DNA from: Neoconidiobolus thromboides FSU 785
Lineage: Eukaryota; Fungi; Entomophthoromycota
Direction of reading: 5' to 3'
Length of the DNA stretch: 64,000 nt
Assembly (NCBI GenBank): GCA_025603075.1
Contig: MU626312.1
Location: 1-64,000 of the forward strand
The notes under the pieces are model-generated. The model was not told the DNA's origin. It was given only the letters and a program-made list of their open reading frames with translations, and ran no database searches. The translations under genes and the position numbers were made by a program. This document shows, in pieces, positions 1 to 64,000 of the stretch (the stretch's first letter is position 1; every line of letters starts with the position of its first letter).

Positions 1-368
1 TCTGGAGCGGCTGGAGCATCAGCACGAGCTTTTGGTTTCTCTGGAAGATCAGCACGTCTAGCTTTTGGTTTTTCTGAAGCAGCTGGGATATCAGCCTTTG
101 GCTTTTCTGCTGTAGCAGGAGCATTAACAAGTGCCACTGGCGAGGCATTATTTGCGGCAGGAGCTGCTACAGCTAACCCATTTGTGGCATCTGAACTTTT
201 AAGTGGGTTCACATCTGCAGCAGCAGCAGGTAATAAACTACTAGCTCCAGTATTAGCAATTACGACAGGTGGGACAACATCAGCATTTCCAACTGGAGCA
301 GAATTTGCTGAGTCTAAAGTAATTGCAGCAAGAACAATAGAAAGTAAAGTTGAAGTGAAAAGTTTCAT
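1..368 (-). CDS. Secreted Ala/Pro-rich repeat protein (5' part; runs off the window start)
   Basis: Open minus-strand frame from ATG 368 to position 1, not in the ORF track because it has no stop in the window: MKLFTSTLLSIVLAAITLDSANSAPVGNAD... It has a hydrophobic signal peptide with an A-x-A-type cleavage site, then three EKPKA repeats. Confidence 0.8.
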   Translation of the reverse strand, partial: MKLFTSTLLSIVLAAITLDSANSAPVGNADVVPPVVIANTGASSLLPAAAADVNPLKSSDATNGLAVAAPAANNASPVALVNAPATAEKPKADIPAASEKPKARRADLPEKPKARADAPAAP

Positions 369-3083
369 ATTTATATAGTATTTGTAGCTCGAATTGAAGT
401 ATACGATTTATAGATTTCCAAGTTTTTATAATTATTATGAGTGTATTTTCGTTTGCTTTTATACTTCATTTACCTTTTGTTTACTTTGCTATATCTTGTC
501 ATAAAGATGCTAACATATTTAATTATATTATCATACCAGTAGATCATTTTAATATTTTGCTATAGTACTTTCAATTGTGATTTCATAAAATATAAATTGA
601 GAAGTTAAATTATTATTGATTTCATAGAAGACATTTAAGTATTTTATTAATGTGTATACTTGCATCGAATTTTAGGCCTCAAGAAAAGGAACTAATAAAT
701 CCACACCAAAATTAAATCAACTTGATGTTATATGTTGTTTGTTGAAACGATCATTAAAGATGAGTTTCTTACGTAAGGATTTTCGGTAGTAAAAAAATTC
801 CCAATGATACTATTTAAGTTAAAATTGTCAATTAAAATTCATTATTTCATAATAGTCATTTTAATTACACTAAATTTGGAAATGGCGTTAATCGAATATT
901 TTGTTAAATATTGAAATAATCCTTTACAATTTTCCTATTAGTAGTGATAAAGTTAAAAGCTTTAAGATGATATAATTTTCATAAAACGTTAAATATATGA
1001 TCTCAACATTTAAATATACCCATTATAGTATACTATTTTATACTCGAAGTAAGCTACTTTAGATTATATTTTTGTTAAATTGTGAGCAGTTATGTTTTAG
1101 CCTGAGATTTTTTAGATAATTTTAAATGTTGATTTGTTTTAGATTACTTTAAAATTTAATTAAATCCTAACTACCTCCTTTTTACATTTAAACTCTTTAT
1201 ATGGTAATATTTCATATTATAACTATTGAACTAAAGCTAAATACATTATATCATTGATTATTTAATGATCGTATAAGCTTCTAAACCATCTCATCTGTTT
1301 TTATCTTAGGAGTCATATGTTGAAATTTCTTTATATTATAAATTTAACTGCATACTTTTTTAGTCAACTTTTTACTATGAAAATTTATTGGGAAAAATTA
1401 ATATAAGGAGCATTCTTGAAGTAATCTCTCTTTTTTAATGGGACATTAGAGGTAAAAATAACAAATTGAAACCATAAAATAGTTATGGAAAATCAAGCTT
1501 AATTTGTAGGAATAAATCTATTCAAAAAAATATTAATTAGACTAAGAAGCAACCGAAGCTGCAGCAGTTCTTTTTCCAATCTCTTGACTGTGTTGACTCG
1601 AAGTAAACTCTACTGAAATTTATTAAAATACCTTAATTATGCTTATGAAAAATCGACTAGTAAATAATTTGCTTAGAAAATTATCACTAAAAAAGTTGCA
1701 AAAAGCTGCGAAATCATATACTTTAAACGATAATACTAGTAGGCAATTTCGCCTTTGCATGATTGATTGGTCACTGCCTTGGGCACATCTTTAAAAAAAT
1801 ATTAGCATTGTAAGTAATTTGTATACTCAATATAGCGTAAGGGAAAAAGATCTATAAAAAAAAGATATATAAAAACATGTATCTTGAAAAAGTCAAAAAT
1901 AAAATGAAAAGACCAAATGGGAATACTTTTGCCAATTGTCCTTTTTGTTATATTAAATTCAAAAATTAACTAACCAGTACACTGTTTAATCTTGAATGTG
2001 TGCTAGCTAACCGTTCATTTTATAATAAACTTTAAATCAGTATACCTCAAATTAGTATGATGGAAGAAAGAGTTGGGTATAGAATCGATTGTTTTCTAGT
2101 ACATATTTGAGCTCAAACAGCCTCATTAGTTTATTAATTTTTAACTTCTAAAAAATGGCAAAGGGCAATAGGTATTTTATCTCTCTTTTAAATATAATTT
2201 CTTGGAATCACTCCATTGATAATGTTTGTGTTCACCCTATTCTGCGCTTCTAAAGGTCACACTTAAATTGTTCAAAGAGTTATGCTTACTATCTTTTAAT
2301 GTACTTAACCCATATATATTCACTGGCATTTAGATAATAACTTTCAGTCCCCTGTTTTTTTCCTCGCATTTCCTTTTTACATAAACACTCACTACTGGCT
2401 TTTTTGAAAAAAACGACAGTCTAACAATACTTTATAACATATCAATAAATGCTAATACACTTAATAGATATGTTATTAGTTAATATGCTATAATAAGGCA
2501 GTATATCTAATATTAATCATGTGTTGGAATTTCGTATCATTTTAACATTCAAAGGCTGCGTTTAAAGATACACTATAGAATAGGTACTTGTTATCCTTGC
2601 TATTTAGAAAATTTTATGGTTAAAATACAGGATTATAAAAATAAATAAATTTATCCAAGTTTTTGTTATCATTAGTTAAATAAGGATAAGTAATACTTTA
2701 AACTAAGTGTAATGGTTTCATAATAGTAAAAATGTGAATGAATTAAGGTTGTGTATAAGTATTAGTGTTATTAAAATATTTTTATTGTTTATATTATATA
2801 AGTAAAGTGAACAAATATTAATTTTCCTTGATAAATAACATGTTTAAACTAGAAGCTCTTATTTGTTCTCATCGGATTTATTTTCTCCAGCCTTTTTGCA
2901 TGAGAAAATAAAACAAGTTTATTTTATAATATTTAATTTGTTGTCATTAAATACCACAAACCAATTAAATAATGTATATACCCCACTTAATTATATAGAT
3001 ATAATTGAATTATATTGTAATAAAACAGTATAAATATACAATTGTTTTTCTTTTAGTGTAACCTCCTTTTTATATTATAAAAA

Positions 3084-4550
3084 ATGTTTCATCAATTTTT
3101 TTACGATATTTCAACAAGTTTGAGCTTGCCTATAGATCAACTAAAATATATAGCAGCTATTTTGTTAACGTATCCTGTAGCTTTATTTTATGCTAAATTT
3201 ATATCAACATCTTCAACATTTGGTAAAAATTTATATTCAATAGTTACTACACTATTTTTATTCGTATGTATACACGATCAATTGATTGGATTATATCACT
3301 TATTGTTATCTTGTGTTGTTACATATACATTATTATCCACCTTTAAAGGTGAATTAGGTGCCAAACTAGTGTTTTTATGGGCCATGATACATATGTCTTA
3401 TACCCATATTCTTAGACAATACTATGATTACGGTTTAGCTAAAATGGATTATTCCGGACCACAAATGATATGGACAATTAAATTAACTATGTTTGCATTC
3501 AATGTTTATGATGGACAAAGAGATTTAAAGCAACTTAGTGGATATCAAATAGAAAGAAGAATTCAACGATTACCCAGTTTTATAGACTTTTTAGGCTATG
3601 TTTTTTATTTTGGAGGTTTTTTTGTTGGGCCAGCTTTCGATTACTTTGATTATCAACAATTTTTAAGAGCGGAGTATTTTAATAAAGTTAATAATAATAG
3701 CTCTTTATTCCCTCCAACTATTTTAAGGGCCGTCAAATGCTTTGTTGTTGGAATAATATGTGCAACTGTTCCCATCTTCGTTGCTCCTTATTTAAACGTA
3801 AAGACGCTATTGACTCCAGAGTATTTGAGTAAGCCTTTTGTTGTTAGAGTAGGATATGTAACTTTGGTTCCATTATTGGAAAGATTTAAATATTACTTTG
3901 TATGGTCATTGGCCGAAGGCGCCTTTATATTAAGTGGGTTCGGGTACAATGGCTCAAACAGTAAAGGAATCTCAAATGTAGATATTGCTAAAGTAGAAGT
4001 ACCAGATAATTTAAAGATGGTACTTGAAAATTGGAATATGGCAACTAACTTATGGTTAAGAAATTATATTTATTTAAGATTAACTCCAATCGGGTCAAAG
4101 CCTAGTTTTTTTGCACAACTTTCTACCTTCTTTACTTCTGCTTTATGGCATGGATTTTATCCCGGTTATTATTTAACTTTTATATTTGGTGGGTTTATCA
4201 ATGAGTTAGCACGTAAGTTGCGCCGTACTATTCGTCCTGTAGTTTTATCTCATGATTCAAAGCTCATCAAAGCACTTTATGATATAGTTGGTACCTTATC
4301 AACATGCTTTGCCTTAAATTATCTTACAATTCCTTTCCTCTCATTAACTTTCACTGATTCTTATATTATTTTGAAATCTGTCTATTTCTACATTCATATT
4401 ATTGTATTTGTATCTTTATTTATATTTAGATTCATACCTAATAAGGTTAAAGTTGCTAAAGTACCACCTACTTCAATAAATCCTATTTCTAGTGATGCTC
4501 CCAAACCTGAAGAAATTAGTTTTGGTAAAGACGTGAAAAAAATGAATTGA
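3084..4550 (+). CDS. ALE1: MBOAT-family lysophospholipid acyltransferase (Ale1/LPCAT-like)
   Basis: Intronless 488 aa multi-pass membrane protein with MBOAT motifs WNMATNLWLRNYIYLR and SALWHGFYPGYY (catalytic His), and a C-terminal KKxx-like ER signal. Confidence 0.93.
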   Translation: MFHQFFYDISTSLSLPIDQLKYIAAILLTYPVALFYAKFISTSSTFGKNLYSIVTTLFLFVCIHDQLIGLYHLLLSCVVTYTLLSTFKGELGAKLVFLWAMIHMSYTHILRQYYDYGLAKMDYSGPQMIWTIKLTMFAFNVYDGQRDLKQLSGYQIERRIQRLPSFIDFLGYVFYFGGFFVGPAFDYFDYQQFLRAEYFNKVNNNSSLFPPTILRAVKCFVVGIICATVPIFVAPYLNVKTLLTPEYLSKPFVVRVGYVTLVPLLERFKYYFVWSLAEGAFILSGFGYNGSNSKGISNVDIAKVEVPDNLKMVLENWNMATNLWLRNYIYLRLTPIGSKPSFFAQLSTFFTSALWHGFYPGYYLTFIFGGFINELARKLRRTIRPVVLSHDSKLIKALYDIVGTLSTCFALNYLTIPFLSLTFTDSYIILKSVYFYIHIIVFVSLFIFRFIPNKVKVAKVPPTSINPISSDAPKPEEISFGKDVKKMN

Positions 4551-4938
4551 CATTAACTTTACATATACAAAAGCTATAATAAATCTATAAACATATCTAA
4601 GTATCATCTTGTTATCTCATTTAATCCCATTATTTTTACTTCATTATTTAATCCTATTATTTGTTTTGTGTTTATATTAAAAATTAATATAAATTTACAT
4701 ATAATGTTAATCTGACAAAAGTGACGAATATAATTAGCTAGTTAGAAACAAGACTGACAAAAGTTTCAAAGCCTTAACCCTTAAAATTATCCTTAGACAA
4801 ATGAGGTTATATTCAATCAATTAAATTCATTTTATAGATGAGATTTGGATTGATTGATTGTATAATTATTTAATCTAAAAATCAAAAAGTATAAAATCAA
4901 AACCAACATTCAATATAAATATTTATTTCTTTATAACA

Positions 4939-5993
4939 ATGATAACTAAAATGGAAAAAAATATTTATATAGGTACTCGTAAATCTCAGTTGGCTTTAGT
5001 GCAAGCTGAGTTTGTTAAGGGCGAATTACATACCCTTTACCCCAACCTAAACTTATCACTTGAAAAGATAAGCACAATTGGTGATAAAATTTTAGATAAA
5101 GCTCTATCAAAGATTGGAGAAAAGAGTTTATTTACCAAAGAGCTTGAAGTGGCCTTAAAGGATGGTACCGTAGATTTAGTGGTCCATTCCTTAAAAGATT
5201 TACCCACTACTTTACCACCTGGTATGGCTTTAGGAGCAGTTATGGAAAGAGAGGATCCTCATGACGCTGTGGTCATGAGTTTAAAAAATAAAGGATTGAC
5301 TATAGATAAGCTACCTAAAGGTTCAGTGATTGGAACTTCATCCGTTAGACGTATTTCTCAATTAAGACGAAATTTCCCAAACCTTGAATTTCAGGATGTG
5401 GTAATAATCTTTATTTGTTTGCTTGTATTATTTTTATTAAGATATACCATAATGATTAGAGAGGTAATTTGAACACTCGTATTAGTAAGTTAGATGATGA
5501 AAATGGTCCTTATGATGCTTTGATATTAGCCGTTGCTGGCTTGAAGAGACTAGGTTGGGAATCACGTATATCTCAAGTATTAGCACCCGATTTATCCCTT
5601 CATGCTGTTGGTCAAGGAGCCTTAGGCATAGAATGCAGAATGGATGATGAACATACTCTTGAACTCTTGAGCAAATTGGATCACAGAGATACTAGGCTTC
5701 GTTGCACTGCAGAAAGAGCAATGATGCGTAAACTTGAAGGAGGTTGTAGTGTTCCAATTGGTGTAGCTACTACCTTTAAAGATAATAAGCTATCTTTAAG
5801 GGGTATGGTTGCTAGTATAGATGGTAAAAAGTTTATTGAATATACACATGAGCAAGATGTTTCTAATGGAGTTGACGAGGCAGAAAAAGTTGGTGAAAAA
5901 GTCGCGGATGAATTACTTAAGTTAGGCGCTAGAGAAATATTGGATTCTATAAGACATAATGAGAACGTTACTGAGCTTCCTTTTGGTAAATAA
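4939..5993 (+). CDS. HEM3: Porphobilinogen deaminase (hydroxymethylbilane synthase)
   Basis: Motifs [35 protein letters not shown] and [10 protein letters not shown] (cofactor Cys). One intron at 5401-5459 joins FQDV to RGNLNTR. Confidence 0.97.
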
Positions 5994-6603
5994 GAAATTT
6001 ATACTTAAGTTATTCCCATAAGTTTATTGTCATAGAATAAATTTATTTTTAATATTACTTGGGTAATTTTTAATAACATTGCGCTACTATAATATGAAAT
6101 TCAAAGAATATAATTAAAAGTCTACAATAATAAGTCAGTTTGCTATTAAAGATAAATTTAGGCTAAACAATATGGATACTTTAGTCAACAATAGATTCTT
6201 TAATAATCTTTTACTAATATAAGTCAAATTTAGATATCTCATTAATCAATTGATTAGCTTCAAGAGGCATATTCAAAACAATCTGTATTATTATTATTTA
6301 AAAGTAATCCTTTTTTGACTTAACAATAGGTATGTTGAGTTAAGATAGGAATAGCGTATTATACCATCAGATCCAACTTTTAATAACTTACTTTATCCAT
6401 TTGTTAAGCTAGATTGTATATATAAAGGCTCAAATCAATCCATAAATAGTGTCTGAGTTATCGAAAGAAATAGACATTTATATAGCATAATACTATATTC
6501 TAAAAAACCAATTATTTTCATATTTAAACTGAACCTTATTAATAAAAAATTCTCTCATGTAAACTTTAATGATTTATAACTATTTATTTCACTAGTCTAA
6601 TAT

Positions 6604-7058
6604 TTATTTAGAATATTTAGATGGAGGTTTCCAGTCAGGATCCTATTTAAGAATATTAATTGAATAATAAAAATAACGATAAAACTTACATTGAATTGGG
6701 AAGCCCATAACATGGAAGGGATCCATCTCTTTGGTGGGTAATGTCTCCACTAAAAATACTAGTTTAATTAATTCTGTTAACCCAATAAATTAGCTTACTT
6801 CTCTAGAAGCAGAAAAATTCCAAACTACGCCGATAAAAGCAGTCATACCAGCCATCACAATGGCAGTATTACGACGCCACTGTTTGGGGTGTGCCCACCA
6901 ACCACCAGCCGGAGACCTGAATTGTCGATTAATTCTAAATCTTTAGTAAACTAAGATTATTCCTTACCATACATGTTTAGGATATTCGTAACGTTTTACA
7001 GCACCCTATATTGGTGTTTAATCATTGTTTTTTAGTTGATTAATCTATTTATTACCAT
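6604..7058 (-). CDS. Small single-TM mitochondrial complex I accessory subunit (Yarrowia NUUM-like)
   Basis: Five exons joined at canonical GT-AG introns give MGAVKRYEYPKHVWSPAGGWWAHPKQWRRNTAIVMAGMTAFIGVVWNFSASREWRHYPPKRWIPSMLWASQFNDPDWKPPSKYSK. The YPKHVWSPAGGW..P..W pattern is as I recall for this family. Missed by the ORF track. Confidence 0.75.
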
Positions 7059-7557
7059 TTTTTAAATGAAAAAATATATTATTTAATTAGCATTATCTGT
7101 TATCTTTCAATCTCAATCTGATCTCTGATAGATGGGATTTTATTGGCCAGTTCGAATTTAAGCAAAAGTTTTAGTATTAGTTTTATTGGGACATAGTAAT
7201 TATTTGCAAAATAAAGAATGTTTAATATTTATGCATGAAACCATAATATTATAAAAATAAACAACTATAATATACAATTATTTCAAGGTGTGATATTTAT
7301 CAATACATGTTGAAACATCTGCTTAGAATTAAAAAATAACTACAAGGTGTATTGTAGATGATGCTTAAAATTATAAAAAATAAAAAATATTAAAACATCT
7401 ATCCTTATAAAAACAAACATTTATTTATTTTAATATAAACAATAAAATAAAAAACATTAGTTTTATAAAACTTTATCATCTAGAGGTACTATATTTTGTT
7501 TAAATGAAAACTATTTATAAAAAAAGCCTTGTATTTTATAGAGGGAAGGGAGGTAAA

Positions 7558-8909
7558 TTAGATAAGTTCAGCAACATTAAGAGGCATCTCTTCTACAGTA
7601 GTGTTATAGAATTGTTCGATATCACGGAGCATACGAACATCATCAGTAGTGATAAAGTTGATAGATACACCTTTACGACCGAAACGACCACCACGACCAA
7701 TACGATGGATATAATTTTCACGGTTAGATGGAAGATCGTAGTTAATAACTAAGGAAACTTGTTGAACATCAATACCACGAGCTAGAAGATCGGTGGCAAT
7801 AAGAACACGGGAAGAACCGGAACGGAACTCTTTCATAACAACTTCACGCTCTTTTTGTTCCATATCACCATGGATGGCGGAAACAGTGAACTCACGGGAC
7901 TTAAGTTTTTCAGTGAGCCACTCAACCTTTCTTCTTGAGTTACAAAAAATAACAGCTTGAGTAACAGTAATAGTTTCATAAAGGTCACAAAGAGTATCGA
8001 GTTTCCATTCTTCTTTTTCACAAGAGATATAGAATTGTTTAATACCTTCTAAAGTTAATTCATCACGTTTAACTAAAATACGGATAGGATCACGCATAAA
8101 CTTTTGAGTAACTTCAAGGACATCAGTAGGCATGGTAGCAGAAAGTAAAACTGCTTGTGTGGTGCTTGGAAGTCTTTGGAAAATTTCATAAATTTGATCC
8201 TTGAAACCGCGGGACAACATTTCATCAGCTTCATCAAGAACAAACATCTTAAGTTTATCAGTGTTGAGGTACCCACGGTTAATCATATCGAATACACGAC
8301 CTGGAGTACCGACAACGATTTGAACACCATTTGCAAGGCTAGCAGCATCATCACGAACACTGGTGCCACCAATACATCCGTAAATGTTAAGGCTCATGAA
8401 ATCAGAAATAGCAACAACAACTTTTTGAATTTGGGAAGCTAATTCACGAGTTGGTGCAAGAATTAAAGCTTGAACAGCCTTAACTTCTGGGTCTATTTTT
8501 TGTAAGACTGAAATGGAGAAAGTACCAGTTTTACCAGTACCAGATTGAGCTTGAGCAATAACATCTCTTCCACTAACAATTGGCAAAATGGCACGAGATT
8601 GAATGGCAGAAGGACGTTCAAAACTTTAGTTTTTATTAGTATCAATTGGCTATAAAATAATACAAAAGTTCTTACCCATAGGCGTAGATACCACGGAGAA
8701 GATCTTCTTTAAGGTTCATGTTATCGAAATTGTCAACAACCTCGTTATGGTTGGACTAAAAAATTAATACACTGCTATAAAACTTAATAAATAGTATTAC
8801 TTCAATTTCAACTTCCTTAATGTCATTAAGTTGATCTTTAGTAGCTTCAGTACTAAAAATAGAGTTAGTTTTGTAAATAAAATAAGCCTTTTTACAATTA
8901 CCTGCTCAT
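7558..8909 (-). CDS. TIF1: Translation initiation factor eIF4A (DEAD-box helicase)
   Basis: Motifs [23 protein letters not shown] and [13 protein letters not shown], with the eIF4A C-terminus [11 protein letters not shown]. Three short 5' exons start at ATG 8909. Confidence 0.97.
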
Positions 8910-9621
8910 TTTATTCAATTTCTTTCAATTTTTAAAGAAAGGCAAAGGAATCAATACTCTTGAATAATTTTTATCTTTGAACTCGGAGCAAGAGCTACAC
9001 ATAATAAACAAGTATTATTGGCTAACTATCAGCAAATGAATTCAACATTGGGGTTAAGTTAGCCTTAATTGGCTTACAAGCTAATTATGGGTCTTTGAAT
9101 AAAGCTTAACATTATAAAATAAGCAGTCTTATTCTAAATTCCAACCAATTGATGGAAATATTTAAAAGGTTTAAGCACAAATTAGAGAATCAAAACTTAC
9201 ATGTTCTAAAAAATAATGCTGAAATCATAGAAACATTAATGTTCATAATATATTATAGTCTTCTGATAAAAGCACTATTTTATTATTTTTAACACAAAGA
9301 ATATACAAAGATCTTGCTTGGTATTAACTAGGACATCAACTTAAAAAGAATCTCATTTAACGAGAATTGTTGCTTTTAAGGTCGACTTTTCTTGTTCTAA
9401 TTAATTTCACAAACTAGACTACTATTGGGTAAGTTAATATAGATACTAATTTACTGAATGACATTTTAGTTTAAATCTTTCCATACCTCAAAAATCTAGG
9501 ACAATTATCCCACTTAAAAATCTGTCAAAATTGCCCAACCTGCAAAATAAGCGTCAGGAATTGAACCAATAAAATAAAATTAAATCTAAGTTGAACAAAA
9601 AATCTATTTTAAATCCATAGC

Positions 9622-11425
9622 ATGAGCAAAAAGAATGATTATAATAAAGATTATTCATTGGGAAAAGAAATTGAAGCAACAACGTTAGGAAGTGATTATG
9701 GTGAAGTGTCAAGTGTATATCATAAAGAAAGGAGTTTTATTCCTTCACCTTACCCCAATAATAAAATAATTGCTTATAAATCGCCTTTTACTAGTATACT
9801 TATAAAAAGGAGAGAGGAAAAGTTTCCTGAATTGAGCCAAACAAATAAAGAGAATCTAGAGGAAAGAAAAGAAGGGTCAGCCAGAAACATAAGTTCTTTA
9901 AGCGAAATCATACTAAATACAAAAAAAACTGGATCCTATTCAAGCAAAGACTTAGAATTCCAGCTTAGGAATACTTTATTAGAAAATAATAAACACAAGG
10001 AGAAAACAAGGAAGCGTGATGATGATAAAAATGAGGAATCCAGAAGAAATAAATCTATGAACCATTTATTAGGGAAGTCATTAGATCATGACAATAGTAT
10101 AGAACTAGAAAGTTTTGTAAAGGCCATAAGTAATGGTTCACTTGAAATAATTGGGGAAGAAAACAATGATTTAGAAGATGCGTTCAACGATATTTCTAAA
10201 CATGAGTACTTTTTAAAAAATAATCCAAAATCAGTTAATAAAGATAGCATGGAATTTAATAGTATAGTTAAAGCTATATCCAAAGGTTCACTAAAAATTA
10301 GTAAAGAAGTATCATTCAGTCATAAAAATAAGGTAAATTTGGTTTAATTATAGTAAGTTTAATAATAGCTTGTAGCAAAAAAATAGGGAGAAAGCCCATT
10401 TGAGTTTAAATAAAAGACAGCAGAAGCCAAAAATAATAATAGTAAAAAAGAGTTCAATTATATCGCTTTTAAGGTTTGCAAAAAATGTTGAGCATTTGGA
10501 TGATGGATTTTTTATAGCTAGGAAAGATGAAGACAAATTTATAATCGATCGGTTTGATCCAGGATCCATAGTATATACTACGACAAACGGCCATGATGAA
10601 AATCATAGGTGCCCTACTTATCTTTTAGAAGAAGATATTCCATTTACAATTAAGTTCAATAAGATGGATTCTATAAATGAAAATAATTATTTTCCAGAAT
10701 TCTATATAAAATTACAGGATCACCAAATGGAACTAACATGTATTTGGAAAGAGATGGATGTTACTGTTGATTTTTACAAAGTCAATAAAGAAATTACGAG
10801 TAAGATTGGGTGCTCAAAGTATGAAGATAGTCTTATTGATGAAAATGAAGATCATGGGTTTGTAATTAATGAGAATGAGAACATAATATTGATAAATAAA
10901 AATGAGACTAAAGAATATAAGATAAACGGTATATGGTATGATAAACAAGTAAAATTAGAAGATTTATATTATAATATAATTGGATTTTTAAAAGAATTTT
11001 ATCCAAAAGTTAAAGACGGAGAATTTTATATAATAATTAAAGAAAATGATGAATGGCAAGTATTTAAAGCTGTTTTCTTGGTAATTAAGATAATTTATTA
11101 AATAAAGCATATACTTATTTTATTTTAGGTACGTTCGTTTAAAATACTAAGCTATAAAGATGAATATCAAGTTTTAATTGATAGTATACAAAATGATGTT
11201 ATATTTACACCTAGAACAATTGCAGACAAATCTGAAGAAGGAACGAAGGATTATAGTAAAATGAGCTCAAAAGAATTAGTTAATATTATTGAAGAACAGC
11301 AATCGATAATTAAAAGGTTACAGAATGAACTAAAAGAGCTGAGGGTAGACGCCAATAATGATACCACAAAAGTTAAATCACCAACTACTGCGGTGCTTTC
11401 ACTAAATAATAAGTCATTATGTTGA
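9622..11425 (+). CDS. STIL N-terminal-domain protein with C-terminal coiled coil (STIL/SAS-5/Ana2-like)
   Basis: Introns 10333-10375 and 11081-11128 join three in-frame segments. The middle exon matches human STIL-N in collinear blocks: HLS..PKIII, RFAK, IIDRFDPG, PTYLLEED, GIW, GEFYII. The 3' end is uncertain because of a possible extra intron ending at 11460. Confidence 0.7.
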
Positions 11426-11706
11426 TATACTTTTGGATTAATTGTTATGCTAATAAACAGCTTAAATTTTTGAAATGAAAAAGGCAATAAGGGGCACTAA
11501 ATAGTTAAATTATAATCAATGATGGGGAGGAGTGGGTATCAAAAGTAACTATAATAAATTATTGTGTGTTGAAGTAAAATTGATTTTAAGGGGATTCTAT
11601 TCTAATTAATAAATAAAGTGTTGGATTTTATAGTTTAAATGCTCATATTTTAAAGATTTGATTAAAGCAATAGTTCTTATAAAGTTTATATTGTGTGATT
11701 TTTATA

Positions 11707-11804
11707 ATATGGACATGTACTTTTTTGTTTAAGAATTTTACTAACAACCTTTCTGCTTAATTGCTCTTAAAAAATGAAAAAAGTTAAATCAAAAGACCCC
11801 ATAT
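11707..11804. mobile_element. Degenerate copy of ~100-bp MITE-like repeat
   Basis: ATATGGACATGTAC...TTTAAGAATTTTACTAACAA...GACCCCATAT aligns with the copies at 34165, 55349 and 62071. Confidence 0.65.
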
Positions 11805-13204
11805 GAATTTCTTTATTTTTTAATTTTTTTAGTGTAGTTATAAAATGCAGCTTATCATTTTTTAAATCTGATAAAAGATAGACTTTATTTACTTTTTAAA
11901 GTATTATAATGAACAAAGATTACTTTAACATTTATAAAGTACTCGCAGTTTATTTCTTTATAAGTTAATGGGAAGTTTTAAAATTAACAAACAGTTAAAT
12001 ATTTATAAAAAGAAGTTTTTATTATAATAAATTAAAACAACGTTAAAAATTAAAAATAACAAAATATATTTAAAAATAAACTTAAAGCCTCAAAAAATTA
12101 AAAAAACTCCGCTTTAACAATATTGCTAAGTAAAATTTTTGTTGTAAAAATATGTATATTAATATATTTATCAACCTATACAATATAATAATACAAGGAA
12201 TCCACTTTAAAAAATACCTTGAAATAAGCTAGTCAAATGTAATATTATAATCACATATACCTTTATATACTTTATTTTAAATAAATTGGCTTTAAAATTA
12301 ATGAATGTTAAATTGAATTTTATTACTTACAACTCGTGATATTCATACTTTATACTTACCTTAAATTAACTAAAAGGGAAATGGAAAATAGTATAAAAAT
12401 ATGTCCATATATAATTTTAGTTAATAAAAAAAGCTAAAAATTAGTTCATTTAAATTAAGTTACTATTACTATCATAAAATAAATAAATAGTTTTCAAGAG
12501 AAAGAGTTTAATATTTCATAAAATAGTTATTTTAATTCATAACATGAGTTTAAATTGGATAAAAGAACTTCAACTTTATTAAGTCATTATTATAATATTA
12601 GAGAGTACTTTTCACTATAAAAATGATAAAAATTTACTTTACTTAAATACAGTAATTTTAAACTAAAAACGCTATTTGGATCTTATTGGTTAGTAGATTT
12701 ACTCCATTTACTTTATAAAGAATTTATCTATAAATTATTACCTCATTATATTTAATAGTTCCAGTTTTATTCGTTAAGTAATGATCAAATATTTTAATCT
12801 TGTTTCAACTGCTTTAGGTTAGTTGATCTAAATGATTCAATTCAAGTTCGATCTTGATTGGTGGAGTTAACTAAAAGTATTTACTGTTAAGAAAAATAGT
12901 GGAAATTGTTATTATTACTTTTAAAGTTTATTAGTTGTTATTTGAGTTTTAATTATAAAAAAGGTAAAACAATATATAATAATAATAATAATAATAGTTT
13001 ATAATACATAAAAATAAATACACGTACATTTGGTCAACTTATATAAGTTACAACAGAGATAGTCAATAACTTATTCAATTGATAATACTATTTAACTAGT
13101 GATTTAGCTTTATAATAAGTTCATTTGATGTGAATGGAAGCAATGGAAAATAGAAAACTAATATTTATGACTTAGGAATAGCTTCCTTAAAGCATTTTAT
13201 TGTG

Positions 13205-15471
13205 ATGGTGATACTAAATAATATGGAATAATAAACAAATATATTAACTGAATTTTTAAGGCAGCAAATAAATCTCCGGATGAAAACTATACAATATTAG
13301 AGAAACTAGGTTCAGGTTCTTTTGGTACTGTTTATAAAGCGTAAGTGTAATATTATGCTATTTAAATAAATACTAGATAGATCTTTTTAGTGTAGATAAA
13401 ACAACAAATCAAATTGTAGCAGTAAAGCAAATAGACTTAGAAACAGCAGAAGATGATATAAGTGATATTCAACAAGAGATTACTTTATTGGCTCAGTGTG
13501 AGTCTTCTTATATTACTCAGTATTTTGGTTCTTTTGTTAAAGGGTTTAAGCTTTGGATAGGTACTACATATTAGATTAGAAACCAAATAAATATTAAAAC
13601 TTTAAAGTGATGGAATACATGGCTGGTGGCTCATGTTTAGATTTAGTAAATAAATTACAAAGCTCTATTGAATCAAACTAACCCTTTATATCATTAGCTT
13701 AAAGCTGGCCCTTATGATGAACCTCATATTGCTATTATACTTAAGGAACTATTAACTGGGCTCGATTATTTACATTCTGAAGGAAAACTTCATAGAGATA
13801 TTAAAGGTATGGACCTTACTTTTAACGAATTTGGTATTAATATTTACAACTTAATTAGCCGCAAATGTATTGTTATCTGGAAAAGGAGAAGTGAAGCTTG
13901 GTAATATATTATTCGTTTTTAATTTGATTATCCTAATAATAAATAGCTGATTTTGGTGTTGCTGCACAGCTTTCAAACCAAAGAAGTAAAAGAAATACAT
14001 TCGTTGGTACTCCAGTAATATTATATATATGTGTTATTACTCTTTAGTTAAAAGTTATTAGTTTTGGATGGCACCAGAAGTTATTGAACAAACAGGCTAC
14101 GATGCAAAAGTAATTACAATTTTGAGCAATCAATTTAATTATTAATTTATTGGATAGGCAGATATATGGTCTTTAGGTATTACTGCTATAGAAATGGCAG
14201 AAGGCCAACCACCTTATGCTGATCTTCACCCAATGAGAGCATTATTCTTTATTCCTAAAAATGATCCACCAAGACTTCAAGGAAATCAATTTTCCATAGA
14301 ATTTAAGCACTTTGTTGGACTTTGTTTAACTAGGGATCCCAAAGAAGTATTTATTCTTTATTTTAATTCTGCTATTATTAATTTTAATATAGCGTCCTTC
14401 TTCAAAAGAATTACTTAGACATCCATTTATGCTAAATGTGCAAAATAAACCAAGTAAGTTGGTTGAACTTATTGATCGATATGAAGCATGGAAAATGACT
14501 TTTGATGATGAGCCTTCCATTGACTCTCCTTCAACAATGTCTAATTTTACAGAGATGACTGGACTTACTTGGGATTTTAGTACCATGCGTATGAGTGGGC
14601 CAAATACCATAAGATCTGTTGCAACACAAAGAGTAAGTTAATTTGAGCTTTTAAGATCTTTATTTACAATCATGCATAGTCACGTATGATGTCTTCTACT
14701 ACACGAACTCAAAGACAAAGTTCCGGAAATACACTTGATATTGGCGGTATCGTTAATGAAGAAAGTGTAAATCAATTAACTGGGCATGAGATAGGAATGA
14801 CTATTGAAACTACTTTAACTAAAGTAAACTTATATTTTACATTATTTAGTATTTTAATAGTCCTTTAATTTAGCTTTTAGACTCAAAAAAATATAATCCA
14901 GAGATAACTGCAGCTATATCACAAATTAGAGATGGTTTTGCTGTTTTAAGTACAACTCAACCTACAGCTATCCATGATTTCTTTAAAACACTTTTAGAGT
15001 CTGTTCATGAGTATTTTTATATTTTTTTATATTTTATTTATATTCAACTTTTTTTTTAGCAATGAAACTTTGTTCCATTACTTTTCTACACAATTACCAC
15101 CAGCGCCACCTACATTAATTACTACTTCAGATACGATGTCAAGAACTAGGAGTGGTGGTACTGCAAGGATGCATCCTTCAGTATATGGTACTCCATCTGG
15201 AACAATAAAATCAGAAGCATCTACTCAATTATCCCATTTAGGAAATAATGCAGATGAAATTAATAGTGATTTGTTAACACCAGAGATGCTAAATAATGGA
15301 GCCCCTGTAAGTTTGAATATGGGTAGAAGAGCATCAGCACCAAGTACTCCAGTGGGTACAATTACTACTTCTACTTCAGATGCTCAAGCATCAGCTGAGC
15401 CCTTCAGTTATCAACTTAATCCAGTGATTGAGTATTTGTATAACCGATGGAAATTAAAGTGGGCGTCTTAA
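13205..15471 (+). CDS. STE20-family GCKIII-type Ser/Thr kinase (MST3/STK24/25-like; fungal Nak1/Kic1/Sid1 group)
   Basis: Multi-exon kinase with [45 protein letters not shown] and [19 protein letters not shown]. An ATG-only first exon at 13205 is inferred. Confidence 0.92.
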
Positions 15472-15695
15472 ATCATCTAAATGATTTTATGTAATTTGTT
15501 TGATAATTGATTACTCTTAATTTTTTTTATTTAATATACCTAAGAAAACAAAAATCATTTTATTTTATTTTATTTTCGATTATTTATTGTTATATACATA
15601 ATCTAAGTATAAAATAATAAATTTTAATTTTAATAGTTAACTTTTATTTATTAGTCTATATAAACTCTATTTTTATTAATAACTCTTATTCTAAC

Positions 15696-17083
15696 TTATA
15701 CCTTTATCTTTAATAACTCTGGTGTTAATTTATTAACCAATTGACAATATTGTTCTACTTGAAGATCCTCTGGTCTTAAAGTTAAATCTAACCCCATTTC
15801 TTCCATTATTTTAAATAATTCCTCATTATAATCTCTAAAAAAATAAAATATTAATATAATATGGTTGATATATTAACTACTAAATATTACAATGAAATTC
15901 TTCTCAATGTTTTCCTTCTTTTAACGAAAAATATCCTTAATACTTGTTCAAGATATTCATATGGTACTAAATAAAATAGTTAATTAATTAATATTAATTC
16001 CTTATTGCTTATTATTTATTTAATTACCTTCAAGCTGACTCTCTTTTAATCCTGTAATTTTAACGACACTTGCATCAACCTAAAATACAAACTAAAATTT
16101 TTAATACTTTAATTTCAAAATAAAAACTTACTTTAGGTCTAGGTACAAAAGCAGTAGAAGGAACATTGTAAACAATTTTTGAATTACCAACTGCTTGAGT
16201 CATAATTGATAATCGACTTCTTTGTTTACAAGAAGGACCTGCTATTATTCTCTATAAACAAGAAATAATATAGTATACCCTACAATTAAAATAATATAGT
16301 AAAAATAAATTTACCTCAGCAACTTCCTTTTGGAACATTAAAGTTAAACTACTTTCAACATTTTGAAAAAAACCATCTTTTTGATACATCATACGTAACC
16401 ATTGTAATAATAAAGGTGTGGCTATACCAAATGGTAAATTACCAACAATATGTACAGTTTCAACTTTTATTATTATTAATAAAATTAATTTTATTAAATA
16501 ATGATGATTACTTTGATTCACCGGAATTCTTGACATATTTAAAATTTCTGTTGGATTTACTTTTAACATATCACCATTTACATACTATTAAATAAATATT
16601 AGTTAATTATCTTTTAAAATAATACATTCTTACTTTCATTTGTTTACCAGTAGCTTCACTAAGTTGCTTTTAATAACTTTGTCATTATTATTGTTTAAAT
16701 ATATATAATGTAAATTACTTCTAAAGTTGGTAAAAATCGCTTATCTTTTTCTATAGCTATTAAATTATTACAACCAGCATCCAAAATAGAACGAGTTAAT
16801 AAACCAGGCCCTAAATAAGTTTAAATTTAAGTATATTTATATTATATTACTTACCTGGTCCGACTTCAATAACTAAGGCATTTTTAAAGTTTAAGTTTGC
16901 TTTTTTCAATAGTTTATCTTTATTAATGATTAAGATTTAATTTATTATATATTATTCTTAATTTGTTTTACCAGTAACGTTTTTATCTAATATGAAATTT
17001 TGAGATAGTTGATTTAAAGCTGTAAGGTTGTAAAGCTTGATCACATCCTTTACACTTGGTAGTCTTGGTATTATTGTTGCCAT
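15696..17083 (-). CDS. TFB1M: Mitochondrial rRNA dimethyladenosine transferase / mtTFB, TFB1M-type (KsgA/Dim1 family)
   Basis: Exons give RLPSVKDVIKLY..LSQNFILD, EVGPGPGLLTRSILDAG, IEKDKRF, VGNLPFGIATPLLLQWL, LMFQKEVAER, RSRLSIMTQ and AFVPRPKVD. The last codons are uncertain. Confidence 0.88.
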
Positions 17084-17340
17084 ACTTAAATTTAATATTT
17101 AAAAAAATAAAGAATAAAAAGTTTAACTATTTTAAAAAAAAATAGTTGTAGCATAAACTTAAAATATTTGATTTGCTCATAAATTAAATAATAGTATATT
17201 AAATGAAATGAAATTAAATATATATGTAATTGAACTTGACTGTTTATTAAATTTACAATAACTAATAAAACATTTCGCTTAACTGATAAAATATTATAAC
17301 CTTTGCACAACTTTAATTAACAATTAACAATTAGCGAGAA

Positions 17341-17792
17341 TTAAGAAGTTCTTAATGTTATCTCTATCTTCGGAGTAAACTTTAAGCCTCTAGATAAATA
17401 AATTAAAATCAGTTTAGAATAATCATAATACAAGGCAAATTTACTCTTGATCTTTAGTTTCTTCCTTTTGAATTTTTTCAATTCTATTCGTCTGTATCAA
17501 TGGTATAGAAAACTTGGCTTTAACCATTTCGGCTATATTAATAGTTTTCGGTATTGCACTTCCTTCTCCAACTAATAACAAACATGGTTGTTCTTTATCC
17601 TATTGTAAAATCAACAATAAATTTATAACTTAAAATAAATCTAAAATGTTTTTATAATTAATTTATAATATTAACTACCTCTAATATTTTCATGCCATAA
17701 TCTATGAGTTTATCTGTTTGACTATGTGGTTTAATTAATAACATATTTTTTGCTCTATCTTGTAGCATTTTTTTATGTTGATTTTCATTCAT
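17341..17792 (-). CDS. Alba-like nucleic-acid-binding protein (Rpp25/Pop6/Alba family)
   Basis: Three exons give about 105 aa, including LLVGEGSAIPKTINIAEMVK and a terminal PKIEITLRTS, both typical of the Alba fold. Missed by the ORF track. Confidence 0.7.
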
Positions 17793-18946
17793 ATCTAATA
17801 AACAAAAGTAAATCCTAAATTTGTTTTTTGTTTTTTTTTAACATTATTTTTTTAATATGGAAGCATTTTTTTACTTCAATATTAACTAAGAAAAGATTTG
17901 CATTTTTACATGAAAATAAAAAATAAAAAACAAAAAAATGAAGATATAACATATACAAGTAAATTTAATAAAGTTTAAAAACCTAATTAAATTTAAAAGG
18001 TTCCTAACTCGAGTTTTAGATTTAAATATTCAAATTTTCTATTGTCTCTTAAAAGTGAACAAAAAAAACAGCTATTTTCTTAGCACAAGTGCTTTCAGTC
18101 TTTTTTTCCAATTTTAATTGATTGTGTTTAAGCTTAAATTAATTCAAAATAGCAATTTAAAAGTTTGAGTTTATTTTAAAATAAAATCAAGAATAACTTT
18201 TTATTATTAATAATTTTGATATAATTATAATACTTTCTATTATTATATTATATGATACTAAGTGCTATTTAATTGATAAATTTATATTAAGAATAGTTGA
18301 TTGTCTATTAAATAAATTCAATATAAATAAAAATCAATAGATAAAGAGATCATAAACAAGTTTAATCAAATTTTATTTCCAGTTGATAGTGGTAATATTT
18401 AATTTATTCTATCTAATATTTATTTATTTTAATAACAAAACAAATCATTTGATAATAACTAGAATGAATAAGCCTTTAAAATCTAAATGGCCGCCTTCTA
18501 TTTATTAATATCAAATAATATTATCAATGTGTATTCCTTATATTAGCTATTACAGCTATACTTTCTACTTACCCTCAAAACACATTCTATTTTTTATTAA
18601 AACCTAATTGAAAGTAAACTCATGGGTTAAACGATATCATTTGATTGGATGTAGTTGAAACTTTGATTCCACCTGATCAATGTTAATTCGAAATTTAAGA
18701 AAAATATGGTTAACTTCATTGCCAAACAGAAAGTATAATAACAAATAGTTATATTATGATTGGATCAAATCGATCTCTTTCACACACTTAAGCTTAATAG
18801 TTTTTCCTTTTAAAGCAAGTTGTTGTGACAAGCTTTTTTATGATTTTAAAAAGGATGACTTCACAATAGCATTATAATCCAAACATATATAAAGAAACTA
18901 AAATTCAATTCTTTAAAAGTTTTATCAAGTGCAATTAAACATTAGT

Positions 18947-20741
18947 ATGAGCACCCCCATTCCATATAATTTAAATGATCAACATGACGGTGAAATCAAA
19001 CAATTAGAAAATAAATTTGGTACTTCTTTAACTATATCTTCCCCATTTGGTCAACGAACTGATAACTATGATTCTGATAATTCAAGTCCATCTTCTCAAT
19101 TAACTTCTCCTGCTTTTACAGCTAATGATCCACCAAGTTCCTTATTAGCCAATGCTAACCTTTCTATATTACCTACTGTTAGTGAAGAAAAGATAGCTGA
19201 AAATATACCTATTATTAAACCAAAGAGAGGGGGTAAAGCTACCCAAGTTAAGCCTGGAGAGTTTGAGCCAGAAGGTCATTTTTATCCAAGAGTTTTAAAT
19301 GCTACTATACATCCTTTAGTATCCTCCTTTTTTAATTTAGGCAATGAAAGGATTTTAGCAAGATATGCTCACCTTAATCCTTCTGTGGATACAGAAGTAC
19401 TTAAAAAATGTTTAGAATATACACCAAAACATTTTTGTTGGGCAGGTAATTATTATAGTTATATTGTTTTTGCTTTATTTATAATTTATAATTTTTATAG
19501 GTTCTGATCTTTTTCATGTCACTACTAATTTAGGACAACGTCAAATGATTATTGTGGAAACCAACTCTTGTCCATCAGGCCAAAAATCCATGCCATTGCT
19601 TTCAGAAACAGATGAATTTGGTGGTTATAGAACTGTATTGGAATCAGCTTTCAAGCACATCTCAGCTAAAGCTGATCGTAATTTGGGTGATTTAGCTGTT
19701 ATTTATGATAAGAACCATATGGAAGCTAGTGGTTATTGTGCAGTATTAGCTGAAATTAGTAAAGAAAAGGTATGGCTTGTAGAATATTATAATAATGATC
19801 CAACACCGCCCGTAAAATGGGAAGATGGGATTATGTCTATACGTGATACAGAGGGTCAATGGCATAGTATTCGTGCTTGCTTTCGGTATGTTACTCAGAA
19901 ACCTTGGGCTCGTATACCATTACATACTAAAACTATTGTAATGAATGAAATTATTTCTTGTTTGGCTGGTGGTCGTAATAAAATGATGGCTGCCAGAGCA
20001 TATGAATTTTTTAATGCCGAGTTAATGGATAGTGGACTTTCTATTCGTACACCAGAAACTATTCGTAATGTAAGTAAAAGTGAAATACCACTTTGGGTGG
20101 ATTCTATGGGAGGACATGCTGTTATTAAAGTACCTTATTCTAATGCAGGACAAGGGGTTTATTGTATTACTAATGCTAAAGAATTAGAAGAATTTATGGG
20201 TGAAGATCATTATTACGATAAATTTATTGTACAGTCTTTAGTAGGTAATGCTTCTTGGTCTTCTACTACTAGGTCTGGTAAATTTTATCATGTTGGTACT
20301 ATTCCTAATAAAAAAGTCAATACTTTTGTTAGCGATCTTAGAGTCATGGTAACTGGGGATGAACATGGGTTTCGTCCAGTGTCTATCTATGGACGTAGAT
20401 CTAGAAAACCATTAATTAAACATTTAGAAGATGATTTAAATATCACTTCTTGGGAAATGTTAGGAACTAATTTATCTGTCAAATTAGATGATGATACTTG
20501 GGCAACAGAAGCTCAACGTTTATTATTAATGGATCGTAAAGATTTTAATCAATTAGGTATCGGGGTAGATGATGTCATCGATGCATATGTACAAACAGTA
20601 TTATCTGTTATTGCGATTGATAAATTATGTCAAAGATTAATGCCAAAAGAAGGGGAATTCGATAATGAATTATTTAAAGCACTTAATCCAGATGAAGCTC
20701 TTTTAGCTGAAATGGATTATGCTAAAGGAGGAATAATTTAA
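18947..20741 (+). CDS. Circularly permuted ATP-grasp amidoligase-like protein, function unknown
   Basis: Intron 19446-19500. Motifs in permuted order: GSDLF...IVETNSCPSG near the N-terminus, then VIKVPYSNAGQGVY, FIVQSLV, SDLRVMV, IYGR and NLS near the C-terminus. Confidence 0.75.
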
Positions 20742-20824
20742 GTTTCATTTTATTAAATTTTTAATTTAAACGTTTCACATTTATTTGTGTAATAAAATAT
20801 TTAAAAAATAAAGTATAATATACA

Positions 20825-20856
20825 TTATATTATATTATATTATATTATATTATATT
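20825..20856. repeat. (TTATA)n microsatellite
   Basis: About 6 perfect units between the convergent 3' ends of the ATP-grasp gene and RPC82. Confidence 0.85.
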
Positions 20857-21003
20857 GTAAATTAATTTAATAGTAAATAAATAAAATAAAAACCAATAAA
20901 TAGTAATAATAATATGACTAAATTTATTTATTTTTTAAAAGTTGTCTATTACATTTATAATATAATATTAATATAATATAATACTATATCAATATTAAAT
21001 AAC

Positions 21004-23314
21004 TTAATAATATTGAAATGCAGTCAACCATTGTACTAAATTCATATGAGCAATATCAATTTGATCTAAGGTTTGATTCAATTTATTAAACTCTAAATGA
21101 TCGTTTTTAGAAAGTAAAGACAAATCATTTTTAACATCTTCTCTATTAATTTTATCAATTAATGTACTTCTACTTTCCATTTCAATTAATCTACGATCCA
21201 TTAAATTACCGATACTTTGTTGTAAATGAGATAATATAGATTCAAATGCTTTTTCAATTTTAAATTCCCATAAATAAATTGTTCTAGATGGTTCCCTGTT
21301 GACTGTTTTTGGTACTTCTTGTAAACTAATAAATCCATGGACTGCCATTTCATTTAATAATTTTCTACATGTACTTCCTGGTATAATAGCTACTTTAGAA
21401 ATCTAATACACAATATAATATAATATAATATTAGTTATTACTACTAATTATGTTAATTTTAATTTAATTTACCTGTTTTTCATCCATTCTCCCTTTAAGC
21501 ATTAAAATACGAATTAATCTCCAAGCAACAACATCAAATTTACGTTTAATTAAAACTTCCATAAAATTTAATTTGATAGCGTAACCTATCTTGACAAAAT
21601 CGATACAATATCTTCCCATAATTCCTCTCTCTTTAGCTTCTACTAATAATGGAATTTCATCTCTATTGAGTAATCTAATAAACTCAGAAATTAATAAGAT
21701 ATTTCTTGCTCTAATATTATCATTATTCATTATATTATTGTTATTTCCATTCATCTGATTATTATTATTTCCATTCATTTGATTATAATTACTATAATTT
21801 CCATTCATTTGATTATTGGTATTATTATTTTCATTCGCTTGGTTATTATTAGGAATTGCCATATATGTAGATAACCGTGCTTCTGGGTTCAAGTGCTCCT
21901 GAATATCACTGCTATTGGCTGGTGCTATTATTATCATTGTATTAATAAATTTGAACTTGATAAAATACTATAAAATTAAACTCACGTGATAGTTTATCAT
22001 TGAATCCATAGATTCTATTCTCGATATGAGTTATAAAGCAACACATTACTTCCATAGCCCCTTTATTGATTCTCTGATTAGCGTATTCCATAATATGCTT
22101 TAATAAATTTGTCAAAAAACAATTCATTATTATTAAAGTTGTTTTTTTACCTTATTTCTTATAAATAATTGTGCTCTTTTAAAGCTGATCATATAATGAG
22201 TATTTTTCTATAAATTTATCATTTAATATTAAGTATAATTTAGTGCTACAAATATATTACATCAATTAATAAGTTTTCCTCTTCTTCTTCCTTTACTTTA
22301 ATTTTTCTCTAAACTATTATAAATAAATTATTATTATTATAACTATTATTACTTACTCTTGAATTTTTATCACCAACATTACCATTCAACTGACGTTTCT
22401 AAAAGAAATATGTTAAAAAAACCCTCTAGAATATCAAATTCAATATTACTGTCCCAATGGTACTTAAGCTCTCTTGTAGAGCTTCTAATTTAGCAGCTTT
22501 GCTAGCTGCAATTGCTCTTTTCTTTTTCTGATCACTTGGTAATACCCCTAAGCTTTGTACTACTTTGTGTTCTTCTTCTAAGCTATGATCCAATTTTGTT
22601 TGGGATGATAATGGTAATATTGTTTCAATAAATTTACTTTCTACCATCCTCATAAATGTTGCTCGCATATTTTCTAGACTGATTCTATCTGAATTTACTA
22701 AATATTAATGAGTAAATATTCTTTGTAATTTAAATAGAAATACCATTTTGTTCATTATTACTGCTATTATTATTGCTGTTATTGTTTTGATCTTTTTTTC
22801 CATTAATCTCTTCTTCTAAATATCCTTCCAAATCTCTAAACCTGAGCTTTCCATTTAAACAAAAAGTTTTAGCAATAAGATATCCCTAAGATTTTTCTAT
22901 AAGTTTCACTCATATTAATAAAAGAACAGACTCACCTCCCTACTATACCTCTCTTCTGCAATCTCCAATACATTTAATAAACCCAACCTATCCAAGACAC
23001 AGTCCGTTTCCAAAGTATAGTACGTAACAAATTTCGTTCCTTCAGGCAAATCATAATAAGTCACCAAACCATGTTGCATTAGTATAAACAAACTTTCTCT
23101 AACTTGTTTATTTGTAAGTTTACTGAATTTTATAAGTAAATTTAAAGACAAACGTCCTCGATTCACTAAAGTCATGGCTACTCTCTATTTTTTTAATATG
23201 TAATTAGTATTACAAATTTGTGTTCTTATGGTTGAAGTTTACTTCGATTATAGAACCAAATTGTTGACTGATTATTTGTCGACATAATCGGGCTATGTTG
23301 GTTGATACAGCCAT
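21004..23314 (-). CDS. RPC82: RNA polymerase III subunit RPC82/RPC62 (POLR3C)
   Basis: N-terminus LCRQIISQQFGSIIE/RVAMTLVNRGRLSL..VRESLFILMQHGLV. C-terminus LIRILMLKGRMDEKQISKVA..LQEVPKTVNREPSRTIYLW. Several track ORFs between 21004 and 23175 are exons of this gene. Confidence 0.88.
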
Positions 23315-24168
23315 TTGAAGTGAATTAAAAGAGTAAAAAGTTAAACCCAAAGTTATTTTTTTTGAATTTTTATGTGGATTATTTTTTATTGGTAGATTTT
23401 TCTAAACTGCGAAGTTGATTTTTCTTAAGCTGAGGATGAATTCTTATTGTTTAATGAAGTATTAGGGTTTTATATTTTAACTATTTGATATAAAAAATTG
23501 AGCTAATAAATGTATATCTCTCTAATAAGTTGTATTAAAATAAAAATGACGTTATAAAACTATAGAAAGTGCTTCTTTAATTGATAATCTGTATTTAAAT
23601 TCTTAAATCTTAATATAGTAACTTATATATTCCTTTTGAAGATAATATATATTAAATATTTAAATTTATATAAATAATGTTTATGTATAACAAATCATTT
23701 TTTAGTACTACCATTATATAGTAGTTTGTTATGAAAAATGATCTATTATTCCATACAAATAGCTTGTATAGACTGTATTATAGATTGTATTATAGATTGT
23801 ATTATATTATTATTTATTATAAGATGCTATTATATATAATCATATCTATTTTATATTTTGTAATTTAAAATCAGTCTTGATCCAATGAAATGAAATAAAT
23901 TTTACTAAATTTGTCAATCTGTTGGCTAAACCAAATTTCAACTTTATTTTGTCAGATGTAGAACATAACCCGTAACCAGAACAGCTTCCTTTTCTAAAAG
24001 TTTTTTAAAACTATAAGTAAAGTAAGTATATCTTCTTATTAAGCTAACGATAAATCAAATGAATACATCCATTAACGAATAAAACAGTCTAATATCATAT
24101 CATTTGAATTTTTATTTTTTTATCGTCCCTAATTTAACTCAATTTAACATCTTATAAAAAATAGTAAA

Positions 24169-24753
24169 ATGGCCGATACTCAAAACAACAACGAAAGCGT
24201 GCAAAACAGCCGTATTGAAAAAAAAGCCAAAAAAGTCATGGCTCAATTAAACTTAACCCCAGTTACTTCTATTAACCGTGTCGTTTTCCGTAGGCCCAAG
24301 GGTGTAGGTATTATAAATTTATCTTAATTTCACCAAAATTAATCGATTTTTTAATAAAAGATGATGCTTGCTGTTTCTGAACCACAAGTATTCAAATCAG
24401 CTGATAGCAACATCTATGTTGTTTTAGGTGAAGCTAAAACTGAAGACTTAAACCTTCAAGCTCAACAAGCTGCTCAAGAACGTTTACGTGCTGCTGAACA
24501 ATCCAAACTTGCTGCTGATACTGAAGCTCCAACTGCTGAAGCTCCAGTTGCTGAAGATGAAGAAGAAGTTGATGAAACTGGTGTTGACGCTAAAGATGTT
24601 GAACTTGTTATGACTCAAGCTTCCGTCTCTCGTGCTAAAGCTGTAAAAGCTCTTAAAGAAAATAGCAATGACCTTGTAAACGCTATTATGGTAAAATTAT
24701 TATATTTCTATTTACTATTTTTAATATTTTTTCATTAGGCTCTTACTACTTAA
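24169..24753 (+). CDS. EGD2: Nascent polypeptide-associated complex alpha subunit
   Basis: NAC domain (SRIEKKAKK..INRVVFRRPK, EPQVFKS..YVVLGEAKTEDL) plus a UBA-like tail (DVELVMTQASVSRAKAVKALKE..DLVNAIM). Introns 24304-24360 and 24691-24738. Confidence 0.96.
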
Positions 24754-25160
24754 TCGCCAATTTTTAGCTATTAAAATTAAATCAATGTTAAAAGTTAATA
24801 TCAAGTTTTTGTTATATTTTAGGATATATTTAGAATTAAAAATATTGGGAAATGGATCTAAATATTTTATTTGAAGTTTGTTTGCAGTGTTATATCAAGA
24901 GAGAAGGATAAAAGATAAGGGATAAATATCAGGATGAGTATATATGTTAATGGAGTAAATATTTATAAAAGAAACCAATTTTATTAGACTATAAAGCAAT
25001 ATTTATCAACATAGTATTTTTGTTTAAGAGTTTATTTAAATGTTTGTTATTTGTTATACAAACGAAATATAATTAGCTTAATATAATTTATTAAAACATG
25101 AATTTATTGAGATAAAATTAAATACTTTATATTTCTATCGTCTTTTTTTAATTGTTTGAG

Positions 25161-27401
25161 TTAATTTTTATGAGATTTTAATAACTTATCAAGTTCATTA
25201 ATCTCCTCAGGAGTTAATTCGATGGACCTATTAGATTCTTTATCAAATTTAAGTGGTACCATCCCAGTTGTACCATCAAATCGATTCTTTTTAACATCAA
25301 TATATCTCAAGTCATTTGGTGCATTTTGTAATATCATTACATTATCAGCTTCTTGTGTAATTTTAGCTGATCCAAAAATAGATCCAACATCTAAAAATTC
25401 TCTATCATCTTTTCTAGGATGAACTACTAATGTTATATGAACATTATATTCTGTTGCAAACTTTCGAAATACACTTAAAGCATCTTCTTGGATTTCATAT
25501 CTTTCAAATCCTTTACCTAATCCTGAAGTCATAAATTGTAAATTATCTATTAATATATGTTGAACATCATGAGCATAAACAGCATGTTCCATAGCATCAA
25601 TTACTTCTTTTACCTTAGTACTACCAAAGAATTTCATAAAATATAATGGAAGCTAATAAACATAATAAGAATAGTTAATATGTAATATTTTAATAATAAA
25701 TTTATAGTAATTACCTGTTGGAATTTTTCCGCCCAATGATTATATTCTTCTACCTCAGTACCAATTGTTTTACCAGCATATTGAAATAGCATTTTTTTAG
25801 CTAGTCTAGTATTAGATATTTCAAAACTACCCCACATAGTTGATACACCAGAAGAACAAAAATCTAAAGATAATTGACTTAAAAAAGTAGTTTTACCCAT
25901 CCCAGTAGGTCCTGAAAAAATAGTTAATTCACCTGGTCTGAAACCTTTAATAATTTGATTTAAAGATGGAAAATTTTTAGTTGGTATGCCTTTAACTTGA
26001 TCTGCATACATAATTTCTAATAATACGGAATCTTTTAATTTTTCAAAATCAACTACTTTAGAATGAGTTATTAATTTGGATTCTTTAATAAATTCTTTTA
26101 AGTTATAACCTTTAGCTAAACAATCATAAGCGGATCTTACTTTTTCTGAATTAGCTGCTTCATTTTTAACTAAATAACATCGATCAAATCCTAATTTACG
26201 TGCAAATAATTGAGCTGCATTTTGACCTTGAACATCCCCATCAAACCATAAATAAATGCGTTTAAATCTTGCTAATAGTGGCATATATTCAATTGGTAAT
26301 TGATAAATATTTTTTGGTAAAGAAACTGAAGGTATATTTGTAGCTTGATAAACTGACATAGCATCTGCTTCTGTTGGAGTCAAACATATTTCTTCACATT
26401 CATTAGATATTAAATGATAGCCAAAAAATCCAGGCTCGGATTTTGTTTTTGGCTCAAAGGTAACAAATTTCTCAGTTGGAAATGTAGAGGCTTTAAATGA
26501 TACAATTTTATATTGATTTTCATTTTCATCACTGGATGATAAACTGGTTCTTGGAAATATAGCACATGGTACCTTTTCTTTTTTGCTCACTTTAGCTGGA
26601 TCATGAGAAGCTTCAAAATTGGAAAATGAAATCCAGTAATCTTTTAATGTCTTTTCATCTAATGGACTATTTTCGCCACATAATATATTATAAATAAATT
26701 TGTTCTCTTCTATATCTTTGTATTCAAATTGTAACAACTCAGGTACTACTAACTGCCCTAAATTGTTTGGTATTGAAGGCGGTTTCTTTAATTTAGTTCT
26801 GTTCTCTTTAGTTAACATTTTAAATTGTTCCCAATTCCCGTGGGTACGACAAGAATAACAAAAGTAATTACCATGGTCTGGTTTTAAAAATGTTTTTGTA
26901 GCTGATATAGAAGAATCATTATGACAGTTGGGGCAAGTAACTAAAAAGTATTTTTCACTATTTTGAACAGATATTTGACCCATGTTTGATAAAAACTCAG
27001 ATATCTGTTTTGTTGTTACTGTATTCGGATTATTACTTGGAAATGAAAAATCTTCTGGTTTATTATTTTGTGGTACTTTGTTAATTGTACTTGATTTTGG
27101 CTTCATATTTTCTTTCTTAGTCCCCTTTGATTTATCTGTTGTCGCATAAAAATCGATAGGCTCAACCTTCTTTATTTCAGGTTTAACTTTTAACTCATTT
27201 AATTGACTTAGGCTACTATGATATCCTTGAAATCGTACATTTATTTCATTATTTGGTACTATTATTAAAATTGATGATTTAATATATAATATAATTTATT
27301 AAGTTGTAATTACCTGACTTAATAGCACTAAAGTTATTGTTATTATTAATTCTTTTTATTACTTTATCTAGTTTTATTGGTATTTTATTTAATTTATACA
27401 T
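25161..27401 (-). CDS. TWNK: Twinkle mitochondrial primase-helicase (T7 gp4-like)
   Basis: SF4 helicase motifs SGPTGMGKTT, WGSFEI, ILIDNLQFM, VVHPRK, GSAKITQEADN and KKNRFDG. The N-terminal part has a CxxC...CxxC zinc finger and a TOPRIM-like region. A basic N-terminal extension starts at ATG 27401. Confidence 0.93.
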
Positions 27402-27752
27402 TCGATTAAATTACAAAGAATACTTCTATCTTATTTTCGATCCAAATCATAAATATGCACAGTTTCAATGTAATTTACTTTAAAAGTATTCAATTTACTC
27501 AATTGAATAAACTAGTGAAATAATAATTGAAGATTGATAACAATAATAGTAATAATAACAAGCATTATAAAATACATAAAGATCAAGATTAGCATCATAT
27601 ACTAACTAACTTGAATATGTTGGCACTCAATATCACACTAGCAGCTCACGTTCTTCAAAAACTTACCCAATCTGCATTTCAACCAATAAAGCTAAAGGAT
27701 TTTAAACTAAACTAAACTAAACCAATTCAAAGTTTTCTTATTTATCTTTAAG

Positions 27753-28230
27753 ATGTCACGTATCGTATCGAGTCAAGCTAGTAAAGTATTTCAACAACTT
27801 ATACAAGAATTGAAGTTACAAGTAATCTATTATATTAACTAAAAAACTAAGATTGAAAGTAACCTATTTAGACTGCAACTTATAAACATCCAATTATTAC
27901 CAATTATTTTCAATCAAAATTTGAACCATTATCTATTGAAAAAGAGAGTGAATTATCGACTTCAGATGTTAAATTATATAAAGAAGCTGACGAAATTAGT
28001 GTCTTTTTAGAACATCGTCGTAAACATAAAGTAAGTATTTTCATCCTTCGTATATTATTATTTTTGATTCTAAAATTAAAATTAATCATTTTTAGCACTT
28101 AATTGATCTTTATGCCCCAGTAGTAGGTGAAGAAGAAAGAGTAACTGCTTCAGCTAAAAGAGTTGGTTTACAATTACCAAAAATGTTTGATGGTTTGGAT
28201 ATAGATACTGGCGATGTTAAAAAAGAATAG
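27753..28230 (+). CDS. FMC1: Mitochondrial ATP synthase assembly factor FMC1-like
   Basis: Three exons give MSRIVSSQASKVFQQLIQEL...FLEHRRKHKHLIDLYAP..EEERVTASAKRVGLQLPK, matching the C-terminal ERI..TA.RVGL.LP signature. Missed by the ORF track. Confidence 0.82.
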
Positions 28231-28539
28231 AGTTAGAAAGGGAGCTAAATGAAGAATAATAAATTTTAGTTGAATTAAACGGTTTAAAAGGCTTTATTTT
28301 AGTAAAAGGTGTTTTTAATAATAATATATAAATGAATCAATTGTTTTCATCGATATTCATCGAATTTTTATAATCTTTTTTAATCAAACTTTTATTTTTA
28401 TTATTATTGAAACATACTTAGACAACTATATAAACTATTAAACTTTTCTGATACCTTTATTTCACATAAAATCTTCTCTTCAAGCTAAAAAAACAACTAT
28501 AATTCCTATGATTTTTATTTCATGTTTTCGGTTTTGATC

Positions 28540-30534
28540 TCACAATAGATCTTCAATCTCATCCATAAACTTAGCATAATCATCTTTCTTTTCTTCATTT
28601 GCTTTTTCTACACTCACCACTTCAGGCTGCTCTTTAGCAACTGTTTTAGGTGGAGGTGGGGCTAAAAACGATTTAACAGGGGGTGGCTTAAAAGCCATTG
28701 GCTTGATCAACGGTACTGGTTTAACACTTTTAACGCTAGGACCATCTAAATTTGGAGCCGCGTTAATAGAAGGCTTAAATAATTTAATGCCTTGAGAATG
28801 AACTGGATTAGGTTTAGTGGTTATATTTGGTAAAGTAAATGATATTTCTTGTTTAGTCAAATTATTGATTTGTTCTTTTTCTGTTATATTTTCTTTTGGT
28901 TCCACTTTCATTTTCTTTCTTAAGGTTAAAGGTACAAACGTTGTTAGCTCTTTTTGTAAATCTCGTAATTTGGGCTCAGCACTTATCACTATCGGCGCTG
29001 GTGGTTGTTCACTTCCTTCTTCTGATTGATTTAATTTATTATTTGGTATTTCTTTTAATTCTCGTTTATTATTATTATTTATGCTATTATTTTGTGGGTT
29101 TGTTACGTTAGTATTGGATTGTCCTGAATCTAAAATTAAATTAGTATGGTTTAAAGTTAATAAATAAAAGTTACTTGTTTGCCCCCTATTATAAAATTGC
29201 GGAGGCTGATAGAAACTTGAATTAGGAGCAGGAGGTGGATTTCTAGATGGGATATTATTTTGATGAAAGGAATGTATGGGATGTCCTATTGGTCCATAAT
29301 AACCATTATATCCCACTGGACCTGATCCATGTATAGGAAATGGTAATGATGGTGGGATCCTAATTGCTTTACTGACGGGCTTCTTAGGAGCTTCAGTTTT
29401 CTTTTGATCCTTTTTACTATCAACGGGTTCTGCTTTTTTATCATTTGAATCAACTTTTTCGGTTTCTTTTGATATATTGCTTGATTTAATAATTTTTAAT
29501 TTAAAAGGCTCTCTTATCTTAGCATAACTTGGTGGAGGCCCTTTTGGGAGTAACGGTAAGTAATCTATGTTTGGGATTTTATTAATAGCGAATGGTGGAA
29601 CTTCTCCAAGAGATTTGGGAACAATCTCTTCATCAATTGTTTTACTTTCAATTTTATTGCTTTTTAGCTTTTCGTTATTAACACCATCTTTATCGTTTTT
29701 TTGCGTTTGAATAATAATATTTTTATCTATTTCTTCTTCTTGAGAATCTTCATCTGAAGTTACATCTAAATCGAAATCCTCATCATCTTCATCTTTAATA
29801 AATGATTAAATTAATGTAATTTATAAATAATTCATTACTTTGTTCAGATTTCTCTTTTTCTTCTTGATTTTCATTAATTTCAATTGATTCCAGTGGCATA
29901 TCTGTAAACATTATTTAATGGTTTTTTTTTACAATAATACAAATTAAAATAAACTCACCAATTTCCCGATAAGGCATACCTGGAGGAGGTACACCAAGAG
30001 GATTTAAAGTAGGATGATAATAAAATGAGCGGCGAGGGTCTTTTGGTATTTTAACTTCAACATCTGGAACAGTTGGGCCTGAAATTTTTGTGGGTTTATT
30101 ATTTTTTTTAAACTCTTCAATCTTTGATTTTCCAGCTATCAATCGAGCCAGCTTGGACTTTCCAATCGCATCCAGTTGTCCATTTTCATCTTTTTAAATA
30201 GTTAATAACTCATTCTATAATTATGGTCATGAGTAATTACCCAAAAATTGATACTTTTCTATTTCGGCTGCTACACTCCTTGGGTCCCTTTTTAACAATG
30301 CCTCATCTCTCGTCTTTTTACGCTCTTCTTTGTTCTATTTTTTTAGATTAATTTTTGTTAGATTATTACGCTTCAAACTACCTTTTTAACTTCCCTTTTA
30401 CGCTGTGCTTTTCCTATAATAGTTAATTAACCTTTGTTTCCTTTATTTCCTTATGAATATTATTTTTTAGTAGCAGTAACAATTTACTTACTGTGTGCTT
30501 CCGCTGGGTTCACAGCTCTTTCTTTTTTTGCCAT
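28540..30534 (-). CDS. WBP11: WW-domain-binding protein 11 (splicing factor)
   Basis: N-terminus MAKKKRAVNPAEAHRKAQRKRELKKNKEER, a YYHPTLNPLGVPPPG motif, ISAEPKLRDLQKE..FVPLTLR and a terminal DDYAKFMDEIEDLL. Confidence 0.85.
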
Positions 30535-31034
30535 CTTTTTTGAATTTTTTATAAAACTAAAAATTGAAAATGATGAAACAGAAATTTAAGTTGTTAAAAA
30601 CATGTCAATATTTAAGAGTTATAGCTGTTTAAGTTCATTCTGCTGTGTAGTGATAAATTTATATTAGTGTAGCAATTTAAAGATTGATAGTTGAGGATTT
30701 ATTCTCAAATGAACAGTTAAATAGTACCTATTTAAATTTAGGCAGCTATATTTTAATTCTATAAATAGTAGTAACTCACTATGTTATTAAAATTTATTAA
30801 AGCTATATTCAATAGTAGTGTAATTTTATAGCACTATAGTTGATCATAAAAACACATATTTATAAAGTAAAAAAATAATTTTATTAAAATGAGAAGGTTA
30901 AATAGAAACCAGAGAGCAGTAAAACAGAAAACTAATACTTTATACCCTACATTATTAACTTACAGTAATAAATAAACTTAAACTAATAGTGAGATCAAAA
31001 ATCTTTCAACTTAAATCAGTCCTTGAACTATTAT

Positions 31035-32318
31035 TTAAACCTTTGCATCTGCTGCAAAATGGGCAGCTAAAGACTTGATAGCATCAATAGCTCCCAAAAT
31101 ACATCCTATCAATCCTACAACGATAACAATGAACATCCAGATGTATTCATACCATTTTCTATCGCGCCATCCGTACAATTTCAAATGACAGATAACTGGA
31201 ATAACGAATACAATCATGCAATTAGCTAAGGCACCAACCAAAGACATAAAATCACCGAAGTAAGGTACATAAACAGCAATTACAGTTAAGATGCCTGTAA
31301 TCAATACTCTTAATGAGAAACGAATCACAAACTCCTTAATTGGTCCCATATGATCACGATTGATATTAAAAGAGTTTTCCATTTCTAATGAAAATCCACA
31401 TAAAAGGATAGGAGCGGCTGCAATGACATGGAAAGTGATGAAAGCGGTGGCTACTACATTGGCAACACCTTGAGGGATCGAGTTTAAAACAGGAGATTCT
31501 ACCATTCTTCCATAAACATAATAACCAACTACACTAATAATAATATAAAATACAGAAACTGTAACCATAGAGGAAAACAACATCTTGCGCCATGCTTTTG
31601 GATTTTTCATACTGGCTTCTACATGAGGATAAACAACATTACCGCCATAAGAAAAGGAAATTGTTGCTAAAGCAATAGGTATACCTTCCCATAAAACATT
31701 GTCATGCTTAGCATCTGTTTGGTTTGGAATATCAATGACTCCAGTAACAACGGTTACTACAATTACAACTAAAGTGGCCAAAGCGCCAAATACAGATAAG
31801 AAGGATACTTCACGCATATTCTTAAAGAGGGAATAAGGAATTAGAACAAGTACACCACCTACTAAAGTCATCAATTTCATATCAAGAGCAATATCATAAG
31901 TAGCAAACATTCTGGTTAAATTAAGACCAGTCAATAAAATAAATAAACAAGAAGCACCTAACATGATAGCATAATGGAAAAATTGAACAAAGACACGACC
32001 GACTTTACCAAATGCTTCTTCACCAACATCAGGGTAACTCGATAAACGTTTACCAGGCTTATAATAAAGACACTCGATCAATAAGTTACCAGTATACCAA
32101 GCAATAGCAGCTGATAAAACAATAAAAATAAGGGAAACCCAACCGCCCACAGCTAAAGTGTTTGGTAATCCTAAGGTACCAGTACCAGCAATGATACACA
32201 CTACATTGAAAAAGGCACCAAAGGTAGATCCTGTCCTACCAAAATCATGTGCATCTCCACCTTCTACAGGCTCACCTATTTCATTACGGAAATCTTCTAC
32301 TTTTTTTTCAGTAGCCAT
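31035..32318 (-). CDS. Amino acid transporter, Aa_trans/AVT (AAAP) family
   Basis: Intronless 427 aa with about 11 TM segments and motifs FNVVCIIAGTGTLGLP, SSYPDVGEEAFG and FSYGGNVVYPHVEASMKNP. Confidence 0.92.
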   Translation of the reverse strand: MATEKKVEDFRNEIGEPVEGGDAHDFGRTGSTFGAFFNVVCIIAGTGTLGLPNTLAVGGWVSLIFIVLSAAIAWYTGNLLIECLYYKPGKRLSSYPDVGEEAFGKVGRVFVQFFHYAIMLGASCLFILLTGLNLTRMFATYDIALDMKLMTLVGGVLVLIPYSLFKNMREVSFLSVFGALATLVVIVVTVVTGVIDIPNQTDAKHDNVLWEGIPIALATISFSYGGNVVYPHVEASMKNPKAWRKMLFSSMVTVSVFYIIISVVGYYVYGRMVESPVLNSIPQGVANVVATAFITFHVIAAAPILLCGFSLEMENSFNINRDHMGPIKEFVIRFSLRVLITGILTVIAVYVPYFGDFMSLVGALANCMIVFVIPVICHLKLYGWRDRKWYEYIWMFIVIVVGLIGCILGAIDAIKSLAAHFAADAKV

Positions 32319-34128
32319 TATTAAATTTTAATACAAAATTGGGGTTTTAAATTAATTTGGTCACAGGTTAAGGGTATTAAAGGGTGTCAAGGGACTGTTA
32401 ATTGAATCAAAAAATAAAAAAGAGGAAAGTCAAATAGAAGTTATTTATACTTATTATGAGGTAATGACCTTGAGAAAAGTAAAATAAAACTCGTAAAGAA
32501 ATCAAGTTTGAATAAATAATCTCGCTCAATCTTGACTGCATCTATTTATAATCCTCTTTTTTGATGTATCATTTTTAATAATATCAGAAATCTATTTTCC
32601 ACTTTCATTGTTAAGATGAGTCTTATTGGGTGATAGTCGAGAATAACAAATAAAAAGGAAAATTGTATTTTTTAGACTAAATATGTAACTTGAGTGTTTA
32701 TTTAAAAGGCAATTTCGAGTGATAAAGTAGCATGACTCACTTAACAACTTTATTAAATTCGAGCATATTTACTAATTTAATTAAACTTATTATTTCCCAG
32801 GATCATACGAGTGTCAAATCTCCAAACAATATTAAGGTAAAGAATACTTCTCTTCTTAATCCATATTATGCAATATGGAATACTTATGTTTATTTACCAT
32901 AAAGGATACCAAACAGATATGAAAATGTATTAGAGTACATGACTCTTAACATTTTAAGTATATTCGTATTGATTTTTAGGTCACTCATTAGCCACCATCA
33001 GCTGATAAGTCATAGTATGCCACCACCCTTTTTTACTGGTTTAATTTTAAGCTAAAATAAAGCCAATGAAAGTTGATTATCTCAAAATATAAAATTTCGA
33101 TAATGATAAGATTGGAATTAAGTCAAGTAGAATAATAAAAATGTATTAATAATAACAATAAAATGAGCTTTTCGGTATTTTCAATCTTCTTCATATTAGA
33201 ATTCTTATCTTAAAATACTTTAAAGATTTATGTTATATGTTATAACAGGTCACTCAAATAACTTTAAAAATATAGTTACTTTTTGTATATTTTTTGTTTT
33301 GTAAATTTCATTGTTAAAAAGGTTCTCGACATATTAGGCACTTTGCTTTAATTTTTAGGCAACACTTAAGCACTTAAAACCTTAGTTGACGTTTTTATTA
33401 TGAACTCAAAGCAGTTGGGAAATTATCCTTTTTAAAAATAGGATCTATAAATTGCATACAAATAATGTTTCATGAGTTTATTTTTAATTTTTATTCAAAG
33501 GAAATTTAAAGTAACATAAAATATTTATATTTTATTCTGTTAAAAAATTATTGGAAATATTTTAATAAACTTATTTAAAATAGCTATCACTTAATTAATC
33601 ATATAATTATATATTATATCAATATATTTTAAAAATAATGATTTTATATAAATTAAAAATACAAAAACACTTGTTATAACATTAGAAATTTATAATATAT
33701 TTATTACTAACTATTGATTTGTTGTGATAAGATAAGGAGAAACAAACAATGGTCTTTAGTTTTATAAAAATTCAGATATTTTAAATCTTATTATAACTGG
33801 TTCTCAATTTATCATTATGTGTAAAACTCTATGAAACTTAACTAGGTTTGATATGTATGTAACTCAAAAGTTCATAATGTAAAGAGTTTGTAGGCGTGGC
33901 ATATGAAAATCAATATTCATTGGATGGATAATAAATAAAAGATATACCAAGCTTTGTATTAATTGAATTATGCACCTCCAAGGTACAACCAAAAAATTGG
34001 CTATCCCTGAAAAAGTATAATTAGTAAACAAAACAATGCTTTAAGAACACAAAGTAACTCAGCTTTATTCATCTTTAAAGTTTTGATTAGATCTCAAAGA
34101 TGAATAGTCTAGTTTAATAGAACTTATC

Positions 34129-34326
34129 ATATGGAGGTGTTTTTTTTTAACTTTTACTTTTTCCATATGGGGATGTATTTTTGTGTTTAAGAGCTTTACT
34201 AATAATTTTTCCACTCAATTAGCACTTAAAGGATGGAAAAAGTAATGAAGCCAAAAAAAACATCCCCATATCTTTTATTTAGAATCCATGCAACCGACTT
34301 GGCTAAAAAAACTTCACATCCCATAC
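34129..34326. mobile_element. Related MITE-like element interrupted by the 34165-34271 copy
   Basis: Left end ATATGGAGGTGTTTTTTTTT and right end AAAAAAACTTCACATCCCATAC resemble the family TIRs and flank the inner copy. Confidence 0.5.
34165..34271. mobile_element. MITE-like element, best-preserved copy
   Basis: ATATGGGGATGTATTTTT...AAAAAAAACATCCCCATAT: terminal inverted repeats around a non-coding AT-rich core that is highly similar to the other copies. Confidence 0.8.
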
Positions 34327-34797
34327 CTACAACCCTTTCACTTAGAGAGCTTTTTAGCTTCCTGTACTGTAATTTAATATAATAAATAAAAATAAGTAAT
34401 TAAAATCTAAATTCTATATCAGTACGAAAAAGCTACGGTTGATTCATATTACAAAATATTTTTATATAAATGCTTAAACTTATTATTATCATTAGTATTA
34501 AATGTATTTACTTAAACTTATCATAAAAGAATAGTAATTTGAATTTAAATAATAAACAAACTTGTATTCATAAGATAGTGATTTGCAATTTATGAATAAA
34601 ATAAATTAATTGCATTTAAATTATTGCTTTAAATATTTTTATTTGAGTAACTAAATTTAATAAATTAATATTGATAATTTTATTTTATTCAATATCAAGC
34701 TATTATGTTGCTTGTTAAAACATTTTTTACAAAATAAAATTATTACAAAAAACTTCATAAAAAACTTCATAAATTAAATTATAGGAATATTTTGTTA

Positions 34798-37700
34798 TTA
34801 AGAATCCAAAAGGAAATTAGTGGCAAGATCAAGATCATTATCATATTTCGCTAAAGCTTCATTAGCTTGTTCAATAGTGAATCCCATTTGCATTAATTCA
34901 GTAACTTTAGAGTCATCAACTTTAAGAGATTCAATAATACCATTAGGTGTTCCAAAACCAGGCTGTGTTTCACTATCCCTTACTTCTGTATCTTGTATTT
35001 CACTATCCCCTACTTCAGTATTTTGTGTTTCTTTATCCTTAACTTGAGTATTTTGCGCTTCATTGCCTTTTACTTCATCCTTTTTTACTTCACTGTTTTG
35101 TTTTTCCATATTTTGTGACTGATCATTGTGTGTTTCATCTCCCTTTTCACTAATAGGTAGGCTTGTGGTTATGATGTCATTTTTCAAATGACTCATATTT
35201 TCATGTGCATCATAATAAACATTAGTAGACTCGGTACGTGATATTGGATTGTTTAGATGACTTGAAGTTGAAGGCATGTGTGCACTGGAAAACGAGTCTT
35301 CGAAGCTATCACCAAATGGATTTGATTTTGGTGAATACTCTTGTGGCAATGGAAAATTACTAATAACACTTGTTTCTCTTTCTGCTATCATAGCGAAGGG
35401 ATCACTATCATCTAACTGAGTAGATAAGAAGCTTGTATCATTATTAGGATCAGGAGTTTGAGCTTCAAAATCAAATTTTTCTGTAATAAATGTTAAGTTT
35501 TCTTTAGTCGGTATCACTTCATCAAAGATTGGTGATTCTAATTGATCAAACAAACCTTGTGGGAAATTATAATTTAAACTTGCCTTTTGAATTCTTTTTT
35601 CTTCAACATCCTCATTATCAATTGATATTACATGAAGGTCATTCATATGTTTATTAAAAAAGGCCAACAATGTCTTTTCATCATTAATGTTTTCTAAATC
35701 AAAATTAATGTGTGATTTATAATTACTAGTTTCAGGTACAGCTATTAATTCATTAATGGATTTTTGAGATGGTGACATATTAGAATTAGGGAGCTCTGTA
35801 ATAGATATCGGTGATAATGGTGGTGATGTAGCTGAAACAACTTCAAATGGTGAAAAAGAAGTCTGAGTTTTACTAGCTGAAGGTGGAGGTGAGAGAGGAG
35901 GGAGGGGGTTATTTTGAGTATGATTTCCTAGTAAAGATTCTGGTTTGGGAGATGTAATTTGATCATCTTTAGAGTTTTCTTTTAGTACCATTTTTACAGT
36001 ATCTTTTTTTATTTCCGATTTAGCTATATCTCTAGAAGAAACAAGATCATCAAATGAAAATGTAGGCTCTAAACTTTGGTTAATATCAACAATATTGTTA
36101 TCCGCAAAAGGATCGTCTTCAGTAAATGAAGTTTCCCCAATGTCCTTTTTTACTTTAGTTGAATCATTTGCCTCTTCTTCTGGCTTTACAGTATTTTTGT
36201 TGTTATCTACTAATGCTAAGAAAGGATCATTCTCCTCTACATTTAAAGACTCTACTTTTTTTACTTGAACTTCTTGACCTTTATTTTCTTCAACTAATGA
36301 CATAAAAGGATCCTCTTCTTCTAAAGCCACTGGATGTTCTGTGATTTCCTTAGCCTTAGTGTCTTCAACTAATGACATAAATGGATCGTTTATATCTCTA
36401 GTATTATTCTCTACTTTTTTACTTTCATTTTCAACAAGAGCAGTGAATGGATCAATTTCATCATTAGCTTCATTTTGTACTTTTGTAGTTTCTGCTATTT
36501 TATTATTTTCTTCAACTTTTTTTTGAGTTTCTAAAATTAACCCTTGTAAATAATGAAGATATTCCTTAGCCATCTTTGATTTCGCCAAGCTTTCTTGAAT
36601 CTTTAGGCTCTCCTCTTCGATCTCTTTTTGTTTATTAAGGCACTGATTTTGTATTTGAGCTAGCTCTTCCTTTTCATTTATAAGTTTAGGTTCTAGATCT
36701 TGAATTTTATTTTGTAAATCCAGCATTTGAGCTTGGGTTAATTGTGTTGAAGTATCAATTTCATTAATTTTTAAAGTGAGTTGTCTTTTCTGTTCTTCTA
36801 AAAACTCAGATTGAGATTCAAGTTTTGCTTTACGTGGACGATGTGAATTGATACTTTCAATTGCGTCTTCGATTTCATTCTTAATTGGATCAATCTCTGC
36901 TTTAAGCTTATCCATATTAACTTTGTTCATGTTGAAACTACTCTCGAATGGTATAGCAGTGTTATAGCTACTAAGTGATGGGGCATTACTTGTATCAAAA
37001 GATAACAGGTCAGATTCATTTATATCTGAAAAAGAAGGCATAGATTTTGATTCAAGGAATGGATCTTAAAAATAGATTTAGATTTGTTCATAATATAATA
37101 AATTAAAATAAAACACCTTGCTTTTTTTGAGGCTCGTTTATCAAAAGATCAAACTCATGTGAACCTGGTAATGATGTTGTAGCTTTTTATATATTAAAAT
37201 GGTAAGTAAATAAGAATGTATTGTGTACCTTTAGAAAAAGAATTAGAATCTCTCATACCAGGAGGAATAAGTGATTTGGGTAACTTCAAAGGGATATCAT
37301 TCCCATTTAGACGATCATAAATTAAATGCATAGCAACTGCAAACTCATCCCTACTTAAACTACCTCTGCTTTTAATATCTGCTAATTCCCTAATAAATGA
37401 TAAATTTAGTTATAAAATTACAAAATAAACTTACCAGATCTCGGCTAAATCGCTATTTGATAGTTTTGATCTAATAAATATTTGATATGCTTCTTGACTG
37501 GACATTCTGGAGAGTGGATTTGAGACAACATTATCAAAGAAAGAGTAGTATTTATTGAGGTCTTGTTTAGATATGTCCCATGTCATATCATTTTTTTCAT
37601 TATAAATAGATGAACTGAATGGTGCATTAGTTGTAGTAGCATAAGGATTCGTTTGAGCTGTAGAAAACTGATTATTAAATGGAGATGTTAATGAAGTTGA

Positions 37701-38791
37701 GTATGAGTTGATGCTTGAATAAGATGGCATATTTCTAAAGTTATTGACGGATACTGGTGGTGAAGGCTGAGTTAATACTTTTACTGCACTCAACGCAGAC
37801 TCTTTGATATCCAAAGGAAGTCTTAACGGAATTTCTGCAATAGTATCATTCATTACATTTTCCATATAGTACATAGCTATAATAAATTCAAATGCTTCAA
37901 GCTGTCCTTTACCTTCTGTATCAGATACGTTCCAAATATCCTTCAATATTTCAACTGGAATATTACTCTTCATCATAATATCTCTTACTGAGTTTCCATC
38001 TAATACATCTTCACCAAATGATGCTTTTTGAAATATTCTATAATATTTTTGGGCATCTGAAAATGGTATCTTACTAAACTTTCTACTATTGCTTGCTAAA
38101 CTATCAAATGGTGAGTTTGAAACTTGATCAAAAGGTGATCGACTAAAACTTCCTCTTGTTGAACGTGATGATGAACGTGATGTTGGTATTATTATTCCAT
38201 CAAAAGTTGGTAATGGACAAGCTAAAAAATCTGATCAATTTTTTATAAATTTATGGGCATAAAAATCTACCTCCACTCAGATGTGATAAAGCTAGTGTTC
38301 TTCCATTTTGAGCCATGGCAATGAGTTTCATAGCAACTTTAAATCCAGGAAAACGCAATAAACCTTCATTTTTTAAATCTGCCATTTGCCAAATCTGAAT
38401 GAGAATTCATGTGATTAGTTTATCATTCTTTTAATTTAATAATTAAATTCAAATTTACTTTTGAAAGGGTACTAGGATCCAAGTTTGACTTTTTAAAATA
38501 AGGGACAGCTTGGTTGCCATCCAAAAAACCTAATTGTTTACCACCCATTTTTTCGAATAAAAAGTCGAATGCTTGTTCTTCAATTGGAGTAAACATCTCT
38601 TTTTTATCCGAATTATTTCCAAAGTCAGGTACATTTAAAGATGGGTTTGAAGAGGCACTTCTACCTATATTGTATCCTTTACCACTTGTTTCACTACCAT
38701 TTGATGGACTCTTTAATAAACTATCTTCAAATAAAAGATCAAATGGCTTATTGCCAATATCACTTGAGGCATATGGGGTTGTTGGTGCCAT
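34798..38791 (-). CDS. EDE1: EH-domain endocytic adaptor with coiled coil and C-terminal UBA (Ede1/Eps15-like)
   Basis: Three EH-like segments (e.g. LSKIWQMAD, LKDIWNVSD, LAEIWELAD..GSLSRDEFAVAMHLI), a coiled coil, DPF/NPF motifs and a UBA (LMQMGFTIEQANEALAKYDNDLDLATNFLL). Confidence 0.9.
34965..35100 (-). repeat. Imperfect ~30-bp coding tandem repeat in Ede1
   Basis: Encodes QNTQVKDKET / QNTEVGDSEI / QDTEVRDSET units. Confidence 0.7.
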
Positions 38792-40543
38792 GAAATAAAT
38801 AAAGTTTTGAAAGTTTCAATTGATAATTTTAATAACTCTGTTGATTGGTTCAATTAAAGATTCAATTTTTAAAAATCATGTGGCTTATTTGGATTGATGA
38901 AATGGCATGGTAAAATCGATATTGGAATAAACCAAAATATTAAGATGTAAAGAAGCAATTTCAAAGTCAATATTGAATGCAATGAATTGTTGAAAGTGTT
39001 AAAAAGTATTAAATCTTTCATGAAAATAGCTTTAAAAAGTGGTAAGGAACTATATACTTTGAAAAGTTTATTAAAAGGGTTTTCTAAAGTTACTCTACTC
39101 TGCACATTAAAACATTACCAGCCTTTATAAGGGAATGGTAAGAAAAATGTTTTTCAATCGTTAAGTTTCCTTTAACATAGTTTCTGATGTTATCTAGAGA
39201 TAAATATGTAAAATTTAAAGTTATACTATAAAGCCAATAAATTTATATAACAAAAACACTTGAATACTTTTGTAAATTCTAATATAATACACTTAGGAAT
39301 GTCATTTTCGGTTTCAGTTTATCCGTTCTTTTTATTGCTATGTAAACTTAAAAGTTAATGTTAAATATTGAAACAAAAAAACGTCAACATATATAAAAGT
39401 GCACTTATGTCTCAATATTTTTATTTAAAATGAAAATTGGCACTTTAGCTTGTACTTTAATAGCTGCATTATGCTAAATAATTTTATAAAGATATCTAAT
39501 AAACTCTCTAATAAAAATAAACTCCTATCATGGTGATATAAAACTAACATGATAGATTATGCATCACTAAAAAATCAATAATCGTTAATTTTTATGGCGT
39601 TGTCACATAGTAACTTAAAATATACTGCTAAGTTAAGGAAACTCCAATGTTACAAATGCTACAGCATTCGAAAGCCTTGATTAAATTCTGTTTTAATAAT
39701 TTTTCAATAATTTTAAAGCAGCTTAAAATTTGAAAATCATTGGCTTGACTTTAACAAAAATAATAGAAATAGTTTATTATGTTTATTATTGAATACAGCT
39801 ATTTAAATTTGTATGTAAAATAATTTGACTATAAAGATTTGATTTTTATTGTTACTATTTTTTTTAATGAATTGTACTTTAACTAGTTATTTATTATAAA
39901 TCAATATAATATATATATAATGACTAACTAGTAATTAACTATAATTGTTATTGATTACAACATTAGTTACTTGATTATTTTAACTAAATTCAAGCAACAA
40001 AGAATGTGACAATGAATTCATTAATTCAACCTGGATTATTTTTAAACAAATTTTAAAATAAACTACATATTCAATAAACCTTAAATGAAAATATAGATTT
40101 GGTTTAATATAAATAATATACTCTATTTAATTAAGAGTAATAATATATTAATAGAATCATTAATTAAACTATTTAAAAACTAGAAAATTAATTGATTTTC
40201 TATAGTTTTAATTTTGCCAAATGTTTTAAGCTACAAATTAATAACGCAAGAGCCAATTAAATGAATTCAGGCCTATTTAGCCAAGATTGAGTAAAGCAGC
40301 ACAACAAATAAAAAACGTGGTAAATTCATAAAAAATTGAAAAATATCAAACAGTTAATGAAATAAACTCAAAATACAACGGTATTAAAAAAGATAATATC
40401 GTTACTATCAGGTTGTAGGAAATTTAATTTTGTGATACTTATCCTTTCTTATATTATTTATTAAAAATTCCTTTATTTCTCTCTTTCATAATTATTATTT
40501 TTCTTTAGACTCTTAAAATTAATTTTATTTCTTTAAAAATCTC

Positions 40544-41721
40544 ATGATTCAATTCGGTCGTTATTTTGGGTTATGTGAAAATGCCCCTCTACCATTATGT
40601 CCTTTAGTTGAAAAGCCTCACTTAAATGGTCCTTTATGTTATGCTAGATCTATAGAAATTAACTCTACGCTAATCTTCCAACCAGCTACTTTAGCCATGC
40701 AAATAGTAGCTTTATTAATGACAATAGTTATGATCTATCATATAAAAACAAAGTATACTGCTGTTGGTAAGTTAATGAATATTAATAGCTTATATGTTAA
40801 CTTTATTAATGTTATTTATTTAGGTCGAAAAGAAATGGTTTTATTTTTCTATCTTTATTTGTTAACGATTGTTATGGAATTTATTGTTGTTTCTGGGTTA
40901 GTAGCAACCGCATCACCTGCCTACCCATTTTTAGTGGCCGGGTATTATGGGTTAATATCAGCTTGTTTATTTAGTTTAATGCTAAACGGGTTTGTTGGGT
41001 TTCAATTTGCTGAAGATGGTACTTTTTGGTCTTTGTGGGTAATATATCTTATTTATTATTAATATAAAAACACTAATTTATTTCTTAAAGACAATAAGAG
41101 TATTAAGTTTTGTAGTATTTGGATTAAGTTATTTTGTTGCAGTTGGTACCTTTCTAAACATTGGTTTTAGTTCAACTTCCCCAACAGTACTTTGGATTTG
41201 GATGTACATATTTCAAGGTTTATCTATCTTAATTTATTCAGTATTGCAAATTATTTTAGTTGTAAACACTTTAGACGATTTATGGCCAATTGGTAATATA
41301 AAATATTAAACAATAATAGAATTGTTTATACTAATGTTTTTTAGGCAACGTTATCCTTGGTTTACTTTTATTTATTTCAGGACAAATAATATTACATATT
41401 TTATCACCACGTATATGTGATTATATGGGACATTATATTGATGGTTTCTTTTTTGAAGTGATATGTACATTATTATCAGTGATGATGGTTTATAAATATT
41501 GGGATTCAATTACAAAAGAAGATTTAGAATTTTCGGTATCTGGAAATCAAAACGTTTGGGAAGTTAAAGAACTATTAGAAGATATGGAAGATACTTATGA
41601 TCCCTCTGATTTCAAACCTATACAATCTAGTCCTTATTCCTATTATCAATTATCGTCTAATAAGTCTTTTACTAAAGATTTTAATCAAAATTTATTCAAT
41701 TCTAATAATTATCATACTTAA
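40544..41721 (+). CDS. CHS7: Chitin synthase export chaperone
   Basis: Motifs LPLCPLV, CYARSIE..LIFQPA, KYTAVGRKEM, NGFVGFQFAEDGT, HYIDGFFF and VYKYWDSITKEDLEFSV; multi-exon. Confidence 0.95.
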
Positions 41722-41897
41722 ATCAGGATCACACATATGTTCTATTCTGTTTCCTTTTAAAATTAATCTAAATAAAATTATATTAATGTAATAAATATCT
41801 TTGTTATTCTAAGTAATATTTTTCAAGTAAGAGAGAACTAAAAAAGGAAATTAAATTAAAAAATATTGAATAAGATTACCAATTTTAATAATGAAAC

Positions 41898-42281
41898 TTA
41901 AAGGTTGTTTTTCAACAATTGAACTTTTAAGGAAGGCAAATCCGATTTTGTTAACTTAGGGCATTTGACAATAAGGAGACCTTGTTGAATAAAGGCATGT
42001 ACTTTGGAAAGACAAATCTTATCAGCAGGTAGATCTACATTATATTTAAATGCCTCCTTCTCATTAATATTGCTCTTTCTATTATTGATTTCCTCCTCAT
42101 CTTCCTCCTCTTTTGCTTTATCTGCTGATATTTTTAATGTGCCATGATCAATATTGATATCAATATCATCATTTTCGAATCCTGGTAATTTTACTTGAAA
42201 ATAATAAGAGTTGGCAGATTCTGCCCATTGGTGTGGATATTTGGTGGCCATAGTTTTATATAATAAAAATGGAATAGTCAT
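41898..42281 (-). CDS. Small heat-shock protein (HSP20/alpha-crystallin domain), divergent
   Basis: WAESANSYYFQVKLPGFENDDIDINIDHGTLKISA...VHAFIQQGLLIVKCPK. The start is ATG 42281 or 42251; the track start at 42284 is TTG. Confidence 0.8.
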   Translation of the reverse strand: MTIPFLLYKTMATKYPHQWAESANSYYFQVKLPGFENDDIDINIDHGTLKISADKAKEEEDEEEINNRKSNINEKEAFKYNVDLPADKICLSKVHAFIQQGLLIVKCPKLTKSDLPSLKVQLLKNNL

Positions 42282-42622
42282 CAACTTTATTCTAGTTTAT
42301 ATACTTTATCCTTTTATTACTACGTAATACTTTATGTTCTTATTATTATCCCTTGTTTTTTGTTTTGTTTAATTAGTTAGATTATTATGAGTTATTCTTG
42401 AGGTGAAACAAGGGATGATTTATTACTGTCTTATTAAAAGTAAAGTAACAAAAATTAGAAGCTAAATGGTAGCTATTAATAATATTTACATATTTATTAT
42501 GAATGTTTTAAGCATTATTAGTGATATTCTACAGTTTATACATAGTTTGATACTTGGATAAAAAAATGCATTAAGTGCTTTGATATAAAAAGAAAAGTAT
42601 TATTACAAAGTAGAGTTTAATT

Positions 42623-45068
42623 ATGGATCATAAAATAATAAATGTTTTGAGCGATAAAGATAAAAGAGAAATAGAATCCTCATTATTTATATATGATCTG
42701 AATCAATGTTTAAAAAAACTCTTGGAAATAAGTAAATACAACACTATTACTGTTACTGCTTTTATTCTATTTAATAGGTATCGATTCACATGCCTCAAAA
42801 ATTAATATAGAATTGATATTAAACCCTTTGACCTTAAAAATCAGTGATAATGGAAATGGAATCAAACTTTCAGATATGAAAAATATCAACAACTTCGAAA
42901 GTACTATTGTTAGTTTAATTTATTCATTATCTAACATAATTTTTTTAAGGTCATAGTTCAACTTACAATAATGATAGTAGTCTATATTTTAATCACTATA
43001 AAAAAAGTAAAGAATTATAGTAATATCTTTTCAAAATATAATAAAATTTTAGTTTTTTATTGTATTTCAAACGTTGCTCATTTGAAAATTATTAGTAGAG
43101 TTGAGCCATTCTATATGGCCTATAAGGTTGATGTTGGGGTATCTCTTTATCAAATAAATCAACTTGGATCTAATAAATTCTAGCTTGAGGCCATATCTTC
43201 TACAGTTATTTCAAATGTTTCAACAGAACTAAAGCGTGGTACTATCATTGTAGTAACCAAGTTATTTGATAATGTATAAACGTAAATTGAAACATCAAAG
43301 CTAACTTCTAGTAGATTCCAGTAAGAAAAAAAGCAATATATAATGAATTGGATAAAAATATAAGCAACCTTCAAGATACTATAAAGATGTATGCCTCTAT
43401 TTTTTATAATATCGAGTTTCATTTTGATTATAACAGCAAAGAAGTCCTTAATTATAATAAAGTATTTCTATTAATATTAAATACAAAGTTTACTTATTAT
43501 GAAGGATAACGATATTAAGAGGAGATTTCAAAAAATAATCAATCTAGATCAAGAAAAAGTATATAAATTAAATAATATTAAAAATATATTAATAGTTAGG
43601 ATATCATAGAAGTAACATATAAATGTCATGAAAATAAAATTCAAGTATTATTATCGATTAAAACATTTCTATCAAAGGTTTGTTAATACAATCAGCTATC
43701 AATATGCTAAAACTATTGTAGAAATATCAATTCACATGTTTGTTTTGTCGTAATATTAAAATACTAATGAGTTGTTTTAGTTATAAACAAGAGACTTGTT
43801 AATATTCCGGAAATAACAACTATTGTAAATAATAAGTTAAAGCTTCTTAAGGTTTGTTCATTATTCTGTTTTATTATACTTAGTATTTATTTCATGTTAG
43901 GATCAAAAAAAAGGTTGAGAAATAGAAGATATAGAAGATATAACTTAGTTTTTTTATAGGAAGACATTTGGCCTATTTGATTTCAATTAAAACTAATATC
44001 CCTGATTTATATTATAAAATAGGGGATGAATATCAATGCTTATTGAGAAAAGAGGTTGGTTTATTTAAAAATAATTAAGCTAAACTTGAATATAGGAAGT
44101 GTTTGTAATGCAACAGCTTGTATATAATACGCTATCTATTTTGTGCAATAATGAAACATTGGTTCAAATAAGAAATTCCTTATTACATAACACCGTTGTA
44201 GTATATTATAAACATTTTCTATTTTCATTATTCAATAATATTTTAGGAACCAAAAGAACAAAATACAACATTAGGGCAGCGATATGAAGCAAACAAAAAT
44301 AGTATGTTAAATTTAGATAAAAATATATTTAAATCAATTAAGGCGGTTGGACAAGTTGATACTAAGTATATATTAGGCTATATCAATAAATTGAAGGAAG
44401 GTATAAATAAAACATTCATAATGATAGATCAACATGCTGCTCATGAAAGAATAAGGTTTGAATGGTTTAATGAGAATTTAAAATCTAAAAACAACGAATG
44501 TTTAATATTAAATCCAGCAATAATAATTAAACATAATATAGCAGAAAATGATATACAAAATACACAAAGCTTTAATAAAATGATGAAGGGTTATGGGTTT
44601 ACCTTAAAAATAGAGAATAACACAATAATATTATATGAAATTCCAATCTTTCTTTATAGCATCATAGATAAATTAGACTCTACTACTAAATCAAATGTCT
44701 TAAATGGCCAAATTCAAAATCTTACTTTTCATTTATTAGAAGATATTAAAAACTTCATAATGAATGAAGATGGCTTTAATTTGTCTATAATACCATCTAT
44801 TAATGAATTTAGTGCAACATTTGCTTGTAAAGGTGACTAATAATATCTGTCTTATTATCATCATTGATATTGATCTTGTTTTAGGCGCAATTAAATTTGG
44901 CGACAAGTTAAGTACTGAGCAATGTCAACACATAATAGATCAGTTAAGTTTAGTTAAATTTCCATTTATATGTGCTCATGGGAGGTAAACAATGATTTTA
45001 TATAAAATGTTATAATTATTAAATAGTGATATAGAAATACAATGTATGTTGTAGGATCTTTTAAATGA
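42623..45068 (+). CDS. MLH3: MutL-family protein, MLH3-type
   Basis: Many short exons. C-terminal VGQVDTKYI, DQHAAHERIRFE, FACKGAIKFGDKL and FPFICAHGR. N-terminal GHKL remnants DNGNGI and GTIIVVTKLFDNIPVRKK, and a transducer segment INKRLV. Confidence 0.85.
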
Positions 45069-45185
45069 AACTTTTTAAATAAAATTTGAAGCCTATAAAT
45101 AAATTTTGTAATTGAATACAAATTAAATTGAAATTTAAAGAGAAAAAGAAAATAAATATGATACTATTTATTGCCTAGCTCTTAT

Positions 45186-45791
45186 TTAAAGACGAGATTT
45201 ACCAAGGGAAATGGGACGAGCACCTTGGGTTTGAGCATTTGGTTGTTTTGGGAATTTAACAGTAAGTACACCATTATCAGTGTTGGCTTGAATGTCATCT
45301 ACCTTAACACGGGAAGTAGGTACAGGGAAAGATAAGTAGAAGCGATTGGCAAAAGAGTTATATTGAGAATAATTGGTAAGTGGATATGGAGTATTTAAAT
45401 CTTGATATTGAGAATAAGTTTGGGCAGAGTAAAAGCTATTAGAACCAGCTTGTTGATATTGATTATTATTATTATTACTAAATAATGATCCTAATCCATG
45501 CCCTTGTTGTTGACCTTGTTGTTGTTGATTATTAAATTGATTAGAATTATATTCAACACCAGCTTCGATAGTAATTAAAGGATTAGATGGATCACCAGTA
45601 GCATCATCAACTTTAACATTAATTTCTTTTTCAGTTAAACCTGGTAAAGCTACTTTTAAATAATAAACATGATTATCTTCAATCCATTTGGTTTGTACAA
45701 CAGCAGCGGAATAATTAAAGTAATCATTGTTTAAATTATTATCAGTTTGATTTTGGTTACTACCAAATAAATTTTTTAAGCCAAGAGTCAT
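45186..45791 (-). CDS. Small heat-shock protein (HSP20) with Q/N-rich insertion
   Basis: KWIEDNHVYYLKVALPGLTEKEINVKV...FYLSFPVP..VKVDDIQANTDNGVLTVKFPK, with a C-terminal I-S-L (IXI-like) motif. Confidence 0.82.
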   Translation of the reverse strand: MTLGLKNLFGSNQNQTDNNLNNDYFNYSAAVVQTKWIEDNHVYYLKVALPGLTEKEINVKVDDATGDPSNPLITIEAGVEYNSNQFNNQQQQGQQQGHGLGSLFSNNNNNQYQQAGSNSFYSAQTYSQYQDLNTPYPLTNYSQYNSFANRFYLSFPVPTSRVKVDDIQANTDNGVLTVKFPKQPNAQTQGARPISLGKSRL

Positions 45792-47078
45792 TTCTATATA
45801 AATAGAATAGAAAGGAGAAGATTAATAAATTAGTTATATATAATAGAATAATAGAAAGAAAAATTACTTAAATGTTTTCAATTTTTAATAATAGAAAAGA
45901 AGATAAAAAATATAAATAATAATATTAAGGATTGTTTTTATATACTTTATTATCTATTTAGGTGACGTATGAAAACAAGTTCATTAGATAATTTTTATCT
46001 ATTTCTCTTTTTCTACCCTTAAAATTTTATTTTTATAATAATTTTATCCCTTAAAAATAATAATTGAACATGGTATCATTAATGATGTTTTATTGGAATT
46101 TTAAAAAGGATTTCGTCATTGTTGTTAAATGGCTAATGATAGCTAACTATTTAGGATGATTGAAGATAATGATTGGCCAATCAAGATTTCTAATTTTAGT
46201 TAATTACTTAATTTTTTGCGTGTTGCGTTTTAAGCCATGTTGTTATTGCTATTATAAATATTAAGGATAGACTTAATTTTGAGAATTAAGATCAATAAGA
46301 AAATTATAACCTTTGTTCAATTTATAGGTTGATTATTTAAAATAATAATAACATAAATGTACTTTTATTTATTAGCTTAATCTTTTAATTTATTATCATA
46401 TGAATTTTAGTTCAAGTTGAAGCTTTTCAATAGTTTATAACTACAAGTTTATTTTAAAGGAGTTCATTTACATACATGAGTCTTTATATAAATTATAAAT
46501 CTATTGCTTTTAATACTACATGTTGTTATAAATTATTGTTATTTGGTTTATTTAATAATTTGTATGGGACTTATAATTGTAGTTTAAAATTTTTTTGATT
46601 TGAGTTAAATGAAATATGAACTGAGGTCATAACTTATTAGTCCCATGATTCATGTTTAGTTTTCTTATTGTATTTAATGTTATGAGAAGTTCTATCAAAA
46701 TAATTAAAGGCAAAGTTTAAGGTATTTTATATTAAGTTATTTAAAAAATCACGAAAATGAGTTTAAATTAACAACAGTAAATAAGACAACGCCTTTTTTA
46801 AATAACTCTTCTTTTTATTTGATATTTAAAATTTTATTATACTATCGTTTTAATATTATTGTTTTGTGGAGTTATTGTTTTTAAATTATTTTAAAATAAA
46901 ACGCAAAAATCAAAACCTAAAAACGAACACAAAAGTCCAAATTATTGTTATATTTTTAAATTTCCATCTATTATAGTTAGTTCTCAAGTAAATCGCATGT
47001 CATTTTATTCATTTAATTAAATTAATTATTTTTTCCCTTCAATATAACTTAGTTTTGAAACACTTCAACTTCAAAAGC

Positions 47079-48010
47079 ATGAATATATTAACTATTGTTA
47101 CTGGGGCTTCACAAGGAATTGGTAAAGCATGTAGTGAATTATTGATCAAAGGAGGAAGTAGTGTTTTAGGAATAGCAAGAAATGAATCATTATTAAAAGA
47201 AATTCAACAACAATATTCCAATTTTCATTATATTGTAGCAGATATTTCGGATGATAATAAAATTGAAGAAATAATTGTCTGGGTAAAAAATAATCAATTT
47301 GATCAAATTAATTTAGTTAACAATGCTGGGTAAATTAAAATAAGAAATAGAGAAATTATATAAATGGTGTTCTAACAATAATAATCATTTAGATTGATTG
47401 AGCCCTTAAAACCCATATCCGAATTAACTAGAGATGAATTAACAAAGTAAGTTCAACCTTATTCAATCTAGAAAATAAATTAATAATTAATAGAATCTTC
47501 AATATTAATGTCATTTCCTTAATAAATCTCACTACCAAATTGTTACCTTATTTAAAAGAAGGACGTATTATTAATTTAAGTTCTGGAGCCTCTATAAAAC
47601 CAACTTCTGGATGGTCCGCTTATTGTATGAGTAAAGCAGCAATCAATATGTTTTCTCAAGCTTTAGCTTTAGAACATCCTAAAATTTTTAATTTAGCTTT
47701 ACGTCCAGGGGTAGTGGATACTGAAATGCAAAATGAAATTCGAACCAAAGGTATATATTTTGTTTTGTACTGTTTTTTTAAAGCGAATAGAGGCTAATAA
47801 AAGAATTTTTTTCTTATATGTTTAGGTGTAACTGGAATGAGTAAAGTGGATCATGAAAAATTTAACAATTTAAAAGTTAATAACCAATTATTATCTCCCT
47901 ATCAACCAGGGGAAGTAATTGCTAACATTATATTAAGTAAGAAGTTACCTTGGGAATTAAATGGTAAATTCATTTCTTGGGATTCAGATGAATTAAAAAA
48001 CTTAGTTTAA
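47079..48010 (+). CDS. Short-chain dehydrogenase/reductase (benzil/sepiapterin reductase-like)
   Basis: TGASQGIG, LVNNAG, NLSSGA, YCMSK (YxxxK) and RPGVVDTEMQ; four introns inferred. Confidence 0.9.
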
Positions 48011-48081
48011 ATTAAGTAAATAAAATAAAAATAAAAATAATAAAATATATTTATTTATTCAATTTTAATATGTTTAAATTA

Positions 48082-50639
48082 TTATAAATTTAAACAAGTT
48101 AAAAAAAAGATTGAATTTAAAGGAAGATGACATAGAATAATACTGATAGGAAGCCAAGAAGAAATCATTAAATGATTAGTTAATAGTAATTCTAAATTCA
48201 AGTTCAATAAATATTTCAATATTAAAAAAATCACAAATGGATTAATTAAAACAATTAAAATAAGTTTGATTATTTTAAACTTATCAAAATGCAATAATAT
48301 TAATGAATAAGGTAATGTAGATATTGATAATAATAAAGATAAACCTGTGTTTAAAGGAGCTATTAATATAGTTATTAAAGATGAAAAGAATAAGGTAATT
48401 AATTGACTATCTTTAAATCCATTTGAATTACTCTTAATTGTTAATTGTTGAATTAAGAATCCTATAATATAATTTACTATTAATAATAATAATAATTTAT
48501 TATCAAACTAAATTAAAAATTAATATATATTAATAATTACATTTAATACAATATCACTTACTATTAAAAATGATAAAATAGGTCTTGTTATTAATATATA
48601 ACATAATAATGTTAAACTTAATGATGATATAAATAATAATAGTCCTTTGTAACCACCATAAAAATAAATTTTTGGTATTATTAATTCATCTTCAAATTGA
48701 TTTAAATTTTGTTGATAAGTAAATTCATTTAGTTCTTTTTTACTTTTTTCTTTTTCTCCCTTTTCCTTTTCATCTTCCTCTTCTTTTTCTTTCTTTTCCT
48801 TTTTCTCCTCTTTTTCATTTACTTCTTTACTTCTTTCCTTCTTTTCTTTTATTTGTTTATTACTCTCCCCTAAATTCCTTTGATTATCAGTCTCAGATTT
48901 CCTTAATTTTAAAACAACGATTAAAATAGGCAATAAAGCCAATACTAAAACAACAATAATGTAATGAGTTAATGGGATATAACGAAAAGCGTTAACATAA
49001 ATATAAAAATGGGTAGAATGATGTAATCTTTCCAATAAATTATTTAAGCTACGAAACATTGACTCAATTATCCTAATTAAATATTATAATTAAACACCAT
49101 ATAATTAAATATTATTATATACTTACCATCCTAAATTTTTAAAATAAATATCTTTATTTATACCTTGATTTCCTTTAATTGTTACTGTACTAACACCATA
49201 ACTAAAAAATAATTAATAAACTTAAACTTATAAAATAAATTCAGTTAACTCTTACTTTAAAAATAGGCCATGATAGGAACTTGGTAAACAAAATGCCATA
49301 TATTTTAATTGAGTAAGCATGGTAATTAGTCGATTATTGTTTTCAGATAGTTCTTTTCTTGGAGGTTCATACATATAATGAGTAATTTGAAAATCATCAC
49401 AGATTTCTGCTATTGTTGAAACTAAATCCATATTAGGTAGTTGTCCGTTAGGACCATCTAATAATTTATCATTTAATAGAGCTAGAATATTATTATTATT
49501 ATTAAATTTACCATAATAAAAAGATAAAGAATCATAACCTTCCGAGTTATTTGGAAAGTCTAAACTTACTGCCATTTGAATTTCACTACCTATAATAGCT
49601 AAATTTTCTAAAGGAATGTAAACACGATTGATTTTTAAATAAGATATATAAATAATTACCTGCTCCTTCAATTGTATTAGAAGTGTAATAAGCATTCAAC
49701 CAAACTTGAGATGCAGTTAAACCATTATCAGTAATAAGAAAAATAATATCTTTAGCCCAAAAATTACTAGCTAACATTATAGAAAGATAAAAAATAAGTT
49801 TATTTATTAATATATGTTAAATAATGATAATTTTAAACTTACTTGAAAATTGTTGAGCTAAAGATAATAATAATGCTATTCCATAAATATTATCTAATTT
49901 ATAATTAGCTTTCCTATTTTTTGGATAGAATTATATTCCGTTATTTTACCTTTTCCATTTTCAATGCTTGAATTCCAATCTGCACTTAAAACTAATGCTT
50001 CAGTACCATCTCCGCGTGGAGCTTTTAAAACTGCATATGTATTAATACCTGAAATGGGCTTTATAAAAAAATTTAAATAAATAACTAATAATAACAAAGA
50101 AATGATAAAACTTACCTTTTGATATTGTTTATTTGGCAAATCATAACTTTGTGTATAAGTTAGAAAACCAAAATCGTTAAATTGTTCAACTATATATTTT
50201 GATTTACTATAAAAAAAGATGAAATTATTAATAACTATTATTTCAATAGATTAGATTTCTACTTACAGTTGGCTATCACTGTCTTTAATAGCTGTTAAAT
50301 CTTGTTGATATTTTTCAGCTAAATCAACTTGATCACTGCTATAATACACCCAACCCTAATAATAATTAATTATTATAATAAAATGAATTGCTTTTTTATA
50401 TATATTACCGAATTAATCAACAATGCATTCTCATCCACATAAATACCTTTTAAAGCTGGATCCGAAGTTAATAGAAATAGCGCTAATATTCCTAATAATG
50501 CCCATACCCAACTATAAGAAAGTTTTATTAGTTTTTGTATTTGTTTAATTGCTGCTGTTTACCTTATTAGTATTATGGTTTTGTTACTGGGTTGGAATAA
50601 TAATACTTTCGTTTTTATTTTTTCAAGTTTAGTCGTCAT
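48082..50639 (-). CDS. GAA1: GPI transamidase subunit Gaa1/GPAA1
   Basis: YVDENALL, NTYAVLKAPRGDGTEALVL, WAKDIIFL and GQLPNMDLV motifs, followed by a multi-TM C-terminus; multi-exon. Confidence 0.92.
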
Positions 50640-50987
50640 GAAATTTTAATAAAAGAAAAGTTAATATCAAAAGGAAAAAATTGAATTTTTTATAAGTGAA
50701 TTTTTAAATTTTATTTTCTTATCTTCAATAAGTTAATTAGTTTTAATATTTTTAATAGTTAACATTATATATATAACATTAATATTAATATCAATATATG
50801 AATATATAAAGTTAATTTTAATTATTTACTATTACTAATAATATTTATTCTTATAAAATCTTATTAATAATATTTATTAAATAAAAATTTCGATTCTTAT
50901 TCTTAAACTTTTGATTTGTTTAAACTCAAATTATAAGCAATTTAAAAAAATCAACTTTTATTTCGATTAAAATCAACCAAGACAACT

Positions 50988-51437
50988 ATGACATATACGG
51001 AAACCAATGGCAAAGATAGCGTCTTATTTATTGACGAAGAGTCCTATACTCAATTACAGGCTGATCATCCACCGGAAAGTTTAGCTGAAATTAATTCAGC
51101 AGTCGATCCAGAAACAGGGGAAATCAATTGGGATTGTCCCTGTTTAGGCGGGATGGCACAACCACCTTGTGGTTCTTTTTTTAAAGAAGCGTTCACCTGC
51201 TTTTTGACTTCTACTGAAGAACCAAAAGGTATCGATTGTGTTGAAAATTTTAGAGCTATGCAAGATTGTATGAGGCAGTTTCCAGAAATTTATGCTGATC
51301 AATTAGATGACGAAGATAAAGAAGACAAAGAAGAAGTTAAAGAAAATGAAGAAACTTCAACACCTACAGATTCTGAATTTACTCAAGTTTCGGATGAAAA
51401 TAGCCCATTGATTGCTGAAGAAACTGATAAACAATAG
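50988..51437 (+). CDS. MIA40: Mitochondrial IMS oxidoreductase Mia40/CHCHD4 (short soluble form)
   Basis: INWDCPCLGGMAQPPCG (CPC motif) plus twin CX9C and an acidic tail; no presequence or TM anchor. Confidence 0.95.
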   Translation: MTYTETNGKDSVLFIDEESYTQLQADHPPESLAEINSAVDPETGEINWDCPCLGGMAQPPCGSFFKEAFTCFLTSTEEPKGIDCVENFRAMQDCMRQFPEIYADQLDDEDKEDKEEVKENEETSTPTDSEFTQVSDENSPLIAEETDKQ

Positions 51438-51664
51438 ATGAAGAAAAAAGTTTAAATGGTAATATATTAAAGTTTTAACTTAATATTAATCAATAAATAA
51501 AAATACAGGATTAGAATGTATTATCAATTTTCAATTTTTTATTTTATACCATTGTTTTTGCTAATTTCGTATAGATTCTAATATTTAAATTATTAAATGA
51601 ATATTTTTATAAATAATAAACATTATACTCATAATTAAAATATACACTAATTAATGGTTATTTT

Positions 51665-52807
51665 TTATTTTAAATCATTTCCAATTGCAGGTTTAGCTTC
51701 ATCCCAAGGTCCTGATATAGCATTTTTATATTTTAACGAATAAATCATACCCGCTGGAAATACAAGGATAATTAAAATTACAACAAAACAATAAAATGAA
51801 ATCCAATAGTAAGAATTGCTCCATTCTTTGATTAAATACAAGGTAGTTGATAATAAAATGATGGATAAACATAGACATGTTTTAGGGGAGAAATGCTAAA
51901 TAAAGAAGAAAAATTAGTTTGTGAGTTGAAATTATAACGAAAAAAGTAAGATGAATTTATAGAGTATTATTGATTACCCTTAAATGTCTTTCGGCTGCTG
52001 GAAATAAAGCAAATGTAACAATTGAAATGGACAATATACTAGCTACTTTTAAAGTGGAGTTAGTGTTTCTTGATGCTAATAAAACAGAACCAAAGATGGC
52101 AGCGTTAATAGATATAGTACCAGGAAATCTATTTTTAAATAAAAGTTATTATCTATCTCTTCTAATATTAACTATAAAAACAAACTTACACAATATCCAT
52201 ACAATTCTCACTTGAATAATCATGCCAGATAGCATTAATAGTAAAGGCTAAAGTAGCTAGGAACCAAATACTATCTACCGATACATCCGAAGTTAACGTT
52301 TTTAATAAAGGAGATAAACCAAATATAACTACTATTATTAATAAACCACTTTTTACTGTAGCTTCAACTATTATTCCATTAATATAAAACTAATAAACAA
52401 AAATGATAGTAAATAAAATAAAACTTACGATCAATATAAGTTTCTTTATGAGCTTTCCTCATTGAAAGATACCAAAAGAAATAAGCAATTATAGTAAATA
52501 TAAAAGCAAAATTTAATACCAAATTGGGTTGCCATACATCACTTTCAATTTTTAAAAGAGTAAATACAAACAAAATGATTTTATTCAAGTGAAGTAATAT
52601 TGTTACTGATGCTTGAAAACATAAATGGCTTAATGTATATCGCCGAACGTTTACTAAAATTTGGACTTTAGTTTATTTTTTAGATACTTGTTTTTTTGAA
52701 ACTAGAATACCATTTTTCCTCAGTAAATTTAAAAATGTAGCATCCGTATAATTATCTGGATAAGGTTGTTTTTCATATAAGATTCTACGCCATTTAGGTT
52801 TACTCAT
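51665..52807 (-). CDS. GPI2: GPI-GlcNAc transferase subunit Gpi2/PIG-C
   Basis: N-terminus [32 protein letters not shown] and C-terminus [13 protein letters not shown], both family hallmarks, with a multi-TM middle. Confidence 0.92.
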
Positions 52808-52947
52808 TCTAATTTTTTACAATACACTATCACTTTAGAACTATTTACTCACTTTAACATTTCACTCTTATTGCAAAAGTTCAAATTTTTGCAATTTTTT
52901 AATCAAACAACACAGTTCTAATTCTTCATTTTTAATCTTCAAAAAAA

Positions 52948-55229
52948 ATGAACCAAAACAATAGTAGGAATAGTACAAATGGAAGAAAGTTAAGATCTAG
53001 TTTGCGTTGTAAAGAAGGAGAAAATCATAATTTACCAACTTCTCCAGTATTTAGAAGATCCACTCGGCTGTCAAATAGATTTGAAAACGATGAAAAAGAT
53101 AAATTGTCAAATAAAAGATTATTAAGTCCAACTTCGGATAACGATGAAATTAGTATAAAAAGGTTGATGAGTGTTAATGAAATTTCCTCTGATGGATATC
53201 GAGATGAAGATGAAATATATCAGCTTGGGAGTAAAGGAGAAGGTTATTCATCTGAGGAAACGATTGGTAATTTAAATTTGATATTTTTTAGATTTATTAT
53301 TTAACAACAACAGAAAATAAAGAACCCAAAAAGGATATTGAAAAAAAAAATAATGATAATAAAAATGACAATAAAAAAAGTGAATCCATTATCAAGTTTA
53401 ATTTAGAAGACGAGGATGAAGGTAATGAAGAAGATACTTTAGGACAAGAATATTACCTCCCTCTAAACGCAGCAGAAATAATAGAATCTCGTCCAGATAT
53501 TAAAATACCATCAAAAATAAGCTTACCAACATCAATATTTACTACCTCTCTTTCAAAAGTTGGTGGCCTAGATCCTCACATTTATAAAATAAAAGAATCA
53601 ATCGTATTACCCATTTTATACCCCGAATTTTGTAAACAATATAATATCATATCTTCAAGGGGTATTTTATTCCATGGTCCACCTGGTACAGGAAAAACTT
53701 TTTTAGCTAAATCATTAGTACATGAGTGTTCCAAAGAAAAAGTGCCCATTGCCTATTTTCATGTAAATAATGCAGATATCTTAAGTAAATGGGTAGGTGA
53801 ATCTGAAATTCGATTGAAAAAGATCTTTGAAACAGCAAAATTATGGGCCCCAAGTATAATATTTTTTGATGAAATTGATGGACTTGCGCCTATTAGAGAT
53901 GAAAATGATCGACCTAGTGCTTCTTTAGTATCTTCATTATTAGCTTATATGGATGGGTTTAAAGATTTAGGTAAAGTATTAGTGATTGGTTCTACTAATC
54001 GAATTGAAGCTATTGATCCTGCTTTAAGGAGGCCTGGTAGGTTCGATGAAGAATTATATTTCGCTTTACCAAATTTAGAAGCTAGAAAATCAATCATTAA
54101 TGCTATTACTAATTCATGGCCAATACCATTAGATAAACAAGTTATTGATAAAATTATCAACTTAACTAAAGGATATAGTGGAGCCGATTTAAAATCTTTA
54201 TGTGATAAAGCCGTAGTAGCGGCATTTATTCGAAGAAATCCAGATACATTTGATAAAGAAATTGGAGCAAGCAATATAGATTGTTCTACTATGAAAATTG
54301 AAGAATGCGATTTTATGATAGCATTAAAGAAAGTAACTTCTGTATCTCAAAATTTAATTGGTATGAAATGTCAATCAATAGTACCACCTTATGATAAATT
54401 ATTAAATCCAATGGTAGAAGATGTATTAGAAGCAATCAATAAAGATTTAGAACAGAATAGTATAATTATGAATGAAAATTTAGTACCAAAAGTAGTGATT
54501 ATTAATGGAAACTCTGGGGTTGTACAAAATTTAATATTATCATCTACATTAAATAATTTAGAAGATTATCGTATTGTAATGATTGATTTAACACAGCTTT
54601 GTATACCGGATGATGTTACTGGTTGTAAAGAATTAAGTCTCATACTTAATGGATCCCAATTTTATTCTACAAAAACGTTATTTGTTATAAAAGAAGTTAA
54701 AATATTACATGTTTACTGTCCCCAATTAATTACTATATTACGTAATTTTATGTTATCGCCTTGTAAAAAAGGATCGGTTACCTTTTTAATTACATGCGAT
54801 AAATTAAAGGATATGAGTTTTTATTTTAAAGATGTAATTGGTAAAGTGATTCAAACTAATGATATTTATTTAGGAGTTAAAGCTCCTTTTGTTGAATCTT
54901 TATTAAAAGAATATTTTGATCCAAGAATAATAAATGATAATAATAATAATAATAATGATAATAACTTGTATAAAGGGAATAGTTTTGAAAGTATACAAGA
55001 AGAAAAGAAAGAAACAAGTTATAACCAATGCTCTCTTCGTAACCTTTGTTTAAGTAATATTATGTATGCTATGGAAGGCTTAGAAGTTCAAGATATTATT
55101 AAATTTAGTATTTGTCTTAAATTGGAACTTATTGAACCTTGTTATACTGCTTTAAGAAAACAAATTGAGCAGGTTGCTAGTGAATTTAAAAAAAGTAAAA
55201 AAAGCGGTATTCAGTATATTCCACTTTGA
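52948..55229 (+). CDS. Yta7/ATAD2-like AAA+ ATPase, divergent, without bromodomain
   Basis: Intron 53267-53313. AAA1 has GPPGTGKT, ADILSKWVGESE, IIFFDEIDGLAP and IDPALRRPGRFD. A degenerate AAA2 follows, then the stop. Confidence 0.85.
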
Positions 55230-55348
55230 AAGGGATTTGAATATTGGTATTGCTTTTTATGGATTTATATATGTTAGTGTAATAAAACTAAGCTTATTAT
55301 TTATTATTTTATTAATATTTAAGTTTACTTTTTAATTCCAATGTCCAT

Positions 55349-55455
55349 ATATGGGGATGTATTTTTGTGTTTAAGAATTTTACTAACAAATTTTCCACGC
55401 AAATAGCGCTTAAAAGATGGAAAAAGTAATGAAGCCAAAAAAAACACTCCCATAT
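55349..55455. mobile_element. MITE-like element copy
   Basis: ATATGGGGATGTATTTTTGTGTTTAAGA...GATGGAAAAAGTAATGAAGCCAAAAAAAACACTCCCATAT, highly similar to 34165-34271. Confidence 0.8.
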
Positions 55456-55670
55456 TTTTAATTTTTAATTAATATTTTTTAATAAAATTAAGTTCTAAGC
55501 ATATATTCAATATTAACAAATTCCAATTTTAACATTTCATAGTATTAGCCATAACAGTTAACACTTGTAACAAAATTAGCCAATAAAATTACAAATTAAA
55601 ATCCACTGACTCCATAATAAAAAAATTATAATTTTTAAATTTTAGCTTATTAAAATTGGATAATTAAATA

Positions 55671-58600
55671 ATGAGCAGTCGATTGGGACAAGCTAATAAT
55701 AGTAATAATAATGGCTTGTTAAATAATTATAATTTGGGAGGTGTATTACATTTTCTTCAAGCGGAATGGCGTAATTTTGAAAAACAAAGAGTGGAATGGG
55801 AAATTGAAAGAGCTGAATTATCGGTAATTATAGAATTGGGATTTAAATTTTAATTATGATGATTAATTACCGACTTTCATTAGGCAAAAATAGCTTCTTT
55901 AGAAGGTGAAAGAAAAGCATCAGAATCTGTTAGAAATGATTTATTAAAAAGGATTAAAATGTTAGAGTTTGCTTTAAGACAAGAGAGGTAATAATTGTCC
56001 ATTTTCTAGAAATTAAAGATTTTTTAACGGAGTAATTTTTAAAGGGGTAAACTATTATCCAATTCTTCTAATATCGAGCGTGGTGAAAGTCCATCTCCTT
56101 CAGTATCTAGTAGTAATAGTTTGAGTTTAAAATAATATCAAAATTAGAATTAATATTCTTTTTATTTTTAGTTGCTTCACCTGTTAATTATGCTAAACAT
56201 ATATTAAAGACTAGAAATTCTTCTGCTTCTTTAGGTGGACAAAAAAGTAAATATAGGAAGGATAAATGTAGAGAAATTTTAAAAATGTAAACTTTTTTAT
56301 GAAATAGTATTTAGTAAATAACTAATTTTATTAGGTGTCTTGAAGAGTTAAATACAATCCCATCTACTTTACCACCAGGAGGTATATATAATAGCCCATT
56401 TATTGAAAGTAGAAATGAAATAAAAACAAGTGAGAGTGAAGAAAGTATGTCTAATAAATATAATAGAGTAAACAATGATCGAAAATCCAATTTATCGATT
56501 GAAATCAGTAATGAGGCACCACCTGAATTTATTAGTAGTCCATTACCACCGGAAATATTAAAGAAACCAACAGCAACAACAACAATTACAGTAATTGAAA
56601 AGAATAAGGCAATACCAAGGAGTAAAAATAATAATAAAAATGCAGATGGAGAAGAAGAAAGTGAAGAAGAAAAAAGGAAAAAAAGAATTACAGTTATTGT
56701 ACCCGAAGATTATAATGGGGTTATCTTTGATGATATGGGCCATTCTCCATTAAATAATGAAAATATGGCGGATCCCGACTTAGACCCAGTACCTTTTGAA
56801 AAAAATGAAATTGAAAAGGGGGAAGAGGTATTGGATTATTCGGTTAGTTTTAATGAAAATATTACAAGTTTGAATTATAATGCTTTAAATTTAGATTGCT
56901 TCACTCTCATCATCGGCGGCTAATAAATTATCATCTATCCTTAAAGCTTTAGGTAGAAAACAAGAGGAGGAAGGAAGTAATGGAAGTGAGACTGGTGAGT
57001 TTTTATTATATTATATGATGAATATAGATATTAATATTTAATATTTCTAATTTAGTTAAAGAAAATGAGAATAGTTTTTTAAATCAAGAACCTAGTTTAA
57101 ATATTGACAGTGACGTATCATTACCACTTTCACCAGTAAGTTTTAAATTATGAGTCATATAACAATAATAATAATAATTTATTTTATCCTATTTCAGTAT
57201 TCAAATGATAAAGAAGTTAAAGATTATAGTGTGAATTATTCATGGAAACCAAAATTAACACTTAAAAGGTAATTTGTTATTAATAAGTAGTTATATTATA
57301 AATTCTAATATTATTTTAAATATAAAGTCACTTGGATACTATTCGATCAATTGATTTTCATCAAAGTGAACTTACTCTAGCATCTGGTTCTGAAGATGGC
57401 ACTGTAAAAATTTGGAATTTGCAAGCATTAGCAAATTTAACTAAAAAGTAATATTAATATAAACTAATTCTAATCATAAAATAGTAATAGTATTTAATAA
57501 TAAAAAAATAGAACTGCTAGACAAGAAATTGAACCTACCTTTGTTTATCGAGGACATACAGGTCCAGTAACTTGTGTTGAAATAGGATCTGAAGATAAAA
57601 CGATTTATTCAAGTTCATTTGATTGTAGTATAAAAGCATGGAAATTTCCAAGAGATGGTAGAACTACTCAAGATCCTACAGGTAATTTCTTAAATTTTAA
57701 TTAAATTTAAAGAATATAAATTAATAACATGATATAAAATATAAATAGAACCTTCCTTATTAACAAACACATTTATTGGTCATACGGATATTGTATGGAA
57801 TTTAAAATTGGGACCCAAATCCCAAGATAAATTAATATTAGGTAGTGTATCTGCTGATCAAACTACTAAATTATGGGATGGTGGGAATAAATCAACTAAT
57901 AATCTACTATCTACAATTTATTTTAATAATGATAAAAAGAGTAAGTTATTTATATAATAAGGACTATATTATTTAAAAAGTAATATTAATAATAATAACT
58001 ATTTTTTAGATAAGATGACACCTACAGCTATTGATTTTTGGAAATCGGATCCAAATAAAGTGATTATTAGTTATCGTAATTCTAAAATTCAGTTAGTAGA
58101 TATTGAAACAGGAAAAATTGTAGTAGATTTTTTGTCAGATAGTACATATGGTAAGTAGATTATAAATAGAAAGAGATTAAGATATCTAATATTAAATATT
58201 ATAATTTATTATTTTAATTAGATAATACCCCCTTTACTCAAATTAATTGTATATTATCTCATCCAACAATGCCATTGCTTATTTCGGGTCATGAAGATAA
58301 ATTTATTCGATTTTTTGATATTAATTCGGGTAATATTTTTATATTTCAATATATAGTTTATTGATATCTTATATTGAATTTCAACAGGTAAATCAATTCA
58401 TTCAATGGTAGCCCATTTAGATTCGGTATCTTCATTAGATATCAGTTCTTCCAATTTAACATTAGTTTCTGGTGGTAAGTTGAATATTTTATAATAATAA
58501 AATAATAATTTCTATTTATTAATATTAATATTAATATTAATATTCTATTTTTTTAAGGACATGATGCATCTATTAGGTGGTGGGATCTAAGTAACTATTC

Positions 58601-58730
58601 TTGTATACAAGAATTTTCATCACATCGATCAAAATCTAATCAAGCAGTCTATTCAGTTAAATTTCATAAATCTTATCCTTGGTTAGCTACAGCAGGTGCA
58701 GATTCTATTGTTAAATTATTTTCAGTTTAA
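55671..58730 (+). CDS. Striatin-family WD40 protein (STRIPAK; Far8/Pro11-like)
   Basis: YNLGGVLHFLQAEW..WEIERAEL..AKIASLEGER..DLLKRIKMLEFALRQER, then WD40 exons (HLDTIRSI, SGSEDGTVKIWNL, GHDASIRWWD, TAGADSIVKLF). Confidence 0.95.
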
Positions 58731-58910
58731 ATTAAAGTCCAATATTGTTAATTGCAATAATTTAATAAAATAAATGTTTTATTGAATATATTTTTTTACA
58801 ATTTTATGTTTATTATATTCAACATTCAACATTGTTTGTTATTATTCTCTATTGATTATTTTAATATTTTGTAATCTTGTTATTGTTACTTGATTGAATA
58901 TTTTATTTTA

Positions 58911-58945
58911 TTTTATATTTTATATTTTATATTTTATATTTTATA
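58911..58945. repeat. (TTTTATA)5 microsatellite
   Basis: Five tandem 7-bp units downstream of the striatin gene. Confidence 0.8.
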
Positions 58946-60007
58946 TTTTTTATTCTTTATCTTTATTTCATTTTATTTTTATTAAATATCGTTGCTACAA
59001 CTTTGTATTATATACATTGTAATATATTATTTTAATTAATATTTTATAATTAATTAAAAATAAGACCAATAAGACAGTTGCTATTCTTAATTTGGTAATT
59101 TAAAGTATTAATTTTAAAAAAAAATAGAGGATGCTACTTTGTTTAATTATTATTAAGCTTAGATTTGAAATTATTCTATTTTTAAATGAATATAAATTAT
59201 AGTTTAAGTTTGTTTTATAAATTATTAATACATTTGAACAATACTATTTGATGCTATTTGAATTATGCTACAATCTATTAATGATATAATAAAAAAGCTA
59301 ACTTAATTAATTAAACAAACTCAATTTTATTTATTTTATTGAAATTCCAATTTATTTTAATATTCCAATCTTAATTAATTTAATAAATTAACAATAAACA
59401 TTAAGTAAACAAAAAAGGGGATTTTAATAAGCTTTTTGATTGGATGAAATGTAAGACATTAGAACCATAATTTAAGAATCAAAATTTACTTGAATGGTAA
59501 CCAATAAAATGTCGATTTAATGATATTAGGCTATTCAAAATTACTATAAATAGCAATTCAACATTTTCAAATACAATGAATTTTGATTTAATTGCTATAA
59601 CTTTATTTTAACTTAAATAACTACTCATTTAATAATCAAATTCGACTAAATTCTGGTTAAATATAAGGATTAAGTATTAAAAAAATCAAATAATAAAAAG
59701 TTAATATTAAATATTATTGCAAACCAGATCATAATAGAATTTCAGAAGTTGTATTTTGTCTAAAAAAATACAAAGAAATTATTGAAAGTTTAATTAGATG
59801 TTTAATTGGTTGATAAAATATTAATAAAATGATTTGTTCCATGTTTAATAAAAAAATATCAAAATAAGGAGTTGATATCAAAATTGAATTCAATTCTTTA
59901 AATTTAATTAACAACTTCTTTGTTATAATCTACAATTTAGATTTATAAAATAAATAATAAATAATAAATAATCGATATTTCTTCATTTAATTTAATAAAA
60001 ACAAAAG

Positions 60008-60547
60008 ATGATAAGTAGTATTGATATTTCGGATTTAAAGGACCTCAACATGAAACGACGTTCTATGGTTCATGCCATGGTCCGAGCTAAAGTAGATTAT
60101 ACTAAATCTAGAGAAGGAGAATTAAGTTTTTTAAAAGGACAACATTTTACAGTTATACCAGGACATCAAGAAGTAGAATACTATGAAGTAGTGAATCCAG
60201 ATACTAAAGAAAAAGGATTAGTTAAGGTAAAAATGATGGAATATTATGCAGCAAATAATCAAGTATTTTATCAATTAAAACAAAATAATCAACTAATTAA
60301 TCAAATTAACACTGAAAATGTATTAAATAATACTAACGGTAACAAAGATTTCAAACAAAGAATTGGGTTTGCTTTAACAACTATAAAAAATCCCCAAATG
60401 GGATTTATGGAAATTAATAAAGATGATGCTTTATTAATTATTGATCAATCCGAAGATTATTATATTGCTAAACCTATTGGTAAATTAGGTATTCCTGCTA
60501 AGATATTAATTAAAGATGTATTATTACAACAAGTTTTCAATAATGAA

Positions 60548-60578
<31 letters not shown>

Positions 60579-60647
60579 CAATATCTTCAACAATTCCTAA
60601 TAAAATATTAGAAAAAATACAACCATTACCAGCATTACCAATTTCAA

Positions 60648-60680
<33 letters not shown>

Positions 60681-61696
60681 GTAATATTAATATTAATAAT
60701 AAATCGACACATACTAAAGTAAATTTAAGTATATCATCTATTAATAAAAACATAATTAATCCTAAATTCAATCCTAATCGACGAAGAGGTTCTGTACAAA
60801 CAAAAGCCATGTATTCCAATTCATTAGGAGGCTATTTTTTAACAGAAGATGAAGTATTAGATAAAAGTAGTAGTAAAATTATTAGTGATACTAATATTTA
60901 TGATATTAAAGTAAAAGAAATGATATCTATTGATGGTATTGACTATATTAAAATTCAAGTTATTTATTTGAAAGATATGGACAAAATAATCATTTATAGA
61001 AGACAAGAAGAAATTAATAGTTTAAATAATAAGATTTGTTGTTTAAATGAAGTAGATAATAATTTATTACCTAAATTACCTAGTTTGAAGTTCAATAGGA
61101 AAACAGATCTGGAATTAAAGTATCATTTGAGTAATTATGAGTTATATTTGATAGATGTGGAGGCTTATCTTTGGGATTTACTATATTTCAATAATAGTTT
61201 GTTGAATTTAAATCTAGAAATCTTTTTAAAAGAAACAGAGATTGATAGAAATATTCATATTTCATTAAAATTTAATCTAAGTTTATTGAAGCCAATTCAA
61301 ATAGGACCAAGCTTTGAAAAAGATTTAATGAATTTGTCATTTTCAAAAAACATTCAAGTAAATAAAACTAGTAATTCTAATAATCATCATGAGCAACAAC
61401 TACTATTACAACAACAACAAATGAGCAATAATTCAATAATAACAAATAAAAGAGGCAGCTTCAAGATTAAATTACAAATTGATGATAATTTATTTGCTTA
61501 TTATTTAAAACAAGATCCTATTTCATATCAAGAATTTTTAACTAGTATTACAGATTATTTAGGCTTTACTAACTTTAATTTACAATATAAACATTTGAAG
61601 TCCAATCAAATATTACCTTTACAGAATGAACAACAATTTCTTAATGCTATTAATGAATCTAATAAAAATTATTTATATGTATTGGCTAAATTTTAG
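60008..61696 (+). CDS. BEM1: Bem1/Scd2-like polarity scaffold (SH3-SH3-PX-PB1), divergent
   Basis: SH3-1 (AKVDY..GELSFLKG), SH3-2 (YYIAKPIGKLG, cf. Bem1 WFIAKPIGRLG), a PX-like segment (IIIYRR..LLPKLP) and a PB1 (FKIKLQIDDNLFA). Intronless, with poly-N and poly-Q tracts. Confidence 0.78.
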
Positions 61697-62070
61697 TTAA
61701 ATAAGGGAAAAGAAAAGAAGAGACGGAGAAGAGACAAAGAAGAGTAATTGATGTAATATTTCAAGTCAATTTATATTTTAATACATAGTTAAATAAAATT
61801 TATATAAATTTATACTTTTTATTTTTTATTTAAGTTTATACAAAATATTCAAATAATAAGTTATAAATTGTAATTATTTACTATATAATAAAACTATTAA
61901 AGCATATAATATGATTTATAATTTATAATTTATAATTCATTATTATTATTATAGGAAATAAAGCAAATAACTTTGATAATTTTAGAATAGTCATTGATTC
62001 ATTTTTCATTTTCTTTTGATCCTTTAAACGCAACTATAAATTTTTCAAGTAACTGATAGTTCTTCTTATC

Positions 62071-62177
62071 ATATGGGAATGTTTTTTTTAGTTTTATCAC
62101 TTTTTCTATCTTTTAAGCACTATTTAAGTGGAAAAATTATTAGTAGAATTCTTAAACACAAAAATACATCCCCATAT
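62071..62177. mobile_element. MITE-like element copy, inverted orientation
   Basis: ATATGGGAATGTTTTTTTT...CTTAAACACAAAAATACATCCCCATAT is the reverse complement of the 34165 and 55349 copies. Confidence 0.8.
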
Positions 62178-63225
62178 TGAATTAATTACCATTTAATATC
62201 ATCTATATCGTATATTCAATAATTAATAATATTAATATATTTGCATGTATTACTTGTTTTATGTTAATAACTAAATTATTGCACTCAAAAGTAGATGACT
62301 CTTTAATTTTATTATCATGATATAATTTAAATTGTCACTCTTCATTTTCTTTTTCATTTAGAGAATTAATAGTATGAATGTGTATATTATAAATTACAAT
62401 ACTAATAATAACTTCATTTGCTTCAAATTTTGGTATTGGAATGTTGTGATTATTAGTGTGTCTCTAAAATTCCATATAAAAATTACAAAAAAGCTATCCA
62501 TATTTATTCTTAAGCTTTAATTCATTAATTTTTATAGAATCATTATTCAATTTTATTCGGTTCTTAAATAGTTCCCTAACTCCAATTTTCAACTTATTTC
62601 ACTTTACTTTAATCAAATGAAGTATATGGTTTATTTCCCAAATCAATAACTTCTTTTAATTTCTTATTTAATTTTATTCTTTCTGATCTTCTCATCTTCA
62701 AAATAGCTAACTATTACTATCAAAGATAGATAAAAAATAAAAGTTGATAAGGTACCAAATAGAATGATGAAAAATATCAAAGAGATTAAATATTATTTCT
62801 TAAAAAGAAATCAATCCATAATCTCTACAATCTATTTATTTAAATACTGAAACTGAATGCATTTATTTTACTTATTTATTACCTATCCTAATAAAATAAT
62901 CATATATAAATACAAAGTTAGATATATTCATTGTTATCTATACATTACCAAAGTTCGTTTCATCAACCATTATAAATATAAAATAAATGCATTTGTATAA
63001 AAAAACAAATTTGAGCCTAATTGTAAAATATTAAATTTTAATTGGACTAAGCATTCACCAACCAATGAACTATAACTCATTAGTATTTTGATGACTTAAC
63101 ATTAACATTAACATTAGCATTATTCATAAATTAATTTCAAAAAGACTAAGCCTTAAAATTAGAAATTAACTCCATTTAAACTTTAAACTCTTATATTTTT
63201 ATAAAAAACAACAAAGATAAAAAGA

Positions 63226-64000
63226 AATGGTAACCTTCAATCTAATAAATACTAAAATATCTTTCATTAATTGTTTTATTACTTTATAGTTTGGAGGTTA
63301 CAATGATGAAGAAGGAGGTGGTGGGTTTAATGCTTTTGGTTTTAATTTAAATCAAATTCAATTTCCATTTGCTCAATACAACACTAATTTTGAAGAAAGT
63401 TATCGTGTTTATTCAGTACAGAATTTACCTGGACCATCTAGAACCTCGGTTAATTTTGGTGGAAAAAGTAAGTTGAATTAAGATTATAATTGTAATATAA
63501 AGTTGATTAATTTATTTTATTAAAAATATAGTTTTTTTACCCCCATCTGCTTTAGTTAAATTGTGTAAGTTTATTAGAATGAAATCAGACTAATGAAATG
63601 CTGTATATTAATATTGTTTTTTTATTTTTAATAGCCAATTTAAATATTAGTTACCCAATGTTATTTGAGCTAAAATTTAATGAAACTTATACTTATGCTG
63701 GTGTGTTGGAATTTATTGCTGAAGAAGGAAGAGTTTATATACCGCAATGGGTAATCTTTATTAAACTCAAAGTTTTTAATAAGAATTTTAATTAATATAA
63801 TAATAAATAGATGTTGGAATCCTTACAAGCAACTGAAGGAGATATCATTGATATATGTAGTACTAGTTTACCACTTGGTACCTTTGTTAAAATTCAACCG
63901 CAATCTCCAGATTTCTTAGACATTACAGATCCTAAAGCAGTGTAAGTTCATTCTTATAACAACAACAAAAGAATATTTTTTTAAATTAAGGATTATATTA
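63226..64000 (+). CDS. UFD1: Ubiquitin fusion degradation protein 1 (5' part; runs off the window end)
   Basis: ATG-only first exon, then [42 protein letters not shown] and [25 protein letters not shown]. Confidence 0.95.

What the first reader, a model, noticed from the sequence alone, without database searches (positions are those of the whole stretch)
9622..11425. STIL (centriole-duplication factor) N-domain homolog in an apparently non-flagellated fungus
Seen: the spliced protein contains AHLSLNKRQQKPKIIIVKKSSIISLLRFAK...DEDKFIIDRFDPG...PTYLLEEDIPF...HGFVINENENIILI...INGIWY...GEFYIII. These blocks are collinear with human STIL as I recall it: [25 protein letters not shown]...DEDEEGVTLTVDRFDPG...PTASLPGDFLIP...[15 protein letters not shown]...LVGIWL...GNFIIVL. 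Downstream are FTPRTI (cf. the STIL CPAP-binding FSPRPIPSP) and a coiled coil LVNIIEEQQSIIKRLQNELKEL, placed like the PLK4-binding coil. No C-terminal STAN domain is evident. Established: STIL/Ana2/SAS-5 acts with PLK4, SAS-6 and CPAP in centriole assembly; Zoopagomycota lack flagella, but Basidiobolus and Coemansia have microtubule-ring nucleus-associated organelles. Inference: a relic or repurposed centriole module at the spindle pole, or an independent function of the STIL-N fold.
Basis: partly seen in the sequence, partly recalled or inferred. Interest (0 to 1): 0.85.

Follow-up and report, generated by a model that had tools for sequence, protein, structure and literature searches.

The report
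Diverged STIL-N-like gene, centriole-less fungus

Summary
The three-exon gene (9622-10332, 10376-11080, 11129-11425, + strand) is real, and RNA contigs from three runs skip both introns exactly. It encodes the 570-aa hypothetical protein K502DRAFT_341480 of Neoconidiobolus thromboides FSU 785 (Entomophthorales, no flagellum known).

Used as bait, they hit the solved Trichoplax STIL N-terminal domain (PDB 5OI9) and zebrafish STIL peptides.

Against the real Trichoplax sequence the fungal protein gives two collinear local matches:
- IDRFDPG...PT...D, shuffle p about 0.002.
- GFV-IN..NIILI..GIWYD, extending to DG..F.I, shuffle p about 0.001.

The two scores are uncorrelated, so the product is about 1e-6.

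Every standard test fails or is impossible:
- Pfam STIL_N gives no hit.
- phmmer against PDB gives no hit.
- No relatives appear among 1.84 billion representative proteins.
- AlphaFold2 and ESMFold models are unusable (pLDDT 33 and 0.34).

The CPAP-binding motif PRxxPxP is not met. The coiled coil is generic. There is no room for a STAN motif.

Verdict: probably (about 0.6) a very diverged, truncated STIL-N-domain protein. It is not a canonical STIL/Ana2 member, and a spindle-pole role is pure inference. A separate unchecked note from this scan reports a SAS-4/CPAP-like gene elsewhere in this genome.

The parts
9622..10332 (+). Exon 1 (codons 1-237). It begins at the first ATG after an in-frame TAA at 9610-9612 and encodes the N-terminal extension, which is rich in Ser, Lys, Glu and Asn.
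10333..10375 (+). Intron 1, 43 nt, GT..AG.
   Evidence: Skipped in RNA contigs of X5, X6 and X7.
10376..11080 (+). Exon 2 (codons 238-472), the bulk of the STIL-N-like domain.
   Evidence: 100% identical to P0001 238-472.
11081..11128 (+). Intron 2, 48 nt, GT..AG.
   Evidence: Skipped in RNA contigs of X5, X6 and X7.
11129..11425 (+). Exon 3 (codons 473-570 plus the TGA stop): end of the domain, linker, coiled coil and short tail.
10114..10299 (+). Duplicated 12-residue motif in the N-terminal extension: FVKAISNGSLEI (res 165-176) and IVKAISKGSLKI (res 215-226).
   Evidence: Also noted by the scan as s1-064000.
10394..11212 (+). Putative STIL-N-like domain, res ~244-500 (intron 2 lies inside this span).
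   Evidence: Boundaries inferred from the matched blocks. No confident model exists.
10523..10639 (+). Block 1 (res 287-325), KDEDKFI-IDRFDPG...PT...D. It matches 5oi9_A 81-118 and includes the exact heptapeptide IDRFDPG (10544-10564).
   Evidence: BLASTP 23.9 bits, E 3e-4. Smith-Waterman shuffle p 0.0016-0.0027.
10856..11038 (+). Block 2 (res 398-435, extendable to 458), GFV-IN..NIILI..NGIWYD..(DGEFYIII). It matches 5oi9_A 231-271 (up to ~300).
   Evidence: Smith-Waterman shuffle p 0.0003-0.001. Two-sequence HMM gives 4.2 bits, empirical p 0.0076. The best natural null in the window scores 39 against 48.
11204..11221 (+). It lacks the defining prolines.
   Evidence: real zebrafish STIL: LSPRPSPNPHP.
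11270..11353 (+). Single short coiled coil, res 520-547, with about four heptads.
   Evidence: It is the best heptad window of the whole protein. AF2 gives a helix at 519-545 with pLDDT ~50-56. PDB hits are generic coiled coils only.

Best explanation
This is a real, transcribed, spliced gene under purifying selection, and it encodes a 570-aa protein with three parts. (1) A 243-residue, probably disordered extension rich in Ser, Lys, Glu and Asn, carrying a duplicated 12-residue motif. (2) A ~255-residue domain (res ~244-500) that is most likely an extremely diverged STIL N-terminal domain. In animals that domain is a protein-binding module made of two MPN/JAB-like half-domains (PMC5928214). 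(3) One ~28-residue coiled coil followed by a 23-residue tail. Shown here: the gene model, its expression, the host identity, the two collinear STIL-like blocks, and the absence of a PRxxPxP motif and of any room for a STAN motif. Inferred: the protein is a truncated descendant of the opisthokont STIL gene that outlived the loss of centrioles. It can no longer bridge SAS-6 and CPAP in the canonical way. It probably acts as a self-associating adaptor, with the coil giving oligomers and the STIL-N-like domain giving a partner-binding surface. Its cellular site is unknown; a microtubule-organising centre is one guess.
For: Gene model and expression: one search shows both introns spliced in three RNA runs. 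pN/pS is 0.16 over 12 differences from a near-identical strain. Host. Block 1 against real Trichoplax STIL (5oi9_A): 13/32 identities including IDRFDPG, BLASTP E 3e-4, shuffle p ~0.002. Block 2: the best Smith-Waterman alignment falls exactly at the predicted collinear position, p 0.0003-0.001. The two scores are uncorrelated in 12,000 shuffles, and no shuffle reached the summed score. Order and spacing fit: 111 aa between blocks here against 150 in Trichoplax. With the human piece MAFFT also aligns HLS / PK+3 aliphatic / R.AK upstream of DRFDPG. The Pfam miss is partly explained: the 404-column STIL_N model gives the 83-aa Trichoplax piece 61.6 bits, but short isolated motifs pay a large local-entry cost (the cost argument is my inference). 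Literature: the STIL orthogroup has so far been reported only in flagellated fungi (PMC13358043). Centriole-assembly genes were reported absent from non-chytrid fungi (PMC6559791). Gradual, delayed loss of protist genes in zygomycetes is documented (PMC10406608).
Against: No Pfam STIL_N hit at E<=10 for the whole protein or for any of 12 sub-pieces. phmmer of the protein against all PDB sequences, which include 5OI9, finds nothing at E<=10. BLASTP misses block 2. The two-sequence HMM gives only 4.2 bits. The 70 residues between the blocks show no similarity (p 0.1-0.2). No relative of any kind turned up among 1.84e9 representative proteins (the one other hit is a bacterial repeat protein), among 5.8e9 clusters, or in metagenome contigs. 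An anciently retained gene would be expected to have orthologues in sister lineages. No fold evidence: ESMFold pLDDT 0.34, AF2 pLDDT 32.7. Shuffled sequences also understate chance similarity between real beta-rich proteins.
Confidence: 0.6

Rival explanations
1. Chance resemblance: a fast-evolving, lineage-specific orphan protein (structured region plus coiled coil) whose few STIL-like motifs are coincidental. The first reader picked it out precisely because those motifs looked familiar.
For: All standard homology searches are negative. The protein has orphan status. The middle of the 'domain' is not similar to STIL. Each block alone reaches only p ~1e-3. CR2 and STAN are absent.
Against: There are two independent blocks in the right order and at plausible spacing. 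One is an exact 7-mer in the most conserved STIL motif. The product of the p-values is ~1e-6, and no shuffle out of 12,000 reached the summed score. The best natural null in 9,669 aa of same-composition ORFs scored 39 against 48.
Confidence: 0.27
2. A generic MPN/JAB-like interaction domain followed by a coiled coil (an architecture like Abraxas or BRCC36-type adaptors) that is not specifically descended from STIL. The shared pattern would then reflect the common fold.
For: The STIL NTD is itself built of two MPN-like halves (PMC5928214). The pattern beta-strand / helix / FFxxx / strand-DxFxP and the G-[IW]-W-Y-like strand recall MPN domains; this comparison rests on my own knowledge and was not tested.
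Against: No Pfam MPN/JAB family hit at E<=10. No PDB MPN protein hit. IDRFDPG is a STIL-specific motif, not an MPN one.
Confidence: 0.1
3. A fragment of an animal STIL gene acquired horizontally from an arthropod host by this insect pathogen.
For: The host fungus infects insects. The gene is an orphan among fungi.
Against: Similarity to animal STIL is far too low for a recent transfer. Base composition (~28% GC) and the 43-48 nt introns are typical of the surrounding fungal genes. The gene lies in a 115 kb contig among ordinary fungal genes.
Confidence: 0.02

Closest known systems
STIL N-terminal domain (Pfam PF15253; Trichoplax adhaerens STIL 1-348, PDB 5OI9/5OID)
   Same: Two collinear sequence blocks match: IDRFDPG...PT...D and G[FY]V.IN..N[IL][IL]L[IV]..GIW.D..DG..F.I. 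With the human piece there is also the upstream HLS / PK-aliphatic strand / R.AK helix pattern. The domain is followed soon after by a short coiled coil.
   Different: About 255 residues instead of ~350. It is not detected by the Pfam model or by phmmer. The inter-block region is unrelated. A 243-residue extension precedes it, whereas the STIL NTD is N-terminal. The CEP85-contact Leu (human L64) is not clearly kept; Arg67 aligns only with a one-residue indel.
STIL/Ana2/SAS-5 centriole-duplication factors
   Same: A short central coiled coil and, if the homology is real, the STIL-type N-domain.
   Different: There is no STAN motif: the protein ends 23 residues after the coil. There is no PRxxPxP CPAP/SAS-4-binding motif. 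The host has no known centrioles or flagella. At 570 aa it is far shorter than human STIL (~1,290 aa, from my own knowledge).
Chytrid STIL orthologues (flagellated fungi; 8 proteins, all with STIL_N, in PMC13358043)
   Same: They are fungal proteins with a STIL-type N-domain.
   Different: Those are recognised by Pfam and occur only in flagellated lineages. This one is not recognised and sits in a non-flagellated lineage. No chytrid sequence could be fetched for direct comparison.
MPN-domain plus coiled-coil adaptors (e.g. Abraxas/ABRO1 type) and the ATG7 N-terminal domain
   Same: Fold-level kinship of the STIL NTD with MPN domains and with the ATG7 NTD (PMC5928214), and a domain-then-coil layout.
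   Different: No sequence or profile match to any MPN or ATG7_N family.

Membership tests
STIL/Ana2/SAS-5 | C-terminal STAN motif that binds SAS-6 | tested here: not met
   The protein ends at residue 570, 23 residues after the coil (520-547), so there is no room for a STAN motif, which I recall as roughly 90 residues long.
STIL/Ana2/SAS-5 | Central coiled coil (self-association; PLK4 binding in STIL) | tested here: inconclusive
   A four-heptad coil is present (AF2 helix 519-545 at low confidence). It has only generic coiled-coil similarity in PDB and no STIL or Ana2 coil hit.
STIL/Ana2/SAS-5 | PRxxPxP (CR2) motif that binds the CPAP/SAS-4 G-box | tested here: not met
   Real zebrafish STIL peptides 4ld3_B and 4bxr_C read LSPRPSPNPHP. 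The candidate reads FTPRTIADK, so only PR is shared.
STIL_N (PF15253) | Score above the Pfam gathering threshold (27 bits) | tested here: not met
   No STIL_N hit at E<=10 for the whole protein, the three exon products or 12 sub-pieces. An 83-aa Trichoplax piece scores 61.6 bits in the same tool.
STIL_N (PF15253) | Significant pairwise similarity to a solved STIL NTD (5OI9) | tested here: inconclusive
   phmmer finds no hit. BLASTP block 1 gives E 3e-4. Smith-Waterman shuffles give p ~0.002 and ~0.001 for two collinear blocks, with a product of ~1e-6. The middle region is not significant.
STIL_N (PF15253) | Fold: two MPN/JAB-like open beta-barrel subdomains, ATG7-NTD-like overall | not testable with these tools
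   No homologues are available for an alignment. Single-sequence AF2 gives pLDDT 32.7 and the ESM Atlas model 0.34, so a fold search would be meaningless.
Centriole-assembly module | Co-occurrence with SAS-6, PLK4, CPAP, CEP135 and delta/epsilon-tubulin in the same genome | not testable with these tools
   Only this window is readable. An unchecked scan note (s1-062685) reports a SAS-4/CPAP-like gene elsewhere in the genome.
MPN/JAB superfamily | Match to any MPN/JAB Pfam family or solved MPN protein | tested here: not met
   No such hit at E<=10.

The most novel reading that the evidence does not exclude
Part of the centriole-duplication machinery outlived the centriole. A truncated STIL (N-domain plus oligomerising coil, without the SAS-6 and CPAP links) would have been kept for some 650 million years in Entomophthorales. 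It would now work in assembly or duplication of the acentriolar nucleus-associated microtubule-organising centre, possibly together with the SAS-4/CPAP-like gene noted elsewhere in this genome.
Probability: 0.15. Interest if true: 0.85.

Novelty: new variant of a known kind. Interest (0 to 1): 0.55.

Why it matters
Centriole-assembly proteins are held to be absent from all fungi except the flagellated ones (PMC6559791). The latest survey of 184 fungal proteomes lists STIL as specific to flagellated fungi (PMC13358043). A STIL-derived protein in a centriole-less zygomycete would give a molecular handle on how the centriolar centrosome was converted into a spindle pole body or nucleus-associated organelle. 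It would also point to a centriole-independent job for the STIL N-domain, which has a second conserved surface patch with no known partner (PMC5928214). If the resemblance is only chance, this is one more orphan gene.

Tried and rejected
- Pfam on whole protein, exon products and short pieces: no STIL_N and no MPN family hit.
- phmmer of exon 2 against 1.84e9 representatives: only the protein itself and a spurious bacterial repeat protein with 13 stretches.
- Word-indexed homologue search with the protein: itself only. The same search with a profile of the protein plus a recalled STIL piece: itself only, so no STIL sequences could be fetched that way.
- Last homologue search, using a recalled human STIL piece: only two human-like genomic exon fragments (P0003, P0004). 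These were not pursued further.
- Metagenome contig scan: nothing.
- ESM Atlas feature search: phage sliding clamps at non-informative scores, a composition artefact.
- Single-sequence AlphaFold2 on res 225-510 and 440-570: pLDDT 32.7 and 44.3, so no fold search was run.
- BLASTP of block 2: no hit, so Smith-Waterman was needed.
- An N-terminal human STIL piece did not hit 5OI9, so the AHLS/PK-strand block could be compared only with a recalled human string.
- Cell-cycle promoter boxes (MCB, E2F, SCB) upstream of the gene: none.
- HGT from an insect host was rejected on composition, introns and low similarity.

Full report
**What is there.** Reading the window gives a three-exon gene on the + strand: 9622-10332, 10376-11080 and 11129-11425. 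RNA contigs from three runs (X5, X6, X7) skip exactly 43 nt and 48 nt, with GT..AG ends, at the two proposed introns. The DNA run X1 is collinear with the window. The spliced product is 570 aa and is letter-for-letter the NCBI protein 'hypothetical protein K502DRAFT_341480 [Neoconidiobolus thromboides FSU 785]'. The organism belongs to Entomophthorales, a group with no flagellated stage, which I state from established knowledge. A near-identical strain in runs X6/X7 differs at 12 coding positions, 7 synonymous and 5 not. That gives pN/pS of 0.16, so this is a coding gene under purifying selection. The window has ~27% GC throughout and holds ordinary fungal neighbours (MBOAT, eIF4A, a Twinkle-like helicase, an amino-acid transporter).

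**Anatomy.**
- Residues 1-243 are 49% Ser, Lys, Glu and Asn and contain a duplicated 12-mer, FVKAISNGSLEI / IVKAISKGSLKI.
- Residues ~244-500 are hydrophobic-patterned and hold every STIL-like block.
- FTPRTI lies at 498-503.
- The best heptad window of the whole protein is 520-547. AlphaFold2 draws one helix at 519-545, at low confidence.
- The protein ends 23 residues after the coil.

They hit the crystal-structure sequence of the Trichoplax adhaerens STIL N-terminal domain (5oi9_A; Liu et al. 2018, PMC5928214).
- Residues 40-122: E 5.7e-8.
- Residues 138-216: E 3.1e-6.
- Residues 227-313: E 5.4e-24.
- Residues 295-323: E 0.16, a weak match.

A CR2 piece hit zebrafish STIL peptides 4ld3_B and 4bxr_C. 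Two database fragments annotated PF15253 contain the recalled string around YLTMDETRK...PLVG. The recalled strings are therefore essentially correct. The printed alignments also gave me real Trichoplax and zebrafish sequence to test against.

**Tests against real STIL.**
- Block 1. BLASTP of residues 238-500 against Trichoplax 40-122 gives 23.9 bits, E 3e-4, 13/32 identities (IDRFDPG, then G, H, PT, D). Smith-Waterman with 12,000 composition-preserving shuffles gives p 0.0016-0.0019, and 0.002-0.0027 with local 20-residue shuffles. With the heptapeptide masked, nothing correct remains.
- Block 2. BLASTP finds nothing. The best Smith-Waterman alignment to Trichoplax 227-313 nevertheless falls exactly where collinearity predicts. 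Candidate 398-435 aligns with 231-271 (G[FY]V-IN, N[IL][IL]L[IV], K, GIW.D, Y), p 0.0003-0.001. With softer gaps it extends to DGE--FYIII against DGSTGFILVL.
- Independence of block 2. Several of its identities (V-IN, the D after GIW, DG) are shared with Trichoplax but not with the human strings.
- Weaker or control results. A two-sequence HMM (Trichoplax plus recalled human) gives only 4.2 bits, empirical p 0.0076. In 9,669 aa of stop-free stretches from the same window the best score is 39 against 48, and the reversed candidate scores 29.
- Combining the blocks. The two block scores are uncorrelated (r about 0). No shuffle reached their sum, and the product of the two p-values is about 1e-6. 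A Gumbel fit to the summed score gives a more conservative 1.6e-4.
- Between the blocks. Candidate ~326-397 against Trichoplax 138-216 shows no significant similarity (p 0.1-0.2). There are 111 residues between the blocks here and 150 in Trichoplax.

**Tests that failed or could not be done.**
- Pfam STIL_N does not appear at E<=10 for the protein, its exon products or twelve sub-pieces. The 83-aa Trichoplax piece gets 61.6 bits in the same tool. I attribute part of this to the cost a 404-column local model charges for short isolated matches. That is my inference, not a result.
- phmmer of the protein against all PDB sequences, 5OI9 included, finds nothing at E<=10.
- phmmer of exon 2 against 1.84 billion representative proteins finds only itself and a spurious bacterial repeat protein.
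- The word-indexed search of 5.8 billion clusters and a metagenome scan find only itself or nothing.
- With no homologues there is no alignment, and single-sequence models are unusable: ESM Atlas pLDDT 0.34 and AlphaFold2 32.7. No fold comparison with 5OI9 was possible.

**The other claimed STIL features.** Real zebrafish CR2 reads LSPRPSPNPHP, and the defining feature is PRxxPxP. The candidate reads FTPRTIADK, so only PR survives. The F and I that match human STIL are not conserved even in zebrafish. The motif is not met, although its position just after the domain is STIL-like. The coil gives only generic coiled-coil hits. There is no room for a STAN motif. The protein is therefore not a member of the STIL/Ana2/SAS-5 family as defined by its centriole-building interactions. 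At most it carries the STIL N-domain plus a coil.

**Weighing.** The prior that any one orphan gene of a centriole-less fungus is a STIL relic is very low, roughly 1e-5. A chance probability of about 1e-6 to 1e-5 for two ordered blocks, one of them an exact 7-mer in the most conserved STIL motif, gives posterior odds from about even to strongly in favour. Two things pull that down. Orphan status is also awkward for a gene supposedly retained since the flagellum was lost about 660-680 Ma (PMC7865070). I put homology to the STIL N-domain at about 0.6, chance at about 0.27, and a generic MPN-like domain at about 0.1.

**How it probably works.** In animals the STIL NTD is a monomeric protein-binding module. 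Its subdomain-1 patch binds the CEP85 coiled coil, and a second conserved patch has no known partner (PMC5928214). The coil mediates self-association and PLK4 binding; STAN binds SAS-6 and CR2 binds CPAP. Those last roles I state from established knowledge. The fungal protein keeps, at most, the binding module and an oligomerising coil, and adds a long disordered Ser/Lys-rich arm. The likeliest mechanism is therefore a self-associating adaptor that brings an unknown partner into an assembly. It is not a cartwheel builder. Placement at the spindle pole or nucleus-associated organelle is inference only. No cell-cycle promoter boxes were found.

**Novelty.** Published surveys place centriole-assembly genes only in flagellated fungi (PMC6559791). 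The 2026 atlas of 184 fungal proteomes lists the STIL orthogroup as specific to flagellated fungi: 8 proteins, all with STIL_N (PMC13358043). The database entry for this protein carries no Pfam domain. If the homology is real, this is a new, truncated variant of a known family in an unexpected host. It would fit the 'delayed loss' picture for zygomycetes (PMC10406608). An unchecked note from this scan reports a SAS-4/CPAP-like gene elsewhere in the genome, and the two findings should be evaluated together.

Noticed in passing
window 25161-27401 (-): An ORF with DnaB_C and AAA_25 helicase hits, plus weak CHC2 zinc-ribbon and Toprim hits. This is a Twinkle-type primase-helicase, unusual for a fungus. 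The scan also noted it as s1-062981.
   Followed up: no
window 10114-10149 and 10264-10299 (+): A duplicated 12-residue motif, FVKAISNGSLEI / IVKAISKGSLKI, lies in the disordered N-terminal extension of the same protein. Its function is unknown.
   Followed up: partly
window 10523-10549 and 11156-11182 (+): A 27-nt direct repeat at 78% identity encodes KDEDKFIID (just before RFDPG) and KDEYQVLID near the end of the domain. It could echo the internal duplication of the two STIL NTD halves, or be chance.
   Followed up: no
window 9429-9469 (+): A 41-nt GTAAGT...TTTTAG stretch with an ACTAAT branch-like site lies in the 5' leader and looks like this genome's short introns. RNA depth there is too low to tell (sequence).
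   Followed up: no
run X10 (organism E): A 2025 run of another labelled organism holds about 10% of the sampled 31-mers of this gene. It could be a low-coverage sample of the same species or a relative with conserved stretches.
   Followed up: no
window 7558-8909 (-): An eIF4A-type DEAD-box helicase lies immediately upstream, divergently oriented. It would be a useful synteny anchor when looking for orthologues of the STIL-like gene in related genomes.
   Followed up: no
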